Virus record (IMG/VR): IMGVR_UViG_3300017978_000305
Span: 10,231-74,230 of that record
Direction: 5' to 3' (one strand)
Origin: a virus
Length of the DNA stretch: 64,000 nt
Positions 1-64,000 of the stretch are shown in pieces; within the stretch, counting starts at the first letter, position 1, and every line of letters begins with the position of its first letter. The notes beneath the pieces are model-generated. The model did not search any database. It saw only the letters and a list, made by a program, of their open reading frames with translations, and was not told the origin of the DNA. A program made the translations under genes and the position numbers.

Positions 1-3000
1 ACTGCTGGTGTTCGTCAAGGAAAAGATGATGCCGTAAGAGCAGGAGCTGAAGTGGGAGAGGCTGTCGCTGATGGTGCAGAGGCTACATCTGGTAGAAGGT
101 CAAGAAGAGTTTCTGCTCCACAAACAAACTTTTCTCAGATTCCTGCAGGAAGCCAGTCTAGGAAAATTCCAAACAATACTCCAAGAAGATCTACTGGTCT
201 TGGAACCAAGGAACTTAGGGAGCAGGCCCAAGCAGCTGAAAAGGTTACCGTAGCAACTGAAGAGCAGACTACTTCTATAAAGTCATCTCAGTCCAAAATG
301 GACAGACTTAATAACACCCTGATGCAGGGAACTTTTGCACTAACTTCACTTGCTGGTGTTGGAATTATGGCTGGTGGCACAATTGGTCAGGTATCTCAAA
401 AGATATTTGAGCTTTCTGGTGGACTCTTTGCACTGATGCAAATTACTCAGCTTTTAACTCAAGCTAAGATTTTAGAGCTTGTACAATCTAGAGCAAAAGC
501 AGCGGCAGATGCCATTGAGATAGCTACAACTGCTGGAAAGATAGCTGCAAATGGTGGGTTTATTGCATCGATGGTCACCGCAGCGGTAGCAGTAAGAGCA
601 TTCTTAGGGCCAATTGGGCTAATAACTCTAGCAATCACAGCCGCTGTCGGAGGAATATTCCTTCTAGCTGGATACATGGAAGATCAGAAGAAAAAGGTTT
701 CTGGCCTTGGCGATACAGCATTCATGACTGCAGAAAAGATGAAGAAGGCTGGAGATCTGCTAGGGTTTACTCCTAAGACCACTGCTTTTGGTCAGAATAT
801 TGAGCAGGGATCTGCTGCAGCTCGTGGCTCCGAAGAAGCCTCCATGATTAACGAGCTTCGATCCAGTGAAGACTTCAAGACAAGCTTTGCAGATCAGATT
901 AACGCAATTAAGAATGCTACCAAGGGTCAGGCTGAAGCAGCCCTTGCTGCTGTCTCTAACCAACTATTTGCTGCTGGGGCATCCCAAGAGCAGGTTGATG
1001 CATACGTAAGAGCTATTGCACAAGAGGCAGGACAGACAAGCCTATCGTTTGATTTTGCAAACATTGACTTTGCCAAGAGTGGTAAAGACCAGATCGTAAA
1101 AGCAGCACAGGATTCTTCAAAGCTGTTCCAGGATTCATTCCAGGCTGGATTCAAAAAGGGTGGATATCAACAAAAAGAATTCTTGGGCGTAAGGTCAGTA
1201 CTCAAGACAGTAGACTCTTTGTCTCAAGAGGCTAAAGCTGCTGCATCTACTTTCGCTGGAACAACCGCCTCCTCGTTGCAGGCACTTAAGGATGGCCTTG
1301 CCAACAACCTAATAACTGCAAAGGATTTTGGTCTTGGTCTTGAAGGAGTTATGACAACTCTGGGAGAGCTAGATGAATCTCAGATGAAGCTGGTATTGCC
1401 AGACCTATACAAGAAGCTTGGCGTGGAAGATCTCATGAGGGAAATTCCTTTGGTTAGCGATCAGCTACTGCTGCTACAGGCAGATGCTGCTGGCATTGAA
1501 ATTCCAGAGACAGACAAGAATGCCCTTAAGAATGCAGACAAGAGTGCTAAGGCTGCGTCTGTTGCTCTTAGGGTTAGAACAAAGCTTAAGAAGCAAGTTG
1601 AAGAGCAAGCAATTGCTCAAGAAAAGGTAAACAAGAAGATAGAGGAAGAGGCTCTCATTAATGAGCAGATTGCCTCTGCTAACGTTGCTCTTGCAGATAG
1701 AGTTGTACAGCTAGAGAACCAGCAATATGCCTACGACTATCTGATTCAGCAAGGATATACAGCAGCACAGGCATTTGACCTAGCAGGAGATGCTGGTTTG
1801 GCTGCAGGTATTAAGGCAGCTACTGGTGCTGGAGTTGCTGCTAGCGAGTGGACAGACATGAAGAACCTGATTGACCAGGTTCTAAATCTAGAGAAGACTG
1901 CCCCTAAGGGCCCAGCTAGTGGTGGTGGAGAGAAGACTGCTCTACAGGAGGCAATGGACTCCTTGAAGGAGCAGAGGAAGGAAATCCTAGAGTCTAACTC
2001 TGCATTTGCCAAGCTACGTAAGGCAGGTTTTGATACTGCTGATGCTATGAAGGCTGCAGAAGATCCTATCTTGGCTGCTGCTCTAGCCACAACTAAGGTT
2101 GGAACAAAGCAGTGGTCAGACCTAATTAATAGAATTAAAGAGACACAAAGACTTTTATCTAAGAAGGAGATGCAGGACCTACTTCGTGGCGGTAAGGTTG
2201 AAATTGCAGAGCGTCGTGCCCAGGCAACAGTAAGCAATGCATTAACAACACTTGGATATACTGCTGAACAAATTGACGAGGTTCTGTCAGACCAAGAGTT
2301 TACGAATACCTTAGCTGCCGATCTAAAAGATGGTGGCATAAATGCTAAAGAGGTACTACAGAGACTTGCTCAGATTAAGCAGCTAGGAAGAATTGACGTA
2401 GACATTGCATTCTCTACCAAGGAGGGTGCTGCTGACGAGTTCCAGAAGAGATACGACAAGGTCGTAGGCTACCTAGAGGCTCAGAAGCAGACAATTCAGG
2501 TAGACTTTGAGGTAGATACTTTTGACGACAGCGTAGTTATTCGTAAGGCTGAAGAGCAGATTGCTGCAATCCAGTACAAGATTGATAACTATGAAGCACA
2601 GCTGACTGGCATTGAGGAGCAAGAGAGCACCATTAACGAGGCTTACGATGAGCGTAAGAAGGCTCTTGACGACGTTGCCAAGGCTAATGATGTTATAGCA
2701 AGACAGCAAAAGAACCAGCTAACTCTAGCAGATGCATTGTCTCAAGGTGATATTGCAGCAGCTGCCAAGGCAGCTCAGGATATGCGTGCTCAATCTTCTC
2801 AGGACGCTATTGCTAAGCAGGGAGATCAGCTAGAGCTTGCAAAGAATCAGCAAATAGCTAATCTAAGATCTGCTGACGGTAGGTCAAGAAAGCAAATTGA
2901 AGATGACATCAAGAAGCTAAAGAAAGAAATCTTCAATATTGAAGAGCAAACACTTGAGCCAGCTCGTGAAAATATTCGTCTTGCCGAAGTTGAAAAGAAT

Positions 3001-3942
3001 ACCAAGTTAGATTCTCTAAATCAGCAAATTCTAAAGTGGGACCAGCTTTCTGCAAAGGTAAACGAAGCCAAGCTAAAGCTAACACCAGAAGAGATGGCTG
3101 CTATGGACTATCAGGCAAAGCTAATTGCAGACCTTCTTGATAAGTGGGATAGCATCTCAGACAGAACAGCTATTCTTACAATCATTAAGAAAACTCTTGA
3201 TGAAGAGACTGGCACTGGTGGAACTCAGGGAGCTACTGGTGAATCATCTTCAAGCACTACAAGCTCTAGCACAACATCAAGTAGTTCTGGTGGCAACGGT
3301 GGAAAGTCAGACAAGCAGGATCAGACTGACGCACAAAAATCAGCAGCTGCACTAAAGGCATCTGGAATGAGCATTTCTGGATTCATAAAGAAGCAGGATG
3401 CGGAGGCAAAGGCCAAGAAGGAAGCTCAGGTTGCAGCAGATAAGAAGTCTTCTGCAGCAGCATTTAAAGCATCTGGAGCAAACGTTGCTGCGTTTATAAA
3501 GAAGCAAGAGTCAGTAGATGCTAAGAATGTAAAGATTGATGCAGCTAAGGCAGTTGCTAGCTCAATTATCAAGGATCTTAATATTGGTAGAAACATTGTA
3601 TTGGCTCCAAAGAAGTCAACAAACGTTAATCCTTATGGATATGCTCGTGGCGGAATGGTAAAGTACATGGCAGATGGTGGACTGTTTAGCTCCCTAGGCA
3701 CAGACACAGTACCATCCATGCTTACCCCAGGAGAGTTTGTAGTTAGAAGAAATGCTGTAAATAACTTTGGTGTTGATAAGCTAAAGGCAATAAATTCTGG
3801 CACATACAAGGGCGATTCAGTGTATAATTATGAGGTAAACATTAATGTACAGAGTAATGCTAATGCAGACCAGATTGCATCTTCCGTTATTGGAAAGATT
3901 AAGCAGATTGACTCTCAGCGTATCAAGGGGAACAGATTCTAA
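1..3942 (+). CDS. Tail tape measure protein, 5'-truncated by the window edge
   Basis: Frame 1 is open from base 1 (TAGVRQGKDD...). Long Ala/Lys/Glu-rich helical protein with a hydrophobic segment and C-terminal YARGG...GTDTVPSMLTPGEFVV motif typical of tape measure C-termini; followed by tail genes. Confidence 0.85.
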   Translation, partial: TAGVRQGKDDAVRAGAEVGEAVADGAEATSGRRSRRVSAPQTNFSQIPAGSQSRKIPNNTPRRSTGLGTKELREQAQAAEKVTVATEEQTTSIKSSQSKMDRLNNTLMQGTFALTSLAGVGIMAGGTIGQVSQKIFELSGGLFALMQITQLLTQAKILELVQSRAKAAADAIEIATTAGKIAANGGFIASMVTAAVAVRAFLGPIGLITLAITAAVGGIFLLAGYMEDQKKKVSGLGDTAFMTAEKMKKAGDLLGFTPKTTAFGQNIEQGSAAARGSEEASMINELRSSEDFKTSFADQINAIKNATKGQAEAALAAVSNQLFAAGASQEQVDAYVRAIAQEAGQTSLSFDFANIDFAKSGKDQIVKAAQDSSKLFQDSFQAGFKKGGYQQKEFLGVRSVLKTVDSLSQEAKAAASTFAGTTASSLQALKDGLANNLITAKDFGLGLEGVMTTLGELDESQMKLVLPDLYKKLGVEDLMREIPLVSDQLLLLQADAAGIEIPETDKNALKNADKSAKAASVALRVRTKLKKQVEEQAIAQEKVNKKIEEEALINEQIASANVALADRVVQLENQQYAYDYLIQQGYTAAQAFDLAGDAGLAAGIKAATGAGVAASEWTDMKNLIDQVLNLEKTAPKGPASGGGEKTALQEAMDSLKEQRKEILESNSAFAKLRKAGFDTADAMKAAEDPILAAALATTKVGTKQWSDLINRIKETQRLLSKKEMQDLLRGGKVEIAERRAQATVSNALTTLGYTAEQIDEVLSDQEFTNTLAADLKDGGINAKEVLQRLAQIKQLGRIDVDIAFSTKEGAADEFQKRYDKVVGYLEAQKQTIQVDFEVDTFDDSVVIRKAEEQIAAIQYKIDNYEAQLTGIEEQESTINEAYDERKKALDDVAKANDVIARQQKNQLTLADALSQGDIAAAAKAAQDMRAQSSQDAIAKQGDQLELAKNQQIANLRSADGRSRKQIEDDIKKLKKEIFNIEEQTLEPARENIRLAEVEKNTKLDSLNQQILKWDQLSAKVNEAKLKLTPEEMAAMDYQAKLIADLLDKWDSISDRTAILTIIKKTLDEETGTGGTQGATGESSSSTTSSSTTSSSSGGNGGKSDKQDQTDAQKSAAALKASGMSISGFIKKQDAEAKAKKEAQVAADKKSSAAAFKASGANVAAFIKKQESVDAKNVKIDAAKAVASSIIKDLNIGRNIVLAPKKSTNVNPYGYARGGMVKYMADGGLFSSLGTDTVPSMLTPGEFVVRRNAVNNFGVDKLKAINSGTYKGDSVYNYEVNINVQSNANADQIASSVIGKIKQIDSQRIKGNRF

Positions 3943-4583
3943 TGGCTAGTGAATCATACATGATTGGTCGTAAGAAGTATCAGCGACCACAGGCAATGAT
4001 GTGGTCAGAAAATTCTGGTACCCTGGTTGATGGACTGTATGTCCCAAATGGATTTGAGGTTGGTGCTAATACTGGATCTGAGACCAACGAAGATCTGTTT
4101 AATCAATTCCTGATACTTTCTGATGATAATCGTGGACCGATAGATTTTAAGCCAACAAGAATCGAAAACCGTAAGCGTATGGTTAACGGTAGAATGCGTT
4201 CATATCACATTGCAGATAAGCTAACTGTTTCAACATCCTGGGATATGCTTCCTTCAAGGTCTTACTATTTGAGACCAAACTTTAATCCAGAGACTGGAAA
4301 GTCTGAATACTATAACAACAGAGACCTTGAATTCACTACCGATGGCGGTGCAGGAGGAGTAGACATTCTTAGCTGGTACGAAGATCACAAGGGACCTTTC
4401 TGGGTTTATTTAGCCTATGACAAGCACTCAGTGTTTGGTGACGACGATTCTGCATACAGTCATCTTCCACAGTATAACCAGCTAATTGAGATGTACATTT
4501 CTGACTTTTCATACTCTGTAGTCAAGCGTGGTGGAAGTAATTATGACTTCTGGAATATCTCTGTTACGCTGGAAGAGGTGTAA
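3942..4583 (+). CDS. Minor tail protein (distal-tail position)
   Basis: 213 aa, coupled to the TMP stop; assignment rests on position directly after TMP. Confidence 0.55.
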   Translation: MASESYMIGRKKYQRPQAMMWSENSGTLVDGLYVPNGFEVGANTGSETNEDLFNQFLILSDDNRGPIDFKPTRIENRKRMVNGRMRSYHIADKLTVSTSWDMLPSRSYYLRPNFNPETGKSEYYNNRDLEFTTDGGAGGVDILSWYEDHKGPFWVYLAYDKHSVFGDDDSAYSHLPQYNQLIEMYISDFSYSVVKRGGSNYDFWNISVTLEEV

Positions 4584-7500
4584 ATGTTTGAAAGTGCAGA
4601 CTTAAAGAATCACCTAGAAACATCTTCTACAGTTAGAACCCAATCAGCAGTCATAGCTGAATGGAATATGAATATTGCAGAAAACATTTCTCTTGTTGGA
4701 AACTATCGCTACAGACCTACTGAGGGTCCTTCTGCTAAGTATGGCTTGCCAATTGGGTCTTTTGATCTTAATGACTCTGGAAACTTTTATACTAACGCAA
4801 CAGATGCAGATGTTGTAATTGACGGTGGTCTAGAGAATGATAACCAAACCCCTATAGCCTTTGTCAGCAAGAAAGAAAAAGAAAAGCTGCTCTACTCCCT
4901 TGAAGACTGCTTTGGAAAGTTTAGACCAAGATCAGGAATCAATAAGCTGAGATATTTTCCTGGTGCATACAGTCACTTTACTAACATAAACATGATTCGC
5001 AGGCCAAGGTATTACATGGCACATAAAGATGACTCGTTTAAGTATTGGTCCTCATACAGGACAGAGTACGGTGTTGAGAGGGGTATTGCGAATAAGCTTG
5101 TTAACGGACAATACTTTATTGATGATGCGTCTCCATTTGTAGTATACAAAGACATAGTCCCATCTAACCGCATTGTTGTTAAGATGCAGACAAACGTTGG
5201 TGAAGTAGACCTTGGTCCTTTTAGTACAACTGCTGGATCATTTCAGGATCCATTCTTTGGCAACCTAAATAAAACAACTCCAGTGAGATGGAAGGTCCAG
5301 GTTCTTAAAAGCAACAACTGGGTAGATGCTGTATCTTTTAATTCTGGATCTGCTAGAAGAGATGGCACTCCAATTATTGGATCAGATGGGTATGTAGAGC
5401 TATCGTATGGACTAGTTGTTCCAGAAAAGTATCGTGACATATTCGTAAAGGCAGAAGAGTATTTTACAGAAAGCTTTTTACCAGAAAGATCCATTAACGG
5501 ATATGCCTACCTGATCCGACAGAGCGACTCTGATGTTGGTGTATTCCATATCTGGATTGACTCTGCTGATACATACGAAACCTTTATTCCAGAATATGGC
5601 TGGTATCTAGAAGAGTCATCTGTAGATAGGCTAACCAATTTTGTTAATGATCTAACTTCACCATTGACTTATACAGATCCAACATCTAGTCAAACAAAGT
5701 ATAGAGAGTTTGATGAAGTATCTGGCCTTAGGGTTGTTGTAGATACTATGAATCGTGTAGATGCAATCTTTGACTTAATTGAGCTATCTCCAAGACTTGC
5801 TGTAAACCTTTCCGAGAAAACAGAATCTTTGAGCCTTACCAAGGCTGCCTCTGATCTTGGTAACAGCGGAATGCCAGTAGGTCAGCTCTTGGCAGGAGTT
5901 GGCTCGCTATCATTGTTTGACTATGACTTGGCTTTTAGCTCTCTTAATCAAAATAGCATAGTTTCAAAGTATCTTTCAAAAAATATTCAGTTTAAATTTT
6001 ATGAGGTAATTGTAGATGTAGATGGGTACGACTACTACATTCCACTAAAGACGATGTATTCAGAGGGTATTCCAGAGCTAAGCAGTAGCGATAGGTCAGT
6101 AGAGCTGACTCTAAGAGACATGTTCTTTTACTTTGAGTCGAAGTCAGCACCACAAATCTTGATACAGAATGCTTCAGTAAGCTATGCCGTTTCTCTATTG
6201 CTAGACTCTATTGGGTTTTCAAATTATGTCTTTAAGAGATTGTCAACGGAATCAGAGTCAGTCATTCCATACTTCTTTGTTTCTCCAGACAAAACAATAG
6301 CAGAAGTTCTAAATGATATTGCTGTTTCTACCCAGACCGCAATGTTCTTTGATGAGTATAACAATCTAGTTCTTATGAGTAAAGAGTATATGCTGCCACC
6401 AGAAACTTCTGAGAGGCCAACAGACATAACTCTTTACGGATCTAATGATTTTGAAACAGACGGTGCAATCAATAACAAGACTACAAATCAAAAGCTAGCT
6501 AATATTGTAGAGCTTAGCTCTCAGCAGGATCAGGTGTTTAATGATGGTCGTGTGTCGTATACCACCAGATATATTCAGAGGTCATATGGCTCACTCCGCC
6601 AAGCGTCAATGATTGACAAGGACAAGACCTGGATATACAAGCCAGTCCTTTTGTGGGAGGTTGCAGGAACAGAAAACACTAAGTCTGTCAATGATGTTGT
6701 TGGCAACCAATCTAACTTTGTTTTAGGTGCTATTCCACTAGAGTCTGAAATTACAAACGTTGTTCCATTTGTTCAAAATGGCATTATACAAAACAATGTC
6801 ATGAACTTTGGCGAGGGTATTTATTGGATAACTAGGTACAATGGATACTTTTATGCAAATGGAGAGATCATTAGGTTTGATGCTGTAGAGTATGAAATAC
6901 CAGGCGTTGATCGAAATGTTCTACAAAGAAGTGAAAACGGGCAGATTACTTCGTCTACTGTTTCTGGAAACTCTATTGGAAGAGTATGGATTACTAGCGT
7001 AAGAGAATACCAAAAGTATTTTTCAAAGCTTCCTTTTAATGGAAAGATGTATCCAACTGGTAGGGTAAGAATTTATTCTGAGCCAAACTATGTAACTGTT
7101 AATGGAATTGAAAAACTTGCAGATGGCCCAGTGGCAAAACATGGACGTGGACAATTTGGAACCCCAGTTGTCTCACATCCTGCAGGACTTTCTAGCTATT
7201 GGACACAGAACTCTTCTGTCCGTGGATGCTCCATGAAGTCGTCTCAGCTATTTGGTGCTGAAGAGGATACTGCAATTCAGTTGGGGGCAGCAGGCCAGAT
7301 TAACTCTGTAGCCATTAACTCCACAAGAACTGGAGTGATCAAAAACTTTTTAACTTACTCACCATCATCAGAGATGGTAACGCAAAATTCAATTGCTCCA
7401 GGAACAATACAGTCTTCTGCTTTTGTTTTCACTGGTCCATCTTTTACAACTACTCAAACCCCAATTGACTTTGTCTCTTATGTCTACAAGCCACTAGACA

Positions 7501-8948
7501 ATAGGTATAAGCACTTTGGAACAAGGGCTAGGATTATCGGTAAGATAGAGAATAGCGAGAACAGCGGACAGACTCCAACTGGTGCGTCTCAGTATTACAT
7601 TGGAAACCCAAACAGCCCTGTACAGCCAGTAACTATTAGCGGTGCCTCTGGTGGTTTGGCTGTGTTGCTAAACCCAGAAACCAATAATGGATACTACTTT
7701 GAGATTGCAGCATTAACAGAGAACAACATTGAGTCGTATGATAACGCTGATGCTATCCACAATATTCTTTTTTACAAGGTTGGAAAGTCTACTGATCCTA
7801 ATGAAACAAAGGCTGTTCCAATTAAGTTGTGGGGTGGTCTTGCTCAAATCCTGGTTGACGATGGTAAGTTTACTGGACAGTATAGGATGGCTAATGAGCA
7901 AAACCCAACGGTATATGATTTGGCGGTAGAGTACCAAGACGTAGGAACTTCCAGAAGATTCTTCTTGTACATTAATAATAAGCTTATCGCTACTGTGCTA
8001 GACGAGTCTCCTCTTCCAGTTTACAATAACATGGGGCTATTTGTTCGTGGATCCTCTAGGCTAATGTTCGAAAACATCTATGCAATTACAAATAACTATT
8101 CGCAAAATACAGTGTATGCCCTGGACACCCCAGTGAATGCAGCATTCTCTGAAGACGAGATTGACATGAACGAATCGTTCCGTAAATATTCTATGAGCGG
8201 AATAGTGCAGTCGAGCTATCTGTCTGGCATCAGTCCTGCTGAGCCACCAAGATACAGTATGTATTTTGAAGAATTTGGCACTATCATGAGAGAGGCTGCA
8301 TACTTTAACATAAGGTATGACAAAGCATTCCCAGCACTGTACGCAAAGCTGTCTCCAACCTTTAACAAGATTAAGGGGTATACGACTTCTGGTTTTATTG
8401 CAAGTGCCTATGGTGCTGAGTTTATGGTTTTTAATGCCACAGATACAGCACTTAGCCTAGACGAGACAAGCGGAAACTATTTAAGAATTCAGGGTGTAAC
8501 ATTTACACAAGAGTCTAGACACGAGTATAGCGTAGACGAGTATTTTGATAAGAAGAGCGACTACTCTAATCCACAGATTGTTTCAGGTCAGCTTGTTTCA
8601 TATCCGACAAAGTCTAAAAAAGACTATCAGGATATAAAGGTAAGTAGGCTAACTCATGGCAGAAAAGAATTCACACTTGATGCACCATACATTCAGTCTC
8701 ACGATGACGCTGAAAACCTTTTGGGTTGGATGATATCAAAGATAATGAAGCCAAGAAGATCTATTGGTCTTAAGGTTTTTGCTATGCCAACTCTACAGCT
8801 TGGAGATATTGTAGAAATTTCTTACAAGGATAGTGATGGAATTAACCAGGCTTCTCTAGATGGAGCAAGGTTTGTGGTTTATCAAATAGAGTATACTAAG
8901 ACAATTGATGGACCAGAGATGACAGTATTTTTAAGCGAGGTAGTGTAA
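4584..8948 (+). CDS. Large tail/baseplate hub-like protein
   Basis: 1454 aa, beta-rich, second gene after TMP; C-terminal 'PTLQLGDIVEI...VYQIEY' resembles tail hub C-termini. Confidence 0.6.
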   Translation: MFESADLKNHLETSSTVRTQSAVIAEWNMNIAENISLVGNYRYRPTEGPSAKYGLPIGSFDLNDSGNFYTNATDADVVIDGGLENDNQTPIAFVSKKEKEKLLYSLEDCFGKFRPRSGINKLRYFPGAYSHFTNINMIRRPRYYMAHKDDSFKYWSSYRTEYGVERGIANKLVNGQYFIDDASPFVVYKDIVPSNRIVVKMQTNVGEVDLGPFSTTAGSFQDPFFGNLNKTTPVRWKVQVLKSNNWVDAVSFNSGSARRDGTPIIGSDGYVELSYGLVVPEKYRDIFVKAEEYFTESFLPERSINGYAYLIRQSDSDVGVFHIWIDSADTYETFIPEYGWYLEESSVDRLTNFVNDLTSPLTYTDPTSSQTKYREFDEVSGLRVVVDTMNRVDAIFDLIELSPRLAVNLSEKTESLSLTKAASDLGNSGMPVGQLLAGVGSLSLFDYDLAFSSLNQNSIVSKYLSKNIQFKFYEVIVDVDGYDYYIPLKTMYSEGIPELSSSDRSVELTLRDMFFYFESKSAPQILIQNASVSYAVSLLLDSIGFSNYVFKRLSTESESVIPYFFVSPDKTIAEVLNDIAVSTQTAMFFDEYNNLVLMSKEYMLPPETSERPTDITLYGSNDFETDGAINNKTTNQKLANIVELSSQQDQVFNDGRVSYTTRYIQRSYGSLRQASMIDKDKTWIYKPVLLWEVAGTENTKSVNDVVGNQSNFVLGAIPLESEITNVVPFVQNGIIQNNVMNFGEGIYWITRYNGYFYANGEIIRFDAVEYEIPGVDRNVLQRSENGQITSSTVSGNSIGRVWITSVREYQKYFSKLPFNGKMYPTGRVRIYSEPNYVTVNGIEKLADGPVAKHGRGQFGTPVVSHPAGLSSYWTQNSSVRGCSMKSSQLFGAEEDTAIQLGAAGQINSVAINSTRTGVIKNFLTYSPSSEMVTQNSIAPGTIQSSAFVFTGPSFTTTQTPIDFVSYVYKPLDNRYKHFGTRARIIGKIENSENSGQTPTGASQYYIGNPNSPVQPVTISGASGGLAVLLNPETNNGYYFEIAALTENNIESYDNADAIHNILFYKVGKSTDPNETKAVPIKLWGGLAQILVDDGKFTGQYRMANEQNPTVYDLAVEYQDVGTSRRFFLYINNKLIATVLDESPLPVYNNMGLFVRGSSRLMFENIYAITNNYSQNTVYALDTPVNAAFSEDEIDMNESFRKYSMSGIVQSSYLSGISPAEPPRYSMYFEEFGTIMREAAYFNIRYDKAFPALYAKLSPTFNKIKGYTTSGFIASAYGAEFMVFNATDTALSLDETSGNYLRIQGVTFTQESRHEYSVDEYFDKKSDYSNPQIVSGQLVSYPTKSKKDYQDIKVSRLTHGRKEFTLDAPYIQSHDDAENLLGWMISKIMKPRRSIGLKVFAMPTLQLGDIVEISYKDSDGINQASLDGARFVVYQIEYTKTIDGPEMTVFLSEVV

Positions 8949-9457
8949 TGGAATCTAAGCCACTTTCCGTAAGCGATAACAGCTACGACTCTAACACTTC
9001 AGGCTCTATAAAGGTTGCAACTCCAGACATTATCCTTCTTACAGAAGAGGCCTTGTCGCCAGAGGTAATGACTGACCTAATCTTTGAAGACATCGGCGGT
9101 CAAGAGATTATTAGCATCGCTAGGAATGATATTGTCAATGGTCAGAATGTTTTATATCAACCAATTAAAAACATTAGCAGCCTGTTCTATCAGTACAATC
9201 CGCAAAACATTCTTGCTTTGCAGAAAACTGATAGAGAGTATTTTAAAAACTTCCCAATCCTACTTCAGTCCCATGTTCCTGAATGTGGTTCTGGGTATGA
9301 CGTTGTTAGCGGATCAAGTGTGCCAAACTGTAAGCATGTTTATGTAGATCCCATAACAAATAATTTAATTATCAATGTTGTAAATATGCTGCCTGGACAA
9401 GAGGTAGAGGTTCAAATAGTTACCACAGGCAACGTTCTTGATGATACAATATACTAG
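8948..9457 (+). CDS. Putative tail-associated protein
   Basis: 169 aa ORF coupled within the tail operon. Confidence 0.5.
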   Translation: MESKPLSVSDNSYDSNTSGSIKVATPDIILLTEEALSPEVMTDLIFEDIGGQEIISIARNDIVNGQNVLYQPIKNISSLFYQYNPQNILALQKTDREYFKNFPILLQSHVPECGSGYDVVSGSSVPNCKHVYVDPITNNLIINVVNMLPGQEVEVQIVTTGNVLDDTIY

Positions 9458-9463
9458 GATATT

Positions 9464-10645
9464 ATGATTACTAACACTGGAAAAGGCATTCTTGCCAAAT
9501 ACTTGATTGGACAAGCTCCATCATATGCGTCTTACATTGCTGTTGGTTGTGGGCCTCAGGCAATCAATAGCGAAGATCCTGGCTTTACTACAGAGCAAAA
9601 GGCTGAGTATTCTGCAAAGACTGTACTAGATTTCGAAATGTTTCGTGTTCCAGTAATATCTAGAGGGTATGTCAATGAGGCTGGCTCAGTAAAGCTTATC
9701 TTAACAGCAGAGCTGCCAACAGAAGAGAGATACGAGATAACAGAGCTTGGGGTGTTTTCAGCTGGATCAAATCCATCTGCAGGTGCCTTTGACAGCAAAA
9801 GCGTTTATTCTTTTACTCAGACAGAGGGCTGGGAATATCACACAAGCACTGGCGTTAAAGAGATTCCCACAGTATATGACCCTCTAGATAATGGAGACAA
9901 CATTATAACTGGGGAGTATTCTGTTAATGGTCAGTTTGTGGAAACTCCAGTGTTCCATACAAATGCAGACAACAGAACGTTTACAAATACAGCCAGAGTT
10001 AGCAGAAATGAGCGTTGCCGATTTTTGAATAACATAGTTATGATGGTTGGTAATGACTCCGTGCTTTCTAAGAATCCTGATGGATCAATTGATGTAGAGT
10101 CGGGAAACCACATTCACGTAACCAATGCATCCTTTAACTTTAATAAAAACGCTCCTACCGATGAGCTACGTCTAGCATTTTCGCTTATAAACAAGGGGTC
10201 TAGTTCTGAAACAAGTCCAGACAACGTAAAGATTTTAGTAGAGTTTTCTTCATCTGACACGTCCTCCTCTGGAGAGTACGCACAATTCTATATTGATATT
10301 GATAATGATTCTTTTAACGGAGACGCAGATCAGTCTGCTGACTTTGACTCTAATAGATACTTCGTTGTTTCAAAGCAGCTCCAGGATCTTTACTATACTC
10401 CAGGATTTAACTGGGACCTTGTAACAACTGTAAGGGTGTATGCCTCTGTAGAGTCCAACGGTGCAGCCTCTGATGAGTTCTATGTAGGGCTAGATGCAAT
10501 TAGGCTAGAAAACCTATCTACTAATAATCCACTTTATGGGCTCACTGCCTATTCTGTTGTGAAGACAGATGGAGCACTGCCAATTGTAAAGCTTGCCAAC
10601 ACTTCAAGCTTTATAGAGTTTAGAATTTCTGTGGGTGTGGAATAG
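9464..10645 (+). CDS. Putative tail/baseplate protein
   Basis: 393 aa; N-terminal 'MITNTGKGILAKYL...YIAVG' resembles baseplate/tail-fibre attachment N-termini. Confidence 0.5.
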   Translation: MITNTGKGILAKYLIGQAPSYASYIAVGCGPQAINSEDPGFTTEQKAEYSAKTVLDFEMFRVPVISRGYVNEAGSVKLILTAELPTEERYEITELGVFSAGSNPSAGAFDSKSVYSFTQTEGWEYHTSTGVKEIPTVYDPLDNGDNIITGEYSVNGQFVETPVFHTNADNRTFTNTARVSRNERCRFLNNIVMMVGNDSVLSKNPDGSIDVESGNHIHVTNASFNFNKNAPTDELRLAFSLINKGSSSETSPDNVKILVEFSSSDTSSSGEYAQFYIDIDNDSFNGDADQSADFDSNRYFVVSKQLQDLYYTPGFNWDLVTTVRVYASVESNGAASDEFYVGLDAIRLENLSTNNPLYGLTAYSVVKTDGALPIVKLANTSSFIEFRISVGVE

Positions 10646-11067
10646 TGGCAACTCCTGGAATCAAAAATGTAATTGTCTTGAAGCAGGATCTTCCTGCGGT
10701 AAATTCAGACAATCAGTATACTGTTAGATATCGTATAGTTACAGATGACCGTAACAGGTATTCAGAGTGGTCTCCAATATTTTTGGTTAACGGAAACTCT
10801 GTTACACAGCTAGACGCAGATGCATCCGTTAATGGCAGAGTAATATCTATTGTCTGGAGTGATCCAGAGCCAAGAGCAGGCTATGACGTATTCGTAAAGT
10901 TTGATAATGGAGAATATTACTACCATGGAAAATCTGTCACCACTAACTATTCTTTGATTAGCCAAGGCACAACCTCATTTAAATTCTTGATCCAGATTGA
11001 GAGTATAGAAAAGCAAATTAACGAATCAATACAAATCTATGAATCAGAAGTGATTCCTCTGGTATAA
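10645..11067 (+). CDS. Putative structural protein (Ig/FN3-like beta sandwich)
   Basis: 140 aa with 'YTVRYRIV...SEWSP' FN3-like pattern; in the tail operon. Confidence 0.4.
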   Translation: MATPGIKNVIVLKQDLPAVNSDNQYTVRYRIVTDDRNRYSEWSPIFLVNGNSVTQLDADASVNGRVISIVWSDPEPRAGYDVFVKFDNGEYYYHGKSVTTNYSLISQGTTSFKFLIQIESIEKQINESIQIYESEVIPLV

Positions 11068-11085
11068 TTTTCTTAGGAGAAAAAC

Positions 11086-11538
11086 ATGGCAAACATCCCA
11101 GTACCAGAGCGTGGTCAACCACTAGACCTTACTTATATCTATCAGCTTGCGAACGCTGTAAACCAGCTGTCCCTTCAGTCTGCATATTCTGCTAACAAGT
11201 TTGTTTCAATTGAAACACCAGCAGCAAACGTTGGAAGACAAGACGTTAAGATTACTGACAGCAGAATTGTGGGTGGGTATCAGCAGCTTGCACCTAACAG
11301 TAACGTAACTGCAGGATCATCTGTTGATTTTGCATACAACTTTCCAGGTGCTGACTTTAAGTATCCACCAATTGTCACCGCCACTCCAGTAAATATTTCT
11401 GGCACAGAGGCAGGTAGTGATGTGTCTGTAATTATTAAGCTTATTACTACTTCACGAGTTGAGGGAGTTGTTAAGTTTGGCACTAGCGGAACCGCTTCTG
11501 TTGGAATTAACCTAATCGCTGTAGGTGTGCCTAACTAG
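11086..11538 (+). CDS. Putative tail fibre/tip protein (H-type-lectin-like C-terminus)
   Basis: 150 aa, AGGAG RBS; 'FAYNFPGADFKYPPIVTAT...W/I.AVG' pattern of short tail-fibre tip domains. Confidence 0.4.
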   Translation: MANIPVPERGQPLDLTYIYQLANAVNQLSLQSAYSANKFVSIETPAANVGRQDVKITDSRIVGGYQQLAPNSNVTAGSSVDFAYNFPGADFKYPPIVTATPVNISGTEAGSDVSVIIKLITTSRVEGVVKFGTSGTASVGINLIAVGVPN

Positions 11539-11547
11539 GAATTTCTA

Positions 11548-12078
11548 ATGGCCCTAACAGACATGGAATCCTATAATAATTTGCCAGTAATTCCTGGAAG
11601 TAAAAAGGTTTGGTTTTTGAACGGAAGCTTGGTTCGAGTTCATCATTTAAATAAGTCTAACGGAATCATGTCTGTTTATAATATTACGAAGGACCAGCTA
11701 GAGAGCTGCCTAATATCTGATTTTAAAAAGAGCCGTGAAAGAGCGTATACGGTTGGAGAGACAGCACAGCTGGTAAATCGACACAAAAAGTATCTGCCAA
11801 ATCTCATGAAGCGTGGAATAATTCCACACCCAACTGGATCTCAAAAGGGTGGAGCCACTGGCTGGCAAGTAAGAAGTTATTATTCAGAGTCGCAAGTTAG
11901 AGAGATTCGTGATATACTAGCTTCCTACCATATGGGAAGACCCCGTAAGGATAGGCTAATTACAAATGATATAACACCTTCTCCACAAGAGTTGACACGG
12001 AGAATGGGTGATGGTATACTGACTTATACAAGGACCGAAGACGGTCGATTCATTCCAGTATGGTCTGAATCAATTTAA
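11548..12078 (+). CDS. MerR-type HTH DNA-binding protein
   Basis: 'AYTVGETAQLVNRHKKYLPNLMKRGII...RSYYSESQV' matches the MerR winged-HTH pattern. Confidence 0.6.
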   Translation: MALTDMESYNNLPVIPGSKKVWFLNGSLVRVHHLNKSNGIMSVYNITKDQLESCLISDFKKSRERAYTVGETAQLVNRHKKYLPNLMKRGIIPHPTGSQKGGATGWQVRSYYSESQVREIRDILASYHMGRPRKDRLITNDITPSPQELTRRMGDGILTYTRTEDGRFIPVWSESI

Positions 12079-12095
12079 GAGAAAGAAAAACGGGT

Positions 12096-12305
12096 ATGAA
12101 TAACGAAGACACCAAAGTACGTGTAGCACTAGGCTACACCCTTAATCTGGGTAACTTCCAGTCGCTACGCATTGATCTTGAGGTATCAGACAATAAGCGT
12201 GAAGGCGAGAACACTAATGACGCTTTTGAGCGTGTCTATAAGTTTGTTGAAGACAAGCTTGCAGAAAAGGTAAAGGAAGCTTCCGCTGAGGTAGAGGCAA
12301 AGTAA
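12096..12305 (+). CDS. Hypothetical protein
   Basis: 69 aa ORF in the replication operon. Confidence 0.6.
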   Translation: MNNEDTKVRVALGYTLNLGNFQSLRIDLEVSDNKREGENTNDAFERVYKFVEDKLAEKVKEASAEVEAK

Positions 12306-12614
12306 ATGGCTGAACGCAAAGACCAGATGGCTTTGCTAAGTAAGTTTGAAAAACATTACAAGTTCAAGTACAATGTAAAGCCAAACCTTAATCGCTGGGC
12401 AGAAGCCTGGGCAGCAGATGCAATCATAGATTCTTTTGGTCTGCACAAGTGCTACGAGATGCTGGAGTATTACTTTGACGTACACCCAGCACCAACTTGG
12501 AAACACTTTGCTAATCAGATTGACAGCTTGATTGAATCAAAGAGTCGTCTTGAGGACGACAGCATCGAAAGATTAGAACGAAGAAAGAAAGCAAGAGAGT
12601 GGCTAAGTGGCTAA
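12306..12614 (+). CDS. Hypothetical protein (possible helicase loader)
   Basis: 102 aa, overlaps the helicase start; function inferred from position only. Confidence 0.4.
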   Translation: MAERKDQMALLSKFEKHYKFKYNVKPNLNRWAEAWAADAIIDSFGLHKCYEMLEYYFDVHPAPTWKHFANQIDSLIESKSRLEDDSIERLERRKKAREWLSG

Positions 12615-13827
12615 CGTAGAAGACAGAATAATCTCTGCAGTATTAGAGGATAAGCAGCTTCATGTTTTGTTGCAGGCTAACGTTGAGTCTTTGTTAAAAA
12701 CTCACGGAGACATTTGGCAATTCATTCGCAAGTATGCAGAGCTCAATGGATCTGTTCCACCTACATCTTTGGTTGTAGAAAAGTTTAGAGACTTCTCTCC
12801 TGTCGAAGGTATCGGTGCAACAAAGCATCACCTAGAAGAGCTTCAGGCAGAGTATCTTCAGAATAGCTTAAAGGAAATCCTAGTTTCTGCAGCAACTGAT
12901 GTGCAGAACGGCAAGGGTGTTCAGGTTCTGGAATCTCTTATCACAAAAACATCTGAGCTCAAGAAGAACACGTCTGTTATTCGTGATATCGATGTTACGG
13001 ATCTAGAGTCTGCAGTGGCATACTATGAGCATGTTCAGAAGCAGCAAGAGCTAGGAACTATTGGTATCAAGACTGGGCTTCCAGGATTTGACAACTACCT
13101 TCCTGCTGGCATTATGCCAGGTCAGTTGGGTGTTATGCTTGCTTATCCAGGTATTGGAAAGTCTTGGCTATCTCTATACTTTGCAGTACAGGCATGGAAG
13201 TCAGGCAAGTCTCCTATGGTAATCAGCCTTGAGATGAGCGAGACAGAAGTTCGTAACCGTGTCTTTGCAATTATGGGTGAGGGTCTATGGTCACATAGAA
13301 AGCTTTCCAACGGTCAGATGAATATTGATGACCTAAAGCGTTGGCACGAAAAGACACTTAAGGGCAAGCCAGAGTTCCACATCATTTCTAATGATACTGG
13401 TGGAGATATTACTCCATCTGTATTGCGTGGAAAGATTGACCAGTACAAGCCTGACTTTGTCGTAGTTGACTACTTGCAGCTCATGTCTCCGAATCAAAAG
13501 GCAGACAACGAGACGGTACGTATGAAGAACCTATCTCGTGAGCTAAAGCTTATGGCTATTTCAGAGGAAGTCCCAATCATTGCAATCTCCTCAGCGACTC
13601 CAGACGATGTTACAAAGCTAGATACTGTTCCTACATTGGGGCAGACAGCTTGGTCACGTCAGATCGCATACGATGCTGACTGGGTCCTTGCTCTAGGTCG
13701 TGGAACAAACTCTGACATCATTGAGTGTGTTTTTAGAAAGAATCGTAATGGCTTTATGGGAGACTTCCTGGTTCAGGTTGACTTCGATAAGGGCTGGTAT
13801 CACTATAAAGACTTTGAAGATAAGTAG
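12607..13827 (+). CDS. dnaB: Replicative DnaB-like helicase
   Basis: Walker A 'AYPGIGKS', 'SLEMS', Walker B 'VVVDYLQLM', 'IAYDADWVL', 'KNRNG'. Confidence 0.92.
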   Translation: MANVEDRIISAVLEDKQLHVLLQANVESLLKTHGDIWQFIRKYAELNGSVPPTSLVVEKFRDFSPVEGIGATKHHLEELQAEYLQNSLKEILVSAATDVQNGKGVQVLESLITKTSELKKNTSVIRDIDVTDLESAVAYYEHVQKQQELGTIGIKTGLPGFDNYLPAGIMPGQLGVMLAYPGIGKSWLSLYFAVQAWKSGKSPMVISLEMSETEVRNRVFAIMGEGLWSHRKLSNGQMNIDDLKRWHEKTLKGKPEFHIISNDTGGDITPSVLRGKIDQYKPDFVVVDYLQLMSPNQKADNETVRMKNLSRELKLMAISEEVPIIAISSATPDDVTKLDTVPTLGQTAWSRQIAYDADWVLALGRGTNSDIIECVFRKNRNGFMGDFLVQVDFDKGWYHYKDFEDK

Positions 13828-13839
13828 TTATAATGTTAT

Positions 13840-14166
13840 ATGTTAAATTTGCATCACAAGCCGATCAAAAGGTTTGGCCTAAACGGTAACATTCATGACG
13901 ACTCTGCACTTATCAGATTAAAGGCAGAGTACATTAGGCTTCTAATGACAGAAATGAGACTGACTGGATATGCACCAAGATTTGACATTAACCCAGACTT
14001 TACGATAAGATATAACGAGCAGCAACAATTTTTTGAATTTGAATTAAGTATTTATGGAGTATACGTAGGAAAGAAAAAGAGCGAATGGATATCAGGAATA
14101 GACGAAACAAGACCAATCTTTATACCGCAGAACAAATCAGAAGAGTTCTCGAAGGAGCAGGTCTAA
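13840..14166 (+). CDS. Hypothetical protein
   Basis: 108 aa ORF after a TATAAT box. Confidence 0.55.
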   Translation: MLNLHHKPIKRFGLNGNIHDDSALIRLKAEYIRLLMTEMRLTGYAPRFDINPDFTIRYNEQQQFFEFELSIYGVYVGKKKSEWISGIDETRPIFIPQNKSEEFSKEQV

Positions 14167-15029
14167 GCATACAGTCTGAAGTTGATTCAGACTATATCCT
14201 ATTCTGTCCATTTCACGGCAACCACAGAACTCCAGCAGGAGAGGTTGACAAGGCTACTGGCGTATTCTTTTGCTTCTCTTGCCAACATGTTTGTGATCTT
14301 ATTGAGCTTATTATGCATTCCACTGGCAGAACATACTTTGAGTCTGCACGGTACATAAAGAGCAAAGAGCAAGAGTCTTCAATAGTTGACTCTGTTTCAA
14401 AGCAGCTAGTCTTTAAGCCAGACTACGTTCAATACGACACGTCAATGCTTAACAGGCTTAATCTTCAGGCATTGCAGTCTGACAGGGCAATGTCTTATTA
14501 CTCTGGAAGAATGATTAACAAGTCTTCTGTTGAAAAGTTTAAGCTTGGATATTCTGAAAAGCAAGACATGGTAACCATACCAGTACACTCACCTGACGGT
14601 ATTGAGGTTGGTTTTGTTGGAAGGTCCATTGAGGGCAAAGACTTTAAGAATACTCCAGGACTTCCTAAGAGCAAAGTTTTATTTAATTTACACAGGGTCA
14701 AGTCGTCTAACAGTGTCTACATTGTAGAGTCATCTTTTGATGCTATTAGGCTAGATCAGTGTGGTTTCCCAGCGGTAGCAACCTTGGGTGCAAATGTATC
14801 CAAGTACCAGACAGACCTACTACAAAAATACTTCAATAACATTATAGTTATTGCAGACAATGATGAAGCAGGCGGTAACATGAAAGACAAGATCCTTGAA
14901 AGACTTGGCTCTCGTGCTACTGTTATCAACCTAGATAAACAATATAAAGATATTGGTGACATGGATGACGTTGCGATAAAGTCTTTGGACAAATCGTTTG
15001 ACAAGTCTATTGCTGCCATGCTAAACTAA
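14085..15029 (+). CDS. dnaG: DNA primase (Zn-binding + TOPRIM)
   Basis: 'CPFH...FFCFSC' zinc motif; TOPRIM 'IVESSFDA' and 'IADNDEAG'. Confidence 0.9.
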   Translation: MDIRNRRNKTNLYTAEQIRRVLEGAGLSIQSEVDSDYILFCPFHGNHRTPAGEVDKATGVFFCFSCQHVCDLIELIMHSTGRTYFESARYIKSKEQESSIVDSVSKQLVFKPDYVQYDTSMLNRLNLQALQSDRAMSYYSGRMINKSSVEKFKLGYSEKQDMVTIPVHSPDGIEVGFVGRSIEGKDFKNTPGLPKSKVLFNLHRVKSSNSVYIVESSFDAIRLDQCGFPAVATLGANVSKYQTDLLQKYFNNIIVIADNDEAGGNMKDKILERLGSRATVINLDKQYKDIGDMDDVAIKSLDKSFDKSIAAMLN

Positions 15030-15065
15030 AAAACCAAAATATAAATAAAGTATAAGGAGAATATT

Positions 15066-15722
15066 ATGGGAGTTGTAAAAGGGCTAAAGAATATCAATGC
15101 ACTACTTGATAAGCCAAAGTATGATGAGACCAAGGCCAAGGTTCGTTGGCTAAAGCTTGCTGACGGTCAGTCAGTAAAGATCCGCTTCATTGAGGAGCTA
15201 GACGAGGACAGCCCAAGCTACTCTGAGGAGCGTGGACTTGCCCTAGTTGTTAAGGAGCACACCAACCCAAAGGACTACCGTCGCAAGGCTGTAGACACTA
15301 TGGACACTGAGGGCCGTGACTGGGCAGAAGAGATGCACCGCAAGGACCCTAAGGCTGGTTGGCGAGCACGTATGCGTTTCTACTGCAACGTACTAGTAGA
15401 CGACGGTCTAGAGGATCCATATGTAGCCATCTGGTCAATGGGTGTTAGCAAGCAGTCTGCATTCAACACTATCCGTGAGTATGCAATTGATACTGGTAGC
15501 ATCTCAAACCTTACCTGGAAGGTGAAGCGAAACGGTCAGGGTACCGAGACTAGCTACACCCTCATTCCATCAACACCAGACAACGAGCCATTCGCTTGGA
15601 AGGACATCCGTCCGTTCCCACTAGAGTCTGCTCTTAGCAAGGTACCGTATGCTGAGCAAGAGGCATACTACCTAGGGTTTGACACTCCGTCAAGCTCTTC
15701 GTCTGCAAGCATGGATTGGTAA
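15066..15722 (+). CDS. Single-stranded DNA-binding protein (gp32-like)
   Basis: 'LADGQSVKIRF', 'KRNGQGTETSYTL', acidic/aromatic C-terminus (MDW); between primase and polymerase. Confidence 0.7.
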   Translation: MGVVKGLKNINALLDKPKYDETKAKVRWLKLADGQSVKIRFIEELDEDSPSYSEERGLALVVKEHTNPKDYRRKAVDTMDTEGRDWAEEMHRKDPKAGWRARMRFYCNVLVDDGLEDPYVAIWSMGVSKQSAFNTIREYAIDTGSISNLTWKVKRNGQGTETSYTLIPSTPDNEPFAWKDIRPFPLESALSKVPYAEQEAYYLGFDTPSSSSSASMDW

Positions 15723-15730
15723 AATATTAA

Positions 15731-18700
15731 ATGAGCTACATTGGTCTACATGTCCACACCCACTACAGCCTGTTCGATGGCATCGCTACACCTATAGAGT
15801 ATGTGCAGCGAGCCAAAGAGCTTGGTATGAATGCACTAGCAATTACTGACCATGGCTCTTTGTCAGGTCACCGTGAATTCTACCGTGCTGCTACCGAAGA
15901 GGGCATTAGGCCAATTCTTGGCGTAGAAGGATATATTACCGCTGATAGGTTTGACAAGCGAGACAAGGAAGACCGCAAGGGACTCCTAGATCTTGTTTAC
16001 AATCACATCATCATCCTTGCTAAGAACGACATTGGGCTAGAGAACCTAAACAAGCTTAATGAGATTGCGTGGACCGAAGGTTATTACAAGAAGCCACGTA
16101 TTGACTATGAGGTGCTAGAGAAGTACTCAGAGGGACTAATCGTCCTTTCTGGGTGCCTCTCTGGTGCCCTAGCCAAGGCTATTGAGGCTGAAGAGCTTGC
16201 TGAGGCAAAGCGTATTATTGAATGGCACAAGCGTGTCTTTGGCGATGACTACTATATTGAAGTCATGCCACACAACCCTGCAGAGGTAAACAATCAGCTA
16301 CTTGAGCTTGCAGATGAGTTTGGGGTAAAGGCTGTGGTAACTCCTGACTGCCACCATGCACACACTGGTCAGAAGGAGATTCAAGAGCTAAAGCTAATCC
16401 TTAACACTTACTCTAACAAGGTAGCTAAGGATGCAACCTACGAGAAGTCTCTGCAGTATGACAACCTGATGGACAAGTTAGACTACCTATATGGTGCTGA
16501 CCGCCAGATGTCATTTAACAAGTTTGAGATTCATCTTCTATCTGATGAAGAGATGCACAACGCCATGGGTAGCCAGGGTATTAGTCGTGAAGACATCTAC
16601 GAGCACTCTGTAGAGATTGCTAACAAGATTGACACCTATGACATTAAGGATCACCTAGATCTGCTACCTGCACAATATCAGGATCCAGATGGCGAGCTAA
16701 AGTCTTTGGCACTAGAGGGGCTAGCTGAGCGTGGCCTAGAAGGTAAGCAAGATTACCTAGACAGGCTTGACGAAGAGCTTAAGGTTATTAGTGACAAGAA
16801 CTTTGGACCTTACTTCCTAGTTGTGCGTAACATGATTTCTTGGGCAAAGAAGGAAGGAATCATGGTTGGTCCTGGACGTGGATCAGCAGCAGGCTCCTTG
16901 CTATGCTATGCCCTTGGCATTACAGACATTGATCCAATTGTTCATGGGCTTTTGTTCTTCCGATTTATTAATCCAGAGCGTAACGACTTCCCAGATATTG
17001 ATACAGATATCCAAGACTCACGTCGTGAAGAAGTCAAGGATTATCTAGTTAGACAGTACCGCCATGTTGCATCTATTGCCACGTTCTTGCAGTTTAAGGA
17101 CAAGGGTGTGGTGCGAGACATTGCTCGTGTTCTTAACATCCCTCTATCTGACGTTAACAAGGTTATGAAGGTTGTAGATACTTGGGACGACTACTGCACA
17201 TCTAAGCAGGCTGCTTGGTTCCGTGAGAAGTATCCAGAGATTGAGAGCTATGGAGACCAGCTACGTGGCCGTATTCGTGGCACTGGTATTCACGCAGCAG
17301 GAGTTGTCACTTCTAAGTCTCCTATCTTTAAGTATGCACCTATGGAAACCAGAACTTCGCCAGGTAGCGGAGAGCGTATTCCAGTAGTAGCTGTAGACAT
17401 GGAAGAGGCAGAGCGTATTGGTCTAATTAAGATTGATGCCCTAGGTCTAAAGACACTATCAGTTCTAAGAGACACTCTTGACATAATTAAGGATCGTTCT
17501 GGAAGAGAGATTAATCTTCTTGAGCTAGACATGGAAGACCCTAAGGTTTATGAAATGCTTTCTTCTGGATACACCAAGGGTGTGTTCCAGTGTGAAGCAA
17601 CTCCATACACTAACTTGCTAGTCAAGATGGGTGTAAAGAACTTTGCAGAGCTTGCAGCATCTAACGCTCTCGTACGTCCAGGTGCAATGAATACTATTGG
17701 TAAGGACTACATCCTTCGTAAGCATGGTAAGCAAAACCTAGATTACAAGCACCAGAAGATGAAGTCGTTTACGCAAGAAACCTATGGCTGTATTCTATAC
17801 CAGGAACAGGTCATGCAGGCTTGTACAGAACTTGGCGGTATGACAATGGCTGAGGCTGACAAGGTTCGTAAGATCATTGGTAAGAAGAAGGATGCCAAAG
17901 AGTTTGACCAGTTTAAGGAGAAGTTCGTAAAGGGTGCATCCCAATACCTATCTCCAAACGTTGCAGAAGAGCTTTGGACAGACTTTGAAGCACACGCTGG
18001 ATACTCTTTCAACAAGTCTCACGCTGTGGCTTACTCAACGCTTTCCTACTGGACTGCATGGTTGAAGAAGTACTATCCAATTGAGTTTATTTACTCTATT
18101 CTAAAGAATGAGAAGGATAAGGATGCTCGTACAGAGTATCTAATTGAGGCTAAGCGTATGGGCATCTCCATTCGTCTACCACACATCAACGAGTCAGACA
18201 TTGACTTTAAGATTGAGGGTAAGGGAATCAGGTTTGGCCTATCTGCAATCAAGTATATCTCTGACAACATTGCTCAGAAATACATTGCTCGCAGACCATT
18301 CGCATCCTACAAGGATCTAGAGACCTTTACTTTTGGTAAGGGTAATGGAGTTAACTCTCGTGCCCTGCAGGCTCTAAGACTAGTTGGTGCAGCTACGTTT
18401 GAGGATAATCCTCGTAACGAAGACGAGGTGCGTGAAAACTTGTATGAGTTCCTCAACTTGCCAGAGTTCAACATAGACATTCCTTCACACTACTATGCGT
18501 TTATTAATGACGTAGAGGAGTTTGAAGAGAAGGGGTCGTTCATTCTAATGGGCATGGTTAAGAATATTAAGCGTGGCAAGGGATGGTCTCGTGTTGAGAT
18601 TCTCGACAAGACTGGAAGCGTTGGCATCTTTGATGAAGAGGCTACCAAGATCGAGCCAGGGCACACCTACCTTTTGCTTGCTAGCGATAACAGAATTGTT

Positions 18701-19012
18701 ACTGCTATTCCTGCTGACGAGCTAAAGGGCAACACATCTGCACTTGTAAAGTTCTTGAACTACAAGCAGCTTCCCTACAAGGAAGATGAGATGTATGTGA
18801 TGGCCTTTAAGCCAAGAATTACAAAGGCTGGAAAAAAGATGGCATCATTGACACTGGTTGATGCTGCTAGAGATCTTCATTCAGTAACAGTGTTTCCAAC
18901 TGCCTTCCCAAAGGCATATATGAAGATTCAAGAAGGAAATGCTTACAAGTTTGCATTGGGTAAAACGAAAGATGAAACTATCATTATGGAGGATATAATT
19001 GACAACGATTGA
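15731..19012 (+). CDS. dnaE: DNA polymerase III alpha subunit
   Basis: PHP 'LHVHTHYSLFDG', 'GPGRGSAAGSL', 'PDIDTD', 'YSFNKSHA'; no intein-sized insert. Confidence 0.96.
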   Translation: MSYIGLHVHTHYSLFDGIATPIEYVQRAKELGMNALAITDHGSLSGHREFYRAATEEGIRPILGVEGYITADRFDKRDKEDRKGLLDLVYNHIIILAKNDIGLENLNKLNEIAWTEGYYKKPRIDYEVLEKYSEGLIVLSGCLSGALAKAIEAEELAEAKRIIEWHKRVFGDDYYIEVMPHNPAEVNNQLLELADEFGVKAVVTPDCHHAHTGQKEIQELKLILNTYSNKVAKDATYEKSLQYDNLMDKLDYLYGADRQMSFNKFEIHLLSDEEMHNAMGSQGISREDIYEHSVEIANKIDTYDIKDHLDLLPAQYQDPDGELKSLALEGLAERGLEGKQDYLDRLDEELKVISDKNFGPYFLVVRNMISWAKKEGIMVGPGRGSAAGSLLCYALGITDIDPIVHGLLFFRFINPERNDFPDIDTDIQDSRREEVKDYLVRQYRHVASIATFLQFKDKGVVRDIARVLNIPLSDVNKVMKVVDTWDDYCTSKQAAWFREKYPEIESYGDQLRGRIRGTGIHAAGVVTSKSPIFKYAPMETRTSPGSGERIPVVAVDMEEAERIGLIKIDALGLKTLSVLRDTLDIIKDRSGREINLLELDMEDPKVYEMLSSGYTKGVFQCEATPYTNLLVKMGVKNFAELAASNALVRPGAMNTIGKDYILRKHGKQNLDYKHQKMKSFTQETYGCILYQEQVMQACTELGGMTMAEADKVRKIIGKKKDAKEFDQFKEKFVKGASQYLSPNVAEELWTDFEAHAGYSFNKSHAVAYSTLSYWTAWLKKYYPIEFIYSILKNEKDKDARTEYLIEAKRMGISIRLPHINESDIDFKIEGKGIRFGLSAIKYISDNIAQKYIARRPFASYKDLETFTFGKGNGVNSRALQALRLVGAATFEDNPRNEDEVRENLYEFLNLPEFNIDIPSHYYAFINDVEEFEEKGSFILMGMVKNIKRGKGWSRVEILDKTGSVGIFDEEATKIEPGHTYLLLASDNRIVTAIPADELKGNTSALVKFLNYKQLPYKEDEMYVMAFKPRITKAGKKMASLTLVDAARDLHSVTVFPTAFPKAYMKIQEGNAYKFALGKTKDETIIMEDIIDND

Positions 19013-20009
19013 GGAAGCTCTAGCACAGCTAGACCCTAAGATAAGAAAGCGTCTAGGGCCTGCTGTAGGCATTAAGACAGAATTACAGCCCACACCTAGC
19101 CCAGGCCTTAATCGTGCCTTAGGTGGCGGTTTCCCGTACGGTAGACAGGTATTGCTGTGGGGAAGCAAGTCTAGTGCAAAGTCTTCTTTGTGCTTGCAGA
19201 TGATTGGCATGGCACAGAAGGAAGGCAAGCTTTGTGCCTGGGTAGATGCAGAGATGTCTTACGATGAAGAGTGGGCAAAGAAGCTAGGTGTGGATACCTC
19301 CCAGCTTATTTACTCTGAGGCACGAAGCATTAACGACATGGTTGATGTTGGAGTTGCACTGCTAACTGCTGGGGTAGACATTATTGTCATTGACAGTATT
19401 AGCTCTCTTCTTCCAGCTGTATACTTTGAGAAAGACTCAGATGAGCTAAAGTCATTAGATCAGACCAAGCAGATTGGTGCAGAGTCAAAGGATCTAAAGC
19501 ATGCATGGCTAATGCTTAACTATGCAAACAACCGTGAGAAGCCTGCACTGATTATTGCAATCTCTCAGGCACGCAATAATATCCAGCAGACATATACTCA
19601 GGCTGCACCTACTGGTGGACTAACCACACAGTTTATGTCTTCTACCATTGTTAAGCTATTCTCATCAAGCTCTGACTCTCAGGCCATCAAGTCTAAGATC
19701 CAGGTTGGCGATAAGCTGATTGAGCAAAAGGTAGGTCGCAAGGTGCGTTGGGAAGTCTTAAACTCAAAGACATCAGCTCCTGGAGACAGTGCAGAGTATG
19801 ACTTCTATTACAGAGGTGATTACATTGGCATTGATTCTGTTGGAGACCTTGTAGATACTGCTGAGACTCTAGGCTTTGTCAATAGAACAGGTGCTTGGTA
19901 CTTGTTGCCAGATGGCTCAAAGGTCCAGGGTAGAGACGCATTCGTAACAAAGGTAAAAGAAGACAAAGAGCTATACGACTCACTATACGAAAAGGTTCAC
20001 AGTGTCTAA
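18999..20009 (+). CDS. recA: RecA/UvsX-like recombinase
   Basis: 'LNRALGGGFPYGR', P-loop variant 'GSKSSAKS', 'WVDAE', 'IVIDSI'; TTG start. Confidence 0.88.
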   Translation: MTTIEEALAQLDPKIRKRLGPAVGIKTELQPTPSPGLNRALGGGFPYGRQVLLWGSKSSAKSSLCLQMIGMAQKEGKLCAWVDAEMSYDEEWAKKLGVDTSQLIYSEARSINDMVDVGVALLTAGVDIIVIDSISSLLPAVYFEKDSDELKSLDQTKQIGAESKDLKHAWLMLNYANNREKPALIIAISQARNNIQQTYTQAAPTGGLTTQFMSSTIVKLFSSSSDSQAIKSKIQVGDKLIEQKVGRKVRWEVLNSKTSAPGDSAEYDFYYRGDYIGIDSVGDLVDTAETLGFVNRTGAWYLLPDGSKVQGRDAFVTKVKEDKELYDSLYEKVHSV

Positions 20010-20187
20010 GTATACAGTCTATAATGGTAAGTTTCCTTGCCACACATGTAAGGAAATGGTTAACAGTCTTCGTATGTATGTAGAAACCAAAGAGGTCACA
20101 TGGATGTGCTCTAAAAAGCATATTTCTAGTGTTCTTCTAGTTTCTAAAAAGAATAAGAAAGATTATGAGCGAGAGATCAGAGAGTAA
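20002..20187 (+). CDS. Small Zn-ribbon protein
   Basis: CHTC...CSKKH ligand pattern, 61 aa. Confidence 0.55.
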   Translation: MSKYTVYNGKFPCHTCKEMVNSLRMYVETKEVTWMCSKKHISSVLLVSKKNKKDYEREIRE

Positions 20188-20449
20188 GCGTATTGGTGCT
20201 AAGCAGCACAAGAATTCTGGTCGAAACACAAAGAAGGGTGATGCCTCTTGGGAGAACTTTGTAATTGATTTTAAAGAGTATCCCAAGGGCATGACTGTCA
20301 ACAAAGATGTCTGGGCTAAAGCTGTTACGGATGCCATGCGTTCAAACGCTGACCCAGCAATTGTTTTGGTATTGGGTGAGGGTAACCAGAAGGTTAGGTT
20401 AGCTATCATAGAGTTTTCAATATTAGAGCAATTGATTGATGGTGTATAA
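20165..20449 (+). CDS. Hjc-like PD-(D/E)XK Holliday junction resolvase/nuclease
   Basis: 'SE...NSG...KGD...IDFKE' PD-(D/E)XK spacing; 94 aa. Confidence 0.65.
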   Translation: MSERSESKRIGAKQHKNSGRNTKKGDASWENFVIDFKEYPKGMTVNKDVWAKAVTDAMRSNADPAIVLVLGEGNQKVRLAIIEFSILEQLIDGV

Positions 20450-20457
20450 TTATCTTT

Positions 20458-21096
20458 ATGATCTCATATGAAGAATACAAGGCATCTCAGCCTTTTGTGT
20501 CAAACCAGGATTTTCCAGTTGTTATAGTAAAGGATATCTTCTCTAAGGAGCAGATAGACGCTATTTACAGCATTATTGACAATACCCCAGAAGAGCAAAC
20601 TAGGCTTCAGCCTTGGGCTAGTCACAAGGTCTGGGACGTTTCTCTTGGAAAAGATATTGAAGATAGGATTAATCAGGTAGTTAAGGATAGCCTAGGGGAT
20701 CATCTAGAGCTTAGGATGGACTACTCTTTTGCTAGATACTCTCCAAAGTTTGGATATAAGGCAAAGCTGTTTCCCCACTATGATACCAGGCCTCACCAGA
20801 GAGTAACCTTTGACATACAGCTAAAGGCCTCTGAGCCATGGGGCTTGGTTGTAGAAGATATTGACTACAGCATTGCAGATAACGAAGCTCTTGTTTTTGC
20901 AGGTACTCAGCAAATTCACTGGAGAGAAAACAAGCAGATTGCAGATGATGCAGAAATCGACATGATCTTTTGCCACCTAGAATATGTAAACGATCTTCCT
21001 TTAGATGAGGGCCAGGATCTAATTCTTAGAGACAGGGCAAACTTTTTAATTAACAAAACTGGCATAACCAACATGGAGGAAAAGAATGAAGTCTGA
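20458..21096 (+). CDS. 2OG-Fe(II) oxygenase-like protein (HxD...HWR type) 1
   Basis: 'LFPHYDT' and 'QQIHWRE' facial-triad pattern. Confidence 0.7.
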   Translation: MISYEEYKASQPFVSNQDFPVVIVKDIFSKEQIDAIYSIIDNTPEEQTRLQPWASHKVWDVSLGKDIEDRINQVVKDSLGDHLELRMDYSFARYSPKFGYKAKLFPHYDTRPHQRVTFDIQLKASEPWGLVVEDIDYSIADNEALVFAGTQQIHWRENKQIADDAEIDMIFCHLEYVNDLPLDEGQDLILRDRANFLINKTGITNMEEKNEV

Positions 21097-21664
21097 TGAA
21101 AAGAATTTGATTATAGATAATGTTCTTACAGATTCTGAGATTGAGGCAATATACAATTCCTTGGCTGGATCATATAGGAAATATGTCATGGGGCTTTATG
21201 TTCAGCAGATTTCAGACTTTAGGATGCCAGATGATATTCAGAATAAAATTATTAAGCATGTAGAAGAAATTACTGGGCTTACTGGCTTTGAGCTAGAGTA
21301 TCAGTTCTCTAGGTACGAGCTTTTAGAAGATGACAACTCAAAGAAGCCAAACCTTACCCCACACTATGATGGATTTCCAGAGCCAAGGTTCACCTTTGAC
21401 TATCAAATTAGATCTAGCATTGACTGGCCACTATATGTTGAGGGCAAGGAGTTTGTTCTTAAAGACAACCAAGCCTTAACGTTTAGCGGAACTCATCAGG
21501 TTCACTGGAGGGCACATCATGACTTCCAGCCAGGAGACTTCGTAGAGATGATATTCTGCCACCTATACCTAAAGGATCCAAGCATCAAAAATCCTGAAGA
21601 GCACTTTATGCAAATGAATGAAAAGGTTAAGAAGTTTATTGCGATTGGAGCATCTAATGCCTAG
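21086..21664 (+). CDS. 2OG-Fe(II) oxygenase-like protein (HxD...HWR type) 2
   Basis: 'LTPHYDG', 'HQVHWRA'; clear paralogue of the upstream ORF. Confidence 0.7.
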   Translation: MKSDEKNLIIDNVLTDSEIEAIYNSLAGSYRKYVMGLYVQQISDFRMPDDIQNKIIKHVEEITGLTGFELEYQFSRYELLEDDNSKKPNLTPHYDGFPEPRFTFDYQIRSSIDWPLYVEGKEFVLKDNQALTFSGTHQVHWRAHHDFQPGDFVEMIFCHLYLKDPSIKNPEEHFMQMNEKVKKFIAIGASNA

Positions 21665-22433
21665 GCCACCACTACACAAGTATCTTACAGACTTTGATAA
21701 GTACAATGGCGATTTGCCAGTTTACCTAACTAACCCATTATCTGAAGAAGATGTTGCTCAGCTAAGATCAATCATAGACTTGCACAAAAACAGAGGGGTA
21801 TCTTCTGAAGTAGTCACAGTTGGCAGCAATGAAGAGTCAAAGATTACAAGTAGGTTTGATCCCAGAATTATGGTAAACCTATCCAGAATGGTGATAGAGT
21901 TTGACTTTCCAAAGTCCGTAGAGGAAAAGATTGATGGCTTTATTAAGCCTATGTACAAGGAAGATATTCGACTGTCACACTTTAGCTACTTAGACTATTC
22001 CCCTAAGTATGGAAATGGAGTCTTTCTGCCTTCGCTACCACCACACATAGATGCAGCAGAAACACTGCTAACTTTTAATTATCAGCTTGATGCAAATATT
22101 GATTGGGACATTTATGTTTCTGGCAAGCCATACTCTTTGAAGAATGGAGATGCTCTAGTGTTTAGTGCAGTAAACCAGGTTCACTGGAGACCAAAGCGAA
22201 AGTGGGAGCCAGGAGACTTCGTAGAGATTTTGACAATCAACTATTCGCCAGTCGACAACTGGAGGTTTACTGGAGAGGATGATCCAATTGATCCGAACAA
22301 GTATCCAGAGGATCACCTAGCATACCTAAAGTCTTTAGAGTCATACCCAGAGTTTACTAATTCGTGGGACCAATATAATAAAATGGGTCTTGATATTGGT
22401 ATTGCTGAAAACGTCCACGGTGTGCTAAAATAG
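21657..22433 (+). CDS. 2OG-Fe(II) oxygenase-like protein (HxD...HWR type) 3
   Basis: 'LPPHIDA', 'NQVHWRP'; ATG at 21657 follows GGAG (track start 21618 is less likely). Confidence 0.7.
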   Translation: MPRPPLHKYLTDFDKYNGDLPVYLTNPLSEEDVAQLRSIIDLHKNRGVSSEVVTVGSNEESKITSRFDPRIMVNLSRMVIEFDFPKSVEEKIDGFIKPMYKEDIRLSHFSYLDYSPKYGNGVFLPSLPPHIDAAETLLTFNYQLDANIDWDIYVSGKPYSLKNGDALVFSAVNQVHWRPKRKWEPGDFVEILTINYSPVDNWRFTGEDDPIDPNKYPEDHLAYLKSLESYPEFTNSWDQYNKMGLDIGIAENVHGVLK

Positions 22434-22440
22434 TATCACT

Positions 22441-22752
22441 ATGGAAAATAATACAAGTGCTTCAACAATTGATATGATTAACGGTCTATCTGAAATCGCT
22501 GATTTCATGGACGATAAAGAACTAACCGATGCATTAACTTTTATTGCAAAGATTATTCTTAAGCCAGATATTCCAATGAGCGTAGCTACAATAGAGATTG
22601 TTAGGTTACAAGCAATTGCTGCCAAGATGGCATTTCGTGCAACATGGTTAACTAACGTAGATAAGGGAGATAGAGCGAAAAAGAATATTTATTATACAGC
22701 TGCAGAGTCGATTAACAATCTAGTCGCAGCTCTTAAGTATATTATTCGCTAA
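22441..22752 (+). CDS. Hypothetical helical protein (possible recombination mediator)
   Basis: 103 aa, upstream of the Cas4-like nuclease; function inferred from context only. Confidence 0.45.
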   Translation: MENNTSASTIDMINGLSEIADFMDDKELTDALTFIAKIILKPDIPMSVATIEIVRLQAIAAKMAFRATWLTNVDKGDRAKKNIYYTAAESINNLVAALKYIIR

Positions 22753-22760
22753 GTGGTATT

Positions 22761-23567
22761 ATGGCTAAAAACTTTTTACAACAGGTAATGCTAAAAAAGC
22801 TAGAGGCAAAGCAAGACTCATTTCTTGACACGCAAGAGCTGATCGACAAGATTCAGTATGGTTATATCGCTAAGCGTGAAACCAAGTTTGCTCAAAAGAA
22901 GTCTTTTGCTCCAAGCACTATTGCATACTCCCACGGAGAATGTCCACGATACTGGTACCTAGCATTTGAGGGTGCCATGTTTGAGGACAATGCAGATGCT
23001 TACGGTGGTGCAAACATGACCAACGGAACTAAGTCACACGAGCGTATTCAGCAGGCTATGGCAGATGCAGGAATTCTAGTAGACTCAGAGTTCAAGGTAG
23101 TGTCTAACGATCCTCCAATCTTTGGTTTTGGTGACGTTATTCTAGACTGGGCAGGCGAAGAGCTTCTTGGAGAAATCAAGACCATGCCAAGCGAAGGTTT
23201 CGAGTATCGTAAGGCAAGCGGTAAGGCAAAGCTAGGACACCTAGTTCAGCTGCTTATTTATATGAAGATTCTAAACAAGACGAAAGCTGTCTTGATTTAT
23301 GAAAACAAAAACAATCATGATCTTCTGATAATTCCAGTTCAGATCAATGATTATTACATCAGGTGGGTAAACCAGACGTTTGAGTGGATGAGGACAGTTC
23401 GTAAGGCATGGGTTGACAAGCAACTGCCTGAGAAGAACTACCGATCTAATTCAAAGATTTGCAAGACATGTCCTCTAAAGGCAACTTGCGATGAGGCTGG
23501 CAAGGGACTAATTAAAATCAAGTCCCTGGAGCCCATAGATGAAAATCAAGCACTGTCAATGGTGTGA
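22761..23567 (+). CDS. Cas4/AddB-like PD-(D/E)XK exonuclease
   Basis: 'GECPRYWY' ... 'GDVILD...GEIKT' ... 'CKTCPLKATC': 1+3 Cys Fe-S pattern. Confidence 0.8.
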   Translation: MAKNFLQQVMLKKLEAKQDSFLDTQELIDKIQYGYIAKRETKFAQKKSFAPSTIAYSHGECPRYWYLAFEGAMFEDNADAYGGANMTNGTKSHERIQQAMADAGILVDSEFKVVSNDPPIFGFGDVILDWAGEELLGEIKTMPSEGFEYRKASGKAKLGHLVQLLIYMKILNKTKAVLIYENKNNHDLLIIPVQINDYYIRWVNQTFEWMRTVRKAWVDKQLPEKNYRSNSKICKTCPLKATCDEAGKGLIKIKSLEPIDENQALSMV

Positions 23568-23832
23568 TAATCAATTTGAAACATCAATATCTTATCAAAT
23601 TTACTGCTCTCCTAATTGCAGGGAAGCAGCAACTAAAGAGAAGATAGCACAGAGGTACGCACAAACTCGCAGAAGCCGTAGACTTAACAAGGTCAGGAAA
23701 TGCAAGTCATGTGACGTACCTCTTTCTGCGTACAATGATGATGACTTATGTTCTGAGTGTTCTGTAAACCCTGTTGACGTTAAGAGGGCACTTAAAGAGA
23801 TTAAAGGATTTGCCAATGGTAAATCTGAGTAA
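23539..23832 (+). CDS. Double zinc-finger protein
   Basis: CQWC...YCSPNC and CKSC...CSEC motifs. Confidence 0.6.
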   Translation: MKIKHCQWCDNQFETSISYQIYCSPNCREAATKEKIAQRYAQTRRSRRLNKVRKCKSCDVPLSAYNDDDLCSECSVNPVDVKRALKEIKGFANGKSE

Positions 23833-24391
23833 GTTTGTTAATCTCCCAGAAACATTTATATCTATCGACGCAAGCACAAATAATATAGCCTATGCTGTTT
23901 TTAAAAACAAAGAGTTGCTTGCTTACGACAAGATACATTTTTCTGGCACTAACGTGTTTCAAAAAATTGGTAGTGCAGTTATAGAAGTTCACAAGGTATT
24001 CAAAGAGCTAGGAGTTCAGGCCCTGGTAATTGAGAGAGCTATATTTATAAATAGCCCAAAGACAATGTCTGAGTTATCTATGGTACAGGGTGCTATTCTT
24101 GCAGGTGCTGCACTCGCAGGGGTAAAGATATTCAAGGGTACAAATCCAATAGCATGGCAAACGTTTATTGGTAATGGCAAAACAACAAAGGATGCAAAGC
24201 TTTTGATGAGATCTAATAATCCAGGAAAGTCAGAGTCCTGGTACAAGTCTCACGAAAGAGAACAAAGAAAGCAGAAAACGATTTCTTTTGTTAATATGAA
24301 TTATGATATTAACATTGATGATAATGACATTGCAGACGCAATTGGCATTGGTCACTATTCAATAAAAAATTGGGACAAGCTAGGAGATTGA
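23816..24391 (+). CDS. ruvC: RuvC-like Holliday junction resolvase
   Basis: 'ISIDAST', 'VIERA', 'DDNDIADAIGIG' acidic catalytic motifs; internal ATG 23816 preferred. Confidence 0.75.
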   Translation: MVNLSKFVNLPETFISIDASTNNIAYAVFKNKELLAYDKIHFSGTNVFQKIGSAVIEVHKVFKELGVQALVIERAIFINSPKTMSELSMVQGAILAGAALAGVKIFKGTNPIAWQTFIGNGKTTKDAKLLMRSNNPGKSESWYKSHEREQRKQKTISFVNMNYDINIDDNDIADAIGIGHYSIKNWDKLGD

Positions 24392-24396
24392 CAATT

Positions 24397-24558
24397 ATGG
24401 CACCTTCAAATAAACTATATACGAATGAGATGTGGCTCAAGAAAAGATACCACATTGATAAGAAGACTCCTGATCAGATTGCAAAAGAGTGTGGGACAAG
24501 CGTAGAAACTATCTATGTTTATCTAGCTAAGTTTGGCTTAAGAAGATCAAGGCGTTAA
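24397..24558 (+). CDS. Small HTH protein
   Basis: 'KTPDQIAKECGTSVETIYVYLAKFGL' HTH. Confidence 0.6.
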   Translation: MAPSNKLYTNEMWLKKRYHIDKKTPDQIAKECGTSVETIYVYLAKFGLRRSRR

Positions 24559-24620
24559 TTTAGCTTTACTGCTAGGCCAGTTAGTGGTATAATTAATAGA
24601 TAAAGTTTATAGGAGAAGTC

Positions 24621-24914
24621 GTGGCACGCAAACCAAAATATGAAATGCCAGCAATTGCAAAAAAGTTTCACAGAGAAGATTCCCTACTTCTTGACGGATT
24701 TCAGATTAGCCATGGAGACTTCTTTAAGGTTCGTGGTGAGCACGGGGGCAAGTTTAAGTTCCACTCTTTTGTTACCAATACAGAGACTGGGGCACAGTGG
24801 GTAGACTGCTTTGAAGTTATCTCTGGAATGACATCTATATTTAGATCGTTTAAGACAGACAGAATAAAGCGAATCCCTAACAGAGGCAGAAGGGCCAAGA
24901 GAGTTGTCAATTGA
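24621..24914 (+). CDS. Hypothetical protein
   Basis: 97 aa, AGGAG RBS, GTG start, TATAAT upstream. Confidence 0.55.
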   Translation: MARKPKYEMPAIAKKFHREDSLLLDGFQISHGDFFKVRGEHGGKFKFHSFVTNTETGAQWVDCFEVISGMTSIFRSFKTDRIKRIPNRGRRAKRVVN

Positions 24915-25440
24915 GGACATGACCGTTGAACACCTTGATCAGGTCAACAAGGTTGTAGAAAAGTATTTGGCTGGACAAGAGCCAACCCAGATCTCTAAAG
25001 AGCTTGCCATGCCAAGGCAAAAGGTTGTTACATACCTTAACGAGTGGCGAGCCATGGCATCTGATAATGCTGCAATCCGTGCACGTGCTAAAGAGGCATT
25101 GGTTGGAGCTGACGCACATTATAACAAGCTTATACAAAAGGCCTACGAGGTTATTGATGATGCTACCACAACAGCAAACCTAACTGCAAAGACATCAGCC
25201 ATTAAGCTAGTTCTAGATATCGAAGCAAAGCGTATTGATATGCTGCAAAAGGCAGGTCTTCTAGAAAACAAGGAGCTGGCAGAAGAGATGCTAGAGATTG
25301 AGCGTAAGCAAGAGGTCCTTGTTGGAATTCTAAAGGACGTAGCCGCTGAGTATCCAGAGATTCGTGATGAGATCATGAGAAGGCTATCTGCTGTATCTAG
25401 AAACCAGGAAGTAGTTACGGTAGTTCACAGAGATGTTTGA
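24904..25440 (+). CDS. Putative terminase small subunit
   Basis: N-terminal HTH ('PTQISKELAMPRQKV') plus helical coiled coil, coupled to TerL. Confidence 0.6.
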   Translation: MSIEDMTVEHLDQVNKVVEKYLAGQEPTQISKELAMPRQKVVTYLNEWRAMASDNAAIRARAKEALVGADAHYNKLIQKAYEVIDDATTTANLTAKTSAIKLVLDIEAKRIDMLQKAGLLENKELAEEMLEIERKQEVLVGILKDVAAEYPEIRDEIMRRLSAVSRNQEVVTVVHRDV

Positions 25441-27208
25441 TGATTTCTTAGAAGCACTAAAGTCTGACAACTTTGAAGAAAGGCCCGTTGATGCCAAGAC
25501 CTTCGTTGAGGGTGAGGACTATCTTAATCAGCCACCGCTATCTCAGGTTCAGTATGACATTGTAGAGGCAATGAGTCAGATTTACAAGCTAGAAGACGTT
25601 ATAGAGCTTCTGGGTGATACCGAAGGGAGAAGGTATTATAAAAAGTATACTAAGAACGAAGTCATCCTTCAGCTGGGCAAGGGATCTGGTAAAGACTTTA
25701 CGTCTACAGTTGCGTGTGCGTATATTGTATATAAGCTACTCTGTCTTAAAGATCCAGCACGGTATTTTGGTAAACCTGCTGGCGATGCCATTGATATCAT
25801 TAACGTTGCGATTAACGCTCAGCAAGCGAAAAATGTATTCTTTAAAGGCTTTAAGAACAAGATTGAGAGGTCGCCTTGGTTTGCTGGAAAGTATAATCCA
25901 AAAGCCGAATCTATTGAGTTTGACAAGTCTATCACTGTTTATTCGGGACACTCCGAAAGAGAGTCACACGAGGGTCTTAACCTTATTCTTGCGGTACTTG
26001 ACGAGATCTCTGGATTCGCTACAGAGGTTGGAACTGGAAATGATCAGGGTAAGACAGCAGACAATATCTATAAAGCCTTCCGTGCTTCCGTTGATTCACG
26101 ATTCCCAGACCTAGGTAAGGTAGCATTGCTATCGTTTCCAAGATTCCCTGGAGACTTTATTTCTACTAGGTATGAGGCGGTAATCGCTGAAAAAGAAGTT
26201 GTTACAAAGACTCACAGGTTTGTTATGAATCCAGACCTTCCAGAAGATCAAGAAGGAAACTACCTTGATATTGAATGGGATGAAGATACAATCGTTAGTT
26301 ACAAGTATCCAGGTATGTTTGCTGTTAAGCGTCCTACGTGGGTAGTTAACCCTACGAGAAAGATTGATGATTTCAAGCTGGCATTCTTTACAGACATGGG
26401 AGATGCAATGCAGCGTTTTGCATGTGTTCCCACCTTCTCATCTGACAGATTCTTTAAGCAGACAGAGAAGGTTAAGGCAGCCATGACAATTAGAAATCCC
26501 TTGGATGCAATTAGAAGGTTTGATGAAAGCTTTAAGCCAGATCCAAACAAAAAGTATTACGTTCACGCTGACCTTGCACAGAAGCATGACAAATGTGCTG
26601 TAGCTATTGCTCACGTAGACAAGTGGGTAAACATTCAGGTAATCAAGGATTATCAGCAGATTGCACCAGTGGTAGTAGTAGATGCAGTAGCTTGGTGGGA
26701 GCCAAGGACTGAAGGCCCAGTTAACCTTTCAGAAGTCAAGCAGTGGATTCAGAACCTTCGCAGGCTTGGCTTTGATATTGGCATGGTGTCCTTTGACCGC
26801 TGGCAGTCGTTCGACATTCAGAATGAGCTTAAGCAAGTTGGCATGAGAACTGAGACGGTATCTGTTGCAAAGAAGCACTATGAAGATATGGCCATGTTGA
26901 TCTATGAAGAGCGACTAGCCATGCCCATGATTGATCTATTATTCGAAGAACTTTCAGAGTTGAAAATTATGAATAATAATAAAGTTGACCACCCACGCAA
27001 AAAGTCCAAGGACTTGGCAGACGCTGTGTGTGGGGCAATCTTTGGTGCTATATCTCACACGCCTAGGGACCTTAACCTTGAGGTTGAGATCCATACGTTT
27101 AAGGATAGGCCAAAAGATGAGGTTGACAGCCAAGGCTCTGGTGTGGTAAACTATAAGCCTATGCCAAAAGACGTTCAAGAATACTTGGCTAGATTCGATC
27201 TAATCTAG
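25433..27208 (+). CDS. terL: Terminase large subunit
   Basis: Walker A 'GKGSGKD', Walker B 'LAVLDE', nuclease 'HADLA...D', 'FDRWQS', 'KDLADA'. Confidence 0.9.
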   Translation: MFDDFLEALKSDNFEERPVDAKTFVEGEDYLNQPPLSQVQYDIVEAMSQIYKLEDVIELLGDTEGRRYYKKYTKNEVILQLGKGSGKDFTSTVACAYIVYKLLCLKDPARYFGKPAGDAIDIINVAINAQQAKNVFFKGFKNKIERSPWFAGKYNPKAESIEFDKSITVYSGHSERESHEGLNLILAVLDEISGFATEVGTGNDQGKTADNIYKAFRASVDSRFPDLGKVALLSFPRFPGDFISTRYEAVIAEKEVVTKTHRFVMNPDLPEDQEGNYLDIEWDEDTIVSYKYPGMFAVKRPTWVVNPTRKIDDFKLAFFTDMGDAMQRFACVPTFSSDRFFKQTEKVKAAMTIRNPLDAIRRFDESFKPDPNKKYYVHADLAQKHDKCAVAIAHVDKWVNIQVIKDYQQIAPVVVVDAVAWWEPRTEGPVNLSEVKQWIQNLRRLGFDIGMVSFDRWQSFDIQNELKQVGMRTETVSVAKKHYEDMAMLIYEERLAMPMIDLLFEELSELKIMNNNKVDHPRKKSKDLADAVCGAIFGAISHTPRDLNLEVEIHTFKDRPKDEVDSQGSGVVNYKPMPKDVQEYLARFDLI

Positions 27209-27228
27209 ATTAACTTAAGGAGAAAACA

Positions 27229-28179
27229 ATGAAGCTCAAAAAGCTTTCTATTGCCGTAATCACGGCACTTTCAGTTGGACTTGTAGGTATTAATGCAGCA
27301 AATGCAAATACCCAGACCCTAACTGTTTCGGGCACATCAGCTACTGGAGGAACCACCTCTGCAACTGCTATTGCCTTGCCAGTACCAGCAGACTCTGTGT
27401 CTGCATCTAATGCACTAAGCATTTCCGTATCTGGAACCGCTGGAGCTACTGTATCAGCAGCAGCCACCAACGCATTCCTGCTAACCACTTTGGCTGGTGC
27501 TACTGCAGCATCTGGTTCTGCCACCGCCACTGTTAACATTAGCACAAGCGGAACTGTTGAGCTTTTTGTGTTTACTAAGACGACAGCAGTTGGATCTGTA
27601 ACACTAAGCGTAGGAAACACTACCACGACCTATTTTGTAAAGGGAACTGCTGGTGCAGTTGCTAAGGTTGGTCTTGTGGCTCCAGCTACTGGAGTGGCAG
27701 GCTCAACTCAGTCTGTAGTTGTTTCTGCAACTGATAAGTACGACAATGCCAAGGGCAGTGGCTCTGTAAACTTGGTAATCAATACCAATGGAGTGGTAAC
27801 AACTACAACCGTTACAACTGAGACTGGTGGAACTGTAAGTCACGTAGTTACCTTGCCAGCTTCTGGTTCTGTAACTGTTACTGCTTTTGCAGCTAGCTCT
27901 TCTGCAGTAGCAACTATTGCTGTTACACAGCCACGTAACCTAGAGGCAGAGCTTGCTAAGGCAATTGCTGACCTAGCTGCTGAGAAGGCTGCTCATGATG
28001 CAACCAAGGCCCAGGTTCTAACTGTAACCGCACAGCTAGTAGCTCTACAGGCTAAGCTAGACTCTGCTGCTGCACTGTCTGCCAAGGAGACCAGAAAGCT
28101 AAAGTGGCAGTATAACACTTTGGTAAAGAAGTACAACGTAGGTAAGCCTAAGGCTCAGAAGCTTGCGTTCATCAAGTAA
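27229..28179 (+). CDS. Secreted Thr/Ala-rich Ig-like protein with C-terminal coiled coil
   Basis: AAGGAG RBS; Sec signal 'MKLKKLSIAVITALSVGLVGINAANA'; beta-rich T/A/S/V body; helical basic C-terminus. Confidence 0.7.
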   Translation: MKLKKLSIAVITALSVGLVGINAANANTQTLTVSGTSATGGTTSATAIALPVPADSVSASNALSISVSGTAGATVSAAATNAFLLTTLAGATAASGSATATVNISTSGTVELFVFTKTTAVGSVTLSVGNTTTTYFVKGTAGAVAKVGLVAPATGVAGSTQSVVVSATDKYDNAKGSGSVNLVINTNGVVTTTTVTTETGGTVSHVVTLPASGSVTVTAFAASSSAVATIAVTQPRNLEAELAKAIADLAAEKAAHDATKAQVLTVTAQLVALQAKLDSAAALSAKETRKLKWQYNTLVKKYNVGKPKAQKLAFIK

Positions 28180-28191
28180 TTGATATAAAAT

Positions 28192-28230
28192 GATGGAGGG
28201 GAAGGGGCGAAAAATCTCTTCCCCTTTATC
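28192..28230 (+). terminator. Intrinsic-terminator-like hairpin
   Basis: GATGGAGGGGAAGGG / CTCTTCCCCTTTATC, about 15 bp with G-U pairs, just after the stop; poly-U tail weak. Confidence 0.5.
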
Positions 28231-28261
28231 GTCACCAGATAAAAAAGAGGGGGTAAAATAG

Positions 28262-28646
28262 ATGTCCACAGATATTGTCTATTTCTCAAATCACTCTGGT
28301 AACACCAAGAAGTTTGTAGAAAAATTAGGAATGCCTGCAAGGAGGATACCCATAGATGGTAGCCCCATAGAGGTATCTAGACCGTACGTTTTATTTGTAC
28401 CAACTTATGGCGGAGGAGCTGACGGTCATGCAATTCCAAGGCAAGTCAGAAAGTTTTTAAATGTTGCTAACAACAGGGATCTCCTACAGGGGGTTGTTGG
28501 GTTTGGCAACACAAATTTTGGAGAGCACTTCTGCAAGGCAGCAGATATGATCTCTAAAAAAACAGGTGTGCCCATTGTTGCCAGGGTAGAAATATTTGGC
28601 ACAGACTATGATATTGAAAAGGTAAAAGAGAGGTTGGAAATACTGT

Positions 28647-28654
<8 letters not shown>
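28262..28654 (+). CDS. nrdI: Class Ib RNR flavodoxin
   Basis: 'VYFS..SGNT.KFV', 'PTYGGG', 'GNTNFG..FC.A'. Confidence 0.95.
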
Positions 28655-31705
<3,051 letters not shown>

Positions 31706-31722
31706 AGTCTAGTCATTTGATT

Positions 31723-31752
31723 AGGGGCATGGCTTAGGCTGTGCCCCTTTTC
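31723..31752 (+). terminator. Rho-independent terminator
   Basis: AGGGGCATGGC-TTAG-GCTGTGCCCCT followed by TTTT, after nrdF. Confidence 0.8.
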
Positions 31753-31818
31753 TATTGATATAAGCCAGTATAATAGTATCAGAATACATTCCAGCTACCC
31801 CAACAGGAGTGATGCAAA

Positions 31819-33888
31819 ATTAATAATAAAGTAGGTAGAGCTGCAGCTGCTCTAATTTTAGCGTTCCTACCAGTATTTGGCATATCCGATATGGCAAAGG
31901 CTGACTGTGTAAATCCAGGTCAAGAGGCTGCAATCGCTGCTGCACAGCAAGCTGAGACCACCAGCCCAACAGTTGTAGAAATTAATACTTGTGGTGGAGA
32001 CGACACATCTTACCAGATTCCTTTGGCGGTAGAAGTAACCTTTGACGGTCAGACATACTCTACCATTTATGTAACCACTAACTCTGTCATTACATTTGGA
32101 AGGCCAGATGGAACATATTGGACCTATCCATCCACACCATCTATATCGCTTTACTCTATGGACTGGGTGGTTTATCCACAATGGAGAGACGATGAGCACT
32201 TGATAATCAGGTCTTCAGATGGCGGTTTTCAGGTAGATATTTCAACTAGGCCTATTTGGCAACAAAATGCTGAAGAGCCTACAAACATTGTAATCACTGC
32301 CGCAATTCTTTCTGACGGCACAGTAGCCATGGCTTATAGCGTAGATGGTCCAACCTATGATGGTCAAACAAGAACTGGCGTTAGATTAAATGATGGGTCA
32401 ATAGTAGACTTTGAGACTTATGGCATTAACCAGGTAACAGAGTCTCCATCTCTATCACCTGTAGCAACCACAGAATCTCCATTTGTTCCAGAACCTACGG
32501 AGTCACCTACGGTATCACCAGAGACAACTGAATCTCCCACCGCTTCTCCAGAACCCACAGAGTCTCCTACTATATCTCCAGAGCCTACTGAGTCTCCCAC
32601 CATATCTCCAGAGCCTAGTGAATCTCCAACGGTATCTCCAGAGCCTACTGAGTCTCCAGTAATAGATCCTAATAGAATAGTTCTTATTGTTAATGAAGGA
32701 GATACCTTAAGCTACGTGGCACCAGAGGGATACATCATTAGCGATATTGAGTCAGCATCTTATGGTGCAGACAATGGTTGTCACGCCGTTGACTCTTTAA
32801 TTATTGTAGAAGCAGCAGCTACAACTAACTCACTAATTATTTCAGCAGACAATGGGGTATTTGGAGATCCTTGTGGTGGAACATATAAGAGGTTGAGCGT
32901 TGTTTTAAATATTGAGCAAGTTGGAGAATCAGAAACTAGTTCTTCCTCTTCAACAGTAAGTGAGTCAGCCCAAACAGAGTCCCCAACGCAGTCACCCCAA
33001 CCAGAGCCATCTCAATCGGCAGAGCCAACCCAAGAGCCAACACAATCAGCCAGCCCGACACCATTGCCCACAGAAAGCCCAACACCTACCCCAACACCAG
33101 AGCCACAACCAAGCCCAGAACCGACACAGCCCCCAGTAGTAGAGCCCAGTCCCATACCCTCTCCAGAACCTGAGCCAACACCCGTACCCGTAGAGCCAAT
33201 ACCGACTCCGAGTCCTGAGCCAGAGCCTTCTCCGACCACCACTCCAGAGCCCACACCAACGCTCCCCCCAACACCAGAGCCAACAGATACGCCTCAGCCA
33301 TCCCCTACTCCTTCTCCAAGCACGAAGCCTGAGCCAACACCAACACCCACGATGACACCAACGCCATCCCCAGTGACCACACCAACACCGATACCAACGC
33401 CATCTGAAACTCCAAAGCCTGCTCCTATTCCTGAACCAATTGTACCAGAAAAGCCAGTGGTAGTAGAAATCAAGGAGCCAATTACTTCAGAAAATATTGC
33501 AGCAGTTGTAGAGGAATTGGCAACGGTAGTTCCACAGCTACTTACTGAAGAACAGCAAACACTAATTGTAGAAGCTGCACTAGAAACTTTTAATACTGCA
33601 GAGCCAGGATCTGAAGAGTATGAGGCTGCACTAGATGCACTATTGATTGTTGCTCAGGCAGACGACATTGTTATTGACGAAGAGTTGGCAGCTGTTCCAC
33701 TTTTAGGTGATGCAGCTGTAGCAGCAGCAGAACTATTTAACGCTCTAGGAAATGCAGGAGCAGATATGTCTCCTAAGGTCCGTGAGCAATCAGAAAAGGT
33801 TGTTATTGCAGCCGTCATCGTAGGTCAAGTAGCGATGACAGCCACAGCAGCAGCCGCTAGTGCAGCAGTAGCTGCGAGGAGACCATAA
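31819..33888 (+). CDS. Surface adhesin-like protein: signal peptide, NIDO-like domain, 10-aa repeats, SUEL lectin-like domain, Pro/Thr stalk, C-terminal hydrophobic anchor
   Basis: ORF is open from 31813; ATT at 31819 lies 9 nt after AGGAG and gives the signal peptide 'NNKVGRAAAALILAFLPVFGISDMAKA'. NIDO-like 'VTFDGQTYSTIYVTTNSVITF'; SUEL 'ASYG...C...NGVFGDPCGGTYKRL'. Confidence 0.7.
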   Translation: MNNKVGRAAAALILAFLPVFGISDMAKADCVNPGQEAAIAAAQQAETTSPTVVEINTCGGDDTSYQIPLAVEVTFDGQTYSTIYVTTNSVITFGRPDGTYWTYPSTPSISLYSMDWVVYPQWRDDEHLIIRSSDGGFQVDISTRPIWQQNAEEPTNIVITAAILSDGTVAMAYSVDGPTYDGQTRTGVRLNDGSIVDFETYGINQVTESPSLSPVATTESPFVPEPTESPTVSPETTESPTASPEPTESPTISPEPTESPTISPEPSESPTVSPEPTESPVIDPNRIVLIVNEGDTLSYVAPEGYIISDIESASYGADNGCHAVDSLIIVEAAATTNSLIISADNGVFGDPCGGTYKRLSVVLNIEQVGESETSSSSSTVSESAQTESPTQSPQPEPSQSAEPTQEPTQSASPTPLPTESPTPTPTPEPQPSPEPTQPPVVEPSPIPSPEPEPTPVPVEPIPTPSPEPEPSPTTTPEPTPTLPPTPEPTDTPQPSPTPSPSTKPEPTPTPTMTPTPSPVTTPTPIPTPSETPKPAPIPEPIVPEKPVVVEIKEPITSENIAAVVEELATVVPQLLTEEQQTLIVEAALETFNTAEPGSEEYEAALDALLIVAQADDIVIDEELAAVPLLGDAAVAAAELFNALGNAGADMSPKVREQSEKVVIAAVIVGQVAMTATAAAASAAVAARRP
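32494..32658 (+). repeat. 30-bp coding tandem repeat (PTESPTxSPE), about 5.5 copies
   Basis: Units start at 32494, 32524, 32554, 32584, 32614 and 32644. Confidence 0.9.
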
Positions 33889-33889
33889 A

Positions 33890-34075
33890 ATGATGCACTT
33901 TATAAAGTCTTTATTTAAAGACATGATTGATCAAGCATGGACATTGCTTGGTATGTTTGTAGCTTGGGTAGTTTTAGAAGGCTCAGCCAAGGATGTAGTT
34001 GGCATGCTTATCTGGATTACTCTAGGCGTTTGGGTACTAACATTCCCACTACGCTATGAAAAAGAAGATGATTAA
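33890..34075 (+). CDS. Small two-TM membrane protein
   Basis: 61 aa, two hydrophobic helices, coupled to the adhesin-like gene. Confidence 0.6.
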   Translation: MMHFIKSLFKDMIDQAWTLLGMFVAWVVLEGSAKDVVGMLIWITLGVWVLTFPLRYEKEDD

Positions 34076-34097
34076 TCATCAGAAAGGTAGGTAAAAA

Positions 34098-34367
34098 ATG
34101 GAAGACGAACTAGGAGTAGCTGGTGGCTGGCACACCATGAAAAATGTACTGCTTAGGATTCTTGCAGTGTTCGCAGCATCTGGACTAAGTGTATTGGGTG
34201 CAGGTGCAGTTGTTGGCATTGATATGTTGTCAGCTGTATTCATGGCTGGTATACTAGGTGTTGCAACAGTAGTAGAGCGACTTGCACGTGCATTCCTTGA
34301 CGACGGTAAGCTAACTATGGCTGAAATCAATGATGCATTTTCTAAAGTAGACAAAAACTCTAACTAA
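34098..34367 (+). CDS. Holin-like membrane protein
   Basis: 89 aa, 2 TM segments, charged C-terminus ('ERLARAFLDDGKLT'). Confidence 0.45.
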   Translation: MEDELGVAGGWHTMKNVLLRILAVFAASGLSVLGAGAVVGIDMLSAVFMAGILGVATVVERLARAFLDDGKLTMAEINDAFSKVDKNSN

Positions 34368-34374
34368 AAAGTAG

Positions 34375-34403
34375 TTGACAACCCCTCTTGTAAGGTATAC
34401 AAT
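34375..34403 (+). promoter_or_regulatory. Sigma-A/70-type promoter
   Basis: TTGACA-17 nt-TACAAT. Confidence 0.75.
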
Positions 34404-34432
34404 TAGTATATAAATACGAGAGGGGTTTTCAT

Positions 34433-34621
34433 ATGAGTGGAGTATACGAAGAGCACGAGTTCCGTGCTTGGCTTACCAGTGGTATTGAAAAGGGCTGGGT
34501 GTCAGATCCGTTTTGCTACACTCACGATGGTGATCCCTACATGACTGAAGAAGAAGAAAAAGAATGGGAAGATGGCGGAGATCCATGTTCTCACGTAGTT
34601 AAACTAATCATAGGAAGATAA
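34433..34621 (+). CDS. Hypothetical protein
   Basis: 62 aa acidic ORF ('FCYTHDGDP'). Confidence 0.55.
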   Translation: MSGVYEEHEFRAWLTSGIEKGWVSDPFCYTHDGDPYMTEEEEKEWEDGGDPCSHVVKLIIGR

Positions 34622-34626
34622 ATTAA

Positions 34627-35436
34627 ATGGGTATGAAAAAAGTAATCGGACTATCTGCGGTAGCACTTGCAGTAGCCTCAATGTTTTCCGTAGCACCAGC
34701 TCAGGCAGATGCTAAGTCACTAGTTGTAATTGATAGCTACTTTGACTCTCGTATTGGAGATACGCCCATTGTATGTGTAACAGGTAACTCTTGCATTATT
34801 GATACAAGAACCAAGAGCACCTCTCTTACTCATCCAGTAAATCATGGCGTGGCTATGGTTGATGCTGTAAAGTCTAAGTTTCCACAGGTAAACGTAATCG
34901 CTCTAAGAGCAGCCGATGCAAAGACAGAGATGAATGTTGGACATCTAGTTTCAGCACTAGAGTGGGCATTGCAGAATAAGGGATCTATCTCAGCACTGTC
35001 TTTATCTCGTAAGATGAATGGACCAGCTCATAACCGTACTGGCTGTGATGCTGCAACTGTAAACACTGCACACCTAGGTGGTAAGGCAGGAGCAGATGCA
35101 AAGGTTCGTTCGCTAATTGCAGAGCTAAGATCAAGCGGTATTCCAGTGTTTGTATCTACTGGTAACGGTCGTGGCAATGTAGTAGATTATCCAGCATGTA
35201 TTGAAGACACTAACTCAGTTTCTACTGGCTCTGAGAACAAGCTTGGCCTACCAGCAAGCGTAGACAAGTTCAATGCAGGCACTGACTACTTTGTATCTAT
35301 TGCAAACAACAAGTTTAGCATTACAGGAATCTTGTTTCCTTCACTGCCTAACACTACATCACTTGCAACTGTCCTAGCAGCTGCAAAATATACTGCAGAA
35401 TCTAACTTGACAAAGTTTATTTCTGTGCTACCATAG
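34627..35436 (+). CDS. Secreted subtilisin-like (S8) protease
   Basis: Signal peptide (AQA); Asp 'VVIDS', His 'NHGV', oxyanion 'STGN', Ser 'NTTSLAT'. Confidence 0.65.
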   Translation: MGMKKVIGLSAVALAVASMFSVAPAQADAKSLVVIDSYFDSRIGDTPIVCVTGNSCIIDTRTKSTSLTHPVNHGVAMVDAVKSKFPQVNVIALRAADAKTEMNVGHLVSALEWALQNKGSISALSLSRKMNGPAHNRTGCDAATVNTAHLGGKAGADAKVRSLIAELRSSGIPVFVSTGNGRGNVVDYPACIEDTNSVSTGSENKLGLPASVDKFNAGTDYFVSIANNKFSITGILFPSLPNTTSLATVLAAAKYTAESNLTKFISVLP

Positions 35437-35448
35437 ATTATAATTAAA

Positions 35449-35515
35449 TAGAGTGACGGAGATCAGGTCCCTGTAACACGAAAGTGTCGATCAAACCCCT
35501 CTCAGGTGAATTCTA
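35449..35515 (+). ncRNA. Glycine-riboswitch-like structured leader (candidate)
   Basis: Closing stem TAGAGT/ATTCTA; internal GGAGA, TAACACGAAAG and CTCTCAGGT signatures; TATAAT at 35439-35444. Confidence 0.3.
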
Positions 35516-35562
35516 GAGTAGTAGCCTGACACCCTGTCCCCAGTGCGTCTTGGGGGACATCT

Positions 35563-35634
35563 TCCTCACTAGCTCAACGGCAGAGCAACGAGCTGTTAAC
35601 TCGTGGGTTCCTAGTTCGAATCTAGGGTGGGGAG
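35563..35634 (+). tRNA. tRNA-Asn(GTT)
   Basis: Acceptor TCCTCAC/GTGGGGA, anticodon arm ACGAG-CTGTTAA-CTCGT, T loop TTCGAAT. Confidence 0.92.
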
Positions 35635-35804
35635 CGATAGAGATTACTACTCTATTACGCTATCGCTACCGTGCGGTGAAATCGGTAGAGGTGTCCAGGC
35701 ATCGGAATCTGGAACAGGCAGAGGTATGTATCTGCTGGGAGTTAGTCCACTTCCGTAGAAAAGGCTCAGAGGCAGAATGGCTCGTAATCATGGCTGTCTC
35801 ACTT

Positions 35805-35872
35805 GGATAGATGGTGTAATTGGCAACACGGCGTTGATCAGCCAGTTGGGAGTTCGAATCTCTCTCTATCCA
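35805..35872 (+). ncRNA. tRNA-like RNA with a shortened anticodon arm
   Basis: Perfect acceptor GGATAGA/TCTATCC+A, D arm GTGT-AATTGGCA-ACAC, T arm GGGAG-TTCGAAT-CTCTC; only 18 nt between the D and T arms. Confidence 0.75.
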
Positions 35873-36014
35873 CAAACAGTAAGTCCCTTCGTAACGGACC
35901 TGGAGTTATATAACACTCAAGGTCGCAGCCCTACGGACTTGCTGGGAGATAGTCTGCGAGCTCAAGGGCTATCTCTAATAGACTTACAACTGCGGTTCGT
36001 AATTGTTCAGCACC

Positions 36015-36043
36015 TTGCAAGAGATTAAGTTGTAAGCTATAAT
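36015..36043 (+). promoter_or_regulatory. Sigma-A/70-type promoter inside the RNA island
   Basis: TTGCAA-17 nt-TATAAT. Confidence 0.7.
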
Positions 36044-36141
36044 AGAGTGCACCACACTTGGTTAATTAAACCTGAGTACAGGCAATAGGTTATCCAGGGT
36101 GCATCCGTCAAGGTTAGTCCACCAGTGTATGCAAACGGCTA

Positions 36142-36209
36142 GGGGTTGTATGGTAACTGGAAGCACTCCAGGTGAAGCCATGTCAAACGGTGCAAATCCG
36201 ACAACCCCA
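36142..36209 (+). ncRNA. Second tRNA-like RNA (degenerate D and anticodon arms)
   Basis: GGGGTTGT/ACAACCCC+A closing stem, T-loop-like CGG-TGCAAAT-CCG, D-loop-like ATGGTAACTGGAAGCAC. Confidence 0.5.
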
Positions 36210-36289
36210 CGATTCTTGCTAGAGACGGGTATGTATGTGCCCACTCATGTGCCTCTACTGCCAGTCACAAAGTCTGGCCGAGAATCATT

Positions 36290-36363
36290 GGCTTCGTAGC
36301 TCAGTAGGTTAGAGCACCACCCTGTCACGGTGGGGGTCGTGGGTTCAAGTCCCATCGGAGTCG
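36290..36363 (+). tRNA. tRNA-Asp(GTC)
   Basis: Acceptor GGCTTCG/CGGAGTC, anticodon arm CCACC-CTGTCAC-GGTGG. Confidence 0.93.
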
Positions 36364-36520
36364 CTCTTTGCAAAGCGGTCCTGAACAACCGTTGTAAAGA
36401 TCGTGTAATTGAAGACTACGGTGTTCCAGCGGTAAGGTTGAGGAGTTCAGCCAACACATCATGCGTCTATGCGAGAACTTAGATTACACAGCCATCAGCT
36501 CTTGCGTGGATGGCAACCAA

Positions 36521-36593
36521 GGTCCGTTGGAGTAGTGGTTATCTCGTCTGCCTTTCACGCAGAAGATCACGGGTTCGAAACCCGTACGGACTG
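36521..36593 (+). tRNA. tRNA-Glu(TTC)
   Basis: Acceptor GGTCCGT/ACGGACT, anticodon arm TCTGC-CTTTCAC-GCAGA. Confidence 0.93.
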
Positions 36594-36608
36594 CTATAAT
36601 ATATACAT

Positions 36609-36682
36609 GCTTCCTTAGCTCAGTTGGCCAGAGCAATCGCCTTGTAAGCGATAGGTCGTCAGTTCGAACCTGACAGGAAGCT
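36609..36682 (+). tRNA. tRNA-Thr(TGT)
   Basis: Acceptor GCTTCCT/AGGAAGC, anticodon arm ATCGC-CTTGTAA-GCGAT; TATAAT at 36595-36600. Confidence 0.93.
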
Positions 36683-36701
36683 CGAAAAGAAAGAGAATAC
36701 C

Positions 36702-37415
36702 TTGCTCATTATTGGTGGCTTAGACATTGGCAACAGACTAGACATTGGTCAAAGAATGATTGAGGCAATTAAAAAGTCTGATCTTGTTTTAGTAGAGAGC
36801 TATAGCCATTTTTCTAAGCTATGCCAAGATCTTTCTATATCCCCATCTGGAGAGGTTATAGAGTACTACGCCCCCATGCCAGAAAACGAAGAACAAAATG
36901 TTATTAGATTAGCTTTTTCATATTTAGAAAATGATAGATCTGTTTTGATTTGCCCAGATGATGGTATGGCTGGGATAGCTGATCCAGGCGGTAGGCTTGT
37001 GGCTATTGCACATGACAAAAAGATTCCAGTAGAAGTTATCCCTGGACCGTCAATCATATCTGCACTGCCAGCAGCTCTTGGAATGGGTGGAAAGTCATTT
37101 ATCTTTGATGATGATATCCCAGGTCCAGACAAGCTTGGTAGAGTTAAGAAACTTGAGTGGATAAAAGAGAGCAAGTCTCCCTACTTATTTTTGGTAAAGA
37201 ACAGAAGAGATGACAACTCTAAGCTAGCAGATATCTTTAATGATATTGAGATTGTTTTTGGAAAAGAGTATCCAGTAGGCATTGGCGTTAACGTCAGCAT
37301 GACAAATCAGGTTATTCTTCGTGGGCCAGTAAGCTTTCTTAAGTCTAAGATTGCCAGCCTAGGAATTAATCAATCGCACTTTGTTTCTATATTAGTCGAA
37401 GGTAAGTATGAATAA
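36702..37415 (+). CDS. RsmI-like tetrapyrrole-methylase-fold SAM methyltransferase
   Basis: 'IGNRLDI', 'DLVLVES', 'DDGMAGIADPGGRLV', 'VEVIPGPS' align with RsmI motifs PIGN..D / D.I.AED / DAG.P.ISDPG / V..IPGPS. Confidence 0.72.
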   Translation: MLIIGGLDIGNRLDIGQRMIEAIKKSDLVLVESYSHFSKLCQDLSISPSGEVIEYYAPMPENEEQNVIRLAFSYLENDRSVLICPDDGMAGIADPGGRLVAIAHDKKIPVEVIPGPSIISALPAALGMGGKSFIFDDDIPGPDKLGRVKKLEWIKESKSPYLFLVKNRRDDNSKLADIFNDIEIVFGKEYPVGIGVNVSMTNQVILRGPVSFLKSKIASLGINQSHFVSILVEGKYE

Positions 37416-38079
37416 GCCAGAAATGGTTAACAACACAGACTATGACTTCAATGTCTGGGAATCTTCTTATGATCCAAACTTTTCTGAGATATCTATTAAG
37501 TCTAGGATTCCAGAAAAGTGGTTGAATTTTCAAAAGGTATTGCAAGACAGCAAGTATTCTAATAGCATAATTAAACCAATAAACAGGTATGTAGCTAATC
37601 TTTATCCACCACCAAAGCTTGTTGACATATCAGGAAATACCGTTAGGCTTAGACAATATACTCACGCTGAAATATTTATTCTAGTTAATGAGACAAGTCA
37701 TAAGTTTTTAGACAGGCCATGGATGAGACAGTTTTATAAGTCAGCATTCCCTGGAGATCCTGACCCAGATTGCTTTGATGACTTTTTTGTTGCATACACT
37801 CCATGGGTTCTTGACTACAAGACTGAGGTTATCTTCGAGGTACCAGATGAGGAAAGTGCAATAAAGATTAATCCTACAAATAGGTTCTCTAGAGAGATAC
37901 CAAGAAACACAGCTTTGCTAGAGCCATTCATGATTCCTTTTAGGTTTAGAAAGACTGGCCCACATATGATTGACAGTGAGTTCGGTAAAGTAAAAAAGCC
38001 ATCGCCACTTTATGATATGGTTTTCCAGGCTGATGATATAATTATAGAAAGAGTTAAGGAATTCTATGCCAAAGATTAA
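37408..38079 (+). CDS. Hypothetical protein, possibly a distant relative of the two downstream ORFs
   Basis: 223 aa; C-terminal 'FRF...GKVKKPSPLYDM' resembles 'F...GVIKRGTPIAQI'. Confidence 0.45.
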   Translation: MNKPEMVNNTDYDFNVWESSYDPNFSEISIKSRIPEKWLNFQKVLQDSKYSNSIIKPINRYVANLYPPPKLVDISGNTVRLRQYTHAEIFILVNETSHKFLDRPWMRQFYKSAFPGDPDPDCFDDFFVAYTPWVLDYKTEVIFEVPDEESAIKINPTNRFSREIPRNTALLEPFMIPFRFRKTGPHMIDSEFGKVKKPSPLYDMVFQADDIIIERVKEFYAKD

Positions 38080-38788
38080 GTTTTACCAGTATAGCGAGAA
38101 CACTTCTGCCTATGCTGAGATGCCGCAACCAGCGAGCAAGTTTGTGCCAGATTGGTACAGGAAGCAGCGTGGTACTATCAATGATGCTGAGACCTTGCCA
38201 AAAGGTTATTCGACTGCTACCGTAAAAAAGTGCATGCCAGTGTTTGACTTGATGACTGCAGGGTACATGTTGACAATGCCATGCGATGTATACCTAGACT
38301 CTACAGATCCAGAAAAGCTTTCTTGGTCAGTTCCAGCACCGCTAAAGCAGTTTCAGGCTGACATGTTTTCTTTTCACGACAAGCAGCAGTATGATGAGTA
38401 TCCAATAGACAAGGATACAAAGCACCAGACCCTATTTAGAGTAATGCCATTTTGGTATGTTCAAACTGATCCTGGATACAGTGCCATCTTTATCAATCCA
38501 ATACACAGAGACACCTATCCACTAACGGCTATTCCTGCATTTGTAGACTCTGATAACTTTATTACTGAGGGTCACTTATCATTTATTGTTGATAAGGGAT
38601 TTAAGGGAGTAATTAAGAGGGGTACCCCAATTGCTCAGATAATTCCGATCAAGAGAGAAAGCTGGGAGTCTGAAGTAGTAAGCGTTGATGATTCAAAGTC
38701 AGAGCTAAACAAGCAGAGGCTAAGACTAAGAAGCATGTTTGCAAATGCCTACAAGGTTCTTTTCAGATCAAAGAAAGATTATGACTGA
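38066..38788 (+). CDS. DUF6065-like protein 1
   Basis: 'PASKFVPDWY', 'KKCMPVFDLMTAGY', 'RGTPIAQIIPIKRESW'. Confidence 0.55.
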   Translation: MPKIKFYQYSENTSAYAEMPQPASKFVPDWYRKQRGTINDAETLPKGYSTATVKKCMPVFDLMTAGYMLTMPCDVYLDSTDPEKLSWSVPAPLKQFQADMFSFHDKQQYDEYPIDKDTKHQTLFRVMPFWYVQTDPGYSAIFINPIHRDTYPLTAIPAFVDSDNFITEGHLSFIVDKGFKGVIKRGTPIAQIIPIKRESWESEVVSVDDSKSELNKQRLRLRSMFANAYKVLFRSKKDYD

Positions 38789-39551
38789 TCCTAACTACAT
38801 AAAGTTTGTGCCTGCCTTTAGGGAGCCAGGGAACAGGCTGTCTCCTCCAGAACCAGCAGTTAGGCATGTTCCAGAATGGTATAGAAGCCTTGCAAAGTTT
38901 GAGAGGTCAAATGATGACAAGACTCTTTCGCCTGTAAATAGCCTAGGCACTGATGGTGCTCAGGTTGCCACTAAAATGTGCATGCCATTCTTTGATGCCA
39001 TCACTGCAGGGTACCAGTATGTTCTTGAAGATGACTTGTACGTAGACCTAGATGCAGAAGGAAAGCCTATCCTATCCTGGAAGGGAGAGGTTATGGTTGT
39101 TGACAAGCGTCCAACAATTGAGGTCCCTGTCCCAGACAACTGTCATCCAATACACTACGGATGGAGGATGAATTGGTATTACGAAACCCCTCCTGGATAC
39201 TCTGTACTGATAACTCATCCAATGAATAGGCATGATCTACCCTTTTATACTTTATCTGGAATTGTCGAGTCTGACATATGGGGTCTACCAGTGTTCACTG
39301 CATTCTTTTTAAAAAGAAACTTTCGTGGGGTAATTCCAAAGGGCACGCCAATATTCCAGGTCATTCCATTCAAGAGAGAAGCGTGGGAGCTACAGGTAGT
39401 TGACAACGACGAAGAGCTAGAAAAGCACGAGGTCATGGCAGAAAACAGAAGGTCTCTACTTTATGGTTACTACAAAAAGACTGCTTGGAGAAAAAAGATC
39501 TTTGGAGTATTTGGTAAAAGGGTAAAGGATGTTAATCATGACGACGATTGA
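38781..39551 (+). CDS. DUF6065-like protein 2
   Basis: 'PAVRHVPEWY', 'KMCMPFFDAITAGY', 'KGTPIFQVIPFKREAW'; paralogue of the upstream ORF. Confidence 0.55.
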   Translation: MTDPNYIKFVPAFREPGNRLSPPEPAVRHVPEWYRSLAKFERSNDDKTLSPVNSLGTDGAQVATKMCMPFFDAITAGYQYVLEDDLYVDLDAEGKPILSWKGEVMVVDKRPTIEVPVPDNCHPIHYGWRMNWYYETPPGYSVLITHPMNRHDLPFYTLSGIVESDIWGLPVFTAFFLKRNFRGVIPKGTPIFQVIPFKREAWELQVVDNDEELEKHEVMAENRRSLLYGYYKKTAWRKKIFGVFGKRVKDVNHDDD

Positions 39552-40347
39552 TGTAATTATTTATTCTTTTAAAAATAAAAACTTGCCAAAGGTTGTAGAG
39601 TCTGTACTAAACAATACTAGCAGTGATGTAAAAATTTATGTATATGATCAGCATCCACTGTTGAGAGAGCATCTGTTTGTGGATGAGCGAGTTTCTTATA
39701 CTCATATTTTTTGGGACTGGATATATTCGCCAGCAACATTTAAAGTAAAGGCCATAAACAAATCATCTTCCGAATACATATTATTTTTATCTGACGACAT
39801 TTTGCTTTCTGATAATTGGGATGTAGAGTGTCTGGCACAAATAGCCAGTGTCCCAGACAGCTTAATATCTGGAATCGGCAAGCCATCTGTAAAAAAGAAA
39901 GATTTGTTTTCTATATCTGTTGACTACTCTACTTCACAAAGCTTTGACGAAACAATTCTAGTATCCAAAAACTTTTTGTTCGGGTCAAGAAAAGTCATTA
40001 AAAGAATATCATACCCGTCTGACGTTAAGTATTTTGGGGAAGACGAGCTACTATCCTTTAGGTTTTTTCACAGCGGAACCAAGGTATTTTCAGCTCCATC
40101 CAGCCTAGGTGAAGATCTTAAAGAAAGAACCCTGGAGACAAAGTATCACACCTTCTCTTTAGAGCACAAGTATAATAAAATATTTAAAGAAATTAGCAAT
40201 GAGTTTTGGATCGCTCTAGGCTTTGATAGCTGCCCAATCATACCATTACCATACAATGCGGATGATGTTTCTTACAATCCAAACCAAATAGACTTCAATG
40301 ATTTAGATTCTAGAAAATTTATATCTAACATCAAAGCCATTTACTGA
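39538..40347 (+). CDS. GT-A fold (GT2-like) glycosyltransferase
   Basis: 'IDVIIYSF', 'YILFLSDDILL' (DxD-like), 'YFGEDELLSFR'. Confidence 0.6.
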   Translation: MTTIDVIIYSFKNKNLPKVVESVLNNTSSDVKIYVYDQHPLLREHLFVDERVSYTHIFWDWIYSPATFKVKAINKSSSEYILFLSDDILLSDNWDVECLAQIASVPDSLISGIGKPSVKKKDLFSISVDYSTSQSFDETILVSKNFLFGSRKVIKRISYPSDVKYFGEDELLSFRFFHSGTKVFSAPSSLGEDLKERTLETKYHTFSLEHKYNKIFKEISNEFWIALGFDSCPIIPLPYNADDVSYNPNQIDFNDLDSRKFISNIKAIY

Positions 40348-40374
40348 TATAATTGTATTAAAGAAAGAGGTCGT

Positions 40375-40977
40375 ATGAGCCACAGAATAACCGTAATTGA
40401 TAACTTTATCACACCAGAAGATGCAGAGACTTTGATCAGAGAGCAGATGAGCCCCTCTGAGGTAAACCCTTATCCAGAGTACTATGCCAAAAGGTTTGGT
40501 GGCACAGCCTTTCCATACAACAAGACTGTTATGGATCTTTTAATTAAGTATGGGCATAAGTCCAACGAGGTCCACAGAGATGTAAATGGATTTGTTAATC
40601 CAATATATGTATTTAAGGCTTTTGGTTCTTGGTGGAATCCAGGAACTAAGGGTGACTTGCACCTAGATGCACAAGATCCAGAGCCATGGATTGAGTGGAG
40701 CACAATTATCTATCTTAACGATCCATCTGAGTATGAGGGTGGAGTAATCTATTTCCCTAATCAGGAGTTTGAGTATAAGCCTAGGAAGTATTCTGCTGTG
40801 TTCTTCCCAAGTGCAGGTTCCGAATATATTCATGGAATAACTACAATCACTAGTGGCAAGAGGCACACTGCTCTTTACATGCACACAAGCATTCCTCAGC
40901 ATGCAGATCCAGACTTTCACTCAGAGCAAGAGCGAGCTGTCTGGAACGCTAAAGAGCACCCAAACACAAGAAAGTAA
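40375..40977 (+). CDS. Prolyl-4-hydroxylase-like 2OG-Fe(II) oxygenase
   Basis: 'LHLDA', 'IIYLND...YEGG', 'YIHGI...GKRH'. Confidence 0.85.
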   Translation: MSHRITVIDNFITPEDAETLIREQMSPSEVNPYPEYYAKRFGGTAFPYNKTVMDLLIKYGHKSNEVHRDVNGFVNPIYVFKAFGSWWNPGTKGDLHLDAQDPEPWIEWSTIIYLNDPSEYEGGVIYFPNQEFEYKPRKYSAVFFPSAGSEYIHGITTITSGKRHTALYMHTSIPQHADPDFHSEQERAVWNAKEHPNTRK

Positions 40978-40980
40978 GTT

Positions 40981-42393
40981 ATGAAGATTTTTGGGTATAA
41001 CGAAACCTCTCATGATGCTGCTGCAGCTTTGATTGACGGACCGTCTATTCTATTCGCAGGGCACGCAGAAAGATATAGCAAGACTAAGAATGATTGGTAT
41101 GTAAATAGCGAACTTGTGCAGGATGCTGTATCTTATGGAGTACCAGACAAGATAGCGTATTACGAAAAGCCATTGTTAAAAAAGCTTAGGTTGCTACTCC
41201 GTGGCGGTGCAGCTGACTGGAAGCCCTCTATAAAGTACAACAAGTCTTTTGAGCATCACTATGCTCACGCAGCTGCAGGGTACTACACAAGCCCATTTCA
41301 GGATGCTATAGTCGTTGTACTAGATGCAATTGGAGAGTTTACAACCTCTAGTGTTTGGCAAGCTAATGGAGAAGAGATAAAGCTATACAAGAAGTGGTCA
41401 TATCCATACAGCTTTGGGCTATTCTACTCGGCATTCACTGACCTTATTGGTCTCAAGCCAAACGAAGAAGAGTATATCATGATGGGCATGGCTGGCTATG
41501 GAGATGCAGAAAAGTATTATGATAAAGTTGGGGATTACTTTCCAAGCGTCTACACTCAAAAGTATAACTTTCATAAAGGTATTTGGGATTGGGGTCAAGA
41601 GATATCTGAGCAAGATAGGTTTGACATTGCAGCAGCAGTTCAAGCAGTCTATGAGGATAGGCTTTGGGACTTTATGTTTGCCATGAGGCAAGAGCTTCGC
41701 AGCCCGAACCTGGTTTTCATGGGTGGCTGTGCATTAAACAGCAAGGCCAACACCCTTTTGTGGGAGCTGTTCTCTGATGTCTGGATTATGCCAAACCCAG
41801 GAGACGCTGGTTCATCACTAGGTGCAGCAGCTGCTATGTATGGAAAGCATTTAGACTGGAAGGGTCCATACCTTGGATATGATCTTGGAGGAGAGTATCC
41901 AGTAGAAGAAATATTCAAAGAGCTTATGGAGAATCAAATTGTTGCAGTAGCTACTGGACGTGCAGAGTTTGGTCCAAGAGCACTAGGCAACAGAAGTATT
42001 CTGGCTGATCCACGTGACCCTAATATTAAAGATAAGGTTAACAGGATTAAGAAGCGAGAGCTCTTCAGACCATTCGCACCAGTCATTATGGCAGAGCATG
42101 CATCTGAGTGGTTTGATATGGACTATGAATCTCCTTACATGCAGTACACGCCAAAATGTCTGAAGCCTGACTTAATCCCATCTGTCGTTCACGTTGATGG
42201 AACTTCCAGGGTACAAACAGTAACAGCAGAGCAACACCCAGGGTTGTATCAGGTTCTTAAAAAGTTTTACGAGGAAACTGGAGTTCCAGTTCTACTCAAC
42301 ACTAGCTTGAACATAAAGGGACAGCCACTACTAAATGATGAGCATGATATAATTGCTTGGGAAAAACAATATAAGACAAGGATTGTACGATGA
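40981..42393 (+). CDS. NodU/CmcH-family carbamoyltransferase
   Basis: 'HDAAAAL', 'AERYSKTK', 'HHYAHAAAGY', 'VLDAIGE', 'GGCALN', 'GRAEFGPRALGNRSILADP', 'NTSLN'. Confidence 0.93.
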   Translation: MKIFGYNETSHDAAAALIDGPSILFAGHAERYSKTKNDWYVNSELVQDAVSYGVPDKIAYYEKPLLKKLRLLLRGGAADWKPSIKYNKSFEHHYAHAAAGYYTSPFQDAIVVVLDAIGEFTTSSVWQANGEEIKLYKKWSYPYSFGLFYSAFTDLIGLKPNEEEYIMMGMAGYGDAEKYYDKVGDYFPSVYTQKYNFHKGIWDWGQEISEQDRFDIAAAVQAVYEDRLWDFMFAMRQELRSPNLVFMGGCALNSKANTLLWELFSDVWIMPNPGDAGSSLGAAAAMYGKHLDWKGPYLGYDLGGEYPVEEIFKELMENQIVAVATGRAEFGPRALGNRSILADPRDPNIKDKVNRIKKRELFRPFAPVIMAEHASEWFDMDYESPYMQYTPKCLKPDLIPSVVHVDGTSRVQTVTAEQHPGLYQVLKKFYEETGVPVLLNTSLNIKGQPLLNDEHDIIAWEKQYKTRIVR

Positions 42394-43034
42394 ATTATGA
42401 AATTTTAGACTTAGGTCTTGTTTACTACAAAGACATTATCAAGGATCCAGACAAGATCATTAATAGCATTGAGTCTCTTGATGAAAGGTTTATGTCTAAC
42501 GAACACAAAGACGCAGAAACTTTTGTGAAGCCATGGACCCCATGGTCTTATGGAGAAACAATTTTTAATATGCAAAAGTTTTTTCCAGAGTCTCATGAGA
42601 TTAGCAACACTGACTACTATGCAACAGAGATGAAGGAGATTGCAAACAGTCTCTATGGATCTTTGCACGAAGCATACACACACTATTCTGAAGTGATCTA
42701 TCCGTTTGCAAAGAACAATATTAAGTCTAGAGAGTATAGCATCCATCTTCTAAAGTATGGCGTTGGTGGCCACTTGCCAGCACACCAGGACCAGGGGGTT
42801 TCTACCAGAGTTCTTTCGTCTGTGATGTATCTAAACGATAACTATGATGGTGGAGAGATTGAGTTCTCTCAGTCAGGGGTAAAGATTAAGCCAGAGGCAG
42901 GAAGCATAATCTTCTTCCCATCTAACTTCCTTTATGTCCACGAGGTTCACCCAATCACTGCTGGATTTAGATATTCTATGCCACACTGGTATCACAATAC
43001 AAAGCAAATGCTCACGTCGAATGGCGATGAGTGA
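42390..43034 (+). CDS. Prolyl-4-hydroxylase-like 2OG-Fe(II) oxygenase
   Basis: 'PAHQD', 'VMYLNDNYDGGE', 'HEVHPITAGFRY'. Confidence 0.85.
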   Translation: MNYEILDLGLVYYKDIIKDPDKIINSIESLDERFMSNEHKDAETFVKPWTPWSYGETIFNMQKFFPESHEISNTDYYATEMKEIANSLYGSLHEAYTHYSEVIYPFAKNNIKSREYSIHLLKYGVGGHLPAHQDQGVSTRVLSSVMYLNDNYDGGEIEFSQSGVKIKPEAGSIIFFPSNFLYVHEVHPITAGFRYSMPHWYHNTKQMLTSNGDE

Positions 43035-43060
43035 TATAATTGTCTCTGAAAGGAGATATT

Positions 43061-43720
43061 ATGGCCAAATATCAATATCCAATTGACGGAATTCCAGGCA
43101 AAGCTTGGAAAGTCAAGAGCAAGATGGGTTGGAGAATCCACCCAGTAAAGAATGAAAAGAAGCACCACAATGGTACAGACATCGTTCCTGGAAACATTAA
43201 GGGACCAGTATACATTGAAGCAGCTTTTCCAGGCAAGGTTATCTACGCAGGTCCATCAAAGGTAAAGAAGTCCAATGGTGAGCCAGATGGCTTTGGCTAT
43301 TATGTAAAGATTGCATCTCTAATTGATGGTGAGTGGTACAGCCACTTGTACGCACACCTAGAGAAGGGCTCTTTGCAGGTTAAGACAGGCGACAAGGTTC
43401 TTGCAGGTAAGGTTCTAGGCAAGATGGGAACCTCTGGAATGTCAACTGGTGTACACCTACACTGGGAGATCTGGAAGGGCAAGGAGCATGGCTGGTCTGC
43501 AGACGGATCTGGTTTTGTTGAGCCTATTGAGTTTACAAAGGCACTTATCCAGGCAGAGAAGGCTAAGAACTTTGCTAAGGAAGCCACTCCAGAAGATGCT
43601 CCAGTAGCTGATGATGGAATTAGAGAAGCAAAGAAGCCAGCCGCTAAGCCAGCAGCCAAGAAGCCTGCAGCAAAAAAAGCATCAGGCGGAGGCTCCGCAA
43701 TGCCTCACCAAGTTCAGTAA
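43061..43720 (+). CDS. M23 family peptidase (putative endolysin) with a Lys/Ala-rich tail
   Basis: 'HHNGTD', 'YAHL', 'STGVHLHWE' zinc-binding motifs; AGGAG RBS before ATG 43061. Confidence 0.88.
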   Translation: MAKYQYPIDGIPGKAWKVKSKMGWRIHPVKNEKKHHNGTDIVPGNIKGPVYIEAAFPGKVIYAGPSKVKKSNGEPDGFGYYVKIASLIDGEWYSHLYAHLEKGSLQVKTGDKVLAGKVLGKMGTSGMSTGVHLHWEIWKGKEHGWSADGSGFVEPIEFTKALIQAEKAKNFAKEATPEDAPVADDGIREAKKPAAKPAAKKPAAKKASGGGSAMPHQVQ

Positions 43721-43731
43721 GAAGGAAATAA

Positions 43732-43908
43732 ATGCCAGCATACGATTATCAGTGTAAGTCTTGTAACTCAGTCATGTCTGTGACTAGGTCTATGTCAGAT
43801 CCAGATCCAGGCTATCTGTGCAAGGAGTGTGACTTGTTGATGATAAGAGTATTCTCCGTTGGAGCAGTAACTTTCAACGGTAGTGGTTTTTACAGGACAG
43901 ACAAGTAG
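43732..43908 (+). CDS. FmdB-family zinc-ribbon protein (not in the ORF track)
   Basis: MPAYDYQCKSC...LCKEC...FNGSGFYRTDK, 58 aa. Confidence 0.8.
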   Translation: MPAYDYQCKSCNSVMSVTRSMSDPDPGYLCKECDLLMIRVFSVGAVTFNGSGFYRTDK

Positions 43909-43910
43909 TC

Positions 43911-44432
43911 GTGGTAATCCCAGTAGGACAAGTATGCCAAGCCTTTGATCCAATCATGTGCTTGCCAGAAAAGACTGCTGGGATTATCTCTGACCCAATG
44001 AGGGCGAATACTTCTTGTCTGGCTCCTGCGTCTGTTTATCTGGAGGGTACACGAGGAAAGCGTTTCCTTTGTGACTACCACTTCCATTATGAAAAGGATA
44101 TGACACTAGCTAGAACCCCAGAACAGTGGGACAAGATTGCTGAAATAGTTATTGATAACAGAGAGCAACTAAAGCAGGGATTCCCAAAGACAGATACTAA
44201 TCTAATATCTTCTTTTAAAAACTGTTGGTGTGGAAATCCAACGACATATGTTATGCTTATTTCCAAAATAGATCATGGCAAAACATTTTTCTGTACATTC
44301 CACTATCATAAAATTTTATACAGGTACATGTCAAACAGCATAGATCTTAATCGTGACTACGATGTCTACGATGAAAGATGGAGAATGCAGCCATCGCTTG
44401 CTGAGGAGGCAGACTCTCTTAATGTTATCTAA
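43911..44432 (+). CDS. Cys/His-rich protein with two C..C..FCxxH modules
   Basis: 'FLCDYH' and 'CWCGNP...FFCTFH'. Confidence 0.5.
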   Translation: MVIPVGQVCQAFDPIMCLPEKTAGIISDPMRANTSCLAPASVYLEGTRGKRFLCDYHFHYEKDMTLARTPEQWDKIAEIVIDNREQLKQGFPKTDTNLISSFKNCWCGNPTTYVMLISKIDHGKTFFCTFHYHKILYRYMSNSIDLNRDYDVYDERWRMQPSLAEEADSLNVI

Positions 44433-44474
44433 TAAGCTGTTGTGCTTATTGGATATCTCTAGTATAATTGAGTA

Positions 44475-44732
44475 ATGATTATGAATGAAACTCTAGACAC
44501 TAAGAATGAAATCCAGCCACTATCAGCATTAGACAGGTGTGACTACTCTGCCTGCAGTGCACAAGCTTACGTTAGAGCAATCGGAGTCACAGGAGACTTG
44601 CTGTTCTGCTCTCATCACTACAATAAAATTACACAAACCCCTAGTGGCCTAGAGAAGATGAACAACTTTGCCTATCAGATTATTGACGAAAGAGATAGGC
44701 TGATAGAGAACAGATTGGTTGGGGAAAACTAA
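44475..44732 (+). CDS. Small Cys/His protein (DUF7455-like)
   Basis: 'DRCD...CSAQAYV...LLFCSHHY'. Confidence 0.55.
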   Translation: MIMNETLDTKNEIQPLSALDRCDYSACSAQAYVRAIGVTGDLLFCSHHYNKITQTPSGLEKMNNFAYQIIDERDRLIENRLVGEN

Positions 44733-45499
44733 TGATTATTCAGTTTATAGGTTTGCCAGGAGCAGGCAAGACAACAATTGCAGATGCCCTGAGAGATAGG
44801 ATTAATGGACTACACATTAATGCAGATGATGTGCGGAATGGAATTAGCAGAGACCTTGGTTTCTCTATTGAAGATAGAATTGAGAATGCTCGTAGGCTAG
44901 GAGAGCTTGCTAGACTAATGGAGCGTAAGCAAGACAAGCCAGTAATCGTTGACTTTGTTGCTCCTACTGAGGCTACAAGACTAGCCTTTGGACCTGCAGA
45001 CATCGTTGTGTGGGTAGATACGATTAGCTCTAGCAGGTTTGATGATACGAATGCCATGTGGGAAGAGCCAAAACAATACGATCACAGGATTACAAATACT
45101 GGAGATAATCATCAGGATCAGATCTCAACAAGGGCATTTACTATTATTCAAAAGTTTAACCTGTTTGATTGGAAAGCAGATACCGTGCTAATGCTTGGTA
45201 GGTACCAGCCTTGGCACGAGGGCCACAGGGCATTGTATGATGAGGGAACCAAGAGGGCAAAGCAGGTTGTCGTTGGTGTTAGGCACACAAAGGGGATGAC
45301 AGAGAAAGATCCTCTAACTTATGAGGAGGTCTCAGACTTCGTTAAGCAAGACGTTCCAAATGCAATTCTACTCAAGATGCCAAACTTTAAGCATATAATT
45401 TACGGTAGAGATGTCGGATACTCTGTTGAAAAGATAGATCTTTCTCCAGAGATTGAAGAGATTTCTGCAACACAAAAAAGAAAAGAGATGGGAATTTAA
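44732..45499 (+). CDS. cysC: Adenylyl-sulfate kinase (CysC-like) fused to an HxGH nucleotidyltransferase domain
   Basis: 'GLPGAGKTT', 'ADDVR...DLGFS.EDR.EN.RR' APS-kinase motifs; C-terminal 'GRYQPWHEGH'. Confidence 0.75.
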   Translation: MIIQFIGLPGAGKTTIADALRDRINGLHINADDVRNGISRDLGFSIEDRIENARRLGELARLMERKQDKPVIVDFVAPTEATRLAFGPADIVVWVDTISSSRFDDTNAMWEEPKQYDHRITNTGDNHQDQISTRAFTIIQKFNLFDWKADTVLMLGRYQPWHEGHRALYDEGTKRAKQVVVGVRHTKGMTEKDPLTYEEVSDFVKQDVPNAILLKMPNFKHIIYGRDVGYSVEKIDLSPEIEEISATQKRKEMGI

Positions 45500-45502
45500 C
45501 TT

Positions 45503-46018
45503 ATGATTATTCAGATGTTTGGAATGGATGTTGCTACAAGAGAGTCCATAGGCAAGGCTGTAGCTAAGTCAGTAGATGCTTGGTACTTGGACAGTAGAGA
45601 TTTGCCAATGGGTCACACACAGCCTCAGCAGGCTAGGTGGCTTCGTGTAGTCTCTAAGATATTTGACAGAAACTACCACGGTGACATTATTACAAGTGGA
45701 TACTTTGCTACAGCTGAAGCTAGAGAGCAGTACAAGATTGAAGAGGGTAGAATTATGCCAGACCTTTCGATCTATGTAGACACAATTCCACACGAAGACT
45801 TTGACAAAATTCCTGGCTATCTTGAGAGGGTTGTTCACAATGTTGATAACCATGCTCAGAATGAGATGCAGGAGCTAAGCTTTTGGGAAGACCCAGAGCC
45901 TACAGAATATGACATTCATATCACTGTTGAGAGCAAGCAGAGAGAAGACTTCTTACAGTTCTGGGTTGACACAATTGTTAAAGAGATCCAGGGCTGGCAT
46001 GACAGAAACAAACGTTAG
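45503..46018 (+). CDS. Degenerate paralogue of the APS-kinase domain (P-loop lost)
   Basis: N-terminus 'MIIQMFGMDVATRESIG' parallels 'MIIQFIGLPGAGKTTIA'; both have 'YVDT/WVDT' and 'W.(E)P..YD'. Confidence 0.5.
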   Translation: MIIQMFGMDVATRESIGKAVAKSVDAWYLDSRDLPMGHTQPQQARWLRVVSKIFDRNYHGDIITSGYFATAEAREQYKIEEGRIMPDLSIYVDTIPHEDFDKIPGYLERVVHNVDNHAQNEMQELSFWEDPEPTEYDIHITVESKQREDFLQFWVDTIVKEIQGWHDRNKR

Positions 46019-46208
46019 GTCCATAACAAAAGCACTAACATACAGATTCTGGCAAAGCCTCAATACCTTCTTGATATCTCTTGTTGTTACTGGTAGAATA
46101 GAGATGGCTGCAGCTATTGTAAGCGTAGAAGTTATAGTCAAGATAGTGATTTACTTTTGGCACGAAAGAATCTGGAGCAAGATTAGATGGGGAATAAAGA
46201 ATGTATGA
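45999..46208 (+). CDS. DUF2061-like small membrane protein
   Basis: 'RSITKALTYR...TG...K...YFWHERIW'. Confidence 0.8.
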   Translation: MTETNVRSITKALTYRFWQSLNTFLISLVVTGRIEMAAAIVSVEVIVKIVIYFWHERIWSKIRWGIKNV

Positions 46209-46602
46209 GTATTACGTAAAAGAAGTTAAGAAGGTAGTTGATGGAGACACCATTGACGTTGTAATTGACCTAGGCTTTAGTATCTTGTTTGAGTCTCGTG
46301 TTCGTCTGGCTGGCATTGATACCCCAGAGTCACGAACCACAGACAAGAACGAGAAAGCACTTGGCCTGGAATCAAAGAAGTATCTTGAAAGTCGAATCAA
46401 GGCAGCAAAGAATGTTGTTATTAAGACTGAGAAGCTAGATAGTTCTGAGAAGTATGGTCGCATTTTGGGTTGGCTTTACCTTGATGGAGAGGGCAACTCC
46501 ATTAACCATGAAATGATTGAGAAGGGTTATGCTTGGGGGTATCTTGGAGATACCAAGGTCAAAGACTTTGATGCCCTACTTGCTAAGAGAAATGCTAAAT
46601 AA
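46201..46602 (+). CDS. Thermonuclease (SNase-like)
   Basis: 'VVDGDTI', 'VRLAGIDTPE', 'KYGRILG', 'MIEKGYA'. Confidence 0.92.
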   Translation: MYEYYVKEVKKVVDGDTIDVVIDLGFSILFESRVRLAGIDTPESRTTDKNEKALGLESKKYLESRIKAAKNVVIKTEKLDSSEKYGRILGWLYLDGEGNSINHEMIEKGYAWGYLGDTKVKDFDALLAKRNAK

Positions 46603-46930
46603 CGACAGCTCAGAGGATATCCTAGATCGTCTAATACTTGACGGCATGGTTGAGGTTGCAGGCATTGACTCCGATACTGGAGATATGCTTTATTCTTTTA
46701 CTCAGAAGGCTAGAGAAGAGCTTCCAGAAGTAAAGGACGCAGCTGAGGCTTACTTCAACTCTATCATCATGTATTTTTGGGAAAATGGTTTTATATCCAT
46801 GAACATTGAAGATGAAAGTCCTGTTGTAAGTCTAAATGAAAAAGCATTTGATCAGCATGAGATAGAGCTTTTGCCATCAGAGATGAAGACAGCCCTTAAT
46901 CTTATAAAAGATGCTTTGCGAGTAGACTAA
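46592..46930 (+). CDS. Hypothetical acidic protein
   Basis: Coupled ATG at 46592 within the tracked ORF. Confidence 0.55.
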   Translation: MLNNDSSEDILDRLILDGMVEVAGIDSDTGDMLYSFTQKAREELPEVKDAAEAYFNSIIMYFWENGFISMNIEDESPVVSLNEKAFDQHEIELLPSEMKTALNLIKDALRVD

Positions 46931-46955
46931 AGATATAATTAATTAGGTGGTATAA

Positions 46956-47390
46956 GTGGAGTTTGCATTAGGTATTCTGTTTGCTATGGCAACAGTATTT
47001 TTTGTGCGTAAATTTATACTAACAGAATCGGTTATAAAGGGTAGTTCTGGGCCAAGGTTGGTCTATAGACAAAGCCATATATTTTCTTTGATCAGTCCAT
47101 ACCTGCATTACATGCCAGAGATTAGCCTACTGCCAAATACTCAGGCATACTCTCATGAAGCAAAGAACAAGCTTCGTGTTGTGTTTACTGACGATAAGGC
47201 ATACTGGATTAAGAATAATGCTTTCTACCAAGCAGATCTTGTTGATGGTCTTGTTGATGAATCTACTACAAAAGTAGTTGACACAATGAGTATGGATAAG
47301 GTAGAATTAGATAAGATGGTTTTTATTGTTCAGCAACTTACGGAAGGTATGACAAATGATGGTGGGAGTCCAGGGGTCCAAGGCCTTTAA
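46956..47390 (+). CDS. Hypothetical protein with an N-terminal TM helix
   Basis: 144 aa; hydrophobic N-terminus. Confidence 0.55.
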   Translation: MEFALGILFAMATVFFVRKFILTESVIKGSSGPRLVYRQSHIFSLISPYLHYMPEISLLPNTQAYSHEAKNKLRVVFTDDKAYWIKNNAFYQADLVDGLVDESTTKVVDTMSMDKVELDKMVFIVQQLTEGMTNDGGSPGVQGL

Positions 47391-47712
47391 TGACTATGCA
47401 GTCTTTCTATCTGGAATGGCACTAGTCCTTAGACGACTGAAGGATCAAGATACTGAGCTAACTATATTCTCTGCAGGGCCAAAGCGTGTAAGCGATATGG
47501 CACTAGAGTTTGTTAACGTATCAAACTTTAAGTCTAGAGGAATCACAGCAAAGGTTGTTAGAGTTCCTGAGAAGTGGCTAAAAGAAAATCACTATAAGCT
47601 AGAGATGTTTAGCTACTTTGCAAATGACAAAGAAACATTCTCTGAGCTTGTTAATTTTCTAGACAGCAAAGATGTCGATGTACAAGTACATAGATATCAT
47701 GTTGCTAGATAA
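47356..47712 (+). CDS. SLOG/YspA-like fold protein
   Basis: 'VGVQGSKAFNDY...IFSAG' resembles the SLOG 'v.GSR.f.Dy' start. Confidence 0.45.
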   Translation: MMVGVQGSKAFNDYAVFLSGMALVLRRLKDQDTELTIFSAGPKRVSDMALEFVNVSNFKSRGITAKVVRVPEKWLKENHYKLEMFSYFANDKETFSELVNFLDSKDVDVQVHRYHVAR

Positions 47713-47765
47713 CCCTGTGCGGATTATGCACGGTAATAATATAAATAAAATCAAAACATACAGGA

Positions 47766-47981
47766 GTGATCATGTTAGTTAAATCACTTAAGAAAATGGA
47801 AGAGATCGTTGCAAACGACAAGTCTCTTTCATGGCGTGGCTGGGATGTAGTACATCGCATACCAAATCCTACTGCCTGGTCTAAGCCAGACGGTGCCTTT
47901 TATAAGGGTAGGTGGTACATTCAAAAGATATTTGTTGTGTCCACTGAGGGCTGGGAGATTCCAAATAAGCTTGTGAGGTAG
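47766..47981 (+). CDS. Hypothetical protein
   Basis: 71 aa, AGGAG RBS. Confidence 0.55.
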   Translation: MIMLVKSLKKMEEIVANDKSLSWRGWDVVHRIPNPTAWSKPDGAFYKGRWYIQKIFVVSTEGWEIPNKLVR

Positions 47982-47984
47982 CAA

Positions 47985-48272
47985 ATGCAATCTCACAGAT
48001 GGAAAGAGGCAGCGTCCTGTAAGGATTATGACTGGAATCTATTCTTTGACAAGTATGAAGAAGACACTCTTCTTAGAGGTGCTATTGATCAGCTATGTTC
48101 GGATTGTCCAGTTGCACGACAGTGCTTTGCGGTTGGAGTGTCTCAAAAGGAATGGGGCGTTTGGGGTGGGGTATATCTCGAAGGCGGAAAGATTTCTAGA
48201 GAGTTTAACAATCACAGGAAAAAGCAGCAATGGGCAGAGACTTGGAAGTATCTGACAATGGATAGGAAATAG
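47985..48272 (+). CDS. whiB: WhiB-family Fe-S transcription factor
   Basis: 4 Cys (C...CSDC...C) plus 'GVWGG'. Confidence 0.88.
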   Translation: MQSHRWKEAASCKDYDWNLFFDKYEEDTLLRGAIDQLCSDCPVARQCFAVGVSQKEWGVWGGVYLEGGKISREFNNHRKKQQWAETWKYLTMDRK

Positions 48273-48273
48273 A

Positions 48274-48510
48274 ATGTATACAGATGATATGCGTAGAGCT
48301 TTTCATTCTTTAACGCCACCTAAAAACTTTGCGTTGCAGATTATTGATCATGACCATTTTCTAACCGTCAAGGCAAGCGAGAGACAGTTCATGGGGCTGC
48401 TTGACGAAGATAAGCGTAGTGCTGTAGAGTACATGATAAGGGTTAAGAAGGCTCTTGAAGACAATGGTGCAATAGTTCTGTTGGTTAGAGAGGGTGGAGA
48501 AGAGCTATGA
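48274..48510 (+). CDS. Hypothetical protein
   Basis: 78 aa coupled ORF. Confidence 0.6.
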   Translation: MYTDDMRRAFHSLTPPKNFALQIIDHDHFLTVKASERQFMGLLDEDKRSAVEYMIRVKKALEDNGAIVLLVREGGEEL

Positions 48511-48887
48511 TAATTACAGTAGAAGCTATTATAATTGCAATACTTTTCTTTGTATCTTTTGTGTCAGTGGCGTATGCTGTAAGGCAAAAGCTACAGGTTA
48601 TAAAGGTGACAACTTCTATTGCACAGCTTGTGATAGACAAGTCTGCACTACAAGAAGAATTAGATAGACTATCTTTTATATCCTCTAATAGTACTGACAT
48701 AGAGAATGGGTTTGTCAAGTTCTTGTCAGAGACAAGGGAGAGTGCATACGAATATATTCAGCAGGTCCAGTCAACCATTGAGAGCCTTAGGGCTGCCATG
48801 TTGTCTGGAAGCGATGATGACATAGCTAAGCACTACCAGGAGCTTGTATCGTTCTTGCCAGCTAAGGAAGACGGTAGCAGCCTATGA
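48507..48887 (+). CDS. Membrane-anchored coiled-coil protein
   Basis: N-terminal TM helix, helical remainder. Confidence 0.55.
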   Translation: MIITVEAIIIAILFFVSFVSVAYAVRQKLQVIKVTTSIAQLVIDKSALQEELDRLSFISSNSTDIENGFVKFLSETRESAYEYIQQVQSTIESLRAAMLSGSDDDIAKHYQELVSFLPAKEDGSSL

Positions 48888-49822
48888 GAAAAGCCTTTGT
48901 TGATCAGTATATGGTTAGGTCGTTAGTGACCACAATCAATGGGAATCTGAAGGGTAGAAGGCCTGACCAGATTCCTCCACTTATTGATGGATATAGGACT
49001 ATGTATCATGACAAGGATCTTGCTCCTAGGCTTGCATCAAACATCTTAAAAGATCATACAGTTCCTGGAGAAGACATAGAGTATAAGCTCAATGAAGATT
49101 TCTTTAGGTCTGAAACGTTTAAGAAGCTAGATCCAAGCTTTATCAATATTGTAGTTGCAGGGTGTTCCTGGACCTTTGGACAGGGTGTTCCAGCAACTCA
49201 TACATGGCATGCATTGCTTGGTAAGCATATTGAGAATAAGCTTGGGAAGCCTGTTAAGGTTCATAATCTTGGTATTATGGGAGGCTCTTCGCACCTTGCT
49301 ATAAAGAATGTTATTTCTTTTATTGAGCTATATGGAAAGCCAGATTATGTATTCTTTGCATTTCCTGGCTGGTATAGAGACATTGGCTTTAACAAAATAG
49401 GAACCTTTGCAATGAATGTTTCTACAGCAATGCCATCAAATAAAGATAAGGATGAGCAGGAAGTTATTAAAAACTTTGTGAATAGGTTTGACGAACTCTC
49501 TTCCAAGAATGCATTCTTTACTCAGATTCATTTAACAGAGCTATATCTAAATTCTGCAGGAATAAACTTCCGATGGATTATGACATCCCTAAACGGAGAA
49601 GATCTTTCTGAAGCCTTTGGGTTCTCTAATCAGGTTGTAATCAATCACACCTTCTTGCCAAATACAGCGAGAAGATCTCCAACAAGCGATTTAGAAAAGC
49701 ACCCAAACGTAGATGGGCTTGAGTATTGGCAACTCGCTAAGGATGGTTTTCATCCAGGAATTGCGTGGCATGATGATGCAGCAACAACAATATTTAAGGA
49801 TCTGTTCGATGAAAATGCGTAA
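48884..49822 (+). CDS. SGNH/GDSL-fold hydrolase or acyltransferase-like protein
   Basis: Block I 'AGCSWTFG', block II 'NLGIMG', block V 'DGFHP'. Confidence 0.65.
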   Translation: MRKAFVDQYMVRSLVTTINGNLKGRRPDQIPPLIDGYRTMYHDKDLAPRLASNILKDHTVPGEDIEYKLNEDFFRSETFKKLDPSFINIVVAGCSWTFGQGVPATHTWHALLGKHIENKLGKPVKVHNLGIMGGSSHLAIKNVISFIELYGKPDYVFFAFPGWYRDIGFNKIGTFAMNVSTAMPSNKDKDEQEVIKNFVNRFDELSSKNAFFTQIHLTELYLNSAGINFRWIMTSLNGEDLSEAFGFSNQVVINHTFLPNTARRSPTSDLEKHPNVDGLEYWQLAKDGFHPGIAWHDDAATTIFKDLFDENA

Positions 49823-49916
49823 GCTTTATTTGAAGCTAAGAATGATTCTGTATATCATATTAAACTATAGGCTATACAGGAAAACAAAAAAAATGAAAGA
49901 TGATTTCATTTACTAA
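49809..49916 (+). CDS. Small basic peptide ending FIY
   Basis: MKMRKLYLKLRMILYIILNYRLYRKTKKMKDDFIY; overlaps the SGNH gene stop. Confidence 0.5.
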   Translation: MKMRKLYLKLRMILYIILNYRLYRKTKKMKDDFIY

Positions 49917-49927
49917 AAGGAGAAATA

Positions 49928-50302
49928 ATGAACAAGGCAGTAATTGATTCCTATCTAAGGAACTTGCTGGGTTCGCTACTTGGTGCAATCACGATTGTGG
50001 CAACTAGCTCTGGCATCGCCTCACCTGTTGACTTTGGTCTTGGTGAGTGGCTACTAGTAGCTAACGCTCTATGGGCATCTGCTGTTCCAACCCTTATCCG
50101 CTGGGTCAACAAGAAGGATCCAGCATTTGGTTTGGTAGCTGAGGCGGTAGCGTCTTCCGTTACAACTAAGCTAGAAGAGGCAGCCAAGGAAGCCCCTAAG
50201 GCAACTGCAAGCAAGGCAACTACCAAGAAGCCTGCAGCAAAGAAACCAGCAGCGAAGAAGACAAGTGGTGGAGGCTCAGCTTCCCCACAGCAGTTCCAGT
50301 AA
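49928..50302 (+). CDS. Holin-like membrane protein with a Lys/Ala-rich tail
   Basis: AAGGAG RBS, 2 hydrophobic helices, 'PTLIRWVNKKDPAFG'. Confidence 0.55.
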   Translation: MNKAVIDSYLRNLLGSLLGAITIVATSSGIASPVDFGLGEWLLVANALWASAVPTLIRWVNKKDPAFGLVAEAVASSVTTKLEEAAKEAPKATASKATTKKPAAKKPAAKKTSGGGSASPQQFQ

Positions 50303-50311
50303 TTAAGAAGA

Positions 50312-50360
50312 GTCTGTTCTGGACAGCAATACCTTATAGATGTTGCTGTTCCAGACAGGC
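50312..50360. terminator. Hairpin between convergent genes (bidirectional terminator candidate)
   Basis: CTGG-ACAGCAA ... TTGCTGT-TCCAG inverted repeat. Confidence 0.55.
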
Positions 50361-50361
50361 C

Positions 50362-51090
50362 TTAATAAGTAGGCCAGTTAGTTCTCATAAATTCTTGTGA
50401 CAAAACTTTAGACAGCTTAGGCTGGTAGTATTTGTTAGGATCTATATACTTTACCCTAGTACCACGCTCTTCAGGTGTCATCTGATTAAAGAAGCTTACA
50501 AGAGTAATTCTTGGATTGCCACCAGTAACAGGAGTTACAAAGTGCTCATAGCTGTATCCAGCTGGGAACAAGAATAGCTGATTAGCCTTTGGCTTAATCT
50601 GTACACCAAAGTGCATAAAGTTAAGCTCACCACCCTCATAGTCATCATTGGGATAGTACACCATCGAAACAGTTCTTGGTGTTGCAAAGGAGTCGTCTGG
50701 ATGCATTCCAAAGAACTCTCCAGTGCCTGCAAACTTTGTAATTCTTAGGTCCTCACGGCTGTGTGGGTCCACATTCCAGTGGTACAAATAAGAGTCAATA
50801 ACTTCAGAGAGGGCATCTTCAATCTCACTGTGGTGATCTAGCCAACATGTTTTGCTCTTCTTGCCAGTTTCTTGATCTAGATAGTCTTCTCTGACCCATG
50901 GCTTATCTAGCTTAGTTGCTTCATTCTCCCAGAACTCATCTGTGTCCAGCTTTTCAAAAAACTTCATGGCATCAGGCCATACATTGCTATAGATATGCAC
51001 ACCTGGAATCGGTGACTCATAACTAAACTTGTTGCCTGCTTGGGAAGTTGTGACGTTATTATTAGCGTCCAGTATCTTTTCACTGTTCAT
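50362..51090 (-). CDS. Prolyl-4-hydroxylase-like 2OG-Fe(II) oxygenase
   Basis: 'MHPDD', 'YYPNDDYEGGE', 'YEHFV...PR'. Confidence 0.82.
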   Translation of the reverse strand: MNSEKILDANNNVTTSQAGNKFSYESPIPGVHIYSNVWPDAMKFFEKLDTDEFWENEATKLDKPWVREDYLDQETGKKSKTCWLDHHSEIEDALSEVIDSYLYHWNVDPHSREDLRITKFAGTGEFFGMHPDDSFATPRTVSMVYYPNDDYEGGELNFMHFGVQIKPKANQLFLFPAGYSYEHFVTPVTGGNPRITLVSFFNQMTPEERGTRVKYIDPNKYYQPKLSKVLSQEFMRTNWPTY

Positions 51091-51165
51091 CTAGATCAAT
51101 CCTATCTCTGATAGTTAAATTATATCATATGCTATAATTATTACTAACCATAGAAGGGGTTTATT

Positions 51166-51453
51166 ATGAGCGAGCAGCTTATTTTTGTATCTGGAACAAA
51201 CTGTAAGTTTTCAGAAGAGGTAGCACCATTAGTAAAGGTGTTTTCGGATCGTTATCCACAAATTGAAATCATTGAACTATCTGCTGGAAAAGATGAGCAA
51301 AAGTTTAGTGAGCTAACTTCTGGCAAATACTTTAACTCCACCCCAACCTTCGTAGCACTACGAGACGGTAATGTAATTGAGTGGCAAGAGGGAAGAGCCT
51401 GCGACAACAAGATGGCTCAGATGTTTGGGCTAGAAGCTCCAAGAGGCGTTTAG
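51166..51453 (+). CDS. Thioredoxin-like protein (CxxS)
   Basis: 'NCKFSEEVAP', cis-Pro 'STPTF'. Confidence 0.65.
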   Translation: MSEQLIFVSGTNCKFSEEVAPLVKVFSDRYPQIEIIELSAGKDEQKFSELTSGKYFNSTPTFVALRDGNVIEWQEGRACDNKMAQMFGLEAPRGV

Positions 51454-51539
51454 TATATAAACTTTTGCTTCTTTGAGTTTTTCTTTAGCTCTCTGTTGAA
51501 CTTAGCAACAAGCCAAGCACGTTTAATTCTTTTAAACAA
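51450..51539 (-). CDS. Small basic peptide ending FIY (not in the ORF track)
   Basis: TTG start; MFKRIKRAWLVAKFNRELKKNSKKQKFIY; overlaps the end of the SGNH-like gene. Confidence 0.5.
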   Translation of the reverse strand: MFKRIKRAWLVAKFNRELKKNSKKQKFIY

Positions 51540-52515
51540 TGTCCCACCCCAATTCTGCTGCTCTTGCTAAAAACTTTTCAGACCAGATCCTGTGTGTTAT
51601 AGTTCCATGATGACCATCTCTGCGTCTAACATCGTTTTTCTTTAGAGTGCCAGACTGCTTTTTCTCTGCTGCAATTTCAGATGTCATCATTCTTACTTCG
51701 GCATCAGTTCCCATGTATACAAAGTTGTCGAAATTATACATGCCCTTTATGTTTTCTCCATCATTGCCCAGCCAGGTTGACCACAACACCTTTATGTTAA
51801 GGCTTTCGCAATACCTAAGATAAAGCTTCCAGCCAGCAATAAATCTAACAAACTCACTAAAGTATAATGATCTATCGAACTCGTGCTTTTGCTTATAGTC
51901 TAATACAGCCTTAGTTCTTTCTCCACGATTGCTTAGGTGGTCCTCAGTGTATCTTTGAATGTATGCCCACTGCCCATCCTCCTGAAAGTATTGCCAGTAT
52001 CTTGCTATGTTTGGCAACATTATAAACATGTAGTCTGGAATGCCATACTTATCAAAGTAAACTGTGGAGTTGGCAATTATCTTTTCCCATCCCCAACCAC
52101 CACGAGCCAAATTAAAGAACCCAGATAGCTCATTCTTTTCCGCAATTGTATCGTATAATATGCTAGACCAAAACTCTCCATAGCTACCACCGTAGCCTTC
52201 TGTTTCAGAGCAGCCCATAAACAGCACGTGCTTTTTGCCATCATGGTTGTCAGAGAACTCTCCAGATCTAAATCCGTTCTTGTTGTATATGTATTCTACT
52301 TCTCCATCATCAGCTGCACCCTCCACTGGAAGCTTAGACAGAACCCTAGAGTAGTCTCCAGACGGAATATGTTCAGACTTCATCCATGTAAGATCAAGAT
52401 TATTAAAGAATACATCATCAGCACTGCCCTTAAGCTTGTCAGACTCATCTTCATGAATTGTTAGGTCAGACTGGGGGTAGCCAGAGCCATTGTCTCTATT
52501 GCTTTTAAAGTTCAT
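51532..52515 (-). CDS. SGNH/GDSL-fold protein 2
   Basis: 'MGCSETEG', 'FNLARGG', 'RDGHHG'; paralogue of 48884-49822. Confidence 0.62.
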   Translation of the reverse strand: MNFKSNRDNGSGYPQSDLTIHEDESDKLKGSADDVFFNNLDLTWMKSEHIPSGDYSRVLSKLPVEGAADDGEVEYIYNKNGFRSGEFSDNHDGKKHVLFMGCSETEGYGGSYGEFWSSILYDTIAEKNELSGFFNLARGGWGWEKIIANSTVYFDKYGIPDYMFIMLPNIARYWQYFQEDGQWAYIQRYTEDHLSNRGERTKAVLDYKQKHEFDRSLYFSEFVRFIAGWKLYLRYCESLNIKVLWSTWLGNDGENIKGMYNFDNFVYMGTDAEVRMMTSEIAAEKKQSGTLKKNDVRRRDGHHGTITHRIWSEKFLARAAELGWDIV

Positions 52516-53200
52516 TTAATTTCCTTAAGTAGATATCGTAAAATCCTAGAGGATGCAATGCAAAGAATGCAACTTCCCAATCTTTATTATAGAACAAAAA
52601 CTCGTTCACTGCTTGAAAAGTCCCATAGAGTTTATCCTCAATAACCCCATCATAGATAATATAATCATTAAGACCTATGATGCCTCCAACTGGCACTAGC
52701 TTGCTGCACTTCTTTAAAGACTCTCTTATCTCTATCCTGTCATTAATAAAGTCTATGTATATAAAGTCATACTCTTGTGATTGTGGTATTTGTTCTGGTG
52801 CCCTGGCCTTTATCGTCTTAACGTCAAAGTCAGCATACTTTTCTTTTATGTATTGCTCGTGAGTTTCTGGGAGGTAGAGAAGTTCGTGCTTGTAGTTATC
52901 GCACTTGCACTCCCCAAACTTTCTCCAAGACCAGCACTTCAGATCCTGATCATAGGTATCCATTAGATGAAGCAGGGATGGATTTTTAGTACAGACTAAG
53001 TCAGTAAAGTATCCCCAAGCTACACCTATCTCCAAGTATCTTAGGCCCTCTGGTAAATACTTTATAAAAGATTCTCTGTTTGTTAATACTTTTGCGTTAG
53101 CTAGCTGATGAGGACTTATCTCCATAGCACTTTCTACAAAAGTATCTTCAAAGTTTGTGTTAGAGCTGGGACTTAGGTATCCCGTAGGTATCTTTGGCAT
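52505..53200 (-). CDS. Class I SAM-dependent methyltransferase (Methyltransf_24-like)
   Basis: 'YLEIGVAWG', 'YDFIYID', 'GGIIGLNDY'. Confidence 0.8.
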   Translation of the reverse strand: MPKIPTGYLSPSSNTNFEDTFVESAMEISPHQLANAKVLTNRESFIKYLPEGLRYLEIGVAWGYFTDLVCTKNPSLLHLMDTYDQDLKCWSWRKFGECKCDNYKHELLYLPETHEQYIKEKYADFDVKTIKARAPEQIPQSQEYDFIYIDFINDRIEIRESLKKCSKLVPVGGIIGLNDYIIYDGVIEDKLYGTFQAVNEFLFYNKDWEVAFFALHPLGFYDIYLRKLNEL

Positions 53201-53268
53201 ATATTCCTTTTACTATATTTTATCACATCTGACTGATGTTTGATTATTTACTATGGTATAATCTATTC

Positions 53269-53550
53269 ATGGCAAGACATTCACTAATAGCTTTATCAAG
53301 CACCTCTCCAACTAGGCTTACCCCAGTAGGAACCCACTCTGGAATAGATCTAACAATGCAGAATGTTAATCAGTCTGGATATATTTATCTTGGTGCAGCG
53401 GATGTTTCTAGCGAAAGCTATGGATATCGCCTTCTTCCAAATCACGCATTCTCTGTTGAGATCAATGGTACAGAGTCTGTTTATGCTGTATCATCTGCAC
53501 CAGATATGAAGATTGCTACGCTAAGCACAAAGTTGGAGTCTGGTTCGTAA
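53269..53550 (+). CDS. Small beta-rich, probably structural protein
   Basis: 'LTMQNVN..GYIYLGAADV..SYGYRL'; starts after TATAAT. Confidence 0.45.
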   Translation: MARHSLIALSSTSPTRLTPVGTHSGIDLTMQNVNQSGYIYLGAADVSSESYGYRLLPNHAFSVEINGTESVYAVSSAPDMKIATLSTKLESGS

Positions 53551-54005
53551 TGGCAAGGTTTACACATCCAGCTATTGGCGGTACTGGATCTTCAGAAGAC
53601 GGTACCTGGATTGTTGAAGGTGGAACTCTTAATGGAAACCAACCAACATTCAGTAGCGATCCCATGTTTTCTGGAAGATGGACAAGATTCGACAATCTAG
53701 TTCACTTTAGCATTAATGTAGAGATGGACAATATTACAAGCTTTGGAACTGGTCAGTACTATGTAAAGCTTCCCTTCGTATCTAAGTCTAACTATCTTCT
53801 CTCTGATGGATGTTTGCATGATAGTTCTACTGGAGATGAGTATGCAATTTTAGGTCACGTTCAGGCTGGCTCTGATGTTCTAAGCCTTCTCACAACAACA
53901 TCTAACGGAAGACAGAATCCTTTTACAAATAACGTTCCAGTTACACTAAGCACTGCAGATAACTTTCACATTGCAGGCACATATGAGTGCCTAGTAGTGC
54001 TATAA
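53550..54005 (+). CDS. Tail-fibre-tip-like protein
   Basis: 'GRWTRFDNLVHF...SFGTGQYYVKLPF' pattern typical of fibre C-terminal domains. Confidence 0.45.
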   Translation: MARFTHPAIGGTGSSEDGTWIVEGGTLNGNQPTFSSDPMFSGRWTRFDNLVHFSINVEMDNITSFGTGQYYVKLPFVSKSNYLLSDGCLHDSSTGDEYAILGHVQAGSDVLSLLTTTSNGRQNPFTNNVPVTLSTADNFHIAGTYECLVVL

Positions 54006-54011
54006 TAAAAT

Positions 54012-54098
54012 AGTCCCCATACAGGACAAGGTCGCTCAACCTTAGGATGATTAGTTACCATTTACAGCTGGGCATCGCCAGGGTCGCTGTATGGGGCT
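54012..54098 (+). ncRNA. Candidate stand-alone structured RNA (multi-way junction)
   Basis: 10-bp closing stem CCCCATACAG/CTGTATGGGG enclosing hairpins AAGGT/ACCTT and CTGG/CCAG; TATAAT at 54001-54006. Confidence 0.55.
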
Positions 54099-54119
54099 TT
54101 TCCATGCTATAATATAGCT

Positions 54120-55334
54120 ATGCCATATCGTGTTGGAGAAAAAGGTTCTTACGGTTGTGAGGGATACCCTGCCGTTAAAGAAGATGGTACCGTAATGGGT
54201 TGCCACAAGACAGCTGAAGAAGCTGCTAATCAAATTTATGCAATCAATCAGTCTGAAGGTAACATCGAAGAAAAAGAGATGATCACTAATGATGGTGGCA
54301 TGGGAATTAAGAATCCACAGGAGTGGCCAGTAACTAAGGCTGACCCTTGCTGGGAAGGCTATACACAACGTGGCATGAAGCCAGGAGACAATGGACGCAT
54401 GGTTCCAAACTGCGTTCCAGTATCTAAAGCTGATGCAGCACTTACTGAGGGAGACTTCGTAATGGCCAGAACAACTGAGGGTATGGTTGTGGGTCAGGTA
54501 GAGCATATCATGGTTGAGGGTGGCACCTATGGCCAACCAGGTAACCCCTACGCAGTAGAGTCTACTCCAGAAAATCCTGCAGTAGCAATTAGAATTTTAG
54601 AAGAAGATGATGGCGTATATTATTACACACCATATTCTATTGGAGCACTTATGTCAAACGTTGAGAGGATCAATATGCCAAACATCAGCATGGAAGAGTA
54701 TGAGGAAGAGGACATGGAGATGATGGCTAAGGCTGACACCTATACACCAACCTCTGGAATGAAGGCAGCTGCACGACGTGCACTGAAGTGGAAAGAAGAT
54801 GGCAAGGCAACTGGTGCAGGCACTCCTGTTGGCTGGGGTAGAGCAAGTGACATCGTAGCTGGTAGGGCTATGTCTCTTAGCACAGTTAAGCGTATGTATT
54901 CCTTCTTCTCTCGCCACGAAGTTGACAAGAAGGGCAAAGACTTCTATAACACAAGCAATCCATCTAACGGTCGCATTATGTGGGATGCATGGGGTGGCGA
55001 TGCAGGTTTCTCTTGGTCTCGTGGCATTGTGAATAGAATGGAAGACAAGGCCCTGTTTAGTAATTTTGGTAAGGACTGGACAAGCTCACGTGGACTGCCA
55101 GAATTGTTTAAGTCTGTAGGTGTTGGATCAATGGTCTCCTGGAATTCTTCTGGCGGTCGTGCAGAAGGAAAGATTACTAGGATTATTCGTGATGGCAAGT
55201 ACAAGGTTCCAGGAACTGATGTTACTGTGACTGGCACACCAGAAGAGCCTGCTGCTGTAATCCGTCTATATCGTGATGGAAAGCCTACAGACACCATTGT
55301 AGCCCATAAGCTAAAGACTCTACGAGGCAAGTAA
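54120..55334 (+). CDS. Modular head-associated-like protein with a C-terminal DUF2945/Tudor-like domain
   Basis: Modules 'DPCWEGY...VPNCVP', 'YTPTSGMKAAARRAL...MWDAWGGDAG', 'VGSMVSWNSSGGRAEGKI'. Confidence 0.5.
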   Translation: MPYRVGEKGSYGCEGYPAVKEDGTVMGCHKTAEEAANQIYAINQSEGNIEEKEMITNDGGMGIKNPQEWPVTKADPCWEGYTQRGMKPGDNGRMVPNCVPVSKADAALTEGDFVMARTTEGMVVGQVEHIMVEGGTYGQPGNPYAVESTPENPAVAIRILEEDDGVYYYTPYSIGALMSNVERINMPNISMEEYEEEDMEMMAKADTYTPTSGMKAAARRALKWKEDGKATGAGTPVGWGRASDIVAGRAMSLSTVKRMYSFFSRHEVDKKGKDFYNTSNPSNGRIMWDAWGGDAGFSWSRGIVNRMEDKALFSNFGKDWTSSRGLPELFKSVGVGSMVSWNSSGGRAEGKITRIIRDGKYKVPGTDVTVTGTPEEPAAVIRLYRDGKPTDTIVAHKLKTLRGK

Positions 55335-55340
55335 TATACT

Positions 55341-55361
55341 GGGGGTATGTTCATATACCCC
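55341..55361. terminator. Hairpin between convergent genes
   Basis: GGGGTAT-GTTCAT-ATACCCC. Confidence 0.55.
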
Positions 55362-55379
55362 TAATTTGCAATTAAGCTT

Positions 55380-55655
55380 TTAGCTCTCTTGCTCTCTTGT
55401 ATAAGTTCTAATTTTGTGGCAATTAGCACACACAACATCGCACTTTGCAACTTCATTCCAGGCAGCAGCCTCACCGTAGTTTCTTAAGACACGATAAACT
55501 ACGTCTATTTTTTGAAATTCTGGTTTGTGATCAAACTCTAATACATAGTGTGGGAAGTGGCTTCTACAATCAGCACAGCCAAGCTTCTCCTTATAGAGAT
55601 GTAACTCTTCTAAGACTTTATGAAGTTCTTTTTTCTGTTTGGCTGATTTGACCAT
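55380..55655 (-). CDS. HNH-like endonuclease
   Basis: 'CADC...LEFDH...CDVVCANCH'. Confidence 0.8.
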   Translation of the reverse strand: MVKSAKQKKELHKVLEELHLYKEKLGCADCRSHFPHYVLEFDHKPEFQKIDVVYRVLRNYGEAAAWNEVAKCDVVCANCHKIRTYTREQES

Positions 55656-55688
55656 ACGGTATAATTATACCAAGGAAGTTTGAGAGTT

Positions 55689-56390
55689 ATGAAAAAAGAC
55701 CTAACATTTGTGTATATTTGTAGAGCTGGAGATAATGAAGAGTTGCGATACTCTATAAGATCAGTTCTGCACTTTTTCCCAACCGCTAAAATCTGGGTAG
55801 TTGGAGAGCCACCCAAATGGTATGATGGCGACTACATTAAGGTCAAGCAGACTGGAACAAAGTATGGGAACGCCTATAGAAACTTATCTATCATAGCTTC
55901 CAGCCCTCAGCTTCCAGAAGAGATAATTATCATGAACGATGACTTCTATATAATAGGTGAGGTTGAAAGCTTTGGTCCATTCCACGAGGGCAGCCTAATT
56001 GACAAATACAATCTATACTTTGATACCTACCAAATGTCTTCATATACTAAGAAACTATTTGAAACATACAATAGGCTAAGGAAGATGAAGTTTGATGATC
56101 CTAAGTCTTATGAGCTACACGTACCTATTACGGTAGAGAGAAGTAAGTTATCTAGAGTTATGAAGTATGAGAACCTGCTATGGAGATCAATGTATGGAAA
56201 CATGTTTGAGCTAAAGGGAGAACAGATGCAGGATGTTAAGGTTTATACCACGGTAAAGATGAACTTTAAAAACTATGACTATAAGAATATAACATCACCA
56301 TTTATATCTAGTGACGACTCTTCATTCGAGATACTAAGAAGATCTATACTGTCAAAGTTGTTTAAGAAGAAAACCAAATACGAAAAATAA
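55689..56390 (+). CDS. Stealth-like (sugar-phosphate transferase-like) protein
   Basis: 'ELRYSIRSV...IWVVG..PKW' and 'IIMNDDFY' resemble Stealth conserved region 2. Confidence 0.5.
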   Translation: MKKDLTFVYICRAGDNEELRYSIRSVLHFFPTAKIWVVGEPPKWYDGDYIKVKQTGTKYGNAYRNLSIIASSPQLPEEIIIMNDDFYIIGEVESFGPFHEGSLIDKYNLYFDTYQMSSYTKKLFETYNRLRKMKFDDPKSYELHVPITVERSKLSRVMKYENLLWRSMYGNMFELKGEQMQDVKVYTTVKMNFKNYDYKNITSPFISSDDSSFEILRRSILSKLFKKKTKYEK

Positions 56391-56391
56391 G

Positions 56392-56464
56392 TATCCCTGG
56401 TGGGACTCGAACCCACACTGTATTGATTTTAAGTCAACTCTCTCTACCATTGGAATACAGGGAC
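56392..56464 (-). tRNA. tRNA-Leu(TAA) with a short variable loop
   Basis: Acceptor GTCCCTG/CAGGGAT, anticodon arm GTTGA-CTTAAAA-TCAAT, 5-nt variable region. Confidence 0.85.
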
Positions 56465-56469
56465 CTGTG

Positions 56470-56542
56470 TGCCCTCGGCAGGAATCGAACCTGCGACCAA
56501 GAGATTAGAAGGCTCTTGCTCTATCCACTGAGCTACGAGGGC
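56470..56542 (-). tRNA. tRNA-Arg(TCT)
   Basis: Acceptor GCCCTCG/CGAGGGC, loop CTTCTAA. Confidence 0.92.
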
Positions 56543-56548
56543 AGTTTG

Positions 56549-56622
56549 TAGGGAGTATGGGACTTGAACCCATGACCGAACGATTATGAGTCGTTTGCTC
56601 TAACCAGCTGAGCTAACTCCCC
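56549..56622 (-). tRNA. tRNA with CAT anticodon, probably Ile2
   Basis: Acceptor GGGGAGT/ACTCCCT, arm AACGA-CTCATAA-TCGTT; no initiator features (no 1:72 mismatch, no triple G-C). Confidence 0.85.
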
Positions 56623-56628
56623 CAACGA

Positions 56629-57342
56629 CTACTCGTAAAGAGCAGCAATCGTCTCTGGGAATGCTTCCTTAGCTAAGGCAAGAACAGCTTCCGCATACTT
56701 CTGAATTTCATACTGAGCATCATGCTCTAGCCTTTGATCCAGGAATGTTAGAATACCCTGCAGAGAAACAGTCCAACGCCAACGTACGTACATTCCGTAG
56801 GCAGGCAAGAACAGTCGTGCAATCTCTGGTGCAATTCCGTCATCCATAGCTTGGTGGTATGCCTCTGTACCCTGCACAACAGCCTCACAGAGCATGTCAA
56901 AGTACTTCTGACCAATCTCTACGTCAACAGGTTCTCCAGACCCCTGCTTGCTGTTCTCAGGCTTAGAACGCCACTCATGAGGCAATGGAATGTAGAACTT
57001 CTCATCCTCAGTAATGTAGCGACGTGATGATTCGTTCCAACCATTTTGTTCGTCAACGTGAGTAGAAGCTACAGCATACTTCCACCACTGTCTTGCAACA
57101 AATAGTGGAGCATATACCTCAAAGGTTAGTGCTGCATGCCTAAATGGTGATGTGTGCTTCTCCCTAATCAAAAAGTTAAGTAGCTTGGCATCACGCTCTG
57201 AGAATGTCTTTGACTCTTTATCGTAAGACACTCTTGCAGCATTTGCCACACTCAGGTCATCCCCAAGGGTATCTACAAGGCGTACATACCCTTCATCCAA
57301 TACCTTTACTGGCTCTGGAAATGTTTTAATAATTGTTGTCAT
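56629..57342 (-). CDS. thyX: FAD-dependent thymidylate synthase
   Basis: 'ARVSY', 'HTSPFRH', 'FVARQW', 'NESSRRY', 'EIARLFLP', 'HAQYEI'. Confidence 0.92.
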   Translation of the reverse strand: MTTIIKTFPEPVKVLDEGYVRLVDTLGDDLSVANAARVSYDKESKTFSERDAKLLNFLIREKHTSPFRHAALTFEVYAPLFVARQWWKYAVASTHVDEQNGWNESSRRYITEDEKFYIPLPHEWRSKPENSKQGSGEPVDVEIGQKYFDMLCEAVVQGTEAYHQAMDDGIAPEIARLFLPAYGMYVRWRWTVSLQGILTFLDQRLEHDAQYEIQKYAEAVLALAKEAFPETIAALYE

Positions 57343-57632
57343 TCTGTTGGCCAATCCCCATCTAGAACCATCATAGCAATGGCACTGTAATTTAACATGT
57401 CTAGGAAAGAGTCACGCAGACTCTCGTTTTCTGGTGTAGCACCGTTGTCAATCAAATGGTTAATCCTGGACATCTTGTCATGCATACGCACACGTAAACC
57501 GTTTAATGGTCCACCTGGAGCAAGAGCAATATTCTTTGGTCCATAGTCAGCCTGCTTCTTTACTAAAATATCTAACGCATAAGCATAGTGCACAGAAGCT
57601 AAATCTTTAAAATCAGCTAGATCTCTAGTCAT
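57339..57632 (-). CDS. Nmad1/DUF1599-like nucleotide-modification-associated protein
   Basis: 'KKQADYG', 'RMHDKMSRI', 'ESLRDSFLDMLNYS'. Confidence 0.75.
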   Translation of the reverse strand: MTRDLADFKDLASVHYAYALDILVKKQADYGPKNIALAPGGPLNGLRVRMHDKMSRINHLIDNGATPENESLRDSFLDMLNYSAIAMMVLDGDWPTE

Positions 57633-57924
57633 TGCTCTCCTCAATCACTGCCACAATATCACGGTATGCAAGGATAAGATAGTCTTCACCATCAAACTGT
57701 ACTTCAGTTCCTTGGTACTTTGCGAAGGCCACCTTGTCACCAACATTTAGGTCTGGCTTCATAAGAACGCCGTTGTCTAGCTCTAGCCCTGGGCCAACTG
57801 CTACAACGATTGCTTCGCTTGGCTTCTCCTCATGCAGTCCTGCAAGGATTAGTCCAGAAGAAGTTGTCTTTTCCTGATCCTTAACAACCTTGACAACTAC
57901 TTTATCATTTAGTGGTTTAATCAT
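57625..57924 (-). CDS. groES: Co-chaperonin GroES
   Basis: 'IKPLNDKVVV', 'SGLIL', 'VVAVGPG', 'VGDKV.FAKY.GTEV'. Confidence 0.95.
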   Translation of the reverse strand: MIKPLNDKVVVKVVKDQEKTTSSGLILAGLHEEKPSEAIVVAVGPGLELDNGVLMKPDLNVGDKVAFAKYQGTEVQFDGEDYLILAYRDIVAVIEESND

Positions 57925-57927
57925 TTA

Positions 57928-58155
57928 TTAATCTTTCTTTGATCTTACAAGCTCTTCAATTTGTGAAACAGAAGTATAGATTCTTCCATCCCTGTTAGCA
58001 ATACTTCTAAGTATGTCCAACACCTTGTCCTCACCTGCTCTAAACGCAGTTGATACTGCAGACATGTCGCTAGGTTTTGCACGTGCCATAGGAACGGAAT
58101 ATTCGAATTGCCCCAAATCAAATCCTAACTCATAGTCGATATCTGGTATGCTCAT
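57928..58155 (-). CDS. Hypothetical protein
   Basis: 75 aa, first gene after a minus-strand promoter. Confidence 0.5.
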   Translation of the reverse strand: MSIPDIDYELGFDLGQFEYSVPMARAKPSDMSAVSTAFRAGEDKVLDILRSIANRDGRIYTSVSQIEELVRSKKD

Positions 58156-58161
58156 AATAGA

Positions 58162-58190
58162 AGTATACAGATTTTATGGATTGTTGTCAA
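58162..58190 (-). promoter_or_regulatory. Sigma-A/70-type promoter driving groES-Nmad1-thyX-tRNAs
   Basis: Minus strand TTGACA-17 nt-TATACT. Confidence 0.7.
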
Positions 58191-58408
58191 GCAACTAGGG
58201 CATTAATCTTGTCTGGCTGAAAGCCAGCCCAAGCATCAGATTCAGTGATTACTACTGGGGCAGATTTAAATCCCATAGACAAGATCATCTCAAGAGCAGC
58301 CTCATCTTCGGTAATGTCAACCGTATCGTAATCAATCTCTAGCTTGTTCAGCATTCTTTTAGTCATGTCGCACTGAACACAGGCAGGCTTTACATATACA
58401 GTTGTCAT
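58187..58408 (-). CDS. nrdH: NrdH glutaredoxin-like redoxin
   Basis: 'KPACVQC', 'SAPVV', 'WAGFQPD'. Confidence 0.93.
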   Translation of the reverse strand: MTTVYVKPACVQCDMTKRMLNKLEIDYDTVDITEDEAALEMILSMGFKSAPVVITESDAWAGFQPDKINALVA

Positions 58409-58464
58409 ACAGCTCCTTCTATTTGTGTATCTATTATAGTAATGTATTTGAGATTAGTCAATGG

Positions 58465-59124
58465 CTAGGACAAAAAAGATGCTATTGCAATCTTGGTGCC
58501 AGAAACAACTGCCTCAGCAGAATGGTTATATACATAGTTAGATGGGAACACTATGAGCGAGTTGGCCTTAGGCTTAATCTTCAAGCCAAACCTATGGAAT
58601 GTTATCTCCCCACCCTCGTAATCGTCATTGAGATAGTAGACAACTGAAACAGTTCTTGGTATACCTGGGACGGAATCAATGTGGTCATCAAAGAAATGTC
58701 CAGCACCATACTTCAAAAGCTCTAGCCTTGAGTGCCAAGTCATATAGTTAATCTTATGACGATCAAGGTAATCGTTTTCAATCTTATCAAACATTGGCTT
58801 AATCGCATCGTATATCCTTAAATACCTAATGCTTGATGGGTCTGAGTCTACAAGGGACTGGACCTCTTCCCTCAGATATGGCATTGCTATTGAGAAACAG
58901 TCTCTAATATCTTTGTTTAACTTAGCAGAAGTGTTATTGATTTCTTCGCTAGGGTCTCTGTTAGATGATATCAAGCCTGGATACCACTGCAAGTCATCAG
59001 CAAACACTAGTTCATTAAGATACTCTATATTCTCATGAGCGTTTTCATATACGAGTATGCCTGGGGCTAACTGTATGGGCTGATTAATATCTTCCATTGC
59101 AAGACTTTCTTTGTAGTTGTTCAA
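58465..59124 (-). CDS. Prolyl-4-hydroxylase-like 2OG-Fe(II) oxygenase
   Basis: 'DHID', 'YYLNDDYEGGE', 'YNHSA...GTK'. Confidence 0.85.
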   Translation of the reverse strand: MNNYKESLAMEDINQPIQLAPGILVYENAHENIEYLNELVFADDLQWYPGLISSNRDPSEEINNTSAKLNKDIRDCFSIAMPYLREEVQSLVDSDPSSIRYLRIYDAIKPMFDKIENDYLDRHKINYMTWHSRLELLKYGAGHFFDDHIDSVPGIPRTVSVVYYLNDDYEGGEITFHRFGLKIKPKANSLIVFPSNYVYNHSAEAVVSGTKIAIASFLS

Positions 59125-59632
59125 ATAACATTATAGCATCAGCAAAATTTATATTAGAGCAGGCCTCGACAGCCTTTGAATAATTGTTGGATGATTTGCT
59201 TGATGAAAGGTGCTCAAGATTAACCATATCTTTTTGATTAACATTAGTATTTATAAACTTTGCAGGGGCAATACCAAAGAGATCCAGAATGCTTGCCAAA
59301 GTGTCTGCTGGATTACTAACTAAATTGTCAAAGTCTACAACAATACTGCAATATTGATTAAAATATTTGTAGTTTTCCACATAATCTAACACCAGCTGCT
59401 CAGCAGTCTTTTCGTAATCTATTTCACTCCTGTATTCAGAAAGCATAGCAAGGTAGGAAACTATTGTGTCTTGTGGATTTCTAGCAATTGTGACTATTCT
59501 TTTGCTTTTGTCAAGCTCAGGAAGGTGCGTCTTGGTTACTTTTAGGGATGAGTTTTCTAACAAAAGATTGTTTAAAAAGAAAGATCCAGACCTAGGAAAG
59601 GTAACTAAAACTATTTCTGTTTCATCAAGCAA
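59084..59632 (-). CDS. Sulfotransferase-like protein 1
   Basis: 5'-PSB-like 'TFPRSGSFFL', 'KTH', 3'-PB-like 'ARNPQDTIVS'. Confidence 0.7.
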   Translation of the reverse strand: MLDETEIVLVTFPRSGSFFLNNLLLENSSLKVTKTHLPELDKSKRIVTIARNPQDTIVSYLAMLSEYRSEIDYEKTAEQLVLDYVENYKYFNQYCSIVVDFDNLVSNPADTLASILDLFGIAPAKFINTNVNQKDMVNLEHLSSSKSSNNYSKAVEACSNINFADAIMLFEQLQRKSCNGRY

Positions 59633-59766
59633 GGCATACCCTCTTCATTTAAATGCTTAAGATTGGGCAAGATCTCTCTGAATGTCATCCCAGATATCTT
59701 GTATCCGCATTGACAAGTATACACTATTGGGAGCATATACCATTATACCCGTGTTATAATAATGTA

Positions 59767-59943
59767 ATGATATGTCCAATTTGTAACCAGGCAGCCATGA
59801 GTCCTATTATCTACGGTTATCCAACCGAAGCGATGATTGATGAAGCTAGGCTAGATAGGGTTGTCCTAGGTGGACCGACAATTAAAGAGTTTACTCACTT
59901 TTGTCACTACTGCCAGGAAACTTTTCCTTTACCAGAAAATTAA
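59767..59943 (+). CDS. Small zinc-ribbon protein (CxxC-IxYGYP type) 1
   Basis: 'CPIC...IIYGYP...GG...HFCHYC'. Confidence 0.65.
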   Translation: MICPICNQAAMSPIIYGYPTEAMIDEARLDRVVLGGPTIKEFTHFCHYCQETFPLPEN

Positions 59944-60209
59944 TTAAAAAGATCTTTAAGTTGATCTTTTGATGCGTGTCCAGATACTGAACCAGTTATC
60001 TTGCCATCTACGAATGCTATAAAGAATGGTGTTTCTGTTGGTGGCCTAGAGGATATAAGCATCCTTACTAGCCACGGCTCTTCGCTGTTGCTAATTTGAG
60101 TGTAGCTAATTTCTGGGTCTTCAGAAATAAGCTCGTTTATCAGTGGTACATCAGAATCTAGTTCTTCAATAGGACCATCCACAATCTTAATGATCTCTTT
60201 TTGTGTCAT
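59940..60209 (-). CDS. Cysteine-free thioredoxin-like protein
   Basis: 'TETPFFIAFVDGK..GS..G' Trx C-terminal pattern; no Cys in the sequence. Confidence 0.5.
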   Translation of the reverse strand: MTQKEIIKIVDGPIEELDSDVPLINELISEDPEISYTQISNSEEPWLVRMLISSRPPTETPFFIAFVDGKITGSVSGHASKDQLKDLFN

Positions 60210-60255
60210 ACTTTTATTATACAGGTAATTATACTTTGTAGTGTAAAATTATACT

Positions 60256-60453
60256 ATGATATCAAAGAAATGTATAAAATGCAATAGGGAAATGATACGA
60301 ATAGTCTATGGATATCCAGCTCCAGAATTTGAAAACATTTCTAAAGACTTAGGCATGGCCATGGGTGGGTGTCAGCCAGGACCAATAACTCATTTCTGTA
60401 AAATCTGTAAGATATCTTGGTCATCAGACATGGGGTTTGACAACTACAACTAA
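60256..60453 (+). CDS. Small zinc-ribbon protein (CxxC-IxYGYP type) 2
   Basis: 'CIKC...IVYGYP...GGC...HFCKIC'. Confidence 0.65.
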   Translation: MISKKCIKCNREMIRIVYGYPAPEFENISKDLGMAMGGCQPGPITHFCKICKISWSSDMGFDNYN

Positions 60454-61001
60454 ATCGTTGTCTCTAAAACTTTGTGGTAAACCTTTAATGCAGCAGAAAG
60501 ATCTACCCCATCTACTGCTGCATCTAGGAGGCCAACGTACTCTGAGTCCCTAGAAGTTGCTGTGAAATCTTCTCGGCTACGTGCTGGGGTAGGATTAAAG
60601 TGATAACTCTTATGCCCAAATAGATCGCCCAGCTTGGTACATACAGATACCACGTCAGAGACAACCTCATCAAAGTCGCAGACTGGAACCCTTTCTATAT
60701 TTTCATTTGTATAAAAAGATATATAGTCATTGGCATACTGCTCCATTGTTCTTGCTAAGAACAGCACCTTGTCAGTATCATTATTAAAACTATCTGGAAA
60801 GTTAGTCACTACTTTTGACAAAGATAGCAGGGCCATGGATGAGAGGGCATTTTCTGGATTTCTAATAATAGAAAAAGAGTGTGGCTTAGACAGGACATTC
60901 ACGTCATGACTATGCTGAACAACCTTCTTAATGTGTTCGCTATAGTTCTTAACCAGATAGTTTCCACCAGATCTTGGAAAGTAAGAGCAGTAAACCAGCA
61001 T
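60450..61001 (-). CDS. Sulfotransferase-like protein 2
   Basis: 'YFPRSGGNYL', 'HSH', 'IRNPENALSS'. Confidence 0.68.
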   Translation of the reverse strand: MLVYCSYFPRSGGNYLVKNYSEHIKKVVQHSHDVNVLSKPHSFSIIRNPENALSSMALLSLSKVVTNFPDSFNNDTDKVLFLARTMEQYANDYISFYTNENIERVPVCDFDEVVSDVVSVCTKLGDLFGHKSYHFNPTPARSREDFTATSRDSEYVGLLDAAVDGVDLSAALKVYHKVLETTI

Positions 61002-61139
61002 TACTTCCTATACTCTGTCTCTACAAGCTTCATTATCTCAGCACCAGTTATCTGGACTACAAGATCCCCATAGTCAATGATGTAGGTGTTCTCAGGAGAC
61101 AAGAAGTATTTAAACTTTGATGTCGATGGCTTATCCATT

Positions 61140-61253
61140 TTAGGCTGATACGAGTCTACGCTTTACTGGGTCAAAGACCTTAGGGCTTTTCTTAGAAGCC
61201 TTGCCATTGTTACGCTGGGAGTTTCGATCTCCCTTGCCCTTTTTAACTGCCAT
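61140..61253 (-). CDS. Small basic peptide (37 aa, not in the ORF track)
   Basis: GGAG RBS; MAVKKGKGDRNSQRNNGKASKKSPKVFDPVKRRLVSA. Confidence 0.5.
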   Translation of the reverse strand: MAVKKGKGDRNSQRNNGKASKKSPKVFDPVKRRLVSA

Positions 61254-61255
61254 GA

Positions 61256-61474
61256 TTACTCCTCTTCTCTATAGTTTTCTGCTAACTTTACCCATTCGTT
61301 CTTGGTAAAGATAGAAGGTGGTTGTGTTTTATCCCATGGCTCAACGATTAGTTCGCCGCCATTCTTCCAAACAACAAAGTTATAGTCTCCCTCACGTGGC
61401 TTGTTCTCAGCCATACGCTTCTTCCATAGGGTGTGCCACTTGGCATTCTTAATATCAGTATTAATCTTATTCAT
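61256..61474 (-). CDS. Hypothetical protein
   Basis: 72 aa coupled ORF. Confidence 0.5.
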   Translation of the reverse strand: MNKINTDIKNAKWHTLWKKRMAENKPREGDYNFVVWKNGGELIVEPWDKTQPPSIFTKNEWVKLAENYREEE

Positions 61475-61869
61475 AATTTAATCAAGTACCTAACTGAATC
61501 TACATACCCAGCCTTGATAGCGTTCTTTAGCATCTTGTAAGATGAGCTGCCATGCTTTGGTAGTTCTGAAAAGTATACCACGAAATGAACGTCAGGATAT
61601 TCTGCTTTAATCAATGCACCGTTAGCAATAGCCTTCTTTACATTGTCTGTACGCCTTGCACCTGGACGCTTACTTCCGCCACTCTCTCCACCCTTAGCCT
61701 CAATATAAAACTGTCTTCCAACCATGTCTTTGTATGCGAAGTCAGCCTCAACGCCAACATCTTGTAGCACAACATGCTTCTCAATCTTTTTAATGCCAGT
61801 ACGTGATAGATCTTCTAGGACCATATCCTCAAAGAGGTCACCAGACTTCTTGCTTTCTGCTTGAAACAT
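61471..61869 (-). CDS. PD-(D/E)XK restriction-endonuclease-like protein
   Basis: 'GDLFE...EADF...YIEAKG'. Confidence 0.7.
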   Translation of the reverse strand: MFQAESKKSGDLFEDMVLEDLSRTGIKKIEKHVVLQDVGVEADFAYKDMVGRQFYIEAKGGESGGSKRPGARRTDNVKKAIANGALIKAEYPDVHFVVYFSELPKHGSSSYKMLKNAIKAGYVDSVRYLIKL

Positions 61870-61893
61870 TGTTTCCTTTCAACGAACTGTAAT

Positions 61894-61931
61894 ATTTTGA
61901 CATTGACATTGATGTTTGTCAAGTATATAAT
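61894..61931. promoter_or_regulatory. Overlapping divergent promoters
   Basis: Plus strand TTGACA(61903)-17 nt-TATAAT(61926); minus strand TTGACA(61922-61917)-17 nt-CAAAAT; extra TTGACA at 61897. Confidence 0.65.
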
Positions 61932-61937
61932 TTTGTT

Positions 61938-62048
61938 ATGGCAAAAGGTGACGGAAGATTTGGATGGTGCTTTACAAATGAGCACGATCGCTGTATAATT
62001 GTAACATCACAAGAGATAAGGTGCACCTGTACATGTCACAGTTCGTAA
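61938..62048 (+). CDS. Small Cys/His peptide (36 aa)
   Basis: MAKGDGRFGWCFTNEHDRCIIVTSQEIRCTCTCHSS, first ORF after the promoter. Confidence 0.5.
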   Translation: MAKGDGRFGWCFTNEHDRCIIVTSQEIRCTCTCHSS

Positions 62049-62248
62049 TGGCTAAGCGTGATACGTTTATTAATCTTATGAAAGATATGGATGTTGAGAC
62101 TGCAATACCTCAGGGTAGCTACATGTTTCTCATTACATCAAATCATCAAACTAAATATCTGGAGCCAGACGAGATTTGTGTTTATACCCCAGAACATGGC
62201 CTAAATTACACATACAAGGGGGACTGGGAGCACTATGATTCGTTTTAA
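62048..62248 (+). CDS. Hypothetical protein
   Basis: TAATG-coupled ATG at 62048. Confidence 0.5.
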   Translation: MAKRDTFINLMKDMDVETAIPQGSYMFLITSNHQTKYLEPDEICVYTPEHGLNYTYKGDWEHYDSF

Positions 62249-62387
62249 ATATTATGATGACGCACAGACCCTAGGTCTGAAGTATGTGTTTGGCTTCAAC
62301 ATATATGGCAATCACAACGGCAGACCAACTATTGATTTTATTATTGGTAAGCATGTATTTGTATTGTTTTGGGACAGGAGAAAGTAA
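62235..62387 (+). CDS. Hypothetical protein (50 aa)
   Basis: GGAG RBS, overlapping coupling. Confidence 0.45.
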   Translation: MIRFKYYDDAQTLGLKYVFGFNIYGNHNGRPTIDFIIGKHVFVLFWDRRK

Positions 62388-62623
62388 TGCCATTGCATAT
62401 AGACATTAAAGTAAATGATAAATTAATTAATCAGCTACACATTGGTAGGACCAAGGGTGGCACAGCTGATGATGACATCAATGAGTATCTTATCGTAGAT
62501 GGAGAAGCTCCTACACGCTGGGAAGACTGGTACATTGATGGCATCCCATTTACCCATCGTTATGGAGATGGTGCAGAGATTTGTGTTATGAAAGGCATGC
62601 AGGCATTGTATGGGGCTAACTGA
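62387..62623 (+). CDS. Hypothetical protein
   Basis: AGGAG RBS, TAATG coupling. Confidence 0.55.
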   Translation: MPLHIDIKVNDKLINQLHIGRTKGGTADDDINEYLIVDGEAPTRWEDWYIDGIPFTHRYGDGAEICVMKGMQALYGAN

Positions 62624-62789
62624 CTACACCATTAGTGATAAGAAATACTGGCAAGCTGGCAGAGACTATGAAAATAAACGCATTATCCAGCTACTAGAAG
62701 GCTTGGCTTACAAAGACGAGAAAGGCCATGAAATGATTAGCGAGTTCAAAGACGACTTAATCAGAGCAATCGAAGGAGAGCAGAAGTGA
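62610..62789 (+). CDS. Hypothetical protein ending GEQK (59 aa)
   Basis: MGLTDYTISDKKYWQAG...IRAIEGEQK. Confidence 0.5.
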   Translation: MGLTDYTISDKKYWQAGRDYENKRIIQLLEGLAYKDEKGHEMISEFKDDLIRAIEGEQK

Positions 62790-62935
62790 GTGACAAAGAC
62801 AAGGCAGTAGCTGATGCTATCAGAATGCTGGTAAATGCAGGGTATGAAGTCATGTATGAAGAAGCTCCTATTGGTAGAGCTGGAACTGGTATTCACCTAC
62901 ACCTGCTAGATGAGCTAGACGGAGAGCAGAAATGA
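62786..62935 (+). CDS. Hypothetical protein ending GEQK (49 aa)
   Basis: GTGA overlap; MSDKDKAVADAIRML...DELDGEQK. Confidence 0.5.
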   Translation: MSDKDKAVADAIRMLVNAGYEVMYEEAPIGRAGTGIHLHLLDELDGEQK

Positions 62936-63024
62936 GTCTACAAAATATTCTTGACATCATGCAGAGTAGTCTGATAGTATTACTTGCAGTAAATATTTAT
63001 ATACTTAGCAAAAGGCAAAAATGA
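62932..63024 (+). CDS. 30-aa single-TM peptide
   Basis: ATGA overlaps at both ends; MSLQNILDIMQSSLIVLLAVNIYILSKRQK. Confidence 0.45.
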   Translation: MSLQNILDIMQSSLIVLLAVNIYILSKRQK

Positions 63025-63455
63025 CTGAGATGATTGGATACTACCAAGAAGATGAGATTAAGAATCTATTCATTGGTAGGAAAGTTGTAAAGGCTGAGGG
63101 TTCTGATCTTACCCTGGACGATGGCACTATCCTACAGATTATTCCTAATGATGGTGGATGTAGCTGTGGTGCTGGTGACTACTATCTGGATAACATTAGC
63201 AAGTTTGACAATGTTATTACAAATGTAGAGATTAAGGATACTAGCGGTGAAGCAGGTACTTGGGATGAAGACGCTCACACATACCAGATATTCGTATATT
63301 CTGGCGGTATTTCAACATCAATAGCTGATATCAAGGGTGATGATGGTAACGGATACTATGGTACTGGGTTTGATATTTATGTAAAGTACCGTCCAGAACC
63401 ACCAAAGCCAAGACCTGTAAACATTTTTGATGAGAGAAATTGGATAAAGCAGTGA
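63021..63455 (+). CDS. Hypothetical protein (DUF7448-like)
   Basis: 'FIGRKVVK...LTLDDGT...GGCSCG'. Confidence 0.55.
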   Translation: MTEMIGYYQEDEIKNLFIGRKVVKAEGSDLTLDDGTILQIIPNDGGCSCGAGDYYLDNISKFDNVITNVEIKDTSGEAGTWDEDAHTYQIFVYSGGISTSIADIKGDDGNGYYGTGFDIYVKYRPEPPKPRPVNIFDERNWIKQ

Positions 63456-63823
63456 ACGAAATGCAACAAGAGATAGTCAGACTATCCAACATCTGGATGC
63501 GTTTTGTAGGTCAAGACCATCATAAAGATCGTGACTGCCACTGGTACATCCAAAAGTATTATTCCTATGGAGAGAAGCCTTACTATATGGCATGGCACCA
63601 CGGCTATATTGGTGATGATTTTGAGGGTAGCAAGTGCGTTACCCTGGAAGAAGCAGAGGAAGAGCTTCTTAATGCTATTAAGTTTCAAATCCACAAGGCA
63701 AAGAAGTGGGTGTCTCGTAATCTAGAGGAAGTCAAGGAACTTGAAGCAAAGGATGACGAGGAGCCATTCTTTGGTAGTTCTGAAGAGTATCAGCGTATGA
63801 TAGATATATTGAATGAGGCATAA
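63440..63823 (+). CDS. Hypothetical protein
   Basis: 127 aa, 'DHHKDRDCHW'. Confidence 0.55.
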   Translation: MDKAVNEMQQEIVRLSNIWMRFVGQDHHKDRDCHWYIQKYYSYGEKPYYMAWHHGYIGDDFEGSKCVTLEEAEEELLNAIKFQIHKAKKWVSRNLEEVKELEAKDDEEPFFGSSEEYQRMIDILNEA

Positions 63824-64000
63824 TGAGCTGGCAAGAAGATCTAAACACCAAGCGTCTCAGGACTAGAGGCTGGTATGGTTGTATTGCACCTGATGGCTGG
63901 CAAAAGATTGTAGAAGAAACAGATGCAATGCTTGCTCACATTGATCCAGAATATGAGATTCACCAAGTAAAAGAAAAGTATGGCACACTGAGGTATTACT
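63823..64000 (+). CDS. Hypothetical protein, truncated by the window edge
   Basis: TAATG coupling; open to 64000 ('QVKEKYGTLRYY'). Confidence 0.55.
   Translation, partial: MSWQEDLNTKRLRTRGWYGCIAPDGWQKIVEETDAMLAHIDPEYEIHQVKEKYGTLRYY

Follow-up and report, generated by a model that had tools for sequence, protein, structure and literature searches.

Conserved, exchangeable structured RNA modules in the spacers of a tRNA gene array from a freshwater phage

The usual annotation of a phage tRNA cluster lists its tRNAs and treats the spacers as junk. A 1.25-kb island (positions 35437-36700) in the viral DNA analysed here, a stretch of 64,000 nt referred to as the window, raises the question of what such spacers actually hold. 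The initial annotation had described it as a structured-RNA island with four true tRNAs and no credible coding sequence. ARAGORN, Rfam and ORF/Pfam checks confirmed this description: four canonical tRNA genes (Asn, Asp, Glu and Thr) are present, and the island contains only short ORFs, which overlap the tRNAs and match no Pfam family. The island proved richer than described, with one additional tRNA-like gene (psi) and several further RNA modules (Table 1). All of its elements are located on the tRNA strand, and a scan for terminator-like sites found none within it. GC content is 47-53% in most modules and 39% in module b2, as compared to 39-43% in the flanking genes and 42% in the window. We favour the reading, with a probability of roughly 0.7, that the island constitutes a phage tRNA operon with independent small structured RNA genes in the slots between its tRNAs, several of them tRNA mimics, and that these are co-transcribed with the tRNAs and excised by tRNA-processing enzymes.

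Known RNA families account for the tRNAs only. A gathering-score scan of the whole window against Rfam 15 and a second scan of 35300-36800 at E≤10, covering among others GOLLD, ROOL, riboswitches, self-cleaving ribozymes, tmRNA, RNase P RNA and 6S, returned five tRNA matches and nothing else. The fifth of these, at psi, has a shortened anticodon arm. The remaining Rfam listings are far under their thresholds and most of them sit on tRNAs. Comparison of the island with 50,697 known phage records by blastn likewise gave tRNA matches only. The link to GOLLD, ROOL or known ribozymes drawn in the initial annotation found no support, either in Rfam at E≤10 or in an HDV-like topology, while its view of a cassette of undescribed structured RNAs held: the modules have no Rfam 15 match, each has homologues, and their helices are kept by compensatory changes. 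A single 1.25-kb island thus gives about nine RNA families without an Rfam match.

Table 1. Elements of the tRNA island, with positions in the window
Element	Position	Strand	Evidence or homologues
Promoter-like region, TTGACA-16-TACCAT, TG before the second hexamer, then TATAAT box at 35439	35407..35444	+	Consensus scan; end of upstream gene
Leader RNA ahead of tRNA-Asn, three hairpins	35449..35562	+	9 distinct homologues (alignment A15)
tRNA-Asn (GTT)	35563..35635	+	ARAGORN, Rfam
Module a, 169-nt RNA, six hairpins	35636..35804	+	Near-identical in L010, L017, L030, L180
psi, tRNA-like gene	35805..35872	+	Rfam tRNA 44.3 bits; 11 distinct homologues
Module b	35873..35985	+	Homologues in L008/L009, L183, L171
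Module b2, putative long hairpin CUUACAACU/AGUUGUAAG	35983..36049	+	Homologues in L031, L174, L176, L182, L184
Module c0	36044..36137	+	4 distinct sequences (window, L172, L174, L176)
Module c, 68-nt three-way junction	36142..36210	+	9 distinct homologues
Module c2, three-way junction	36211..36289	+	Homologues in L171, L176
tRNA-Asp (GTC)	36290..36364	+	ARAGORN, Rfam
Module d, pseudoknotted RNA	36365..36520	+	13 distinct sequences, CM alignment A12
tRNA-Glu (TTC)	36521..36594	+	ARAGORN, Rfam
tRNA-Thr (TGT)	36609..36683	+	ARAGORN, Rfam

Comparison with close relatives, which carry either compact tRNAs or other inserts at these places, divides the spacers into discrete modules. Nine of them could be delimited (leader, a, psi, b, b2, c0, c, c2 and d), five of which, b to c2, make up the 417-nt spacer at 35873-36289. 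As units of analysis, the four spacers of the initial annotation have given way to nine recombining modules; that they are structured RNAs was retained. Homologues of every module are found at loci (L numbers) of other uncultured phages, often in a different inter-tRNA slot. In close relatives the same tRNAs are either packed 0-25 nt apart, as in the compact arrays L001-3, L021 and L027, or separated by other inserts, and 152 of the 250 inter-tRNA gaps measured in relatives fall below 25 nt, the distribution having additional peaks at 50-75 and 150-200 nt. Where the flanking protein is 73-99% identical, close relatives have individual modules in common at 75-98% identity, and the breakpoints coincide with the borders of modules and tRNAs, among others at 35640, 35797, 35978 and 36289. 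The pair c0+c sits behind tRNA-Tyr in L172, and a 198-nt module absent from the window is located after tRNA-Asn in L008 and after tRNA-Asp in L019 and L010. Comparison at the sequence level thus identifies the spacer modules as insertions into a compact tRNA frame, and the same comparison establishes their conservation, modularity, covariation and strand. Since relatives with compact arrays live without these RNAs, none of them is essential.

Fold-energy z-scores against shuffles are −3.2 for 35873-36289 and −2.2 for module d, whereas the leader (+0.33) and module a (−0.38) fold no better than shuffles. Folding energy alone is weak evidence, and our argument rests on covariation. Column shuffles can be beaten by related sequences that lack structure; a more stringent test is provided by the slid controls. 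Because helices were out of register in plain MAFFT alignments of d and the a family, RNAalifold yielded poor or mixed structures from them, and the structures of both were finally taken from CM-guided or hand-registered alignment. Helices are kept by compensatory changes in the modules with the best sampling, namely d, the a-family relatives, c and psi.

In module d (13 sequences), 93.7% of cells are paired as compared to 31-39% in slid controls; compensatory changes affect 14 of 26 pairs, and none of 500 shuffles scored as high. The alignment was fitted to the model structure and favours it. The loop of the P1 hairpin, CUGAAC (36381-36386), pairs with GUUCAG (36445-36450) to form a pseudoknot which is 100% paired and becomes CUGAAU/AUUCAG in L159 and L058. 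P2 is formed by GUGUAAU (36403-36409) and AUUACAC (36483-36489), P3 by GUUC/GAAC; P4 is putative and the 3' hairpin is variable. Among the stems drawn earlier in this spacer, the one that corresponds to P2 (GTGTAAT/ATTACAC) is strongly covarying, CTTTGCA/TGTAAAG turns out to be a variable outer stem, and GCCATC/GATGGC gives way to other hairpins in relatives. Single-stranded blocks such as ACAGCC are invariant. Four further copies of d exist beyond the 13 sequences of A12; covariance model R1, run over about 170 loci, added no members to the nhmmer set and found one copy per complete genome. The Rfam listing inside this module, sR60, reaches 15.6 bits against a threshold of 50.

In 15 of 17 loci module d begins 1-15 nt downstream of tRNA-Asp. 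Together with the conserved pseudoknot and the invariant single-stranded blocks, this position raises the alternative that some modules, above all d, are cis-acting processing elements, that is, self-cleaving ribozymes or nuclease guides which mature the adjoining tRNA. The precedent would be the theta ribozymes, HDV-like RNAs located within 5 nt of phage tRNA 3' ends in gut Caudoviricetes (Kienbeck et al. 2024, PMC10879173); like d, they are structured, pseudoknotted RNAs that abut the 3' ends of phage tRNAs. However, theta ribozymes are minimal HDV-like folds, whereas the island modules are 2-3 times longer, come from freshwater phages and lack an HDV-like topology. Ribozymes of this type are defined by a nested double pseudoknot, with elements arranged as P1-P2-P3-L3-P3'-P1'-P1.1-P4-J4/2(C)-P2', that begins at the tRNA 3' end. 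Our own generic descriptor of the HDV-like topology, distinct from the published RNArobo descriptor, found 0 matches in 35437-36700, and neither the HDV family nor any other ribozyme family of Rfam matched 35300-36800 at E≤10. Moreover, tRNA-Asp is directly followed by another tRNA in L001-3, L004 and L021, and d itself is placed behind tRNA-Glu in L037 and behind psi in L018. We consider a cis-acting role unlikely and regard d as one more independent RNA gene of the array.

The six stems proposed earlier for module a fared unequally. Five of them (CTACCG/CGGTAG, TCCAG/CTGGA, GCAGA/TCTGC, GGGAGT/ACTTCC and GAGGCAG/CTGTCTC) have counterparts in relatives that show compensatory changes, whereas GCGATAG/CTATCGC is broken in L017 and L010 (3' half CCTTCGC) and the pairing that is conserved instead is the competing GATAGAG/CTCTATT. 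An H-type pseudoknot probably includes hairpin 2 as one of its stems. Module a probably belongs to the same family as a 172-175-nt module of L020-type loci (L020, L018, L140, L043, L138, L039, L183, L171, L182 and L181): covariance model R2 connects the two at E of about 0.01, slot, length and layout are shared, and the hairpins match one by one. An nhmmer search with the window copy of a as the only query did not find the L020-type family. In the a-family relatives (10 sequences) 99.5% of cells are paired, compared to 30-48% in slid controls, and 15 of 40 pairs are compensatory.

Non-Watson-Crick cells of the a family comprise 28 G-U but 2 A-C, an excess which points to a single folded RNA strand and is in keeping with transcription from the tRNA strand. 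This result bears on the idea that the modules act at the level of DNA, as attC-like folded single-strand recombination sites or as cruciforms mediating cassette exchange. The cassette-like shuffling with breakpoints at module edges would suit such elements, as would the palindromic hexamers in the loops of psi (UGAUCA) and of the leader. The G-U excess speaks against them, as do the pseudoknots, the GNRA tetraloop and the T-loop-like features, all of which are RNA motifs, and no integrase was noted adjoining the island. DNA-level elements are accordingly highly improbable, and the helices are better read as belonging to RNA genes.

The tRNA-like gene psi exceeds the 29-bit threshold of the Rfam tRNA model and is not called by ARAGORN. 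As in tRNA (RF00005), its acceptor, D and T arms are intact and covary in 11 sequences; 97.6% of cells are paired as compared to 45-63% in slid controls, and 7 of 19 pairs are compensatory (11 distinct homologues). A canonical cloverleaf has a 7-bp acceptor stem and a 5-bp anticodon stem with a 7-nt loop; in psi the place of the anticodon arm is taken by a 3-bp stem with an 8-nt loop that contains the invariant UGAUCA. psi is tRNA-like and no decoding tRNA. In L018 it sits between tRNA-Asp and tRNA-Glu. Modules c and c2 resemble tRNA in having an acceptor-like stem stacked on a T-arm-like hairpin, but do not match the tRNA model at E≤10; none of the three can decode.

The most conserved element of the island, c0 together with c (36044-36210), had been overlooked in the first reading, as had the two pseudoknots and the division of the 417-nt spacer into five modules. 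Module c0 consists of nested helices (UGCACC/GGUGCA, UGGUUAA/UUAUCCA and CCUG/CAGG) with two alternative 3' pairings possible, and RNAalifold finds 19 pairs, 4 of them compensatory (4 distinct sequences). Module c combines an acceptor-like stem of 8 bp with a 3-bp arm whose T-loop-like UGCAAAU abuts the 3' strand, followed by A-C. It is 99.4% paired, against 27-46% in slid controls, with 6 of 20 pairs compensatory (9 sequences), all of these within the closing stem and the CUGGA/UCCAG hairpin. Its core of 58 nt does not vary even between phages that share only about 45% identity in the flanking protein. An exact search with a 23-mer of this core found nothing in the genome_contigs collection, which has one genome per bacterial or archaeal species, and so offers no clue to the host. 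Impressions of cobalamin-, purine- or c-di-GMP-like elements at 36150-36210 were dropped for want of Rfam support.

On either side of this element, modules b and c2 agree with the earlier description. In b, a branched domain closed by AGUAAGUCC/GGACUUGCU is followed by the hairpin GAGAUAGUC/GGCUAUCUC; all four stems drawn there were found by RNAalifold, with 7 of 30 pairs compensatory (4 sequences). The three-way junction of c2, GAUUCUUG/CGAGAAUC with the arms UAGAG/CUCUA (enclosing GGGUA/UGCCC) and GCCAG/CUGGC, is supported by 3 sequences, and its inner hairpin changes to GGUUG/CAGCU in a homologue. Support is thinner for b, c0 and c2, each sampled by 3-4 sequences, and for the leader, with 9 sequences.

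The leader begins with a hairpin of the form ACAC-GNRA-GUGU, the tetraloop of which varies at N only (GAAA, GCAA, GUAA). Its second stem covaries, CUCAGG/CCUGA becoming CUGAGG/CCUCA and UGGUG/CAUCA, with a palindromic hexamer in the loop, and its 3' hairpin carries the conserved loop AGUGCGUC. RNAalifold finds 21 pairs, 3 of them compensatory, in 9 distinct sequences. The leader is missing from several close relatives. A glycine aptamer was considered for this RNA; there is no Rfam match at E≤10 over 35449-35562 and the conserved hairpins differ from the aptamer architecture.

This patchy presence of modules among close relatives could also be expected if the spacers were non-functional debris, such as decayed tRNA genes, endonuclease-gene remnants or mobile-element scars with chance hairpins. 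In L004 the Asn-Asp slot is filled by an ORF with HTH and Cys/His motifs that is homing-endonuclease-like, psi and c resemble tRNAs, and the fold z-scores of the leader and a are unremarkable. Against decay stand the many helices with compensatory changes and the 58-nt core of c, invariant in spite of the divergence of the flanking protein. Apart from psi, no spacer matches the tRNA model at E≤10, and tblastn detects no similarity to the L004 ORF (best E 3.9). Debris is therefore very unlikely, and independent RNA genes maintained in the array remain the preferred reading.

RNAs of this kind are already known; the families are new. From the tRNA region of phage T4 are transcribed RNAC and RNAD (the species 1 and 2 stable RNAs), small non-tRNA RNAs of unknown role (PMC3014915), with Northern validation (PMC9697503). 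The island modules likewise lie among the tRNA genes of a phage and are small RNAs other than tRNA. In T4 there are two such RNAs; in the island there are about nine modules, and close relatives differ in them. The two systems are likened by their setting, not by sequence or structure. Y RNAs (YrlA, RF02553), which are bound by Ro60/Rsr, include a tRNA-mimicking domain, and the presence of tRNA-like modules in the spacers, along with YrlA-model matches of 18-22 bits in the record, would be compatible with Y-RNA-like partners of a phage Ro60 protein (Rsr/TROVE or DUF2828-vWA). However, a search at E≤1 for TROVE (PF05731) and DUF2828 (PF11443) found neither of them, whether in the 78.8-kb record or in any of five relatives, of which two are 95-100% complete. 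The YrlA matches sit on tRNAs, at best at 22 bits against a threshold of 69, and the model also rings in 13 of 14 control genomes. The terminal Ro-binding stem of YrlA has no counterpart in a and d, whose 5' and 3' ends do not pair into a long stem. The Y-RNA explanation is close to refuted, and spacer RNAs of this sort are evidently not bound to the presence of Ro60.

In the preferred reading each module, of about 65-175 nt, is a separate evolutionary unit whose helices are selected on plus-strand RNA, and related phages combine these units differently and in different slots. psi, c and c2 imitate the acceptor/T-arm half of tRNA, d contains a pseudoknot and a probably another. The entire island may be transcribed along with the tRNAs. 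Position and orientation of the modules suggest that they are processed together with the tRNAs: host RNase P would cut 5' of each tRNA and of each tRNA-like acceptor stem, and host 3' tRNA-processing nucleases would trim the remaining ends. By analogy with T4 RNAC and RNAD, the modules would then be released as discrete and stable RNAs. As a guess, these may act in trans on the RNA-handling machinery of the host, for example as tRNA mimics or decoys.

The modules appear to be kept by selection and swapped among phages as cassettes. They offer targets to RNA biochemists, who may look at cleavage, recognition by RNase P and the binding of ligands or proteins, and to phage-host studies of decoys against defences directed at tRNA; new covariance models built from them could serve the annotation of viral metagenomes. 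It is conceivable, though rather unlikely, that at least one strongly constrained module, either c with its invariant core or the pseudoknotted d that travels with tRNA-Asp, has a new biochemical activity, as a new class of self-cleaving or tRNA-processing ribozyme or as a tRNA mimic by which the phage disarms an RNA-repair enzyme or a tRNA-targeting defence of its host. If so, phage tRNA arrays would be a general nursery that converts tRNA genes into new functional RNAs traded as cassettes.

Three TATAAT boxes had been taken to subdivide the island. Only the one at 36015-36043 (TTGCAA-17-TATAAT), which module b2 overlaps, has a matching -35 hexamer; its TATAAT is retained in L174 and lost in L176. 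Near the box at 35439 the scan pairs TTGACA-16-TACCAT (35407-35434) instead. The consensus scan gave 4 promoter-like sites as compared to 1.8 ± 1.3 in shuffles, and since this is no enrichment, such sites are no evidence of function. A weak hint of expression comes from a freshwater metatranscriptome run, in which one 179-nt contig matches 35939-36117 exactly and the flanking genes are not covered; DNA carry-over or origin in a relative may also explain this contig, and contigs cannot show RNA ends. From the raw reads of run X21 nothing was placed. Run X6 is flagged as probably DNA, so that its even cover of the island is no evidence of expression. The same run holds a variant that skips 36207-36289, the region of module c2.

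Among the genes of the viral record (78.8 kb, from an uncultured virus, completeness ~69%) are those for terminase, tail proteins, a DnaB-like helicase, a large DNA polymerase and ribonucleotide reductase, and almost all lie on the + strand. A 1.26-kb stretch separates a conserved 269-aa protein gene from a tetrapyrrole-methylase-family gene; its ORFs, on examination, have no credible coding capacity. ARAGORN identifies tRNA-Asn, -Asp, -Glu and -Thr in this island, and Rfam 15 yields tRNA matches only, even with the threshold relaxed to E<=10; among them is a fifth and weaker one, psi, with a shortened anticodon arm. These searches confirm the RNA-rich island without credible CDS noticed in the initial annotation.

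Features of the tRNA island, its borders and related phage loci (L handles; other positions are those of the window)
Feature	Position	Remark
Conserved 269-aa protein gene	34627-35436	upstream border of island
Leader loop	35514-35519	UCUAGA, CUGCAG or CUAUAG depending on phage
psi	35805-35872	tRNA-like gene
psi invariant loop	35836-35841	UGAUCA
d pseudoknot, first-hairpin loop	36381-36386	CUGAAC
d pseudoknot, partner	36445-36450	GUUCAG
Tetrapyrrole-methylase-family gene	36702-37415	downstream border of island
Homology breakpoints	35640, 35797, 35878, 35978, 36138, 36210, 36289	
Segment identical to metatranscriptome contig	35939-36117	179 nt
132-aa ORF	L004:6036-6434	same as L092, L177
185-aa ORF	L024:5286-5843, L025, L026, L027:2101-2658	between tRNA-Glu and tRNA-Thr
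Further module families, group 1	L010:5223-5408, L019:4914-5099, L031:3986-4175, L093:4112-4303 and others	
Further module families, group 2	L008:3153-3350, L019:5335-5532, L010:5485-5658	
psi homologues	L182:1974-2043, L183:2308-2377	ARAGORN 'tRNA-???', two-base anticodon (ga)

About 190 related loci were gathered using the upstream protein, the downstream methylase and three DNA patterns. These loci share a conserved frame of tRNAs, Asn ... Asp ... Glu/Thr, and vary in inter-tRNA content: L001-3, L021 and L027 have compact tRNA arrays, and in other relatives parts of the window's spacer content recur at 75-98% identity, adjoining segments that are absent from the window. The resulting homology breaks delimit nine modules (leader, a, psi, b, b2, c0, c, c2 and d), and homologues of every one could be located among the collected loci. 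GC content is 47-53% in most modules, 39% in b2 and 42% in the genome. Modules also change slots, psi lying between Asp and Glu in L018 and c0+c following tRNA-Tyr in L172, while the 5' neighbour of c is c0 in the window and an a-type module in L018, L039 and L140. A form skipping c2 is present in a sequencing run from another sample. Among inter-tRNA gaps of the relatives, 152 of 250 are shorter than 25 nt and the remainder falls into clusters of 50-75 and 150-200 nt, a distribution that discrete inserts would be expected to give.

Relatives also contain at least two inter-tRNA module families (~187-192 nt and ~198 nt) that are absent from the window; the ~198-nt module lies 3' of Asn in L008 and 3' of Asp in L019 and L010. 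In the close relative L004, the Asn-Asp slot, which in the window holds modules a to c2, is occupied by a 132-aa ORF with an N-terminal HTH (sub-threshold Pfam matches) and a C-terminal CxxC...H...N...CxxCH motif, homing-endonuclease-like in appearance and flanked by repeated gaTATAATt motifs. Remnants of this ORF were considered as the source of the spacers and rejected on a tblastn comparison (best E 3.9). The 185-aa ORF of some relatives (in L027 with a weak RNase_T/exonuclease Pfam match) is another example of the array as an insertion hotspot.

Compensatory changes among homologues, a check proposed in the initial annotation, were found in the a family, d, psi, c, c0, b and leader. For d, a covariance model was made from eight sequences and thirteen were then re-aligned with it; 93.7% of cells are paired, compared to 31-39% when the partners are slid by 1-3 columns (n=13), and both sides change in 14 of 26 pairs, which none of 500 column shuffles equals. 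The loop of its first hairpin pairs with a segment ~60 nt downstream in 13/13 sequences, and this pseudoknot covaries (CUGAAU/AUUCAG in L159 and L058). Module d occurs once per complete genome; in 15 of 17 loci it lies at most ~15 nt from the tRNA-Asp 3' end.

The window copy of a has only near-identical relatives, and its model matches (E ~0.01) a 172-175-nt module of ten other phages, which occupies the same slot, 3' of Asn or Gly and 5' of psi or c, and has six hairpins in common with it in identical order. In these ten sequences 99.5% of cells are paired, compared to 30-48% when slid, compensatory changes affect 15 of 40 pairs, and hairpin 2 is part of an H-type pseudoknot with both stems covarying. 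The excess of G-U over A-C among the non-Watson-Crick cells of the a family (28 vs 2) points to folding of the tRNA-strand RNA and away from folding of DNA or the other strand. Five of the six stems initially listed for this spacer have counterparts; the first, GCGATAG/CTATCGC, is disrupted in L017 and L010, and the conserved pairing is a competing one. Single-sequence folding energies against shuffles (z = +0.33 for leader, -0.38 for a, -3.2 for 35873-36289 and -2.2 for d) are not decisive.

Three modules are tRNA-like. In eleven sequences psi retains its acceptor, D and T arms and seven pairs covary; 2-3 bp and a loop with the invariant hexamer, which contains a GATC site, replace the anticodon arm. 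The ARAGORN calls on psi homologues suggest that such genes may be prone to mislabelling by automatic annotation. Module c has a 58-nt core with zero changes across nine sequences, in phages whose flanking protein is ~45% identical to that of the window; variation is confined to the closing stem (one position being G-C, C-G or A-U) and the CUGGA/UCCAG hairpin, and is compensatory. Its layout (an 8-bp stem plus a 3-bp arm, loop UGCAAAU, that abuts the 3' strand and is followed by A-C) is a copy of the tRNA acceptor/T-arm half. Its 5' part is, by eye, similar to the D region of psi. Module c2 has a layout of the same kind. Remnants of canonical tRNAs as the source of the spacers were rejected, since Rfam at E<=10 adds only psi. 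Y RNAs acting with Ro60 were also rejected: no TROVE or DUF2828 gene was found in the record or in five relatives (two of them 95-100% complete), and YrlA matches in the record are at noise level, as in 13 of 14 control genomes.

The structures of c0 (4 of 19 pairs compensatory, four sequences), b (7 of 30, four sequences) and leader (3 of 21, nine sequences) are supported, with thin sampling. The leader tetraloop is only GAAA, GCAA or GUAA, and a glycine riboswitch was rejected as the identity of the leader on finding no Rfam match at E<=10. For b2, with five homologues, a long hairpin is obvious by sight. Conserved loops are either palindromic hexamers (psi, leader) or have a distant complement (d); the palindromic ones could serve in kissing dimers or protein binding.

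The initial interpretation, a cassette of undescribed phage ncRNAs co-processed with tRNAs, stands in part. Covariation and Rfam 15 support structured ncRNAs of no described family; promoter-like sites are no more frequent in the island than in shuffles, and HDV-like theta ribozymes were rejected, their topology not being found in the island with a generic descriptor and Rfam giving no ribozyme match. All modules lie on one strand, no terminator-like sites were found within the island, and the edges of modules and tRNAs coincide. In the simplest mechanism the modules would be co-transcribed with the tRNAs and then released by host tRNA-processing enzymes, for which psi, c and c2 may provide additional RNase P sites in their acceptor-like stems. 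The only hint of expression is a contig from a freshwater metatranscriptome, with neighbouring genes uncovered; contigs are blind to RNA ends and DNA carry-over is possible. A precedent is the T4 tRNA region, which yields the non-tRNA RNAs RNAC and RNAD, whose roles are still unknown (PMC3014915, PMC9697503). Small RNAs other than tRNAs are already known, as a general kind, from phage tRNA operons; new here are the families themselves, their number in a single island and the way they are exchanged like cassettes. The modules are dispensable in some relatives and under tight constraint in those that have them, and three of them mimic tRNA; on these grounds an accessory role in trans, acting on host RNA machinery, seems most likely, but is a guess.

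The RsmI-like methylase gene lies directly 3' of the island in the window and L001-3; an M23 peptidase gene takes its place in other relatives, so the link to the RNAs is not a fixed one. The 269-aa protein, directly 5' of the island in all these phages, is without a Pfam family and has 'protease' as its best PHROG match (E 1e-9); its invariant motifs D-S-Y-F-D, N-H-G and T-S-x-A recall, by eye, a subtilisin-type protease.

Follow-up and report, generated by a model that had tools for sequence, protein, structure and literature searches.

A family of tRNA-shaped RNA genes with a shortened anticodon arm in the tRNA islands of a group of freshwater phages

The usual explanations for tRNA genes in phages are codon supply and escape from the anticodon nucleases of the host. 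Structures of tRNA type are also found embedded in other transcripts, where they commonly serve as cutting signals for RNase P and RNase Z; MALAT1-mascRNA, the tRNA-miRNA genes of murine gammaherpesvirus 68 (MHV68) and the t-elements of plant mitochondria are examples, and mitochondrial tRNA punctuation is another. Elements of the mascRNA type are cut by both enzymes, are given CCA and do not decode. The vtRNA/TMER genes of MHV68 and the t-elements are tRNA-shaped and non-aminoacylated, and their processing sets the ends of the adjacent RNAs; the tRNA-like part of the MHV68 genes additionally carries their pol III promoter. Species 1 and 2 of the T4 tRNA cluster (rnaC/rnaD) are small non-tRNA RNAs that are co-transcribed and co-processed with the phage tRNAs, and neither, as far as we know, is a cloverleaf whose anticodon arm has been cut short. 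The literature searched contained no description of a phage cloverleaf whose stub arm is conserved.

The tRNA-like element described here (TL) was compared with each of these systems. With the tRNA-like elements of mascRNA/MALAT1 and MEN-beta (RF01684) it shares intact acceptor and T arms, a reduced anticodon arm and an adjoining non-coding RNA. The mascRNA system, however, is eukaryotic and nuclear, its sequence is unrelated to TL, and its element lies 3′ of a long RNA, whereas TL lies 5′ of the neighbouring RNA; in Rfam, no mascRNA match was obtained on TL, and the sole weak match fell on tRNA-Asp. The MHV68 vtRNA/TMER genes and the t-elements belong to other hosts and depend on other enzymes, and to our knowledge neither keeps a conserved 3-bp stub. 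Canonical accessory tRNAs of phages resemble TL in their island location, trailer, acceptor/D/T architecture, comparable rate of change and patchy presence, but carry an arm of 5 bp and 7 nt where TL has a 3-bp, 8-nt stub that offers no usable anticodon. Finally, the tRNA-like domain of tmRNA and the YrlA Y-RNA-like RNAs (RF02553) also combine a tRNA-like acceptor/T-arm shape with the lack of an anticodon arm. In the tmRNA domain, G3-U70 is present, a D stem is lacking and a long body is inserted, in contrast to the A3-U70 pair and full D arm of TL, and ARAGORN called no tmRNA in the DNA analysed; YrlA RNA ends where the anticodon arm would be and pairs with Ro60, and no RF02553 match was found on TL in Rfam. 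TL is not a tmRNA domain, not a YrlA RNA and not part of the manA RNA treated below. It is filed as a tRNA-like RNA and not as a tRNA, as it passes the Rfam tRNA threshold and fails the defining feature of the anticodon arm, a 5-bp stem with a 7-nt loop holding U33, the anticodon and a purine at position 37.

The DNA analysed (the window, 64,000 nt) belongs to a virus contig of IMG/VR that is 78.8 kb long and has an estimated completeness of 69%. Coordinates of TL, its neighbours and the manA RNAs of related contigs (L-numbers) are collected in Table 1; R1 denotes the covariance model of the TL family.

Table 1. Features of the island in the window and manA RNAs of the relatives.
Feature	Sequence	Coordinates	Strand	Description or support
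Promoter-like site upstream of island	Window	35407..35434	+	TTGACA-16 nt-TACCAT with TG; consensus match only
tRNA-Asn(GUU), first gene of island	Window	35563..35635	+	ARAGORN and Rfam
TL, tRNA-like RNA gene, 68 nt, position 1 to discriminator A	Window	35805..35872	+	Rfam RF00005 44.3 bits; R1 96.7 bits; cloverleaf = MFE fold
TL acceptor stem, 5′ strand	Window	35805..35811	+	Partner 35865-35871; 7 Watson-Crick pairs
TL D arm	Window	35814..35829	+	4-bp stem and 8-nt loop with A14, G18, G19, A21
TL stub in place of anticodon arm	Window	35830..35843	+	3-bp stem GGC/GCC; 8-nt loop GUUGAUCA
TL variable region	Window	35844..35847	+	AGUU; one extra A in some variants
TL T arm	Window	35848..35864	+	5-bp stem, loop UUCGAAU; canonical U54 U55 C56, A58
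TL 3′ trailer	Window	35873..35879	+	CAAACAG; C74 encoded, CCA not encoded
Module b, structured RNA directly downstream of TL	Window	35877..35980	+	Two hairpins; kept in L013, L033
tRNA-Asp, conserved spacer RNA, tRNA-Glu, tRNA-Thr	Window	36290..36683	+	ARAGORN/Rfam; 91-94% identity in L011, L013
manA RNA	L011	9029-9211		RF01745, 61-69 bits
manA RNA	L016	3421-3602		RF01745, 61-69 bits
manA RNA	L017	3730-3911		RF01745, 61-69 bits
manA RNA	L023	4160-4340		RF01745, 61-69 bits
manA RNA	L030	5074-5255		RF01745, 61-69 bits
manA RNA	L031	5585-5766		RF01745, 61-69 bits
manA RNA	L033	2800-2980		RF01745, 61-69 bits

An earlier note, made from the letters of the window, had described TL as a tRNA-like gene with a 7-bp acceptor stem, a 4-bp D stem and a canonical T arm around an amputated anticodon region, and all of these parts are present in the sequence. 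The D stem is formed by GUGU/ACAC around the 8-nt loop AAUUGGCA, and the T stem by GGGAG/CUCUC, with one G-U pair among the five; U8 is kept. Between the D and T stems only 18 nt are found (GGC-GUUGAUCA-GCC-AGUU) versus 22-23 in a normal tRNA, again as had been noted. The discriminator A (35872) is followed by C, and the claim that the same holds for all true tRNAs of the window is borne out for seven out of seven. Full CCA is encoded neither by TL nor by these seven.

The note had also suggested that tRNA gene finders be consulted, and here the outcome was divided: the Rfam tRNA model recognized TL at 44.3 bits (gathering threshold 29; E 3.8e-6 for the whole window), whereas ARAGORN, run on the window, made no call at this position. 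Neighbouring tRNAs scored 60-69 bits in the same model, and the deficit of about 20 bits lies entirely in the anticodon arm, where the alignment holds 10 nt instead of 15 inside the outer stem pair. The minimum free energy fold (RNAfold) is exactly this cloverleaf, at −21.9 kcal/mol and 61% of the ensemble (z −2.4; 3 of 200 shuffles equally stable). An alternative pairing of CAAC in the D loop with GUUG in the variable region received no support from the variants. For the loop motif TGATCA no meaning as a restriction or Dam site was found, GATC and TGATCA both occurring at expected frequencies.

Relatives were found by degenerate pattern scans (L011; L030-L033) and through homologues of the 269-aa protein encoded upstream. 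Since the variants differ at positions 7, 9 and 12, strict patterns missed TL, returning one unrelated tRNA-Gln and otherwise no match, and degenerate patterns were needed. A scan of genome contigs for the TL core gave no match, a search of named phage genomes for the island gave generic tRNA matches only and no relative, and exact look-ups of the proteins of two flanking genes gave one short contig for one and none for the other. In total, nine distinct variants were found in at least 14 contigs from IMG/VR, JGI, ENA, NCBI and Logan assemblies; copies besides that of the window are carried by L011, L013/L014, L015, L017/L018/L019, L023, L024, L030, L031, L032 and L033. Identity within the family is 85-97%. 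The element is missing from the relatives L003-5, L008, L016, L025 and L027-29, and a search of the whole 78.8-kb record showed it to be present there in single copy. R1, built from five variants, gave 91-100 bits for family members (96.7 for TL of the window) and 46.7 bits for the best true tRNA, the tRNA-Ala of L017. With the Rfam tRNA model the homologues scored 42-47 bits, L013/L014 not being listed at the gathering threshold. TL is a member of a small family in a tRNA/non-coding-RNA island of a group of freshwater phages. One carrier, L023 (NCBI GCA_009923575.1, RFTE01000001.1), is a 69-kb contig of this phage group within a Burkholderiaceae bacterium bin, which is either a hint to the host or a binning artefact.

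All nine variants have the short arm, (G/U)GC-NN-UGAUCA-GC(C/A), with a 3-bp stem, an 8-nt loop and C at the equivalent of position 37, and the core GC..UGAUCA..GC is unchanged throughout. Logan contigs over TL came from three other studies (freshwater 2019, freshwater 2024, wastewater 2025); they showed substitutions at positions 7, 9, 12, 17 and 23 and one extra A in the variable region, one of them had a loop of 7 nt, 1 nt shorter, and a restored longer arm was seen in none of the contigs from these studies. The one sequencing run certain to be RNA, a metatranscriptome, had no contig on TL, and another run labelled as RNA is probably DNA; neither is informative on expression. The conservation of the arm in relatives, which the earlier note had wished to see checked, was therefore confirmed: a normal 17-nt arm occurs in none of the variants found. 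Because the short arm recurs in independent assemblies, misassembly and recent deletion are both dismissed as its cause.

Such an arm bears directly on decoding. The stub falls short of an anticodon arm by 2 bp and 5 nt and cannot reach from the decoding centre to the peptidyl-transferase centre. To work as a decoder, for instance as a tRNA-Ile(GAU) or a four-base decoder, TL would have to read codons through a stem of 3 bp and a loop of 8 nt (or 7 nt). Pointers in this direction are the U-GAU-C-A of the loop, the 7-nt loop of the Logan variant and the result of ARAGORN on the 69-nt variants of L032 and L033, which were reported as 'tRNA-???' with anticodon (ga). Against them, the arm lies 2 bp below that of every known cytoplasmic decoder, with both its length and its helical phase altered, and it is exactly in this arm that TL loses Rfam score relative to its neighbours. 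Together with the short stub, the C at position 37 and the variation in loop length and in the first two loop letters make decoding by TL very unlikely, and the decoder reading as a whole is given hardly any chance.

The nine sequences were aligned and the fold was examined. Standard pairs occupy 99.4% of the stem cells, and RNAalifold returned the same four helices. In three pairs, located in the acceptor stem, the D stem and the stub respectively, both nucleotides are exchanged and pairing is preserved: pair 4:69 goes from U-A to C-G in L015/L024, three variants have G-C and six have U-A at pair 12:23, and the closing pair of the stub is G-C in five, U-A in three and G.A, an intermediate, in one. 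Two further pairs switch between Watson-Crick and G-U, namely acceptor pair 7:66 (A-U to G-U) and the T-stem G-U pair of the window, which is G-C in every other variant. The covariation score of the alignment was reached by none of 500 shuffles, and the paired fraction fell to about 50% when the 3′ partners were shifted by 1-3 columns. Insertions and deletions are confined to loops, and the elbow nucleotides, including G18 G19 of the D loop, are invariant.

These data were set against the possibility that TL is a hitch-hiking tRNA pseudogene, a functionless accessory tRNA from whose anticodon arm 5 nt were deleted, its apparent conservation resulting from close kinship of the carrier phages and block recombination of the island. 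In its D arm, variable loop and T arm, the body of TL does resemble tRNA-Gln genes of phages (Vibrio phage VS1, the contig L002, Streptomyces phage Alone3), and against the tRNA-Gln(UUG) of Vibrio phage VS1 its arm aligns as a 5-nt deletion; the shallowness of the family and the absence from several relatives point the same way. The substitutions speak otherwise. Between the window and L015, all eight stem substitutions keep pairing, whereas in simulations all 19 pairs stayed intact in 0.23% of cases with 12 random substitutions, the distance between these two sequences (p about 0.002), and in 2.7% with seven. No helix is disrupted in any variant beyond the one G.A. Between the window and L017, identity is about 90% for TL and about 94% for its flanks; being as diverged as the flanks, TL had time to accumulate substitutions, yet only those that keep the fold are seen. 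A functionless remnant is thereby judged quite improbable, and a decaying tRNA pseudogene is clearly argued against by the preservation of the fold. The claim of the earlier note that the loss of the arm reflects selection for a non-decoding role and not decay finds support here, in the short arm of all nine variants and in the compensatory changes of the stems and of the closing pair of the stub. As covariation events are few and the family is shallow, the three covarying pairs probably representing few independent events, the evidence for selection is good and not overwhelming. Judged from the comparison of sequences, TL is a genuine gene, encoding a tRNA-shaped RNA that does not decode and whose fold is kept by selection.

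Two ideas on the origin of TL were rejected. That TL replaces tRNA-Gly(UCC), as suggested by L003-L005, is contradicted by L032 and L033, which carry both. That it is a recent copy of the phage's own tRNA-Gln does not agree with the tRNA-Gln(UUG) of L016 and L017, which is unlike TL, nor with G1-C72/A73, which is not Gln-like; by R1, the nearest true tRNA is the above tRNA-Ala of L017, at only 46.7 bits. In L002, an unrelated 185-kb viral contig, the Rfam tRNA model matched 6756-6834 and 6838-6954 (−), neither of which is called by ARAGORN; one of these matches is 117 nt long and possibly represents an intron-containing or otherwise unusual tRNA.

In the window, TL is located in a gene-free stretch of 1.27 kb (35437-36701) between an uncharacterised 269-aa open reading frame (ORF) and a TP_methylase-type ORF. 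Here ARAGORN found tRNA-Asn, tRNA-Asp, tRNA-Glu and tRNA-Thr, and the Rfam tRNA model found the same four and TL. Inside the island, a consensus scan detected no terminator-like site. The leader of the island (35437-35549) is kept in L008 (80%) and L015 (86%) despite different tRNAs behind it, and no riboswitch was found in it in Rfam, even at E up to 5. Directly behind TL, the stretch 35873-36020 folds with −48 kcal/mol (z −3.6; none of 200 shuffles as stable), its paired region being contained in module b. Among the window, L013 and L033, where TL is followed by the CAAACAG linker and then by module b, this module shows a compensatory change from A-U to G-C. Searching 35860-36300 against Rfam at E up to 10 returned no family, module b included.

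The island is a mosaic of modules, composed of true tRNAs, TL and several other structured RNAs. TL follows tRNA-Asn in the window, L011, L013, L017, L024 and L033, follows tRNA-Gly in L032 and lies between tRNA-Asp and tRNA-Glu in L015, and so behaves as a movable gene within it. The CAAACAG linker is also found after TL in L011, L017, L031 and L033 and after tRNA-Asn in L016, and the trailer of the tRNA-Met of the window, CAAACUG, is similar. Other parts of the island have their own structure. The spacer between tRNA-Asp and tRNA-Glu (36392-36516) is conserved relative to L011 and L013 about as well as the tRNAs and forms a long branched hairpin closed by GUGUAAUU/AGAUUACAC; it is probably another small RNA gene. 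At 36142-36209, and at about 2190-2222 in L032 and 2770-2800 in L033, a T-arm-like hairpin (loop UGCAAAU) is accompanied by an acceptor-like strand ending in CCA, and the modules of L032 and L033 share the CAAACAG linker. Modules of this type may be another tRNA-end mimic; the 68-nt stretch 36142-36209 was considered as a second member of the TL family and dismissed, matching neither R1 nor the Rfam tRNA model.

In several relatives the RNA behind TL is manA RNA. TL ends 6-7 nt before it in L011, L017/L018, L023, L030 and L031, and this manA in turn ends 0-44 nt before tRNA-Asp; as the manA matches begin only 6-7 nt downstream, TL is not part of the manA model. In the window, Rfam gave no manA match. 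In L016, which has no TL, manA comes after tRNA-Asn through the very same linker, CAAACACAGAG.

By analogy with the embedded tRNA-like structures described above, we lean, tentatively and with somewhat less than even confidence, to the reading of TL as a tRNA-type processing signal, matured like a tRNA and marking cutting sites for the neighbouring RNAs. The promoter-like site at the head of the island would drive transcription of TL along with that of the tRNAs around it, and TL would fold into an L-shape in which U8, A14, G18 G19, U54 U55 C56 and A58 are kept. RNase P would cleave at the 5′ end of TL and the host tRNA 3′-end enzymes behind its discriminator or C74, after which the CCA end would be completed. 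The 3′ cleavage would release the 5′ end of the next structured RNA, manA in several relatives and module b in the window, and cleavage by RNase P at the next tRNA would release the 3′ end of the structured RNA between them. The released and stable TL may also act as a mimic with a second role elsewhere in the cell.

Several features are consistent with the processing role. TL keeps the acceptor/T helix, the elbow of D loop and T loop, the discriminator and C74; since the features read by RNase P, the 3′-end tRNA nucleases and the CCA-adding enzyme are kept, maturation like that of a tRNA is suggested, and the C74 with a CAAAC... trailer as in true tRNAs points to tRNA-like processing as well. 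The sandwich of TL, manA and tRNA-Asp fits use as a cutting signal. A processing signal had been among the roles proposed in the earlier note, and of those roles it alone is backed by context, namely by the position of TL 6-7 nt before manA or another structured RNA and by the true-tRNA trailer. Two observations count against this role. A true tRNA could do the same job, as in L016, which leaves the retention of a non-decoding copy unexplained, and TL moves between contexts and is not always beside manA, which is consistent with an autonomous gene that has a function of its own. Bacterial RNase P and RNase Z are, moreover, able to cut minihelices; given this, selection on the D stem and the stub may reflect a partner that reads the whole shape.

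These same points, the true tRNA of L016, the mobility of TL and the reach of selection into D stem and stub, make a tRNA mimic acting elsewhere in the cell a strong second reading, possible although on balance doubtful. A CCA-tailed TL would titrate or divert a protein that binds the tRNA body, any function as a cutting signal being a side effect; a host tRNA-targeting defence enzyme or toxin, a synthetase, a modification enzyme and EF-Tu are, with the same reservation, candidate partners. As expected of an independent and movable gene, TL occurs in at least four neighbourhoods with a patchy distribution like that of accessory tRNA genes, and the whole cloverleaf is under selection. No change is seen in the loop core UGAUCA or in the G-C pairs on either side of it, but six invariant loop letters are unremarkable at this low divergence, 52 of the 68 columns being unchanged among the first five variants. 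No partner gene was evident either: Pfam matches of the window ORFs were limited to replication, nucleotide metabolism, modification and lysis, neither the window nor the record yielded a gene for a tRNA-related protein, and the 78.8-kb record, 69% complete by estimate, gave no match to TROVE/Ro60 or to a CCA-adding enzyme.

The last seven loop nucleotides, N-U-GAU-C-A, are like an anticodon loop with U33 and GAU. The bacterial tRNA-Ile identity set comprises A73, C4-G69, U12-A23, G34 A35 U36, A37, A38 and C29-G41 (PMC9976931). In TL, A73 is present in all variants, U12-A23 in six of the nine and C4-G69 in two of the nine, and GAU and an A38-like nucleotide lie in the loop; A37 is absent, its place being taken by C, and the 29-41 pair is absent, the stem being too short. 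TL might accordingly imitate tRNA-Ile, as a stable CCA-tailed sponge or decoy for a host tRNA-directed defence enzyme or synthetase that spares translation, which we consider improbable. Position 37 is not the purine expected of an anticodon-loop mimic, and anticodon nucleases generally need a normal anticodon stem-loop. The resemblance to isoleucine tRNA is a lead only.

A slim chance remains for an aminoacylated carrier, which would be charged by an anticodon-independent synthetase and donate its amino acid to a transferase in a non-ribosomal reaction. LeuRS, AlaRS and SerRS ignore the anticodon, and the Fem transferases of cell-wall synthesis use dedicated non-proteinogenic tRNA isoacceptors. 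The acceptor stem, A73 and the T arm of TL are intact, and with C74 encoded, completion of CCA is plausible. TL nevertheless has no G3-U70 (alanine), no long variable arm (serine, bacterial leucine) and no G-1 (histidine); the long variable arm is listed as a bacterial leucine mark (PMC9976931). With the marks for alanine, serine and histidine absent, anticodon-independent charging is not obviously available to TL, and the Pfam matches included no gene for a Fem-type transferase, an L/F-transferase or a cyclodipeptide synthase.

A phage lineage that keeps the tRNA shape and drops the decoding part points to a use outside translation, for which RNA processing and tRNA mimicry towards host factors are the candidates. 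Should the decoy reading with its imitation of tRNA-Ile be true, TL would be one example of a wider, undescribed class of non-decoding tRNA-shaped phage RNAs in host takeover. As the family now has a covariance model and nine variants, direct experiments are possible.

The arrangement also bears on the cataloguing of manA RNA as a candidate cis-regulatory riboswitch of marine cyanophages. In the present contigs manA lies between a tRNA or TL and tRNA-Asp, and a protein gene behind it is absent. Its place between tRNA-type cutting signals, with no protein gene attached, suggests a free-standing processed RNA, and manA may be such an RNA in these freshwater phages. A manA-like stretch was also observed in Rhodococcus phage Francesca.

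Follow-up and report, generated by a model that had tools for sequence, protein, structure and literature searches.

A lid-less APS-kinase-like domain fused to a minimal HIGH-type nucleotidyltransferase in a marine phage: a candidate compact PAPS synthase with relatives in SAR86 and SAR11

Results

Gene content of the locus

The window, a stretch of 64,000 nucleotides of viral DNA (positions 10,231 to 74,230 of IMG/VR record IMGVR_UViG_3300017978_000305), carries an ORF in which an APS-kinase-like domain (K) is fused to a small nucleotidyltransferase domain (N, or mini-NTase), followed by a P-loop-less paralogue of K and a DUF2061 gene. Two sulfotransferase-like ORFs lie further along on the other strand.

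44732-45499, plus strand: K-N fusion ORF, 255 aa; lid-less APS-kinase-like P-loop domain and ~105-aa HxGH/ISxT mini-NTase
44732-45166, plus strand: K domain, residues 1-145, with the P-loop GLPGAGKT at residues 7-14; proposed APS 3'-kinase (PF01583, Foldseek, alignment)
45167-45499, plus strand: N domain, residues 146-255, with GRYQPWHEGH (156-165), VRHT, YGRDVGY and ISAT (244-247); proposed sulfate adenylyltransferase
45503-46018, plus strand: P-loop-less K paralogue, 171 aa, with an invariant LPMGHTQPQQARWLRV motif (hhalign, BLASTP)
45999-46208, plus strand: DUF2061 small membrane protein, 69 aa from ATG 45999 (PF09834)
59084-59632, minus strand: compact sulfotransferase, 182 aa, with 5'-PSB loop FPRSGS, catalytic-His motif KTH and 3'-PB motif ARNPQDTIVS; proposed PAPS consumer
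60450-61001, minus strand: second, more divergent sulfotransferase-like ORF, 183 aa, with FPRSGG and IRNPENALSS

All four elements that a preliminary description had listed for the first three genes, namely the kinase fusion, the HxGH domain, the P-loop-less paralogue and DUF2061, are present at these positions. The fusion gene comes from a marine phage. Its phage relatives are seen at the protein level only: megablast of the locus against 50,697 phage records gave zero matches, and PHROG 10255 ("kinase") matches the fusion over its full length (E = 3.5e-57). Identity across the whole protein is 35-38% for its relatives, PHROG 10255 including gp32 of the Xylella phages Salvo and Sano and a protein of Stenotrophomonas phage DLP_6; the annotation in this family is only that of a kinase or hypothetical protein.

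The kinase half is APS-kinase-like and lacks the lid

For the AlphaFold model of the 255-aa protein (mean pLDDT 88.5), the best 50 Foldseek matches in the PDB (top E = 2e-8) are all APS kinases or PAPS-synthase kinase domains, apart from a single ATP sulfurylase of fungal origin that is matched via its own APS-kinase-like domain. Residues 2-83 of K match Pfam APS_kinase (PF01583; E = 5e-15, 56.3 bits, cut-off 21.1) along profile positions 4-89 of 152, and the sequence matches of the domain in the PDB are APS kinases (E = 1.5e-9). Weak matches to AAA_28, the NadR kinase family, also occur.

K shares its fold, P-loop and acceptor-site motifs with the canonical APS kinase CysC (PF01583/TIGR00455). 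In alignment it keeps the P-loop, D-x-x-R, LGFS, DR/RR, FxxP and the second adenine-stacking phenylalanine F103, and GLPGAGKT, R35, F44, R49, R54/R55, F75/P78 and F103 show little or no variation across 32 sequences. It departs from CysC in the deletion of the lid segment D.KGLYKKAR.G.I (~15 residues), whose absence had been noted before and is borne out by alignment with canonical APS kinases; in the replacement of DGD by NAD; and in its score against NCBIfam apsK (TIGR00455), which at 56.7 bits is below the cut-off of 138.7. The lid is missing from the phage, SAR11 and SAR86 copies of K and is retained by the canonical kinases that are fused to mini-NTases.

The mini-NTase is closest to NMNAT and PPAT

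N is a nucleotidyltransferase of the HIGH/cytidylyltransferase-like type, with HxGH, ISxT..R and a Rossmann-like fold. Pfam CTP_transf_like (PF01467) matches 21 of 21 family members (best E = 1.5e-6), the copy in the window scoring 20.0-20.2 bits, just below the 21-bit cut-off. H162-E-G-H165 and I244-S-A-T...R250, the latter within ISATQKR at residues 244-250, are invariant in the family, and so are the arginine of VRDT and GR.VGY across highly divergent members.

In a PDB profile search the best match of N is NadM (2qjt; E = 3e-5), where GRFQPFHKGH stands opposite GRYQPWHEGH, and N also aligns over its full length with the archaeal PPAT-like protein 3do8 (E = 0.028). Structural comparison of the N model (pLDDT 86.4) by VIA-align gives the same picture: the archaeal NMNAT 1f9a and the PPAT 4nah both reach Z 9.2 (rmsd 2.8 over 102 residues for NMNAT), and NadM and archaeal NMNATs together lie at Z 9.0-9.2. 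The best 50 Foldseek matches of isolated N are general PPAT, NMNAT, GCT, PanC and HldC relatives (E = 5e-4 to 1e-2); none of the 50 is an ATP sulfurylase. Nor does N match the Sat family PF01747 at E <= 0.1; GRYQPWHEGH is of NMNAT type, and the domain leaves no room for a PUA-like domain. The nearest relatives of N by sequence and fold are thus NadM/archaeal NMNAT and PPAT, not canonical ATP sulfurylase; an ATP-sulfurylase activity of N, if it has one, would have arisen independently in the HIGH superfamily. In the comparison with ATP sulfurylase suggested by the preliminary description, the general fold is shared (Z 4.9-7.5 overall; for 1v47 Z 7.5, rmsd 4.8, 114 residues aligned; for others Z 5.3-5.7), which counts for a PAPS synthase, but N is nearer to NMNAT/NadM and PPAT and is not a shrunken ATP sulfurylase.

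This kinship raises the question of a NadR-like enzyme of NAD salvage or NADP synthesis, with N as NMN adenylyltransferase and K phosphorylating nicotinamide riboside or NAD. N shares GRxQPxHxGH, an NP(F/L)T-like loop and IS(G/A)T..R with NadM/archaeal NMNAT (2qjt, 1f9a) and NadR, one IMG annotation names a stand-alone copy NMNAT, and the AAA_28 matches would also fit. However, N is about one third shorter (~105 versus ~170 aa, with ~30-60 NMNAT residues missing), has invariant arginines of its own (VR[D/H]T, GR.VGY) and scores 19.5, 26.2 and 28.3 against the NMNAT models TIGR01527 and NF002243 and the NadM model NF003786, whose cut-offs are 181, 127 and 397. Moreover, the kinase half is specifically APS-kinase-like, and N is always found beside or fused to an APS-kinase-type gene and never with Nudix or NAD genes; among annotated neighbours no NAD gene occurs, whereas sulfur genes recur. 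Four of the five module-bearing genomes contain NadD, and the majority of the SAR86 genomes searched possess a distinct frame of ~370 aa that matches weakly and, judged by its size only, may be NadM-like. With NadD or such a possibly NadM-like gene in each of the five genomes, NAD synthesis has no gap to fill; we rejected NAD as the main reading and regard it as very improbable.

The P-loop-less paralogue and DUF2061

The gene that follows the fusion had been described as a paralogue of K without the P-loop. The relation is confirmed by hhalign against the fusion family (probability 96.4%, E = 1.4e-9) and by BLASTP against the kinase half (E = 1e-6). GLPGAGKT is replaced by GMDxxxR. Its 93 homologues are each at least 59% identical, and it matches neither Pfam nor PHROG. 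In the close phage relatives L094 and L095, a 169-aa ORF, taken as the paralogue by size and place only, stands after DUF2061 and not before it.

Complex prediction of K with the paralogue scored 0.46, against 0.01 for the best control, with at least 89% contact agreement between runs and a partner pLDDT of at least 77. The score passes a mark that 58 of 80 solved complexes attain, as do 2 of 110 mismatched pairs; since scores of up to 0.60 comprise only seven of the 80 solved complexes and both passing mismatches, the prediction lends weak support. APS kinases are solved homodimers, and the pass may for this reason reflect likeness only. The paralogue is a possible regulatory or scaffolding partner, as judged from this model and from analogy: in the ATP sulfurylase of Penicillium chrysogenum (1i2d), which is among the Foldseek matches of the fusion model, a catalytically dead C-terminal APS-kinase paralogue likewise accompanies sulfate activation. 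We take this allosteric domain as a precedent for a regulatory pseudo-kinase. In contrast to 1i2d, the phage paralogue is encoded by a gene of its own that occurs in a single phage clade, and it carries an invariant motif of its own in place of the acceptor-site residues.

DUF2061, also predicted to follow here, covers the whole 52-position PF09834 profile (E = 8e-16, 58.6 bits, cut-off 23.1). The longest ORF spans 45909-46208; ATG 45999 is the likely start because relatives are 67-68 aa long. The K-N module has a DUF2061 gene as its immediate neighbour in loci L003, L094/L095, L015 and L077. No longer proteins containing the DUF2061 sequence were found, a two-sequence DUF2061 HMM detected no fusion among 159 relatives, and Pfam assigned DUF4118 and DUF4815, with no DUF2061, to ten N-terminally extended relatives. 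In two of five cellular genomes DUF2061 is tandem-duplicated and far from the K-N genes, which gives no functional lead, and the papers found on DUF2061 do no more than list its name.

Two sulfotransferase-like ORFs in the same phage

The ORF at 59084-59632 passes Pfam Sulfotransfer_1 (PF00685; 35.7 bits, cut-off 22), also matches Sulfotransfer_3 and is recovered in a six-frame genome search; its three motifs align with the same motifs of human SULT1C3. On its own, the ORF at 60450-61001 matches Sulfotransfer_1 weakly (E = 0.006), and it matches the first ORF by BLASTP (E = 0.004), PRSG and RNP..S being common to both in alignment. The earlier assignment of two sulfotransferase-like ORFs at 59-61 kb thus holds, and the presence of two such proteins with PAPS-binding motifs in the phage counts for a PAPS synthase.

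Fusions and neighbourhoods point to sulfate

The K-N module is not phage-specific but a widespread cellular gene pair or fusion. In fusion proteins, mini-NTases stand either before or after full-length APS kinases, a Rosetta-stone pattern: NTase-APSK in P0247/P0364, P0299 and P0344, and APSK-NTase in P0362/P0370 and P0331. Pfam APS_kinase reaches up to 212 bits in these fusion proteins, and P0364 and P0299 pass NCBIfam apsK with 235 and 220 bits (cut-off 138.7).

Sulfur genes surround the module in several loci. In L007 and L013 a ~130-aa ORF separates the fusion from a ~190-aa sulfotransferase downstream, and in L094/L095 a sulfotransferase lies 1.2 kb upstream. An Omnitrophota operon has the order TauE/TSUP, sulfotransferase, sulfotransferase, ADI-like gene, NTase-APSK. 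In L078, cysQ (TIGR01331, 294.8 bits, cut-off 228.8) is directly upstream of a split K and N pair, and six further loci have a gene of the same BLASTP cluster in this position. In the SAR11 locus L064, aprA (TIGR02061, 991 bits) flanks K and N together with a QmoC-like gene and a gene of the AprB cluster; members of these clusters recur in six further SAR11 loci, AprB having been checked on the L068 member (PF12139). The co-occurrence of fusion and sulfotransferase anticipated by the preliminary description is found in L007, L013 and L094/L095 but has exceptions: two complete phages, Salvo and DLP_6, unlike the window phage, carry the fusion and no PF00685/PF13469 sulfotransferase, and two soil alphaproteobacterial MAGs have the fusion and no Sulfotransfer_1. 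Taken together, the fusion of N to genuine APS kinases and its vicinity to sulfotransferase, cysQ and aprBA genes indicate sulfate in particular.

The same evidence bears on the idea that the pair makes another 3'-phospho-ADP-X, in which the anionic X is not sulfate, as a CoA-like or new nucleotide cofactor or donor. Like dephospho-CoA kinase, APS kinase phosphorylates an ADP-X compound at its 3'-OH, N resembles 3do8 over its full length and PPATs by fold, a different substrate could account for the lost lid and the low apsK score, and there are the phages with the fusion and no sulfotransferase. The contexts described above nevertheless indicate sulfate, and canonical CoaD and CoaE are present in five of five module-bearing genomes, so that CoA synthesis has no gap to fill. 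CoA was rejected as the main reading on this ground, and a non-sulfate X is in our view quite unlikely.

Phyletic patterns in SAR86 and SAR11

Among 61 SAR86-family genomes, Sulfotransfer_1 is present in 57, Sat in none, CysD in one and the mini-NTase in 56, and the only CysD-bearing genome is without the mini-NTase. In the complete SAR86 genome G002, which has sulfotransferases, the lid-less K gene is the sole APS-kinase-like gene, and phosphorylation of APS to PAPS is the activity we propose for K.

Of 51 sampled SAR11 genomes, 25 have the mini-NTase, and its presence goes along with that of sulfotransferases (16/9/8/18; odds ratio 4, P = 0.025), although nine of the 25 module-bearing genomes have no Sulfotransfer_1. 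CysD is found in five of the 51, all five without the mini-NTase, and the two never occur together in the 112 SAR11 and SAR86 genomes (pooled exclusivity P = 3e-4, uncorrected for phylogeny); the genomes in these tests are not phylogenetically independent, and many are MAGs or SAGs. A corresponding complementarity with Sat fails in SAR11, where all three Sat-bearing genomes also have the mini-NTase. Four SAR11 genomes have sulfotransferases and neither module, Sat nor CysD. According to a preprint, most SAR11 lack an ATP sulfurylase despite having AprAB (bioRxiv 10.1101/2022.09.23.509140). The K-N pair may supply the "missing" sulfate-activation step in SAR11 and SAR86.

These patterns also concern a narrower role of the module, in which only K would act in sulfate activation (APS to PAPS) and the mini-NTase would be an ATP/APS-binding regulatory domain or catalyse another adenylyl transfer of APS metabolism, such as an ADP- or phosphate-dependent sulfurylase reaction or, beside AprBA, the dissimilatory formation of ATP from APS and PPi. 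Fusions and neighbourhoods tie N to APS/PAPS metabolism without fixing the reaction, the aprBA neighbourhood in SAR11 suits the reverse direction, and N is far smaller than any known ATP sulfurylase, in addition to its missing PF01747 match. On the other hand, the invariance of HxGH, ISxT..R, the arginine of VRDT and GR.VGY across divergent members argues for catalysis over binding alone, and sulfotransferase-bearing SAR86 genomes have no other candidate source of APS. We consider such a restricted role unlikely.

Discussion

Our preferred reading, to which we assign a probability of roughly 0.6, makes the 255-aa protein a compact PAPS synthase with two activities. The corresponding proposal of the preliminary description, a compact PAPS-making enzyme feeding the sulfotransferases, is partly supported, and nothing tested contradicts it: fusions to canonical APS kinases, sulfotransferase, cysQ and aprBA neighbourhoods and the phyletic patterns of SAR86 and SAR11 speak for it. 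Counting against it are the closer match of N to NMNAT/NadM and PPAT than to ATP sulfurylase, the lost lid of K and its score far below the apsK cut-off, the phages and soil MAGs that have the fusion and no recognised sulfotransferase, and the SAR11 genomes described above in which module, sulfotransferase and Sat do not show the expected pairing.

In the proposed mechanism, the C-terminal mini-NTase would adenylylate sulfate (ATP + sulfate -> APS + PPi) and the N-terminal lid-less domain would phosphorylate the 3'-OH of APS to give PAPS, the fusion of K and N pulling the unfavourable first step. We infer the first reaction and its direction from the fusions, the neighbourhoods and the phyletic complementarity with CysD; N is probably a type of ATP sulfurylase that has gone unrecognised. 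PAPS would then pass to the two compact sulfotransferases of the phage, and the sulfate would probably go to a glycan or protein that enzymes encoded nearby synthesise or alter; glycosyltransferase, oxygenase and carbamoyltransferase genes lie in the neighbourhood, GT2 and Stealth genes among them. The P-loop-less paralogue would probably serve as a non-catalytic partner that binds the kinase half or nucleotide, while DUF2061 probably tethers the module to the membrane.

Known bifunctional PAPS synthases (human PAPSS1/2, 1x6v; Aquifex Sat-CysC, 2gks; CysN/CysC) likewise combine an APS-kinase-type domain and a HIGH-superfamily adenylyltransferase in one polypeptide. Both domain orders occur among them as in the mini-NTase family, and sulfotransferases and CysQ are part of the genomic context in both cases. 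In contrast to these enzymes of ~550-630 aa, the putative phage enzyme of 255 aa has an adenylyltransferase-like half from the NMNAT/PPAT branch, with neither a PF01747 match nor a PUA-like domain, and a kinase half without a lid.

More broadly, we see about even chances that the ~105-120-aa mini-NTase represents a new minimal class of ATP sulfurylase derived from an NMNAT/PPAT-like ancestor; that with the lid-less APS kinase it constitutes the long-"missing" sulfate activation of SAR86 and about half of SAR11, giving PAPS for sulfation and possibly running in reverse beside AprBA; and that numerous phages of sea and fresh water have acquired it in fused form, with which they sulfate targets of their own. 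SAR86 and SAR11 are among the most abundant bacteria of the ocean. If the mini-NTase adenylylates sulfate, it would add to Sat and CysDN a third type of ATP sulfurylase, a very small one that current annotation has missed. It would explain how SAR86 and many SAR11 can use PAPS-dependent sulfotransferases and how AprBA-linked sulfite oxidation in SAR11 is completed without a recognisable ATP sulfurylase. Phages would then bring along a self-contained sulfation kit of PAPS synthase and compact sulfotransferases, implying sulfated virion or host-surface molecules, and a PAPS synthase of 255 aa would be a handy tool for enzymatic sulfation.

We found no description of the K-N module in the literature or in curated families. 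Its proteins currently carry the labels "kinase", "shikimate kinase", "NMNAT" and "hypothetical".

Gene layout and proposed activity

The simplest account of the evidence is that the lid-less kinase and the mini-NTase together would constitute a compact PAPS synthase, in which the mini-NTase acts as an unrecognised ATP sulfurylase; we put the probability of this reading at about 0.6. In 44732-46208, three genes follow one another closely on the + strand, preceded by a DUF7455 gene:

44475-44732, +, DUF7455 protein, 85 aa, Cys/His-rich (PF24254, E 3e-13)
44732-45499, +, kinase/mini-NTase fusion, 255 aa
45503-46018, +, P-loop-less paralogue of the kinase half, 171 aa
45999 (most likely start)-46208, +, DUF2061 protein

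The fusion starts with an ATG at 44732 that shares a TAATG overlap with the stop of the DUF7455 gene, and the paralogue gene begins 3 nt past the fusion stop. The DUF2061 gene most likely starts with the ATG at 45999, thereby overlapping the paralogue gene by 20 nt, and the gene for a staphylococcal-nuclease homologue begins before its own end. The DUF7455 gene likewise lies directly 5′ of the fusion in a 75%-identical relative (L094/L095) and may belong to the same operon. The source record, a 78.8-kb IMG/VR virus contig, has a completeness rating of 69%; relatives of the fusion gene are found on contigs of 113-120 kb.

The kinase half lacks the canonical lid

Residues 2-83 of the fusion match Pfam APS_kinase (E 5e-15), and align with APS kinases of plants, fungi, and bacteria as well as with human PAPSS1 (E about 1e-9). 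With the AlphaFold model of the fusion (mean pLDDT 88.5, 32 homologues as input), the best 50 PDB matches by Foldseek consist of APS kinases and the kinase domains of PAPS synthases, together with one fungal ATP sulfurylase, which aligns via its APS-kinase-like domain. P-loop and acceptor-site residues are retained and are invariant or nearly so across the family. Alignment with canonical kinases reveals the absence of the lid D.KGLYKKAR.G.I, and the score against the NCBI apsK equivalog model (56.7 bits) stays far under the cut-off of 138.7. The loss of the lid counts against a PAPS synthase.

A 164-aa SAR11 kinase variant adjoining aprBA (L064 9502-9996, Pelagibacteraceae) carries an insertion of ~27 residues exactly at the position of the canonical lid, which may represent an independently evolved lid.

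The nucleotidyltransferase half is an NMNAT/PPAT-like miniature

Residues 146-255 contain GRYQPWHEGH and ISATQKR, and 21 of 21 sampled members match Pfam CTP_transf_like. Among solved structures, the mini-NTase profile is closest to NadM (2qjt, E 3e-5) and to two archaeal proteins, the NMNAT 1f9a and one that is PPAT-like. The domain model (pLDDT 86.4) matches PPAT, NMNAT, GCT, and HldC in Foldseek, and VIA-align yields Z 9.2 to both NMNAT and PPAT but lower values to ATP sulfurylases (7.5 for 1v47, 4.9-5.7 for others). The mini-NTase is thus closer to NMNAT and PPAT than to Sat and is not a shrunken Sat, which again counts against the PAPS-synthase reading. The preliminary description, a protein with APS-kinase motifs but no usual lid segment joined to a HIGH-superfamily domain, thus proves correct. 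The likeness to NadM would suit a NadR-like fusion acting in NAD metabolism, which we regard as very improbable; the kinase half of this fusion resembles APS kinases. Pfam and NCBIfam have no model for the mini-NTase or the fusion, PHROG 10255 labels the latter "kinase", and paper searches retrieved no description of either.

Family size and gene neighbourhoods

The fusion family comprises 5,211 proteins at E ≤ 0.001 in a word-indexed search, and an exhaustive search matched 4,660 representatives. Among these, full-length APS kinases are joined to the mini-NTase in both domain orders, and two such fusions exceed the apsK equivalog cut-off. Scanning species-representative genomes with the mini-NTase profile gives at least 480 loci, mostly in Pelagibacteraceae and SAR86, and also in other Alphaproteobacteria, Marinimicrobia, Bacteroidota, and Omnitrophota. 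Two overlapping genes encode the module in SAR11 and SAR86, one for a lid-less kinase of ~136 aa and one for a mini-NTase of ~124 aa, whereas other groups have it fused.

On phage contigs, a sulfotransferase is the second gene 3′ of the fusion, and an Omnitrophota operon brings two sulfotransferases and an NTase-APSK fusion together with a TauE/TSUP transporter. A CysQ gene passing its equivalog model directly precedes the split pair at one locus (L078), and members of its BLASTP cluster occupy this place at six further loci. The pair at L064 adjoins a gene for AprA that passes its equivalog model, a member of the AprB cluster, and a QmoC-like gene; six further SAR11 loci carry genes of these clusters, with AprB verified on the L068 member. 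Such sulfur-pathway neighbours would also suit a nucleotidyltransferase half that performs another APS-linked step, or is regulatory, and its distance from Sat would fit as well; we consider this unlikely, if the least so of the alternatives to a PAPS synthase.

Two unrelated phage contigs have an ORF of 128-135 aa without known family between fusion and sulfotransferase (L007 2975-3361 and L011 10824-11231, paired by position). In Pelagibacter HIMB1495, a 364-aa protein (L101 3956-5050, -; G001:C2) is another uncharacterised APS-kinase fusion, with a full-length kinase domain (118 bits) and ~215 C-terminal residues that match no Pfam family; its gene adjoins a formyltransferase and a PEP-utilising enzyme at the contig end.

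Presence and absence across whole genomes

None of five module-bearing genomes encodes a Sat-type ATP sulfurylase or a CysD above cut-off; Sulfotransfer_1 proteins occur in three, CoaD and CoaE in all five, and NadD in four. Counts by family cover 61 SAR86-family genomes, each at least 80% complete, and 51 SAR11-family genomes.

Genomes encoding each protein, by family sample
SAR86, mini-NTase: 56/61
SAR86, Sulfotransfer_1: 57/61
SAR86, Sat: 0/61
SAR86, CysD: 1/61
SAR11, mini-NTase: 25/51
SAR11, Sulfotransfer_1: 24/51
SAR11, Sat: 3/51, all three also with mini-NTase
SAR11, CysD: 5/51, none with mini-NTase

The sole CysD-bearing SAR86 genome lacks the mini-NTase and carries CysD 4 kb from a sulfotransferase. 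Among SAR11 genomes, 16 have both mini-NTase and sulfotransferase, nine the mini-NTase alone, eight the sulfotransferase alone, and 18 neither (odds ratio 4, p 0.025), and in SAR11 and SAR86 pooled the mini-NTase never co-occurs with CysD (p 3e-4); neither figure is corrected for shared ancestry, and MAGs and SAGs are among the genomes. The imperfect SAR11 pattern counts against the PAPS-synthase reading. That most SAR11 lack ATP sulfurylase despite AprAB is stated independently in a preprint (bioRxiv 10.1101/2022.09.23.509140).

The paralogue and a possible membrane link

The paralogue has no match in Pfam, PHROG, NCBIfam, or PDB, and hhalign relates it to the kinase half of the fusion family (probability 96.4%, E 1.4e-9). 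GMDxxxR replaces the P-loop, and an invariant LPMGHTQPQQARWLRV replaces the acceptor-site segment. Since only 93 homologues exist, all close, the paralogue is confined to one phage clade. The dead APS-kinase-like regulatory domain of fungal ATP sulfurylase offers a precedent. Complex prediction scores the paralogue with the kinase half at 0.46 (best control 0.01), passing a mark that 58 of 80 solved complexes and two of 110 mismatched pairs also reach; scores ≤0.60 include only seven of the 80 solved complexes, plus both passing mismatches. The prediction weakly supports the pairing, and since solved structures show APS kinases as homodimers, likeness by itself may account for the pass.

Pfam confirms the DUF2061 protein proposed downstream of the paralogue. 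DUF2061 is also the immediate neighbour of the module in the relative L003 (58% identity), which lacks the paralogue, in L094/L095, and on two MAG contigs (L015, L077). Three metagenomic relatives (P0221, P0305, P0341) instead carry an N-terminal DUF4118 membrane domain on the lid-less kinase, whether or not the mini-NTase is present, which is a second, independent link to the membrane. Flanking DUF2061 and fused DUF4118 suggest that the module works at the membrane. In L094/L095, DUF2061 is followed by a 169-aa ORF that size and place mark as the presumed paralogue, so that the order seems swapped (window 45503-46208 versus 10765-11477).

Sulfotransferases and tailoring genes of the phage

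Further genes of the window are:

39529-40347, GT2-like gene
40375-40977, 42390-43034, 50362-51090, and 58465-59124, four separate 2OG-Fe(II) oxygenases (PF13640)
40981-42393, carbamoyltransferase
47985-48272, +, small Cys-rich ORF resembling WhiB
55680-56390, Stealth_CR2-like gene
56629-57354, -, ThyX (PF02511, E 3e-37)
57625-57924, -, putative Cpn10/GroES-like ORF
58187-58408, -, putative small glutaredoxin/NrdH-like ORF
59084-59632, -, sulfotransferase
60450-61001, -, divergent relative of this sulfotransferase, with the same motifs

The first sulfotransferase passes Pfam Sulfotransfer_1 and can be aligned at residue level with SULT1C3 across the PAPS-binding and catalytic motifs. The interval from the fusion to the sulfotransferases includes ThyX and the Cpn10- and glutaredoxin-like ORFs; L094/L095 have a sulfotransferase just 1.2 kb from the fusion. 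Around the sulfotransferases, the oxygenases, the carbamoyltransferase, and the GT2-like and Stealth_CR2-like genes form a large tailoring set that may make the sulfation acceptor.

The complete phages Salvo and DLP_6 carry the fusion and no recognisable sulfotransferase, which counts against the PAPS-synthase reading. They would accord with a module producing another 3′-phospho-ADP-X, as would the missing lid; the sulfotransferases beside the fusion on other phage contigs favour PAPS, and we hold such a product to be improbable. In Salvo, the fusion may act in the sulfur metabolism of the host.

As WhiB genes typically come from actinobacteria or actinobacterial phages, a marine actinobacterium may be the host, and not SAR11 or SAR86. 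A 93-aa ORF 3′ of the module in L094 (12912-13193), paired with the WhiB-like ORF of the window by similar place, has a precomputed Pfam Whib match.

In the record of Xylella phage Salvo (L001), 1792-2487 is annotated as "cysteine dioxygenase", 3.5 kb 5′ of the fusion.
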